A stretch of 32,000 bases of DNA from Chloroflexi bacterium GWB2_49_20 (GTDB lineage Bacteria; Chloroflexota; Anaerolineae; Anaerolineales; Villigracilaceae), in assembly GCA_001796335.1 (NCBI GenBank), contig MGMF01000001.1, forward strand, positions 358,657 to 390,656, given 5' to 3'. The number at the start of each line of letters is the position of its first letter. Positions within the stretch are counted from its first letter, which is position 1. A program made the translations under genes and the position numbers. The notes under the pieces were generated by a model. That model did not search any database, was not told the origin of the DNA, and worked only from the letters and a program-made list of their open reading frames with translations. Shown piece by piece: positions 1 through 32,000 of this stretch.

Positions 1-243
1 TAGGCTGGTGAATTGTTCCGTTACCAGCCCGGGTGGCCGCTGCTTGCCGGGTGAACGACAACCGCTGGTCGTTTGCGATACGCACACAACCGGGGAAATT
101 GAGACAGCTTTTACAAGATGGCAGTCCAGGAAGGGCGAAGAGCCGGACGGCGATTAAGAGGATAAAGGCCGGGCTGCCTGGAAATCGGAAACATTTATGT
201 CAGGCCTGACAAAACAAGCACAACCAGGAAATAAGGAGATCGC

Positions 244-1053
244 ATGGCTCGTAAAATCCTCGCTGGAACTTTAATAGCCTTGAGCGCTATCCTGCTCGGT
301 CTGAGCATCGCCGGGATCGGGTTGGTTTGGATTTACAAGGAGCCGCTCAGGCAGGACTTTACTGCCCGGCTACAGACAATTGACAATGAACTGGGGCAGG
401 CACAAACTGCATTCCAGAATGCAAAGCTCGAATTGGAACGGACCCTGCGCCTCGTCGAAGCAACCGAAACGAGCATGGCAGCACTTAATATTGAATTTAC
501 CCAGGTAAAAGCGTTATTCGACAATACGAACGGAATGCTGGATGAACAATTGCTTCCCGGTTTAAAAGCCTCCCGTGAGAAGATCGACCAGGCGAAAAGC
601 ACTCTGCAAGCGCTGCGTGACACTCTCGGGCAAATCAATTTGTTTAATTTGAACTTGCCCGGCGATAAATTATTGGAAGATCTGATCGCCAGCGCAAGTT
701 CACTGGATGCCCAGATAATTCGTGTGGAAGACATGGTTAATAATGCCTCCACCTTCGTGAATGATGTTTCCTATTTGATGGAAGGTGATTTTACAGAGAC
801 AAAGACCAACCTTCAGAATTTTTTGACAATTGTGATGGAGTACGATCAGAAACTCACTGACTGGCGTGCACAGGTTGCCGTGCTGCTCGAGTCCCTGCCT
901 GGCTGGATCCAAGGCGTCTCCATCGGCCTGACGATCTTCCTGCTCTGGTTCGGTTTTTCCCAGGTCATCCTGATCCTAAACGGACTGACTCTCTGGCGGG
1001 GTGGCGATCCGCTGGCTGTGCAGCAAAAACCGGCAGTTGAAAGTGTTCAATAA
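244..1053 (+). CDS. hypothetical membrane-anchored coiled-coil protein
   Basis: 269-aa ORF from the track. AAGGAGA (233-239) lies 4 nt before the ATG. There is an N-terminal hydrophobic helix (ILAGTLIALSAILLGLSIAGIGLVWI), a C-terminal hydrophobic segment (GVSIGLTIFLLWFGFSQVILILNGL), and a long Q/L/E/T-rich helical middle. No catalytic motif recognised. Confidence 0.7.
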   Translation: MARKILAGTLIALSAILLGLSIAGIGLVWIYKEPLRQDFTARLQTIDNELGQAQTAFQNAKLELERTLRLVEATETSMAALNIEFTQVKALFDNTNGMLDEQLLPGLKASREKIDQAKSTLQALRDTLGQINLFNLNLPGDKLLEDLIASASSLDAQIIRVEDMVNNASTFVNDVSYLMEGDFTETKTNLQNFLTIVMEYDQKLTDWRAQVAVLLESLPGWIQGVSIGLTIFLLWFGFSQVILILNGLTLWRGGDPLAVQQKPAVESVQ

Positions 1054-1372
1054 AGAAATAAATGGTACTGCCCAGCCAAGTTGTCTCTCTCCCGAATGAC
1101 ATTGGGTCAGTGCCCCGGCAGAACATCGGGATGTTATGAACACAGCAAAGGATTCCCTGGCATGGAAGGAGACCCTTCGGTCGTTAAGAACGCTCCCTCC
1201 GAGCGACAAACCTGAGCTGGTACAAATAAAACAAGGATCCCTTACCACGAAAGAATGCATCCAGCAACGACACGCATATGTCTAATTTCGTTCGAAAAAA
1301 TATCCGGCGCCAAAATATACTTGATCACATCAAAAATCCCCTGACTGGCGGAGGATAATGGAAGAAGATAAA

Positions 1373-1381
1373 TGCTATAAT
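1373..1381 (+). promoter_or_regulatory. candidate extended -10 promoter element (TGcTATAAT) upstream of the small membrane ORF
   Basis: tgctataat reads as TGnTATAAT about 85 nt upstream of the ATG at 1465. No convincing -35. Confidence 0.35.
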
Positions 1382-1464
1382 AAAATCGTCTTTGAAGTTC
1401 CTGTTGGGCATGAATGATCCAATGGCGTCAAGAATTATAATCAACCATACCTAAGGAGAATAAA

Positions 1465-1635
1465 ATGAAACTTTCAGCACCGAAAAATATTACCTGGTGG
1501 ATTGCCGTGATAATTGGTGTGCTCGGTATCCTCGGCAACTATACGACCATACAATTTGTAAGTGCCAATGCTTTTTGGTTTGTTGCATTCGGTTTCGTTC
1601 TTCTTGCACTTGCCACCTTGTTTAAGGAACTTTAA
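1465..1635 (+). CDS. small (56 aa) two-helix membrane protein, function unknown
   Basis: Not in the ORF track (under 60 aa). Hand translation: MKLSAPKNITWWIAVIIGVLGILGNYTTIQFVSANAFWFVAFGFVLLALATLFKEL, ending at TAA 1633-1635. AAGGAGA (1453-1459) lies 5 nt before the ATG. Two clear hydrophobic helices. Confidence 0.55.
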   Translation: MKLSAPKNITWWIAVIIGVLGILGNYTTIQFVSANAFWFVAFGFVLLALATLFKEL

Positions 1636-1690
1636 CCACGGAAATTTTCATTACCGTGTAAATCAGGTTCAATTTCCCAATTTCCATCTT

Positions 1691-1745
1691 GCACATAATC
1701 CCCCCATTTAATTGGCGGGGATTGTGTGCATTTGGATTTCTTTAT
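1691..1745 (+). terminator. long stem-loop with T-rich tail, possible terminator of the small ORF
   Basis: gcacataatcccc (1691-1703) pairs with ggggattgtgtgc (1717-1729): 13 bp including one G-U. It is followed by atttggatttctttatt. The T-run is interrupted, so terminator function is uncertain. Confidence 0.4.
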
Positions 1746-1884
1746 TATGTGCAGAACATAACGAATCGGTTTGACCAGGACACCCCCATTGCAAAAGCAA
1801 AGTGAAATCAGTTGGAACAAATTAAAGTATGATCACAGAACCTCTTGCTCATCAGCTAACGCTACATTAAATCAGTGAAGAATT

Positions 1885-2274
1885 ATGCAGATAAAATTTT
1901 TCAGTGTAATAGTTAAAGATCAAGAGACGGCTCTGCGTTTCTACACGAATGTATTGGGCTTTGAGAAAATGGCAGATCTGCCTTTGGGAGAGTCCCGTTG
2001 GTTGACTGTCATTTCGCCAGACGGCCTGGAGGGTGCCGAATTGGTGCTTGAGCCCATGAGCTTTCCACCAGCCCGGGTGTATCAGCAGGCTCTATTCGAG
2101 GCCGGCATACCTGCGGTTGCGTTTATCACCAAAGACATTCATACCGATTACGCCCGCCTAAAAGAGCTTGGGGTTATTTTCCGCGGCGAGCCGCAGCGCA
2201 TGGGACCCATCACGGCAGTCCTGTTTGAGGATACCTGCGGCAATCTCATCAACCTGGTTCAACCTGCAACCTGA
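1885..2274 (+). CDS. VOC (glyoxalase/bleomycin-resistance/dioxygenase) family protein
   Basis: 129 aa. The N-terminal pattern FSVIVKDQETALRFYTNVLGFEK and the C-terminal FEDTCGNLINLVQ are typical of the beta-alpha-beta-beta-beta VOC fold. Family call by pattern only. Confidence 0.8.
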   Translation: MQIKFFSVIVKDQETALRFYTNVLGFEKMADLPLGESRWLTVISPDGLEGAELVLEPMSFPPARVYQQALFEAGIPAVAFITKDIHTDYARLKELGVIFRGEPQRMGPITAVLFEDTCGNLINLVQPAT

Positions 2275-2337
2275 CAACCAGGTTGCAACATAGAAGAATT
2301 TGGTATACTTTTGCGCAGGACCAAAGGAGAGACATTA

Positions 2338-2616
2338 ATGAAGGTAAGCTTTTATGCTAACCTGCGCGATATTGTTGGAAAGAAAACCATCGAAGCGGAT
2401 ATCAATCTTCCTGCCAGTGCGCGTGACCTGGTGGAAGTCATTGTCACTGATTTTCCCGCCTTGCGTGCTGAGCTGCTGGATGCCAACAACGAGTTTCATA
2501 GTTATATGAAATTTTTCATCAATGGACGCGACACTGTATATCTTGAAAATAAGATGGACACACTCATCCAACCTGATGACAAGGTGGATATCTTCCCTCC
2601 CGTTGGCGGTGGGTAA
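2338..2616 (+). CDS. MoaD/ThiS-family ubiquitin-like sulfur-carrier protein
   Basis: The ATG at 2338 is preceded by AAAGGAGAG; the track ORF starts earlier at a TTG (2311). The 92-aa product has the MoaD-like pattern (FYANLRDIVG... INGRD ... D.VDIFPPVGGG) and a C-terminal Gly-Gly. Confidence 0.8.
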   Translation: MKVSFYANLRDIVGKKTIEADINLPASARDLVEVIVTDFPALRAELLDANNEFHSYMKFFINGRDTVYLENKMDTLIQPDDKVDIFPPVGGG

Positions 2617-2652
2617 ACTAGATTTTCAATCTAACCCACAGGTTATCCAAAA

Positions 2653-2910
2653 ATGAAAATCCTCGTCCATGAAATGCGCGGCATCCCATACTATTTGCTT
2701 AAGGAATATTTACAGGAGCTCGGCGGCTCGCTTGTGGACGAAAACCTGGTGCGCGGCGATGGCTGGAGCGTGCATCTCGAGAGTATGGAACCTTTTCGTC
2801 TCGGATCGCTCGAAGTTGGGCAGACGCGTTTGACGATGGAACTGGAAGAGCGCATTGCCGAAGATTTTCAACAGCGTTTTTTCAAAAAGACTCTCAGAGC
2901 AGGGGGGTAA
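2653..2910 (+). CDS. hypothetical small protein (85 aa) ending in Gly-Gly
   Basis: ORF lies 36 nt downstream of the MoaD-like gene on the same strand. The product ends ...KKTLRAGG. No motif recognised with certainty. Confidence 0.6.
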   Translation: MKILVHEMRGIPYYLLKEYLQELGGSLVDENLVRGDGWSVHLESMEPFRLGSLEVGQTRLTMELEERIAEDFQQRFFKKTLRAGG

Positions 2911-2977
2911 ATATTATCCAGGGTCGTAGATCTCAAGCTTTGCGATCCTCCGATGATGGGAGTCATCGGACACTTTA

Positions 2978-3022
2978 ATAAACAAAAAGGAGATGGCGCA
3001 CCATTGCGGATGTGCCATCTCC
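2978..3022 (-). terminator. rho-independent terminator of the AOR gene, lying between convergent genes
   Basis: ggagatggcgca (2989-3000) pairs with tgtgccatctcc (3011-3022), a 12-bp stem with a 10-nt loop. On the minus strand the stem is followed by TTTTTGTTTAT (complement of 2978-2988). Confidence 0.8.
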
Positions 3023-3039
3023 TGTATTGCTCCTTAGTC

Positions 3040-4866
3040 TTACGCGATCTCTAATTCCTTCAATTTAGCTTCGGTGACAACTCCATCCTTCCAGCCGCGG
3101 GCTTCGTAATATTCCACAAGCATCTTGTCCAACTCGCAGACCTGACCCATTGAACCTTGCTGATCAGATGGTTCATACAGGAACCTCCTGGGTAGAGTAT
3201 CACTGCCTTCGCGGAAGCCGTTCAGATTGTTGTAGTGACGTTCCAGGTTGTAAATGCGTTCGCCCGTCTTCAATACATCATCGGTGGTAAAGGGCACGCC
3301 TGTCATCGCTGCGTATTGCTGGGCGTACTCTTCTGCGCCCATGGCAAACGCGCTGAATTTGCACAAATCCATGCTGTCGGAGAAGGCGTGGATATCCTGG
3401 AAGATTTTGACCAATCCGCCTTTGCCTTTCCATTCGAGCGGATCCACCTTGAGCGAACCGTAAGGCATTATGTTCAACTCGGCAGCAGGAGTGTAGGCGC
3501 GCAGGTGACAGGCACCACGATTGGAAGTTGCGTAGCCGAGGCCCATTCCCTTAAGTCCGCGCGGATCGTAAGCAGGAATACCCTGCTTCTTACACGTCAT
3601 GGCCAGTTCGGGATGACCGAAGTGTTTGGCAGTGGCATCGGCGCCTTCCGCCATTATATTGCCGAGACCTTCGCGTTTGGCAATCATGGCAGCGGCTTTG
3701 GTCATGCCGTCGCCATCGCCCCAGGCAAGTTTGCCATCGCCGTTGGTGTAGCCTCGCTGGCTGGCTTCCATCCAAACTGCGAGTGGATGGCCAACTTCGA
3801 TGGCATCGAAACCGTAGTCATTGGCGAGGTCGATCATCTTGGCAACAAGGCGGGCGTCCGGGTTTCCGCAGTTTGCACCGAGAGACCAACATGGTTCATA
3901 TTCCACCGATTCCATGTGCAGGCCTTTGTAGGGGCCATCCTTGATCTCAACTTCCTTTTTGCATGCCGTCGGACAGGCGTGACAGGTGGGATCGTTTACA
4001 AGAATGTTTTCCTTTACCCATTCACCGCTCAGGGTTTCGGCATCTTTGCCAAACGCAGTAAACTGGCTGTTCTTGGTGGGGTAAGCACCAATATTATTAT
4101 CAATGTTCGTCAGCACGTTTGTGCCATAAACTGAAAGACCGCCCTTGCGCGGACTGGTGATGTTCTCTGGCGCCATAATGCCTTTCAGGGCACGATCGTG
4201 CGCGATCTTCCAGGCCTCGCGGTCTGGGGCTTTGGTGAGATTCTTCTCAGCCTTGATCACGATGGCTTTCAGGTTCTTGCTTCCGCCCACACAGCCGGTG
4301 CCGCCGCGTCCGGAAGCGCGGTCATTTTCGTTTATCCAGCAGCCGAATTTGACCAGCTTCTCGCCTGCCGGTCCAATGCTGATGACAGATAAATCTTTTT
4401 CGCCATATTTTTCTTTGAAAAACTTGATGGTGTCGTGAACGCCTTTGCCCCATACTTCTTTTGCGTCCAATAGTTCCAATTCTCCATCATGGATGTAGGC
4501 GTATGTCGGTTTTGCAGCTTTGCCTTTGAAGATCAGGCCATCGAAGCCAGCCCAGCGTAAGCGGGCAGCTGACCAGCCTCCATGGTGAGAATCAGTTATG
4601 GTTCCAGTAAGAGGCGATTTTGTCACAACCGCCATGCGCCCGCTCATGTTCGCTTCCGAACCCGTAAGCGGGCCATTCATGAAGCACAGGATGTTATCGG
4701 GAGAGAGCGGGTCCACTTTCGGACCGTTATCATAAACGAATTTCACACCGAGACCCCGTCCGCCGATATACTTGCGGGCCAGATCTTCGGGCACGGGTTT
4801 GAACTCGACCTTGCCTGCGGTCAGATTTACCCATGCGAGTTTGTTGGCATAACCTCCAAGTGTCAT
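3040..4866 (-). CDS. aor: tungsten-type aldehyde:ferredoxin oxidoreductase (AOR family)
   Basis: 608 aa. N-terminal GYANKLAWVNLTAGKV..E...YIGGRGLG. The [4Fe-4S] ligand motif CHACPTAC (CxxCxxxC) plus a later Cys in DLCKF. Length and order are typical of the AOR family. GGAGAA RBS before the ATG. Confidence 0.95.
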   Translation of the reverse strand: MTLGGYANKLAWVNLTAGKVEFKPVPEDLARKYIGGRGLGVKFVYDNGPKVDPLSPDNILCFMNGPLTGSEANMSGRMAVVTKSPLTGTITDSHHGGWSAARLRWAGFDGLIFKGKAAKPTYAYIHDGELELLDAKEVWGKGVHDTIKFFKEKYGEKDLSVISIGPAGEKLVKFGCWINENDRASGRGGTGCVGGSKNLKAIVIKAEKNLTKAPDREAWKIAHDRALKGIMAPENITSPRKGGLSVYGTNVLTNIDNNIGAYPTKNSQFTAFGKDAETLSGEWVKENILVNDPTCHACPTACKKEVEIKDGPYKGLHMESVEYEPCWSLGANCGNPDARLVAKMIDLANDYGFDAIEVGHPLAVWMEASQRGYTNGDGKLAWGDGDGMTKAAAMIAKREGLGNIMAEGADATAKHFGHPELAMTCKKQGIPAYDPRGLKGMGLGYATSNRGACHLRAYTPAAELNIMPYGSLKVDPLEWKGKGGLVKIFQDIHAFSDSMDLCKFSAFAMGAEEYAQQYAAMTGVPFTTDDVLKTGERIYNLERHYNNLNGFREGSDTLPRRFLYEPSDQQGSMGQVCELDKMLVEYYEARGWKDGVVTEAKLKELEIA

Positions 4867-5110
4867 TGTGCATTCTCCTTTTTATTTATGCGAATGAGAA
4901 AAAACGAGGTTTACGGGAAAATTGTGCAAACACCTCCTCTAATTTAAAAATTTGTCAGGGTTGAATTAATTATAGCGACTTTTGTGTTGAAAACAAAGCA
5001 TCAATTTTCGCTCTCTAATTTCGAGAATTCTCCGCAGCTATAAGCCACCTGGAATTGCCACGCCACCCTTTGGGGAGCTTGTATGCCCCTGGTTGTTGGT
5101 TGCCTTATGT

Positions 5111-5341
5111 TCAGGCTGCCAGGCTGATGTAAACCGTCTGGCTGCGCGTACTGAAGCCTGCCCAGTAGGTGGCTCCATCCACCTTGTACTCAGTCATCAT
5201 AACCGTCCGTCCAACCTCATCTATGTTTTCCACGAACATCGTTTTACGATCTGCAATTCGTGTAACTTTAATATCGCCATATCCAGCCTCACTCTTGCGG
5301 CTGTACTGCTCCACTATTTTCAATAGCTGGTCACTGTTCAT
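5111..5341 (-). CDS. hypothetical protein (76 aa)
   Basis: ORF from the track. TTGGAGATC lies 4 nt upstream of the ATG on the minus strand. No recognisable motif. Confidence 0.5.
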   Translation of the reverse strand: MNSDQLLKIVEQYSRKSEAGYGDIKVTRIADRKTMFVENIDEVGRTVMMTEYKVDGATYWAGFSTRSQTVYISLAA

Positions 5342-5738
5342 TAGATCTCCAAGTTAATATATCTTCACATGTTGTATTTATGCAAGCTACAACATCTGTC
5401 TGCAAGAAGTTTTCCAAAACACCCCCATGCTTGCGTATGTTCCTGGATAATTGAGTCTATTTTATTATACTGTTTTAACCTGCAATTTATACCATCTCTT
5501 TTTTTAATCAGCGATTTGACGTGCAGGTTGTACCAGACATTGACTCAAATGTGTGCAGCTGAATAAGGGCAGGCGCAGCCTCGTGGTGAAATTGAACACC
5601 TTTGAAGGCACGCAAGCAGCCGGGTATCATTTAAATGGCATCTCTACCACTACCCATGAAAGCAGTTTTGGTTTATAAACATAATGATGGGTCTCCAAAA
5701 AGGTTGAACATAACCTCTTCTCAAAAGAAAGGCACACT

Positions 5739-7133
5739 ATGGCCATTCCAACCAAGATCGTTGTCATCGGCGCGGGCAGCGCCTCTTTTGGTGAAAATAC
5801 GCTCTCTGCGCTGATGCGCTCAAAAAAACTTCGCGGCAGCACCCTGGCACTGGTGGACCGCAACCCCGAAACACTCGATATTGTCAAGCGCCTGGCACAG
5901 CGGCTCAACCGTGAGTGGGATTCAGGTATCACCCTCACAACCCACACACACCACCACGATGCGCTTGAAGACGCAGGATTCGTCGTCTCTGCCATCGAGG
6001 TCGGGGCGCGTGAAGGGTTGTGGAAACAAGATTTCGAAATACCGCTCAAATATGGGGTACGGCAACCTTATGCTGAGAATGGCGGTCCCGGCGGATTTGC
6101 CCACGCCGCGCGCAATATCGGTCCGATCATGGAGATTGCACACGAAATGGAAAATGCCTGTCCTCAGGCCTGGTTCATCAATTTTACCAACCCGATGATC
6201 CGTATCTGTGACGCCATCAACCGCCACAGCAAGATCAAGGCCGTCGGCCTGTGCCACCAGATATTCATCGCCTACACCATGGTTGGAATTGCACTGGCCA
6301 AAGACCTGGGCATCACTGTCCCGCATGGGATTACCGGCATGCACGCCGATATCCTGCAAGCCCCTCTCCACCACCAGGTAAAACAGCAGACTGTCACGCG
6401 CCTCGACATTCGCGCCGCCGGGCTGAATCATTTCTCCTGGGTTCTCTCCATCCGCGACCGGCAGACCGGCGAGGACCTTTATCCGCTCTTCCGGAAACGC
6501 TGGAATGATTTGGATCCAGCCTTTGAGCCGCTAACCAGAAGCGTCTTCGATGCTTTTGACCTGTTCCCCGTTCCCGGTGATACGCATCTATGCGAGTACC
6601 TGCCGTGGGTCTCCGATCCGGTCACCAACCCCTGGGAAAAGTACGCCATCCGGCTTTACGATTGGGATTTAAATGCGGCCGTACGCGAATTTCAAATCGA
6701 CAGGCTGAAAGACATTGCTGACGGTGAAATCACCATCGCTGGACTTGAAAACACTGATTCAGAAGGCGCCCTGGAAATGATCGAGAATGTGGCTGCAGCC
6801 GGGACCCATTACCACCTGGCTGCCAACCTGCCAAATGAGGGGCAGATTTCCAACCTTCCGTTAGGTGCAACTGTGGAAACGCCCGTTGTCGTGGATGGAG
6901 AGGGTATCCACCCGGTCCATGTCGGCGCACTGCCGGAACCGGTTGCTGAACTCCTGCGCCGGGAAACCACAGTGTCCCAATTGTGCGTGGATGCCGCGAT
7001 CGAAGGTGACCGAAAGAAGGCTCTGCAATGCCTGTTGCTCGATCCAGTGATCAATGACATTGATCTGGCAAAACAGATCCTGGATGATTATTTATCCAGT
7101 TATAAAGATTACCTCCCGCAGTTTTGGAAATGA
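5739..7133 (+). CDS. glycoside hydrolase family 4 (NAD+/Mn2+-dependent alpha-glucosidase/alpha-galactosidase type)
   Basis: 464 aa. N-terminal Rossmann KIVVIGAGSASFG. GH4 signature region PQAWFINFTNPMIRICDAINRHSKIKAVGLCH. Confidence 0.9.
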   Translation: MAIPTKIVVIGAGSASFGENTLSALMRSKKLRGSTLALVDRNPETLDIVKRLAQRLNREWDSGITLTTHTHHHDALEDAGFVVSAIEVGAREGLWKQDFEIPLKYGVRQPYAENGGPGGFAHAARNIGPIMEIAHEMENACPQAWFINFTNPMIRICDAINRHSKIKAVGLCHQIFIAYTMVGIALAKDLGITVPHGITGMHADILQAPLHHQVKQQTVTRLDIRAAGLNHFSWVLSIRDRQTGEDLYPLFRKRWNDLDPAFEPLTRSVFDAFDLFPVPGDTHLCEYLPWVSDPVTNPWEKYAIRLYDWDLNAAVREFQIDRLKDIADGEITIAGLENTDSEGALEMIENVAAAGTHYHLAANLPNEGQISNLPLGATVETPVVVDGEGIHPVHVGALPEPVAELLRRETTVSQLCVDAAIEGDRKKALQCLLLDPVINDIDLAKQILDDYLSSYKDYLPQFWK

Positions 7134-7169
7134 AAACGAAGCGACAGGGATAAAGAATATGAAGAGATC

Positions 7170-7207
7170 ATATTCCCGCCTTAGCAATCAGGCGGGAATA
7201 TTTTTGG
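7170..7207 (+). terminator. rho-independent terminator after the GH4 gene
   Basis: atattcccgcc (7170-7180) pairs perfectly with ggcgggaatat (7191-7201) around a 10-nt loop, followed by TTTTT. Confidence 0.85.
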
Positions 7208-7251
7208 TTATGTAAAGTTATGCAGTAGGAAACCTTTACATAATCTTTACA
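7207..7251 (+). promoter_or_regulatory. cluster of phased direct repeats (candidate response-regulator binding sites)
   Basis: GTTATG-taaa-GTTATG (7207-7222, 10-bp phase). CTTTACA-taat-CTTTACA (7234-7251, 11-bp phase). An inverted copy TGTAAAG at 7211-7217. The cluster lies 90-130 nt upstream of the ATG at 7340. Confidence 0.4.
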
Positions 7252-7339
7252 ATCCCTTGATTTCGCCTTTACCTTGCGGGCTTATATTCTTACTATAAGA
7301 ATCAAAATGCATGTATTTCATGCCATAAGGAGATAGAAA

Positions 7340-8170
7340 ATGAAGAAAGCTATTCAGATTATTTTAATGGGGATCGGCATCCTGGCTCTGGCCGGGATCC
7401 TGGTTATTACCGGTATGTTCTTCGGCCGTGCCAATATTTATCATAACTGGGCAAGCCCTTTCAACATGATGTCTAATTTTGCCAACCAGTCTGGCAGTAA
7501 CAACAACGCTTATGGACCCGGCATGATGGGTGCTGGGCGCGGTTATGCTTCCGGCATGATGGGCAGTCGTGGTGGCATGATGAGCGGTTATGGTTACAAT
7601 ACGGCCAACCTCACACCCCTCACCACCGAGCAAGCCTACCAGGCCGCTGAGACCTACCTGGGCACTCTGGACAACCCAGACCTGCAGATCGACGAGGTGA
7701 TGGTCTTCGATAACAATGCCTATATCGTTGTCAAAGAAATCAATACAGGGCTGGGTGCTTTCGAACTGCTGGTGGACTCCGGCTCCCAGGTTGCCTACCC
7801 CGAGTATGGCCCAAACATGATGTGGAATCTTAAATACAGTGGGTTGAACCACCAGTATATGATGGGTGGTCGCGGTGGCCTGATGGGAGGTATGATGGGC
7901 TCTAATACTTGGAGCAGCACCACCCCCGCGGATGTTTCCGCTGACCTGACCGTAGCTCCCGAAAAAGCCATCGAGTATGCCCAGGTTTACCTGGATGCAA
8001 ACATCGCAGGTGCCACCGCCGCAGATGACCCAATTCAATTTTACGGCTATTACACACTCGATTTCGAGAAGGATGGCGCAGTGGTTGGCATGTTGAGCGT
8101 CAACGGGTTTAATGGCCAGGTCTTCCTGCACACCTGGCACGGAACATTCATCGAAGAAAAAATGTATTAG
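7340..8170 (+). CDS. secreted/membrane-anchored protein with two Met/Gly-rich blocks, each followed by a globular (PepSY-like?) segment
   Basis: 276 aa. AAGGAGA RBS and an N-terminal signal/anchor helix. Met/Gly-rich blocks at aa 42-85 (GPGMMGAGRGYASGMMGSRGGMMSGYGY) and aa 159-188 (YMMGGRGGLMGGMMG). The internal duplication is visible in both protein and DNA (ggcatgatggg recurs). Confidence 0.75.
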   Translation: MKKAIQIILMGIGILALAGILVITGMFFGRANIYHNWASPFNMMSNFANQSGSNNNAYGPGMMGAGRGYASGMMGSRGGMMSGYGYNTANLTPLTTEQAYQAAETYLGTLDNPDLQIDEVMVFDNNAYIVVKEINTGLGAFELLVDSGSQVAYPEYGPNMMWNLKYSGLNHQYMMGGRGGLMGGMMGSNTWSSTTPADVSADLTVAPEKAIEYAQVYLDANIAGATAADDPIQFYGYYTLDFEKDGAVVGMLSVNGFNGQVFLHTWHGTFIEEKMY

Positions 8171-8179
8171 TGTTTGTTT

Positions 8180-8209
8180 GGGGCGGGATCAACCCCGCCC
8201 CAATTTTTT
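8180..8209 (+). terminator. rho-independent terminator
   Basis: ggggcggg (8180-8187) pairs with cccgcccc (8194-8201), followed by aaTTTTTTa. Confidence 0.8.
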
Positions 8210-8354
8210 ACGATACAATAACATTATACAGAAAATAGGTCCTTACCAAAATCCCCAAAAAGCGGGGATACAAGTCTCAAGGCCACTTAGACACATTTTG
8301 TAATTTTTGTGTCATGGTGGAAAGGCTTTTTTTTGTAATAGGATCAATAAAATT

Positions 8355-15219: not shown

Positions 15220-16221
15220 ATGATTTTGGTAACCGGTGCAACCGGTCACATCGGGAATGTACTTATCAGGCAGCTTCTGGACAAAGGCGAAAAAGTGCGC
15301 GCTCTGGTCTGGAAAGGGGAAGACACCACCTCGATCCGGGATTTGCAGATTGAAACCATTGAAGGTGATGTGCTTGACCTGCGAAGTCTGAAACCTGCCT
15401 TTAAAGGAGTGGATGTCGTCTATCATTTGGCGGGTGTCATCTCCATTATGCCCGGTCATAACCCTTTTGTCTGGGATGTCAACGTTCAGGGCACACGCAA
15501 TGTATTGCAAATAGCCCGGCAGGAAGGTATCCGTCGCCTGGTCTATACCAGCTCGATTCACGCCATTGCACGCGCCCCTCATGGTGTGCAAATAGATGAA
15601 TCTCTGCCTTTTGATATAAACAATCCCTACGGAGCTTACGACCGTTCAAAAGCAGAAGCCTCGCTCGAGGTTCAAGAAGCCAGCCTGGCAGGATTGGATG
15701 CCGTCATTGTATGTCCGACTGGAGTGATCGGACCTTATGATTTCCGTCGCTCCGAAATGGGTAATGTCATTCTGGATGCTGCCCTGAGGAAAACCACCCT
15801 GTATGTGGATGGAGCTTATGATTTCGTGGATGTGCGCGATGTAGCCGATGGGTTGATTAAAGCCAGCGAGCATGGCCGCAAAGGCGAGAACTATATTCTC
15901 TCCGGACAGAAGATCTCTGTCCGATATTTGCTTGAAACCGTGCGGGAAGTGACAGGTTATGCCTTCCCAAAGTTCAAGATCCCATTCAGACTGGCAGAGA
16001 TCGCATCCCATTTTACGCCGGCTTTCTACATTTGGCGTAAAACCAAACCCAAGTTTACCCCCTACTCGTTGGAAGTGTTGCAGAGTAATTCAGATATAAG
16101 TCACGTTAAGGCTTCCCGGGAGTTGGGTTACACTCCCCGCCCAATATACGCCAGCATCACCGATACCGTGCGCTGGTTCCTGGAAAATTACATCCTGCTG
16201 TTTGCTAAAAAAGGCACTTGA
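15220..16221 (+). CDS. NAD(P)-dependent epimerase/dehydratase (extended SDR; dihydroflavonol-reductase/HpnA-like)
   Basis: The ATG at 15220 follows GAGGAG. ILVTGATGHIGN Rossmann motif. Catalytic YDRSK (YxxxK). 333 aa. Confidence 0.85.
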   Translation: MILVTGATGHIGNVLIRQLLDKGEKVRALVWKGEDTTSIRDLQIETIEGDVLDLRSLKPAFKGVDVVYHLAGVISIMPGHNPFVWDVNVQGTRNVLQIARQEGIRRLVYTSSIHAIARAPHGVQIDESLPFDINNPYGAYDRSKAEASLEVQEASLAGLDAVIVCPTGVIGPYDFRRSEMGNVILDAALRKTTLYVDGAYDFVDVRDVADGLIKASEHGRKGENYILSGQKISVRYLLETVREVTGYAFPKFKIPFRLAEIASHFTPAFYIWRKTKPKFTPYSLEVLQSNSDISHVKASRELGYTPRPIYASITDTVRWFLENYILLFAKKGT

Positions 16222-16417
16222 CGGGTGGCAGACACCTGCCTACCGAAAACATGGGGGTGACTGAAGTTAAAGTGGCTCAACGGATCCGGGATCTCGTTCG
16301 GCGGCCACGCAAAATAATTAATATACCGGGGATTCTGCGGATTACACCCTGGGTGGAATTGATATTTGGCTGGCTGATTGACAGGCTGGGGGCGTTGTTA
16401 TTAAAATACCGTACCCG

Positions 16418-17398
16418 TTAGCCGCCAATCTGGTTCATGACCCGGTTGCGGGCGATGACCCCATTCGCCAGTCCATGACCCCAGGGCTTGTTCCAAACCG
16501 CATCCAGGATCAGGTTTCTCAACTCAAGTTCACTGGTGCCTGTCCGTAAAGGGGATAACAGGTCAATTTCATGATCCCTTAAAAGACACATTCTAAGAAC
16601 ACCCTCCGCTGTCAGCCGGGCGCGTGTGCAGTTTGAGCAGAACGGTTGGGATACCGAGGAGATAAAGCCAAGATCTCCTTTTGCGCCCGGAATATGGAAA
16701 ACACGCGCCTCTCCATCCAGTTGCCCTGCATTGACAGCTTCCAATGGCCCAAAAGCTGCCTCCACCCGTACCTGGATCTGGGCTGCATTTATGACCTGGC
16801 TTAATTGAAAATCAGTTGCACCCCCAAATGGCATCATTTCTATGAAGCGCACCTGCCAGGGATTGGTAATTGTCAGGCGAGCCAGATCCACCACTTCGTC
16901 TTCGTTATAGCCGCCCACAACGACCGCATTGATCTTGACCGGGGTCAGACCGGCTTCTTCAGCCGCCAATATACCTTCCCAGACATCTTCCATGTCACCC
17001 CAGCGTGTCAGTCTTTTGAAGCGTGCAGGGTTCAGGCTATCCAAACTGATATTAACCCTCTTCAACCCGGCCTTAGCCAGGGGTTTGGCCAGGCGCGGAA
17101 GCAAGACACCGTTGGTAGTCATTGTCACGGTATCGATACCAGGGGTGGCAACAATCCCCCGCACAATTTCAACCAAATTAGCCCGGACGGTTGGCTCTCC
17201 CCCCGTCAAGCGGATCTTGTTAAAACCCAGCCTGGCAAACATTTGCGTAAAAAACAGGATCTCATCATCCTGCATTAATTCAGCATTTGGCCGAAAGGTC
17301 ATATCTTCGGGCATGCAATACAGGCAGCGCAAGTTGCAATGATCCGTCAGACTGATGCGCAGATATTGAATTTTTCTTCCAAAACGATCAAACGCCAT
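16418..17398 (-). CDS. moaA: GTP 3',8-cyclase MoaA (radical SAM, molybdopterin/tungstopterin biosynthesis)
   Basis: 326 aa. LRISLTDHCNLRCLYCMP (CX3CX2C). A C-terminal cluster CSNCTRARLTAEG. Ends in GG. Confidence 0.95.
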   Translation of the reverse strand: MAFDRFGRKIQYLRISLTDHCNLRCLYCMPEDMTFRPNAELMQDDEILFFTQMFARLGFNKIRLTGGEPTVRANLVEIVRGIVATPGIDTVTMTTNGVLLPRLAKPLAKAGLKRVNISLDSLNPARFKRLTRWGDMEDVWEGILAAEEAGLTPVKINAVVVGGYNEDEVVDLARLTITNPWQVRFIEMMPFGGATDFQLSQVINAAQIQVRVEAAFGPLEAVNAGQLDGEARVFHIPGAKGDLGFISSVSQPFCSNCTRARLTAEGVLRMCLLRDHEIDLLSPLRTGTSELELRNLILDAVWNKPWGHGLANGVIARNRVMNQIGG

Positions 17399-17437
17399 AG
17401 TGCCTCAGTTTTACCGCTAAATACGTACCAGTTCATC

Positions 17438-17465
17438 ATTATATCAACAATAACCTACCCGGCAA
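17438..17465 (-). promoter_or_regulatory. candidate moaA promoter (TTGCCG-16-TGaTATAAT)
   Basis: On the minus strand, -35 ttgccg is the complement of 17460-17465, and the extended -10 tgatataat is the complement of 17438-17446. It lies about 40 nt upstream of the ATG. Confidence 0.45.
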
Positions 17466-17646
17466 TTGCACTCCCAAGGTTTTAACTTAGTTTGAAAACC
17501 TTAGGTTCACAAATATGGAATCTCCTTCAGTGATTGTGAAAACGAGAATATCGGGGGTCCAGAGGGCATTTCCGCCTCCCGCCAAACCCCAATATTGTTC
17601 AAGTATATCCAGTTTTCTCAGGCTCAATAAAATTCATAGAACCTAT

Positions 17647-17675
17647 TTGACTAAGTCTGTCAGGCGTGCTATTAT
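17647..17675 (+). promoter_or_regulatory. candidate promoter TTGACT-17-TATTAT for the yacL-like/cysS unit
   Basis: ttgact at 17647-17652, a 17-nt spacer, tattat at 17670-17675, 48 nt before the ATG at 17723. Confidence 0.5.
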
Positions 17676-17722
17676 CGAGATGAATTTATTGGTTTTTTTT
17701 ATTTGAAAGGAGCAATTATTCT

Positions 17723-18778
17723 ATGAGCGCTGATTTTATCGCCCGCCTTGCCGGGATGGTTTTCTTTGCCGTCCTTGGGGGAGTATATGGCTTCAAGCTT
17801 GGAGAGTTTAGTGAAAACCAGATCATTCTCTACACCAGTACCCTCATTTTAGTCGGGGCATTGGTCGGGCTTGTACTTACGCCTTATTTCACCACCCGCC
17901 CCATGCGATTCATCCGTACCCAGTTGACCCGCCTCTCAGCCGAGGCCTTGTTGGCCAGCCTGGCAGGTTTGATCTCAGGACTACTGATCGCAGCCCTGCT
18001 GGCATTTCCCCTATCCTTGCTTCCCAAGCCCTTCGGTGAGGTGCTGCCTTTCGCAGGCGTGATCATCTTTGTTTATTTTGGTGTGGCATTATTCTCCATG
18101 CGCCAGAATGACATTTCCAATCTTGTTGGGGGACTGGGCTCAAAGCGCGAAGGTGGCGGTGCTTCGGGCTGGCAACAGGTCAACCGCACCATCCTGCTGG
18201 ATACCAGCGTGATCATTGATGGGCGCGTGGCAGATATTGCCAAAACCGGCTTCCTGCCCGGCACATTGTTGATCCCGCGCTTTGTCCTGAATGAACTTCA
18301 GTATATTGCTGACTCATCCGACAGCTTGCGCAGACAGCGCGGGCGGCGCGGGATGGAAGTTCTGGCTGAATTGCAGAAAGGCTCTTCCGTGGCTGTCCGC
18401 ATCAGCGATATTGATGTTGACGGTGTGCGCGAAGTGGATGACAAGCTCGTCATCCTGGCGCGCCAGATGAAATGTCCGATCCTCACCAATGACTACAACC
18501 TCAACCGCATTGCAGAATTGCAGGGTGTCACCATCCTCAATATCAATGAGCTGGCTAATTCCGTCAAATCCGTGGTTCTTCCAGGTGAAGTATTGCTGAT
18601 CAACGTGATCCAGGAGGGCAAGGAATTTGCCCAGGGTGTGGGATATATGGAAGATGGCACCATGGTCGTGGTTGAGAACGGTAACAAATACCTCCACCAG
18701 GAGATCCATGTTTCCGTCACCAAGGTACTACAAACCGCCGCCGGCAGGATGATCTTCGCCAAACCAGAAAGTGGTTGA
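17723..18778 (+). CDS. yacL: membrane-anchored PIN/TRAM-domain protein (YacL-like)
   Basis: 351 aa. Four N-terminal hydrophobic helices. PIN signature [12 protein letters not shown]...LNELQ. C-terminal TRAM-like [35 protein letters not shown]. Its position upstream of cysS matches Bacillus. Confidence 0.85.
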
Positions 18779-18792
18779 TCCAGGAGATCAGA

Positions 18793-20193
18793 ATGATCCG
18801 TGTTTACAATACCCTCACACACAAAAAAGAGGAGTTTCAACCGCTTGAACCCGGAGTGGTCAAGTTGTACGTGTGCGGCCCCACTGTCTACAGTGATGCC
18901 CATGTCGGTCATGCCATGTCTGCCCTGGTCTTTGACATCATCCGCCGCTACTTTGAGTATCGAGGCTACCAGGTTGTGCATGTCATGAATTTCACCGACG
19001 TGGATGACAAGATCATCAATCGCGCCAATCAGATGAAAGTCGACCCTTTTGAATTGGCTGAAGGCTACATCCGCGATTTTAAAGAACATCTGGAAGATTT
19101 GAACATTCTACCTGCCACTCTCAACCCGCGTGCCACCCAGACCATGGACAAGATCCAGGCCATGATCCAGGGTTTGATCGACAAGGGTTATGCCTACGCT
19201 GCCTCCAATGGAGACGTATATTTTCGGGTTACCAAGGATGCTGATTACGGCAAGCTTTCCGGCCGCAAACTGGACGATATGCAAGCCGGCTCCCGCATCG
19301 AAGTGGAAGAGCTGAAAGAACACCCCATGGATTTTGCGCTGTGGAAATCCGCCAAACCGGGTGAACCCGCCTGGGACAGTCCCTGGGGGTCGGGGCGTCC
19401 CGGCTGGCACATCGAGTGCTCAGCCATGAATCTGCACGTTCTGGGTGAGCAGATCGACATCCACGGCGGTGGCAACGACCTGATCTTCCCACACCACGAA
19501 AACGAGATCGCCCAATCTGAAAGTTTCACCGGCAAACCTTTTGCGCGCTACTGGCTGCACAATGGCATGCTGCAACTCAGCGGCGAGAAGATGTCCAAAT
19601 CCCTGGGTAACCTCATCACCATTACAGAATTTTTGGAAAAACATGACGGTGACGCCATGCGCATGCTGGTATTGAATGGTAATTACCGCAGCCCGCTTTC
19701 TTTTACCGAAGAGAGCATCTCGGCTGCTGAACAAGGTCTCAACCGACTGCGCACCTCCCTCAAACCCGCCACTACCGGCGTCACAGGTGTTACTGCTGAA
19801 ATGGAAAAATCCCTGGCAGACCTGGCTGAAATCACCCGCAAAACCTTTACCGAATCCATGGACGATGACATCAATACTTCCGGTGCTTTGGGCGGCATTT
19901 TCGAACTGGTGCGCCAGGTCAACACAGCCCGCGATGCTGGCGCCACTGACAAACAGCTCGCGTCTGCCCAAAATGCCCTGCGTGAATTGAGCGCTGTGCT
20001 CGGCCTGCGCATGGAATCCACCCGCACAGGCGGCGACGCCGATAAATTTGTGGACCTGCTGGTCGAACTTCGCACCGAACTACGGTCACAGAAATTTTGG
20101 GCACTCTCCGACCTGCTGCGCGACCGTCTCAAGACCCTCGGAGTCAGCATCGAGGACAGCAAAGCCGGGGGCACAACCTGGAAGTGGGATTAA
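18793..20193 (+). CDS. cysS: cysteine--tRNA ligase
   Basis: The ATG at 18793 follows AGGAGA; the track ORF begins at a TTG (18775). HIGH-type motif HVGHA, KMSKS motif, and a conserved CGPTVY start. Confidence 0.95.
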
Positions 20194-20416
20194 CCTCCCC
20201 ATTCATCCAAATTCTATAAATTTCCGGATGGGCGATTCATAGATTGGTGGAATCAATGCGTCAAATACTGTTTGAGATTGAAGTTGTTTATTAACAAATC
20301 GGCCCCTTTTGAACCACTCTAACTTATTAAAATCCAATCTGTCAGATATCTTATTTAACACTCTTATTCTTGCAATTCCATTAGTTACTCAGTCATCGTT
20401 AGTTCACTAATGCCTT

Positions 20417-21226
20417 TCAAAACAAAGTCTTTGTTACCCTCATTACACCAGCAATTAAATCATCAACATGTTCCAATGTTGGCTCTATTTTCTTGTTGTG
20501 GTCGCATAAGTTACGGATATCTGCTAGATGTTGAATTTGACGCCACTGCGGGATATCAACGACGCTCGAATCCTTTAACTTATCATTCAAATCACCAATA
20601 CCAGGTCCTTTTTTTGTAATCTTTATTCTATGGTTGTCGCACACTTGTGCGAGGTGTCGCTCGAGAACTACACCCGCGAGGGCGCCTGCTGCACGTGTGA
20701 ACTTGTTCTTGCCCAACTCTCTCGCTGCGTCTAGTTCTGAATCGAATAGGTCCCCTTGTACAAGTTGGCGGATATCAAAGAGAGAACTCTCGAACCTTGA
20801 TTTCACTGATTGCAATATCGCTTGTTGCTGTATGAAAAGTGGTATTGCAGCGTCAGGTCCCACAACCTTTTCATTGTTTCGTTGGCGAGTGACTGTTACC
20901 CCTTGAAGGTTATCCTCAATACTATAATTCTCATACGTAATGTCCTTGCGTGTTTTAGGCTTCTCGTAAAGGCGGACAAAATCCGAAAGTCTTTCTGGTA
21001 GCAATTGTTTGATTAGCATTTTTGCTTCGGAGTACCAGGACTGATATTTTTTTTTGAAGGAAGGAATGTCTTTTATGAAATCTTCCGCCATATCGCCGAG
21101 TTCTTTCTTAACTTCCCGTTTAAATTCACCAGGAACACACTCTAAATTCAAAGCATTCTCCAACTGCCTCCCTTCTGCGATTAAAGCGTCAAGATCTTTC
21201 TTATATCGGTCTAAATTCGATAACAT
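20417..21226 (-). CDS. hypothetical protein: N-terminal coiled-coil region plus a C-terminal HEPN-like domain (Rx4H)
   Basis: The ATG at 21226 is preceded by AAGGAG; the track ORF starts 27 nt earlier at a non-ATG codon. 269 aa. The C-terminal helical unit AAGALAGVVLERHLAQVC...LNDKLK...WRQIQHLADIRNLCDHNK contains R-N-L-C-D-H, an Rx4H motif as in HEPN RNases. Confidence 0.65.
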   Translation of the reverse strand: MLSNLDRYKKDLDALIAEGRQLENALNLECVPGEFKREVKKELGDMAEDFIKDIPSFKKKYQSWYSEAKMLIKQLLPERLSDFVRLYEKPKTRKDITYENYSIEDNLQGVTVTRQRNNEKVVGPDAAIPLFIQQQAILQSVKSRFESSLFDIRQLVQGDLFDSELDAARELGKNKFTRAAGALAGVVLERHLAQVCDNHRIKITKKGPGIGDLNDKLKDSSVVDIPQWRQIQHLADIRNLCDHNKKIEPTLEHVDDLIAGVMRVTKTLF

Positions 21227-21354
21227 ATTTGCTCCTTTTTTCTCCCTAAGCACAATTAAAGACTGTTGAATCTAGTCTGTCAGATTCCTTATCGTATTGA
21301 TATACATATTCTTAGAATCTCTTAATTTGACGGCTTAGACATTCGGGTAACTTG

Positions 21355-22245
21355 TCATCTTTGATTTGATTGTTCGGAAATTACTTTCTCTAACCGTTCC
21401 TTCACCCTTCTTTTTTTCTGATCGTCTCTATTCTTTACGCGTTTTATAACCAATTCCACTGTTTCGATTATGGAATCAACCGATTCTACAGCAGCTAACC
21501 CAGAGTTTTCTTCAAAAATTATCCGTGCTTGTTGTGTTTGCTGGCTTATAGCTATATCCTTGTAAGGTACGTATGATTTAACCATTCCAATTAAGTTAGC
21601 ATTACCTATATTACTTGTCCCTTGTATTGCCACCGATGCAGGGCAAAGGATAACAGGATTCCCAGAATTACCTGGGAATACAGGTGCATCAATTAGAAAT
21701 TCATTTGTTCGATTTTCAAGGAAATCTCGAACTCTCGCTAAACATCCTGCTCGGCATATAACATATTGTCGTTCTTTTGCAACAAGTCCAATTGGGAAAC
21801 CGAGCACGAAGATAGGATCCCCTTCTGTTATTCCGTTAGCGATCATCTTCTCTTTATTCAAAATATGTTCATCGGATCGAAAGTATTCAAAAATACTTCC
21901 TTCAGCTTTTAGAAACGCTGGATTTAATAACATTGCTGCAACATCAACAGTAATTGATGGATGACCAATCCAAATTGGTCGTCCATTTCTTGAAATAAGT
22001 GGAATCTTGTAGTCTTTGCTTTTTGGGTCTTGGGCAGAATTGAACTTGATATAAGCCACTTTGAGATTAATAAGCACATGTTTATTTGTGATGAGTAAAA
22101 TTTGATAACGCTTTTTATTATCTGGTAATTCATCTAAAAATCTGCCTAATAGAAATCCCGTACCAATCCAATGCCTCTCGTTAGGGTCATCGCCAACACC
22201 GATTGCGACAACTGTATTCAAAAAAAAGGGGGGGATAAGTGCCAT
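21355..22245 (-). CDS. trypsin-fold (S1/Trypsin_2-like) serine protease
   Basis: The ATG at 22245 is preceded by AAGGAGA; the upstream TTG at 22347 has no RBS. 296 aa. Putative triad elements: His in LITNKHVL, Asp in TVDVAAMLL, Ser in PGNSGNPVIL. Basic helical C-terminal tail (KRVKNRDDQKKRRVKERLEK). Confidence 0.8.
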   Translation of the reverse strand: MALIPPFFLNTVVAIGVGDDPNERHWIGTGFLLGRFLDELPDNKKRYQILLITNKHVLINLKVAYIKFNSAQDPKSKDYKIPLISRNGRPIWIGHPSITVDVAAMLLNPAFLKAEGSIFEYFRSDEHILNKEKMIANGITEGDPIFVLGFPIGLVAKERQYVICRAGCLARVRDFLENRTNEFLIDAPVFPGNSGNPVILCPASVAIQGTSNIGNANLIGMVKSYVPYKDIAISQQTQQARIIFEENSGLAAVESVDSIIETVELVIKRVKNRDDQKKRRVKERLEKVISEQSNQR

Positions 22246-22356
22246 GATTTCTCCTTCTTGAACTGTTTTCCTCAGTAGACATTGAAGTGACAATTCCAAA
22301 TTTTTACAATCATCTTTGAAAAGTGGTCGCTTCTTTATAGTTCTCAATAAATATTC

Positions 22357-22677
22357 TTATATTTTCATGAACCATTCAAGATTTCCCCAAACATTATCCT
22401 GCAAAAAAACTTTAAAATGAGTTTTGATACCTGGAAGTTCACTGGTTGAAATTGAAATAAATACTTCCCCGGAAAGATCGTCATCCAATCTCAACAGATG
22501 TGTTTTGTTGTCTAATTCTGGTTTATATCCATCTACTGTCAAGAACACTTCGAACTTTTTACGGTTATCGGAGTTTTGCGCATCAATCAAAGTTATAGTC
22601 ACCGAGCAATTTGATAATAGCAATTTACTGCTTTTATCTAATAGTTTTCCCTGGACTTTCTTAGTTGTTCGTCTCAT
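22357..22677 (-). CDS. hypothetical 106-aa protein, translationally coupled to the RM-like gene
   Basis: The ATG (22677-22675) overlaps the TGA (22676-22674) of the upstream gene as ATGA. The sequence looks beta-rich (VTITLIDA..FEVFLTVDGYKPEL..EVFISISTS..HFKVFLQ). No motif recognised. Confidence 0.65.
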   Translation of the reverse strand: MRRTTKKVQGKLLDKSSKLLLSNCSVTITLIDAQNSDNRKKFEVFLTVDGYKPELDNKTHLLRLDDDLSGEVFISISTSELPGIKTHFKVFLQDNVWGNLEWFMKI

Positions 22678-25600
22678 TTCACCTCTCTCATTTCTTTTAC
22701 GATCTTCATCGTTTCCACACTGACTGCGCACACTCGACACAGCAGATCAATGACCTGTTCTTTGTAATCTTTGAACCTGTAAGTATTGAACTTCTCCGCA
22801 ATGGTGGGGGCTTTGGGTTTCTTTTCTTTGTAGCGCTCCAGAACCCATTCCAATGCCGAATACGTGCCTAAACGATATTCCCAGGCTTCGGCAGGTACAC
22901 CTTTCAACGTTGTGAACGTATCCACTTCGATAATGCCCGCATCCTTGCGCGCCATCAAGCGCGGGCTTAAGGCTTTGCGGGTTTCTTCAGCATTTAGATC
23001 CAGGCGTTCAAGTGGGTAGGCTGGCATGCTCTCGTAGTTGAGATGCAGATTCATCAGGCGCTTGCCCCGATCCGCCCATTTCCAGAAGTCCCCATAGAAC
23101 GGGATGCGCGGGAACTCGCGCTTGAGATTGATTTCATACTTGGCACGGTAGGCAGGATGGTGCAGGACGGCATACACGTAATGAAAAATATCTTCTTTCA
23201 CGATTTTCGCGTCTTTGTAGTGCTTCTGAAATTGGTTGAGCGCCCAATCGGTGATGTTCTCCACCCGTGAGACTTCCGAAGTCTCGGAGACTTCGGAAGT
23301 CTTCGACGCGCCTCTGTAACGGTAGAGCGGGAGACATTGAGAATCACCATTGAAATGTAAATCAGGAACAGCATTGACAGATAGAACATTGAATTGTCTG
23401 CCATTCATGTTGATACAAATCGCAAGGTTATCAGGCTTTTCTCCGATTTTGAAGAAGATAGGCTGTAGGTATGGACGATGGACAATCACCATATCATAAT
23501 AAAAAAAGCGTTTGACAAATGGGCGATACATTGCCGTAGTGATTTTCTTATTGCTGAATTCAAGATTTGTGCCCCGAATTAAATGCGCTTCAAGTTCACT
23601 TGTCCATTTGATAGAACGATCAACAAAATCATTAGTAGCTTTCCTCTTATCCGATAGAGCCCATCTATTCTTTTCATATTTGAATAAGTCAATAAAGTAT
23701 TTGATTTTGTTTTCCAAAAGATCAGGGCGTTCGTCATAAACCCATTCATCGCGATTTGTAGCCACACCTAAAGAATACATCTTGAAAATCGTTTTGGGTT
23801 CTTTCAACCCTTTTTTAGATTTGCCTTCTTTACTTGCAAGCGGAATATATTCTTCCCAATCATTTTCAGATAGGTTTATCCAGTTATTATTTTTATCAGG
23901 TCGAATCGGTTGGAACTTCAAATCAGTGAACTTGTTATCACGCAAATACGCTTTTTTCTCTTCGGCTTCAGCATAATCAGCAATCGCATTGTAGTAAATG
24001 CGACAACCTTTCAAACCTTTTTTGCGAACAAAGAAATATACAGCTACACCAACACGAATTTGGTCACTGAAAACATTCCCGCCCTCTTTACGTCTTTGCT
24101 CCCCGCTAATACGGGCATCTCCTTTCAAGTCAATGATGTGAATCTCATTGAATTCATTTGCCACAATTTTACGGAAACCATCATAACTGCGAGCATTAAG
24201 AAATGAATTATTTGAAACAAACGCAATCACACCGTCTTTATCTAAACGGTCACTCGCCCAGCGCAAAAAACGAGCATACATATCATAAAGTTTTGTTTTC
24301 TGCGCCGTGCTTTGCTTTACATATGTTTCTTTGATTCGTTTATCAATTTCAGGATATTCACGGTTCTTGTTATTCTCGTTCTCATTCAATTGATTGGCGT
24401 TATAGGGTGGGTTGCCAATCACAACCATAATTGGCTTGCTATTCTGCTTGACGATTCTTTCCGCATTTGCATCTGTCAAACCGAAAAAATTCAACTGCTT
24501 GCCACTATGCTCGAAACCCATATTATCCAGTGTATCCACAAAACAGATATTCTCGAACTCTTTGAACTTGCCCGTCTTTTGCTTGTAGGTATATTCAATG
24601 TTCAGGTTGGCGATGTAATACGGCAATATGGATACTTCGTTGCAGTGGATTTCATGCTCGTACTTGTATTCCAACTGCTGGGATGGCAGATATTCGATCA
24701 GTTCGGTAATAAAAGTGCCTGTGCCTGTCGCCGGGTCTAAAATTTCCACGCCCTTATCACCCAGCGTTTTTCCGAAATGCTTGTCCACCAAATGATCGGC
24801 GCTCTCGATCATAAAGCGCACGATCTCATCCGGTGTGTATACGATCCCCAGCCTGTCGGCTGCCTTCGGGTTATACGCTTTGTAAAAACTCTCGTACAAG
24901 GCCTTCAAGAATTTCTGCTTCTCGTGATGGTCGCTTATCTGTGACGCTTTTGCATTGATGGTCTCGTAATAGGGTGCCACCCTGGCATGGATGTTGCGTT
25001 TGGTCTCGCCGTGATAGAACGTCCCTGCCACTTCCTGCAATTTGCGCGCAATGATGTTCTCGCGGTGGAACTCGGCTTCGTCAAAGACGCGCATGAAAAT
25101 ATCTTCGGTCAGCACGTGCTGGATGATCATCTCGCGCACGTCTGCCAATTCGATATTGGGATTAATAGCCTTGCGTGCCAGCTCCAGGAACTCAGTTAAG
25201 GCAGTTTTGAATTGCAGGTTGTCAGCCAGCTGTTCTGTGATCACCCTTCGCAGGGTGTCTGCCAGACCGCCTACTTCGGCGCAGAATAATTCAATCGCCT
25301 TGCGGAATTCAACGACTTCGGCGGGTTGGTAACTGACAAAACGGGTCAGCAGGGCATCCAGGGCAGGCGCATTATTAAACGCGGTGCGCATGATTTCTTC
25401 GCCGCCCTGGTACAACACGGCCGTATGGGTATCTTCAAAAAGGATATTGAATGTTGGGTATCCCTTCGCGATCTTGGTGGCGATCTCGTCTTCTAAAAAA
25501 TCCTTCTCATCCTTGCTTTCCCAATACCCCCAATTCTGCCGCAACGCATCTTTAAAGACTCCATCCGGACGGATCCGGTTTCCCTTGCGGGATACCATTT

Positions 25601-25754
25601 CCACTTCTGACACCAATAATAAATTCTTGGAGCGTGCATATTGTTCTAGAAGATCTTGAAATGGCTTGCGCAAACTACTCTCATTACGCGAGCCGCTGTA
25701 GTGGATGATTTTTTCAACAGCAGTATAGTATTGTTGGATAAGCTGAATCGACAT
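22674..25754 (-). CDS. single-chain type IIG/IIL-like restriction-modification enzyme: N-terminal PD-(D/E)xK-like nuclease, gamma-class N6-adenine methyltransferase, and a long C-terminal specificity region
   Basis: The ATG at 25754 (MSIQLIQQYY) is preceded by GGGAGAAG; the track ORF extends to 25856. 1026 aa. RPD64...E79-S-K81 (GYWESKD) resembles the MmeI-type D-Xn-E-X-K nuclease motif. MTase motif I is VEILDPATGTGTF and motif IV is VIGNPPYNANQ. About 570 aa follow motif IV. No helicase/ATPase motifs. Confidence 0.85.
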   Translation of the reverse strand: MSIQLIQQYYTAVEKIIHYSGSRNESSLRKPFQDLLEQYARSKNLLLVSEVEMVSRKGNRIRPDGVFKDALRQNWGYWESKDEKDFLEDEIATKIAKGYPTFNILFEDTHTAVLYQGGEEIMRTAFNNAPALDALLTRFVSYQPAEVVEFRKAIELFCAEVGGLADTLRRVITEQLADNLQFKTALTEFLELARKAINPNIELADVREMIIQHVLTEDIFMRVFDEAEFHRENIIARKLQEVAGTFYHGETKRNIHARVAPYYETINAKASQISDHHEKQKFLKALYESFYKAYNPKAADRLGIVYTPDEIVRFMIESADHLVDKHFGKTLGDKGVEILDPATGTGTFITELIEYLPSQQLEYKYEHEIHCNEVSILPYYIANLNIEYTYKQKTGKFKEFENICFVDTLDNMGFEHSGKQLNFFGLTDANAERIVKQNSKPIMVVIGNPPYNANQLNENENNKNREYPEIDKRIKETYVKQSTAQKTKLYDMYARFLRWASDRLDKDGVIAFVSNNSFLNARSYDGFRKIVANEFNEIHIIDLKGDARISGEQRRKEGGNVFSDQIRVGVAVYFFVRKKGLKGCRIYYNAIADYAEAEEKKAYLRDNKFTDLKFQPIRPDKNNNWINLSENDWEEYIPLASKEGKSKKGLKEPKTIFKMYSLGVATNRDEWVYDERPDLLENKIKYFIDLFKYEKNRWALSDKRKATNDFVDRSIKWTSELEAHLIRGTNLEFSNKKITTAMYRPFVKRFFYYDMVIVHRPYLQPIFFKIGEKPDNLAICINMNGRQFNVLSVNAVPDLHFNGDSQCLPLYRYRGASKTSEVSETSEVSRVENITDWALNQFQKHYKDAKIVKEDIFHYVYAVLHHPAYRAKYEINLKREFPRIPFYGDFWKWADRGKRLMNLHLNYESMPAYPLERLDLNAEETRKALSPRLMARKDAGIIEVDTFTTLKGVPAEAWEYRLGTYSALEWVLERYKEKKPKAPTIAEKFNTYRFKDYKEQVIDLLCRVCAVSVETMKIVKEMREVK
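23269..23308. repeat. tandem, internally palindromic 18-nt repeat inside the RM gene
   Basis: gagacttccgaagtctcg followed by gagacttcggaagtcttcg. It encodes TSEVSE/TSEVSR in ...RGASKTSEVSETSEVSRVENI.... Each unit is a 7-bp hairpin (gagactt/aagtctc). Confidence 0.7.
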
Positions 25755-25781
25755 ATTCACTTCTCCCTGATGGTTAAAAAC

Positions 25782-25790
25782 ATTATAGCA
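25782..25790 (-). promoter_or_regulatory. candidate extended -10 (TGcTATAAT) for the RM-like operon
   Basis: The minus strand reads tgctataat about 28 nt upstream of the ATG at 25754. No clear -35. Confidence 0.4.
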
Positions 25791-25819
25791 AACAATTGGC
25801 GAACAGAGGTGTGAAACAG

Positions 25820-26104
25820 ATGAAAGAAACCGAACTATTAGTCGCATTAATACCATCCCATCCCAACTTAACTCCGATAATTCAAAATCTCAGGGGAAAA
25901 TATAACCTTCCAGAAATCAGCCCAGATGATGAACCAATTTCAGAAATATTTTCTGAAGATGCTGTTATTTCTTTGGAAGAATTTCGCCAAGAAATCGTAA
26001 ACCTAATTCGAGAAAGCTTAACTTTCCTGCCACTCAATGCTATTAAAATATATAAATCGTCAAAATCTATTTATGAAATTGCCTGCATTGGACATGAATT
26101 ATAA
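25820..26104 (+). CDS. hypothetical protein (94 aa), divergent from the RM-like gene
   Basis: The ATG at 25820 follows AGAGGTG. AT-rich like the island. Acidic, with no recognised motif; could be an N-terminal fragment. Confidence 0.4.
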   Translation: MKETELLVALIPSHPNLTPIIQNLRGKYNLPEISPDDEPISEIFSEDAVISLEEFRQEIVNLIRESLTFLPLNAIKIYKSSKSIYEIACIGHEL

Positions 26105-26368
26105 TGTGACCCATTCCCCCTTTAATTAACAGGACTTATATGACAGCCTCTCCAATCATCCAGGTCGACCACTTCTCCAATCAATGCAAAGTCCTGGGGT
26201 CTCAGCTTGGTTTATAATCAAGAATATAATGCAAGGTTGGGTTGACCAAAGGTCCCCGTTGGGTGTACCCGTAAGCGGCAATCCTTTTACAGGTGACATT
26301 CTCCCCGTAGCAGTCGGACTGCCGCACTTCGCTCGCAGTGACAGATCAATGAAAATTAAGCGGAGAAC

Positions 26369-27112
26369 ATGAAAGAATTCATTTACGGACGCAATCCGGT
26401 TTACGAAACCTTGATGGCCAACCGCCGCCAGGCCACTCAACTTTTGTTGGCCGAAGGCGCACAGGAAAAAAGCCGCCTGGAGGAGATCCTTAACCTTGCC
26501 AGGCAGCGCAAGCTCCCCATTTCCAAAACGCCCCGGCAGCGGCTGGATAAATTGAGTGACAGCCATCAGGGCATTGCCCTGGAGGTCAGCGAGTATCCCT
26601 ATGCCACCCTGCGGGATATCCTCGAGCGGGCAGAAGATCGCCATCAACCGGTGTTTGTGCTCATCCTGGATACCCTGCAAAACCCACAGAACCTGGGTAC
26701 CCTGATCCGCACTGCCGAATCAGTCGGTGTGCATGGGGTGGTCATCCCGGGACCCCGCGCCGCCGAAGTCACACCCGCCGTGGTGAGCGCCTCAGCCGGC
26801 GCCAGTGAACACATGCTGGTGGTGCAGTCCAACCTGGCCCAGGCCATCTCCGAGTTGAAGCATGCCAACACCTGGGTGGTCGGGCTGGATGAAAGCCCCG
26901 ATTCACTGCCTCCCGACCAGGTGCGGCTGGACGGCGCCCTGGCAGTTGTGGTTGGCAGCGAAGGGGAGGGCATTCGCACCCTGGTTCGCAAACATTGCGA
27001 TTTTCTGCTGCGCCTGCCCATGCAGGGGAAGATAGCGTCCCTGAATGCTGCCGTGGCCGGGTCGGTGGTACTTTACCTGGCCTACATGGCGCGCAATCAA
27101 AAAGCCTCTTAA
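26369..27112 (+). CDS. rlmB: 23S rRNA (guanosine-2'-O)-methyltransferase RlmB (SpoU/TrmH family)
   Basis: 247 aa. N-terminal substrate-binding EFIYGRNPVYETL. SPOUT motifs LDTLQNPQNLGTLIRTAES, VVGSEGEGIR and ASLNAAVAGSVVLY. Confidence 0.9.
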   Translation: MKEFIYGRNPVYETLMANRRQATQLLLAEGAQEKSRLEEILNLARQRKLPISKTPRQRLDKLSDSHQGIALEVSEYPYATLRDILERAEDRHQPVFVLILDTLQNPQNLGTLIRTAESVGVHGVVIPGPRAAEVTPAVVSASAGASEHMLVVQSNLAQAISELKHANTWVVGLDESPDSLPPDQVRLDGALAVVVGSEGEGIRTLVRKHCDFLLRLPMQGKIASLNAAVAGSVVLYLAYMARNQKAS

Positions 27113-27270
27113 AAATCTTTACCACGAAGCCACAAAGGCACAAACCAAATTGTAAAAAACCTTGGTGTCTCATGTTCTGTAACTTTGGGATGGTGGTGAA
27201 AAGGCGTTTTGCAACCAGTTCACAAATTTAAGATGTCTTTTAAAAATCAAAGGTTTTAATGGAGGCAAGC

Positions 27271-28605
27271 ATGCCCGAAGCAACATTCCACTTTCCACGC
27301 GGTTTTCTATGGGGTACAGCCACCGCCTCCCACCAGGTTGAAGGTAACAACACCAATAACAATTGGTGGAACTGGGAGCAGCAACCCGGCCGCATTCAGC
27401 AGGGTCACAGATCAGCCCTGGCCTGCGATTGGTGGGGTGGACGCTGGAAGGATGATTTTGATCGCGCCGCCGAAGCCGGGCAGAACGCCCATCGCTTCTC
27501 GGTGGAATGGAGCCGCATCCAGCCCACACCGGACACATGGGATGAGTCCGCCCTGGAACAGTACCGCCAGATGCTGCGCGGCTTGCGTGACCGTAATATG
27601 CTGCCCCTGGTCAGTCTGCATCACTTCAGCGACCCGCTCTGGCTGGCAGAACGGGGTGGCTGGGAGAACCAGGAAGTGGTGGCCAAATTTGAGAAATTCG
27701 TGCGCAAGGCCGTGGAAGCCCTGAAGGAATACGTCAGCCTGTGGTGCACCATTAACGAACCCAATGTCTATGTCCTGGAAGGCTACGTTTCGGGTCAATT
27801 TCCGCCCGGCAAGAAGAATTTCAAACTCGCCATGCAAGTCATGGCCAATATGCTGCGCGGCCACGCCGCAGCCTACCGCACCATCCATGCCATCCAGCCG
27901 GAGGCACGTGTCGGCTATGCCTTGCATTACCGGCCAGTCGTACCTGCCCGAGCCTGGTTCCCACTGGACCGTATGGCAGCCAACCTGCACTATGCGGGCA
28001 TAAACCTGGCCTTCCCCTCTGCATTAAGCGGCGGAGTGATGCGCTCGGGTATCGGCAATGTGTCCATTCCCGAAGCCAAAGGCACACAGGATTACCTGGG
28101 GGTCAACTACTATAATACCTTCACAGTAAAATTTGACCTTTTAAAGCCAGGCGAATTGTTCGGGAGCGCCTATTTCCCCAAAGGCAGCGACCTGAGTGAC
28201 AACGGCTTCAATGCCAACACCCCCGAAGGCCTGTTTACGGCAGTCAAATGGGCGGTGCGGACATACCCCGGCCTGCCGATCATCATCACCGAAAACGGGA
28301 TTGAATGCGCCGATGACCATATCCGGCCGCGCTACATTGCCCAGCATGTGCGCCAGCTCTGGCGGGCGGTCAATTTCAACTGGCCGGTCAAAGGCTACTT
28401 CCACTGGTCCCTGGTGGATAACTTTGAATGGGAGCGCGGCTGGACACAGCGCTTTGGGTTGTGGGCGCTGGACCCTGAAACCCAGGTACGCGCCAAACGT
28501 CCCAGCGCCGACCTTTATGCTGAAATTTGCAAAGAGAACGGGCTTTCCAGCCAGATGGTACGTAAATATTGCCCGGAAATCTTCGAAAAGATGTTTCCGG
28601 GCTAA
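27271..28605 (+). CDS. GH1 beta-glucosidase
   Basis: FPRGFLWGTATASHQVEG. Acid/base TINEPNVY. Nucleophile IITENG. The ATG at 27271 is 5 nt after GGAGG; an in-frame ATG at 27259 is the alternative start. Confidence 0.92.
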   Translation: MPEATFHFPRGFLWGTATASHQVEGNNTNNNWWNWEQQPGRIQQGHRSALACDWWGGRWKDDFDRAAEAGQNAHRFSVEWSRIQPTPDTWDESALEQYRQMLRGLRDRNMLPLVSLHHFSDPLWLAERGGWENQEVVAKFEKFVRKAVEALKEYVSLWCTINEPNVYVLEGYVSGQFPPGKKNFKLAMQVMANMLRGHAAAYRTIHAIQPEARVGYALHYRPVVPARAWFPLDRMAANLHYAGINLAFPSALSGGVMRSGIGNVSIPEAKGTQDYLGVNYYNTFTVKFDLLKPGELFGSAYFPKGSDLSDNGFNANTPEGLFTAVKWAVRTYPGLPIIITENGIECADDHIRPRYIAQHVRQLWRAVNFNWPVKGYFHWSLVDNFEWERGWTQRFGLWALDPETQVRAKRPSADLYAEICKENGLSSQMVRKYCPEIFEKMFPG

Positions 28606-28609
28606 ACAA

Positions 28610-28645
28610 AAAACCTCACGGCATTGAAAAGCACCGTGAGGTTTT
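28610..28645. terminator. bidirectional rho-independent terminator between the convergent GH1 and kbl-like genes
   Basis: aaaacctcacgg (28610-28621) pairs with ccgtgaggtttt (28634-28645). An A-run lies before the stem and a T-run after it, so a U-tract is available on both strands. Confidence 0.8.
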
Positions 28646-28658
28646 GATTTTCAGTCGC

Positions 28659-29837
28659 TTAGATCACACCCAGCTTTTTGCCCACCCTGGCAAATGCCTC
28701 CAAACCTTTATCCAGGTCTTCGTAGCTGTGAGCTGCCGAGATCATGACGCGGATGCGGGCCTTGCCCTGCGGCACGGTTGGGAAACCCAACGCCATGCCG
28801 AATATTCCAGCTTCGTATAATTCACGGCTGAACTGCTGTGCCAGGGGGGCTTCGCCCAACATGACCGGTGTGATGGGCGTGGTGCTGACACCCGTATCAA
28901 ACCCGAGTTCCTTCATTTCTTTCTTAAAGTATTTGGCATTCTCCCACAAGCGGTCCACCAACTCAGTGGATTTCTCCAGCAAATCAACCGCAGCGATACA
29001 GGCAGCCACATCCGGTACGGTCATGGCTGAAGAGAACAGAAACGGGCGTCCGCGCTGGCGCAGCCACTCCACGATGACCGGGCTGCCCGCCACCACACCT
29101 CCCATAACCCCAAAGGCTTTGGACATGGTACCAACTTCCACATCCACCTTTCCATGCAAGCCAAAGTGATCCACAATGCCACGCCCACCCTTACCCAGCA
29201 CACCCTCCCCGTGGGCATCATCCACCATCAGCAGGATATCATGTCGTTCGGCAACCGCATAAATTTCATCCAACGGAGCCATATCCCCATCCATGCTGAA
29301 AACGCCATCGGTCACGATCAGGGCACGCCGGTACTGGGAGAGATTCTCTTTGATCACAGATTCGAGTGAAGCCGGGTCACAATGGTCATAAGCAAGGATC
29401 TTGGCGCCTGAAAGCCGGCAGCCATCGATGATGGAGGCGTGGTTCAAACGATCCGAGAAGACCACATCTTCCTTACCCACCAAAACTGGAATGGTTGCCA
29501 GGTTGGCCGTAAAACCGGATTGGAAAGTTATGGCGGCTTCGACACCTTTGAATTTTGCCAGACGTTTTTCCAATTCGATATGCAGGTCCATCGTCCCGGC
29601 AATGCTGCGCACAGCACCCGGTCCGACTCCATAGGTATCCATGGCTTTCTTGGAGGCAGCCACAATACCGGGATGGTTTGCCAACCCCAGGTAGTTATTT
29701 GAACAAAAGTTAAGCACCTTTCTGCCATCCACCAGCAACCAGGCGCCTTGTGCTGAGCCTAGTGTACGGATACGATTATACAAACCAGCCGTCTGTAAAC
29801 TCTCAATTTCCTGTTTGATCCAGTCAATCTTGGACAT
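28659..29837 (-). CDS. kbl: alpha-oxoamine synthase family PLP enzyme, most like glycine C-acetyltransferase (2-amino-3-ketobutyrate CoA ligase)
   Basis: 392 aa. [18 protein letters not shown]-lysine context [18 protein letters not shown]. Kbl cannot be distinguished from BioF by eye. Confidence 0.8.
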
Positions 29838-29913
29838 GTTCAGCTCCTATAATGTTTAGTTTCATCTCAATAATTCGGGGGCATCACCCCATTTTTTTGA
29901 AAAGCGATCATGT

Positions 29914-31596
29914 TTATTCGTGATGGTTTTCACCAACACTTATTATATCCGCTTTTATGGCATCATCCGTCAACAACCCAAGCTCTCCCAGGGCAGCCAG
30001 AATTTTGGCCTGAGCCCCGGTTTTGACCACAACTGTGGTTGGGCCAAGGATCTCCCCGAGGAATCGCCCTGCCCGTGATTTGCGCAGTTCTTCAAGTACC
30101 TCCGGCCGGCTGAGACGTAAGACCACGAGTTGCTCCAGTTTCGCTTCAGTGCCGTTCAACTCCCAACGTGTCAGGGCGCGAACAAAGGATGGCGGCAGGG
30201 GTGAGGCGGCATATTTATTCAATAAAGACAGCAGGTGAGAAACCTTGAGTCCTTGCTGCAAGGCATTCTTGAGAGATGCCGGCGTCAAACGGTAACGGTA
30301 TTCATCTTTTTTGTCTGGTTCCCACTCGCTAAAACGCGCCACCTGGTAGCGAACCGTACGCGGTAACTGCACGGGTATCGAAATTCGACCGTTTGCCGCC
30401 GCATGCAGCCTGCCATCTTCCCTGGGCATGCCCTGCGGGGTGCGACCTTTGAGTAATTCCGTTGACCAGCCTGTCAGGCGGAACGATGTTGTCATGCCCC
30501 CATTTTCTGCCGAGGACAGATCCAAAATCCCCAGCCAGTGCAGCGGGCCTGTGATGAGGTAACGGATGATGGCGCCATCCACGTCCTCCCAGTGTGCGAA
30601 GCCATGCAGGAAGGCATTGTCAGCTTCCCGGCGGATCAACCACGAGTCAAAATCTCCGGCGGGTCGTTCAAAATCCGGGCTTGTCTCACGAATCATGCGC
30701 ACAAAGGATGGTAGATTCCACCATTTGCCGTGCGGTATCCGCCCCAATAGATCCAGAATAAAATGACGTGTAGCAAAGGCATTATTGCTCCAGGTGCCTT
30801 CGCAGACCAGTCCGGGAACCTGGTGTAACTCGTTGAAGCTCGCAGATTGCATCCAGGCACGCACCAGCCCAGCCAGTGATTCTGCCCTTGTTTCTTCCAG
30901 GAAGTCTTTTACAGCTTTTAGATGCAATATGGGAACTGAGTCGGGACCCTTGGGGGCGCTGATCAAACCTGCAGCCAGTAAAAATTCCCGCAATACTGCT
31001 TCCGGAACAGATAAAGTAACACCTTCCGGCAGAACCTGCCAACCCATGCGCATCGCAGCCAGAAGTGTACAAGTATCATCCAGAATACTGTCACTGGCCA
31101 GGGCTGGATGACTTCGTTCAAGGGGAGAAGACAGACGACCGGGTACAATGGTGGCAGTACCATCTTTGGAAGGCAGGAGCAATAAAAGGTCATCAGGAAT
31201 GTAGGCAAATTCCTGCGGTCCGGATGTGGTTTCAAAAAAAGCATGTCCAAGCAAGGCACGATAGAACAGCACTTCCGTCGAAGAGACCGGTTGGAGATAC
31301 ATTTGCTCCCGGTCACGACGACCAGCACCTGCATCGCGCAGTTCACCAAAACGGCGCGTGAAATCCTGCCAGGGATTGCGTCCATTCTCTGCCACCAGCA
31401 CATCCAATGCCTGACGTGACTCCACAGGCAGGGTTTCAACGATCTCGGTCACCAGTTGGGCATCCAGCAGTCCAACAGCCAGTTCCTGCAAAGCAGCCTG
31501 TGAATCTGGTGAAAACAGCTCAATCCCCCATAAGCCAGCCACAATGCGCAAGTGACCGAGGTCGTAAGATTGCAGGGAATGAATTAGATCAGGCAT
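29914..31596 (-). CDS. hypothetical 560-aa protein; the C-terminal part resembles helicase-associated (XPB N-terminal/Helicase_C_3-like) domains
   Basis: The ORF starts 9 nt downstream of the DAG-kinase-like gene. YRLTPASLKNALQQGLKVSHLLSLLNKYAASPLPPSFVRALTRWE resembles the pattern I associate with helicase-associated domains. No Walker/DEAD motifs. The functional call is weak. Confidence 0.6.
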   Translation of the reverse strand: MPDLIHSLQSYDLGHLRIVAGLWGIELFSPDSQAALQELAVGLLDAQLVTEIVETLPVESRQALDVLVAENGRNPWQDFTRRFGELRDAGAGRRDREQMYLQPVSSTEVLFYRALLGHAFFETTSGPQEFAYIPDDLLLLLPSKDGTATIVPGRLSSPLERSHPALASDSILDDTCTLLAAMRMGWQVLPEGVTLSVPEAVLREFLLAAGLISAPKGPDSVPILHLKAVKDFLEETRAESLAGLVRAWMQSASFNELHQVPGLVCEGTWSNNAFATRHFILDLLGRIPHGKWWNLPSFVRMIRETSPDFERPAGDFDSWLIRREADNAFLHGFAHWEDVDGAIIRYLITGPLHWLGILDLSSAENGGMTTSFRLTGWSTELLKGRTPQGMPREDGRLHAAANGRISIPVQLPRTVRYQVARFSEWEPDKKDEYRYRLTPASLKNALQQGLKVSHLLSLLNKYAASPLPPSFVRALTRWELNGTEAKLEQLVVLRLSRPEVLEELRKSRAGRFLGEILGPTTVVVKTGAQAKILAALGELGLLTDDAIKADIISVGENHHE

Positions 31597-31605
31597 AACC
31601 GTCTA

Positions 31606-32000
31606 TCAGGAAGATCTAACCACCTGCAAGGCCTTCGGCAGGATCTCGAATGATAATTGTCTTACATCCGTTCCAAATCCGGAATAGATTTCACCATCTG
31701 CATGGATGTACAACGGACGGTCAGAGGTGAGAGTCATTTTATGAAACTCACCCATACGCACCTGTTTAAATCGTCCATGCGTGCCTTTCATGACTTCGGG
31801 TATCAGCCGAAACATCATCAGGCGCGAGACCTTGCCGATGCTGGCATACTGAAAAATTCCATCATCCGGGCGGGCATCCGGGGCAACCAGGAAGCCGCCG
31901 CCTTCGCGCGGGCCATTACACATCACGAACATGACCGTTGGTCCATCCCAGGTTTCCTGGTCGGTCTCCACTTTCAAATTGGCAGGGTCAAAGTTAAGGA
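31606..32000 (-). CDS. diacylglycerol/lipid kinase family (DagK/YegS/BmrU-like) protein, C-terminal part; 5' end lies outside the window
   Basis: The frame stays open to the window edge. The C-terminal domain pattern is NGPREGGGFLVAPDARPDDGIF....G.....M.....V..G.H......V........L.SD.PLYIHADGE. Confidence 0.75.
   Translation of the reverse strand, partial: LNFDPANLKVETDQETWDGPTVMFVMCNGPREGGGFLVAPDARPDDGIFQYASIGKVSRLMMFRLIPEVMKGTHGRFKQVRMGEFHKMTLTSDRPLYIHADGEIYSGFGTDVRQLSFEILPKALQVVRSS

Follow-up and report, generated by a model that had tools for sequence, protein, structure and literature searches.

RAZR (PD-T7-4) is a solo DUF4145-HEPN abortive-infection protein that needs no protein partner (PMC13017515), and an AbiU2 HEPN protein encoded alone in an integron cassette gives its host resistance to phage (bioRxiv 10.64898/2026.03.17.712381). 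PDC-S45 is a computational single-gene phage-defence candidate that has been reported from Sinorhizobium prophages as a PADLOC match, with no experiment attached (PMC12429752); this was the single mention of PDC-S45 that our literature search found. Here we describe a locus of Chloroflexi bacterium GWB2_49_20 in which a gene of each general kind, a serine protease and a HEPN-like protein, lie side by side within a window of 32,000 nucleotides, the whole stretch of DNA that we analysed. The first-pass annotation had linked the two genes as a possible protease-controlled RNase. Our analysis points instead to two independent single-gene mobile modules, most likely brought together in one small foreign island.

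RAZR, a single protein with an N-terminal sensor and a C-terminal DUF4145-type HEPN domain bearing a catalytic Arg and His, is the nearest characterised analogue of the HEPN-like protein in the window. The two differ in that RAZR has a Cys4 zinc-ribbon N-terminus and R146...H154, whereas the window protein has a helical N-terminus of ~125 aa, no Cys4 and an Rx4H motif. RAZR, a ring-activated zinc-finger RNase, is switched on by phage ring proteins. The only Cys residues among the columns at least 90% conserved in close homologues are C30, C196 and C241, so the HEPN-like protein has no Cys4 cluster. Membership of RAZR/PD-T7-4 was ruled out, given the missing zinc finger and the lack of any PADLOC model match at E ≤ 1.

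AbiJ, AbiU2 and AbiV resemble the window HEPN-like protein in joining an N-terminal domain to a HEPN domain in one gene and in being carried on mobile elements. AbiV (9bj7) is among its structural matches, but at the level of sequence profiles none of the AbiJ, AbiU2 and AbiV models matches the window protein. The best structural matches of its HEPN domain are MNT-HEPN (HepT/MntA) structures (5yep, 7bxo, 6m6w, 7ae2), although the window protein is double the size of HepT. A nucleotidyltransferase antitoxin gene is not adjacent to the HEPN-like gene in the window, nor is one conserved in 80-116 loci elsewhere, and an identity as an MNT-HEPN toxin-antitoxin system was ruled out on the missing MNT gene.

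For the protease, the closest described group with solved structures is HtrA/DegP/DegQ/DegS (S1C), which has the chymotrypsin fold and the His-Asp-Ser triad in common with it and is its best solved-structure match both by fold and by profile; similarity in sequence to HtrA-type S1C proteases is marginal (E about 2e-3). Unlike HtrA/DegP, the window protease apparently lacks a signal peptide and has no PDZ domain, and it carries a hairpin at 217-255 and a basic C-terminal helix. A Pfam scan found no PDZ domain in the protease, whose C-terminus is a single helix in the model, and an HtrA-type periplasmic protease was ruled out for want of both a leader and a PDZ domain.

A low-GC, probably foreign island of four genes

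The two genes belong to a small, low-GC and probably foreign island (Table 1). Its border genes were identified by TIGR00186 in the case of rlmB and by reading the translation of 18775-20193 in the case of cysS. The four genes of the island have GC contents of 34-44%, each below the flanks, and the two genes of the proposed pair are themselves unlike (37.5% vs 41.9%). Both ORFs of the pair lie on the minus strand, at the coordinates given in the first-pass annotation.

The restriction-modification gene of the island matches Type_ISP_C (E = 2e-96), ISP_coupler and N6_Mtase in Pfam, and it matches PADLOC REase_MTase_IIG over its full length (1012 bits, 35-1059 on 1-1015 of 1024). The enzyme fits the Type IIG layout, in which one chain joins an N-terminal nuclease to a gamma-class N6-adenine methyltransferase and a target-recognition domain; we recognised its nuclease motif (PD...ESK) by eye alone. 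The 106-aa gene is rare, with ten homologous clusters of 106-107 aa.

Table 1. Positions of the island, its genes and its repeats in the window.
Feature	Position	Strand	Description
Low-GC island, 6.2 kb, four genes	20194..26368		41.5% GC (flanks, 51-54%); cysS on one side, rlmB on the other
24-nt direct repeat, downstream copy	20331..20354	minus	ATAAGATATCTGACAGATTGGATT; other bracket of the HEPN-like gene
HEPN-like gene, 269 aa	20417..21226	minus	Predicted N-terminal helical domain and C-terminal DUF4145-like HEPN, R238-x4-H243
Spacer, 128 nt, 34% GC	21227..21354	minus	Weak 6-bp hairpin; holds one 24-nt repeat copy
24-nt direct repeat, upstream copy	21269..21292	minus	ATAAGGAATCTGACAGACTAGATT; brackets the HEPN-like gene with the downstream copy
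Serine protease gene, 296 aa	21355..22245	minus	Predicted leaderless chymotrypsin fold, basic C-terminal helix; PDC-S45, phrog_7688
106-aa gene, function unknown	22357..22677	minus	ATG overlaps the restriction-modification stop (ATGA)
Type IIG / Type ISP-like restriction-modification enzyme, 1060 aa	22674..25856	minus	Assigned by Pfam and PADLOC

The HEPN-like protein

The HEPN-like gene likely starts at the ATG at 21226, which has AAGGAG 5' of it and yields a protein of 269 aa. The GTG at 21253 (278 aa) is a mechanical ORF start only. In the AF2 model the protein is all-helical (pLDDT 85), with N-terminal helices from 4 to ~107 and a helical bundle at 124-268. The top PDB matches in Foldseek are all HEPN proteins (5yep_C, 1o3u, 1wol, 2hsb, 7bxo, 3o10), with probabilities of 0.95-1.0 and TM on target of 0.5-0.7, at E-values of only 0.17-3. 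The motifs LERHL (E189, H191) and IRNLCDH (R238, N239, H243) are invariant or nearly so in the family: R238 and H243 are both invariant in 26 close homologues, and across 28 diverse relatives R238 is again invariant and H243 is at least 90% conserved.

Searched directly against Pfam, NCBIfam and PADLOC, the window protein gave nothing beyond a chance-level NitrOD2 match. Its relatives reach further, with DUF4145 matched by 14 of the 28 and HEPN by 7 of the 28, mostly below threshold; one relative (P0331) clears the DUF4145 gathering score, at 23.7 vs 23.1 bits. Residues 149-263 are 36-38% identical by tblastn to Acinetobacter plasmid proteins annotated DUF4145/HEPN. A PDB-sequence profile search with the family alignment returned coiled-coil noise only (Hook3, CopM), and a fold search of BFVD returned nothing informative.

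The Foldseek matches, the weak Pfam matches of the family, the tblastn alignment to annotated proteins and the Rx4H motif together indicate that the C-terminal half is a genuine HEPN domain of the DUF4145-like branch, which bears out the earlier suggestion of a HEPN-like unit following a helical N-terminal part. The helical-bundle fold, the E..H helix and R-N-x3-H are common to the window protein and to DUF4145 (PF13643) and HEPN (PF05168) of clan CL0291, but the window protein reaches the threshold of neither. No described domain matches its N-terminal half or its strongly conserved linker at 86-123. It is probably an RNase, and as a HEPN protein it would be expected to act without a metal and through its Arg and His.

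A large and mobile family

The HEPN-like family is large, highly conserved and unnamed, and it is absent from Pfam, NCBIfam and PADLOC. At 90% identity it falls into about 4,650 clusters and at 50% into 1,866, and identity across phyla is 67-75%. Such conservation is unusual for an immune gene.

The HEPN-like gene is mobile. In at least one genome, that of Aromatoleum (L047), it forms a single-ORF cassette flanked by attC sites, where the 66-nt repeats on either side fold as attC hairpins with the ends CCAAC/GTTGG. At another locus (L002) an integron integrase (TIGR02249, 481 bits) lies ~1.8 kb from it, and in IMG/VR the gene is present on 33 viral contigs. A tblastn search of sequenced phage genomes gave no match. 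In other genomes the gene mostly has housekeeping genes around it, in regions that are not clear defence islands, so that the case for its putative role in defence is made from architecture and mobility.

Within the window, the intergenic DNA folds only weakly in the attC manner, with z = -1.84 on the downstream side of the HEPN-like gene and z = +0.98 on the upstream side of the protease, and the L002 integron integrase has no tblastn match. The flanks of the gene align locally with each other across the 24-nt repeat (z = 3.7), and this repeat contains a small palindrome. No Rfam family matched the island at E ≤ 1. When the 300 nt to either side of the HEPN-like gene were compared at ~100 loci for a conserved non-coding partner, similarity was confined to near-identical loci, none of which is like the window.

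The serine protease

The protease gene runs from an ATG at 22245, with GAAGGAG 5' of it, to a stop at 21355. The protein N-terminus, MALIPPFFLNTVVAIG, is near-invariant across 27 homologues and residues 12-17 form the first barrel strand in the AF2 model, which together are evidence against a signal peptide and agree with the first-pass description of an N-terminus leading straight into the catalytic domain. The triad H56 (TNKHV), D101 and S194 (GNSG) is in canonical order and is invariant in 27 sequences. The model (pLDDT 84, pTM 0.82) has a double beta-barrel chymotrypsin fold and a long beta-hairpin at 217-255. The basic helical tail noticed earlier is likewise found, as a predicted helix at 256-295 with 12 K/R vs 8 D/E and a pI of 10.

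Compared with solved structures by Foldseek, the protease has 154 PDB matches at E ≤ 1e-3. The best are DegQ, Deg2 and MucD (E down to 5.5e-8), and the best 50 of the 154 are all PA-clan (chymotrypsin-fold) proteases. Its match to PADLOC PDC-S45 (PDLC05022) is near end-to-end (E = 1.5e-29, 100.9 bits, 19-271 on 30-288 of 293), and phrog_7688 is matched at E = 3e-25. The score against Pfam PF13365 is 22.9 bits, under the 27.6 gathering cut-off; nearly all protease homologues listed have a precomputed PF13365 match. Sequence and model identify the protein as a serine protease of the PA clan (S1, Trypsin_2) whose catalytic triad is intact and which is predicted to be cytoplasmic and trypsin-like.

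The two genes are not neighbours in the loci sampled elsewhere

The first-pass annotation had named co-occurrence in other genomes as a test that could refute a coupled protease-RNase pair, and here the proposal fails. Our sample comprised about 130 loci from other genomes: 17 protease loci and 116 HEPN-like loci, 91 of which had 1.5 kb or more of upstream sequence (neighbours scored within about 8 kb). The protease sample is small, with about 10 independent contexts from homologue-encoding contigs and IMG/VR, out of a family of ~3,230 clusters. A protease homologue lay within about 8 kb of the HEPN-like gene at 0/116 loci, and a HEPN-like gene was present at 0/17 protease loci. The nearest homologues of each gene (70-75% identity) are solitary as well.

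Neither gene has a conserved neighbour of any other kind in the loci sampled. For the HEPN-like gene the best cluster of neighbours is present at 5 of 80 loci, and no Pfam or PADLOC family is common to more than 3 of the 148 ORFs near it. Protease homologues stand by themselves beside IS elements, an integrase/Rep element, a Cas_APE2256 gene and an AbiJ_NTD4 gene. It is because the two genes were never neighbours in about 130 loci that we read them as most likely independent.

The AT-rich spacer between the genes is as first described (Table 1). Its hairpin gaatct/agattc is present, but shuffled sequences fold as well as the spacer does (z = -0.44). Neither terminator-like nor sigma-70-like sites were found in the 128 nt. 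The hairpin was ruled out as a terminator or regulatory structure, since it equals shuffles and no terminator-like site accompanies it. With no promoter or terminator detected between the two genes, co-transcription in the window is possible. The fallback offered in the first-pass annotation, separate expression, is the better fit to the absent co-occurrence and solitary homologues.

Discussion

We think it likely that the locus holds two unlinked modules in one foreign island, a solo Abi-type RNase and a PDC-S45 protease. The protease would adjoin the HEPN-like gene because both landed in the same 6.2 kb of foreign DNA, which would also have received the Type IIG restriction-modification enzyme and the 106-aa gene. 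The HEPN-like protein most likely acts on its own, as an abortive-infection RNase that a trigger switches on, with a logic that may be that of RAZR and of AbiJ-like and AbiU2-like solo HEPN proteins. Its N-terminal helical domain may keep the HEPN domain inactive or may sense a phage component, and, once activated, a pair of HEPN domains would build a composite Rx4H active site that cleaves RNA. The protease presumably cuts a host or phage protein upon infection.

A broader proposal, which we offer tentatively and with rather more doubt than conviction, is that the HEPN-like protein founds a new and very widespread family of immune RNases that work as single proteins and respond to a trigger. 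Such a family would combine a RAZR-like logic with an undescribed helical sensor and linker, and would have spread between phyla as a one-gene integron/phage cassette. The further idea that the adjacent PDC-S45 protease was recruited in the window genome to regulate the HEPN-like protein is, at best, very improbable.

It is unlikely that the downstream effectors are interchangeable and share the 106-aa protein as their conserved partner, in which case the system in the window would consist of the 106-aa protein and the protease, possibly with the HEPN-like protein. In 2 of 4 other independent contexts a HEPN-family protein is encoded downstream of the 106-aa gene, in the same orientation and each time after a gap of 197 nt; these effectors match ApeA_NTD1 (E = 3.5e-38) and HEPN_Swt1 (E = 1.8e-7), and DNA methyltransferase or restriction-modification genes lie near it in 4 of 5 contexts. 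The sample is five contexts only, however, two of them without an effector after the gene, and a homologue was found at 0/17 protease loci and 0/116 HEPN-like loci. Moreover, the 197-nt gap carries GGCTAAC...GTTAGAT, an attC-like signature for which folding gave no confirmation; if the gap holds a real attC, the genes downstream of the 106-aa homologues are the next integron cassettes.

We also consider improbable a toxin-antitoxin reading, in which the gene belongs to an addiction module rather than to defence: the HEPN-like protein would be the toxin, and the antitoxin a small protein that escaped annotation or an RNA from the flanks. Toxin-antitoxin systems commonly use HEPN toxins (PMC3710099). 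The mobile HEPN-like gene is often found in cassette arrays, which abound in toxin-antitoxin modules, and in the window the palindrome-bearing repeat stands on either side of it. Against such a module, the HEPN-like loci have neither an MNT gene nor another conserved neighbour, the flanking DNA shows no conservation from locus to locus and has no Rfam match, and the Aromatoleum cassette holds the HEPN-like ORF alone.

Weakest of all, and hardly credible in our view, is the protease-controlled RNase pair, in which the protease would cleave the HEPN-like protein or its inhibitor and so bring about RNA cleavage during infection: protease-activated immune effectors exist in other systems, the two genes are adjacent on the same strand across a short spacer with no terminator detected, and both models are of cytoplasmic effector type, but the pair is already largely refuted by the absent co-occurrence, and the solitary closest homologues, the movement of the HEPN-like gene as a one-gene integron cassette, the single-gene PADLOC model of the protease and the unlike GC of the two genes all count against it as well.

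A real pair would have meant a new protease-gated HEPN immune switch, and the evidence against it removes one candidate system. The observations carry a caution, that adjacency within a small foreign island or a cassette array is weak evidence of functional coupling. The PDC-S45 candidate gains one further genomic context, and current defence-system catalogues miss a large, conserved family of solo HEPN proteins. Because this family moves as a single-gene cassette, it is an easy target for phage-challenge screens.

Co-occurrence and mobility of the HEPN-like gene

Our survey of gene neighborhoods does not support functional coupling between the serine protease and the HEPN-like protein encoded beside it, which the first-pass annotation had proposed as a protease-controlled RNase or abortive-infection pair. 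Co-occurrence is the decisive test of a two-gene system, and its outcome was negative. Scanning a single genome for each species, we detected only 280 stretches encoding a HEPN-like relative; in the best 80 of these, kept with flanks of up to 8 kb on each side, neither the protease nor the 106-aa protein nor the restriction-modification enzyme has a homolog (0/80). With IMG/VR loci and the contigs of the closest homologs included, none of 116 HEPN-like loci (91 with at least 1.5 kb upstream, 96 with at least 1.5 kb downstream) encodes a protease homolog, and none of 17 protease loci encodes a HEPN-like protein. Among the nearest homologs, two HEPN-like relatives at 74-75% identity (P0002 and P0003) lie in contexts without the protease gene, as do four protease homologs at 64-70% identity (P0122, P0125, P0126 and P0128) in contexts without the HEPN-like gene. 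Nor does the HEPN-like gene have a conserved neighbor: the best neighbor cluster occurs in 5 of the 80 loci, and no Pfam or PADLOC family appears more than three times among the 148 neighboring ORFs.

An independent argument against an obligatory protease partner comes from Aromatoleum toluclasticum (locus L047), where a single HEPN-like ORF lies between two 66-nt repeats. Each repeat folds into an imperfect hairpin with ends CCAAC and GTTGG or GTTAG (-37 and -31 kcal/mol). Because these hairpins have the anatomy of attC sites, we take the ORF to be an integron-type cassette, and a single-ORF cassette must work alone. An Actinomycetota MAG (L002) encodes an integron integrase (TIGR02249, 481 bits; cut-off 265) about 1.8 kb upstream of the HEPN-like gene; tblastn found no match to this integrase in the window, and folding of the window's intergenic regions gave no convincing attC structure. 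The gene is also present on 33 IMG/VR contigs, with terminases among some of its neighbors, and a search of sequenced phage genomes found none. The closest named homolog, from Candidatus Latescibacter (L089), sits in a toxin-antitoxin-rich spot, with a HicB-type antitoxin gene and a canonical MNT-HEPN pair within 2 kb.

The spacer between the two genes is, as first described, 128 nt long and AT-rich (34% GC), with a small gaatct/agattc hairpin. It folds at the level of shuffled sequence (z = -0.44), and no terminator-like or sigma-70-like site was found in it. A 24-nt direct repeat, ATAAGrAwATCTGACAGAyTrGATT, brackets the HEPN-like gene; its copies are 83% identical, with the core palindrome TCTGACAGA. 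The flank-to-flank alignment scores 3.7 sd above shuffles, which is suggestive only, since the test was made after the repeat had already caught the eye. The repeat may represent a scar of insertion, a degenerate recombination site or an operator.

The HEPN-like protein

No model in Pfam, PADLOC or NCBIfam recognizes the window protein, yet its family is large, with 4,652 matches in the 90%-identity collection and 1,866 among 50%-identity representatives. In family alignments E189 and H191 (LERHL) and R238, N239 and H243 (IRNLCDH) are invariant or nearly so. The AF2 model is all-helical (pLDDT 85), and the best PDB fold matches of its C-terminal bundle (residues 124-268) are the HepT toxins 5yep, 7bxo and 6m6w, followed by TM0613, ST0689, AF_0298, sacsin HEPN, Csm6 and AbiV; these matches have probability near 1 and TM on target of 0.5-0.7, but weak E-values (0.17-3). 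Among 28 diverse relatives, weak profile matches were to DUF4145 in 14 and to HEPN in 7, and one relative exceeds the DUF4145 gathering score. Acinetobacter plasmid proteins whose annotations name a DUF4145 or HEPN domain share 36-38% identity with residues 149-263 (E = 6e-8 to 7e-10). The HEPN assignment originally made from the LERHL/IRNLCDH unit is correct, with support from motif, fold, the mostly weak profile matches of relatives and annotated relatives. The N-terminal helical part (residues 4 to ~107) matches nothing described, and neither does the strongly conserved linker at 86-123 (Y87, E88, P90, K91, R93, Y101, D105, Q108, T113, G123).

The protease

The protease scores 22.9 bits against Pfam Trypsin_2, below the 27.6 threshold, and is matched almost end to end by PDC-S45, a PADLOC single-gene candidate (E = 1.5e-29), and by phrog_7688 (E = 3e-25). 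It has 3,228 homologs, nearly all with a PF13365 match among the matches listed. Across 27 aligned sequences there is no variation at H56, D101 or S194 and hardly any in the N-terminus MALLPPFFLDTVVAIG. The AF2 model (pLDDT 84, pTM 0.82) places the first barrel strand at residues 12-17 and ends in a long beta-hairpin (217-255) and a single C-terminal helix (256-295). Foldseek returned 154 PDB matches at E <= 1e-3, of which the best 50 are all PA-clan (chymotrypsin-fold) proteases, with DegQ, Deg2 and MucD at the top. The conserved N-terminus and the early strand in the model argue that the enzyme is leaderless, and the tail is basic (12 K/R against 8 D/E, pI 10); the earlier description of a leaderless protease with a basic helical tail is thus borne out, and the enzyme is probably cytoplasmic. 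Just after the catalytic serine, residue 196 gives GNSGNP here versus GNSGGP in at least 90% of the family, a difference that may affect the oxyanion-hole region. Homologs adjoin IS21, IS200 or IS1595 elements, an integrase/Rep_trans element, a Cas_APE2256 gene or an AbiJ_NTD4 gene. PDC-S45, a single-gene candidate, is the label that fits the protease best.

The island and the 106-aa gene

Four genes follow one another on the minus strand of a low-GC island bounded by cysS (cysteinyl-tRNA synthetase, assigned from translation) and rlmB (TIGR00186 match). Their GC contents (44, 34, 37.5 and 42%, listed from the 1060-aa gene through to the HEPN-like gene) suggest piecemeal assembly. The source organism, by an exact protein match, is Chloroflexi bacterium GWB2_49_20. 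For the HEPN-like gene, a 278-aa GTG start from the mechanical ORF listing is less likely than the 269-aa ATG. This small foreign island stacks independent modules: a Type IIG restriction-modification enzyme, PDC-S45, a solo HEPN protein of DUF4145-like type and the 106-aa gene.

Coordinates of features in the window and at related loci
Feature	Position	Strand	Remarks
Low-GC island, 6.2 kb	20194-26368		GC 41.5% versus 51-54% in flanks
24-nt repeat, downstream copy	20331-20354		~60 nt downstream of HEPN-like stop
HEPN-like gene, 269 aa	20417-21226	-	AAGGAG ahead of ATG
24-nt repeat, upstream copy	21269-21292		43 nt upstream of HEPN-like start; includes spacer hairpin
Protease gene, 296 aa	21355-22245	-	Ribosome-binding site GAAGGAG ahead of ATG
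Protease residue 196	21658-21660		GNSGNP
106-aa gene	22357-22677	-	ATG overlaps stop of upstream 1060-aa gene (ATGA)
1060-aa gene	22674-25856	-	Type IIG restriction-modification enzyme
18-nt tandem duplication	23269-23302		In Type IIG gene
102-aa ORF	25796-26104	+	Island edge; divergent from Type IIG gene
26-nt inverted repeat	25935-26081		Within 102-aa ORF
106-aa family member, L137	7001-7321
106-aa family member, L139	2501-2821
106-aa family member, L141	1328-1651
106-aa family member, L143	1562-1882
66-nt repeats, L047	3022-3095; 3945-4020		Flank HEPN-like ORF
Integron integrase, L002	5146-6204
Toxin-antitoxin-rich spot at closest named HEPN-like homolog, L089	6001-8834		Candidatus Latescibacter

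The tandem duplication in the Type IIG gene encodes SEVSETSEVS and at the same time forms a perfect 16-nt palindrome (GAGACTTCCGAAGTCTC/GAGACTTCGGAAGTCT). The 102-aa ORF is without a family match; the arms of its inverted repeat are 81% complementary and 95 nt apart.

The 106-aa family is real but rare (10 clusters, all 106-107 aa, 58-75% identity), and DNA methyltransferase or restriction-modification genes lie near it in four of five independent contexts. It is improbable that its product is a small adaptor with swappable effectors. In two contexts the next gene, separated from it by a gap of 197 nt in both, encodes a HEPN protein from another family (ApeA_NTD1, E = 3.5e-38; HEPN_Swt1, E = 1.8e-7), which could suggest an adaptor. 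That gap, however, shares a GGCTAAC...GAGCCAAACnGTTAGAT signature resembling an attC site, and 106-aa homologs are absent from all 17 protease and 116 HEPN-like loci. Judged by its sequence, the GGCTAAC...GTTAGAT motif may be an attC site, although folding did not confirm one in this gap; if it is, the genes after the 106-aa gene are simply the next cassette.

Possible function of the HEPN-like family

The analysis establishes the folds, catalytic motifs, autonomy and mobility; the mechanism is inferred from what is known of HEPN proteins. Dimerization of HEPN domains creates a composite RNase site with the Rx4-6H motif, and in solo HEPN proteins sensor domains are found at the N-terminus (PMC3710099). 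The closest characterized case, RAZR (PD-T7-4), works as a single protein in abortive infection; its HEPN domain is of the DUF4145 type, and the protein is activated by assembling around phage ring proteins (PMC13017515). A solo HEPN integron cassette, AbiU2, is reported to give protection from T4 and T7 (bioRxiv 10.64898/2026.03.17.712381). By analogy, we propose with moderate confidence that the 269-aa protein would be an auto-inhibited RNase triggered by infection. Our confidence goes no higher because its gene neighbors elsewhere are mostly housekeeping genes and its conservation is unusual for an immune gene. The best 120 of the 4,652 matches are 67-75% identical despite coming from different phyla, a range that spans Chloroflexi, Latescibacterota, Actinomycetota, Bacteroidota and Armatimonadota, and such conservation combined with so patchy a spread is odd for a defense gene. 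The HEPN-like family is a new and uncatalogued one within a known kind of system.
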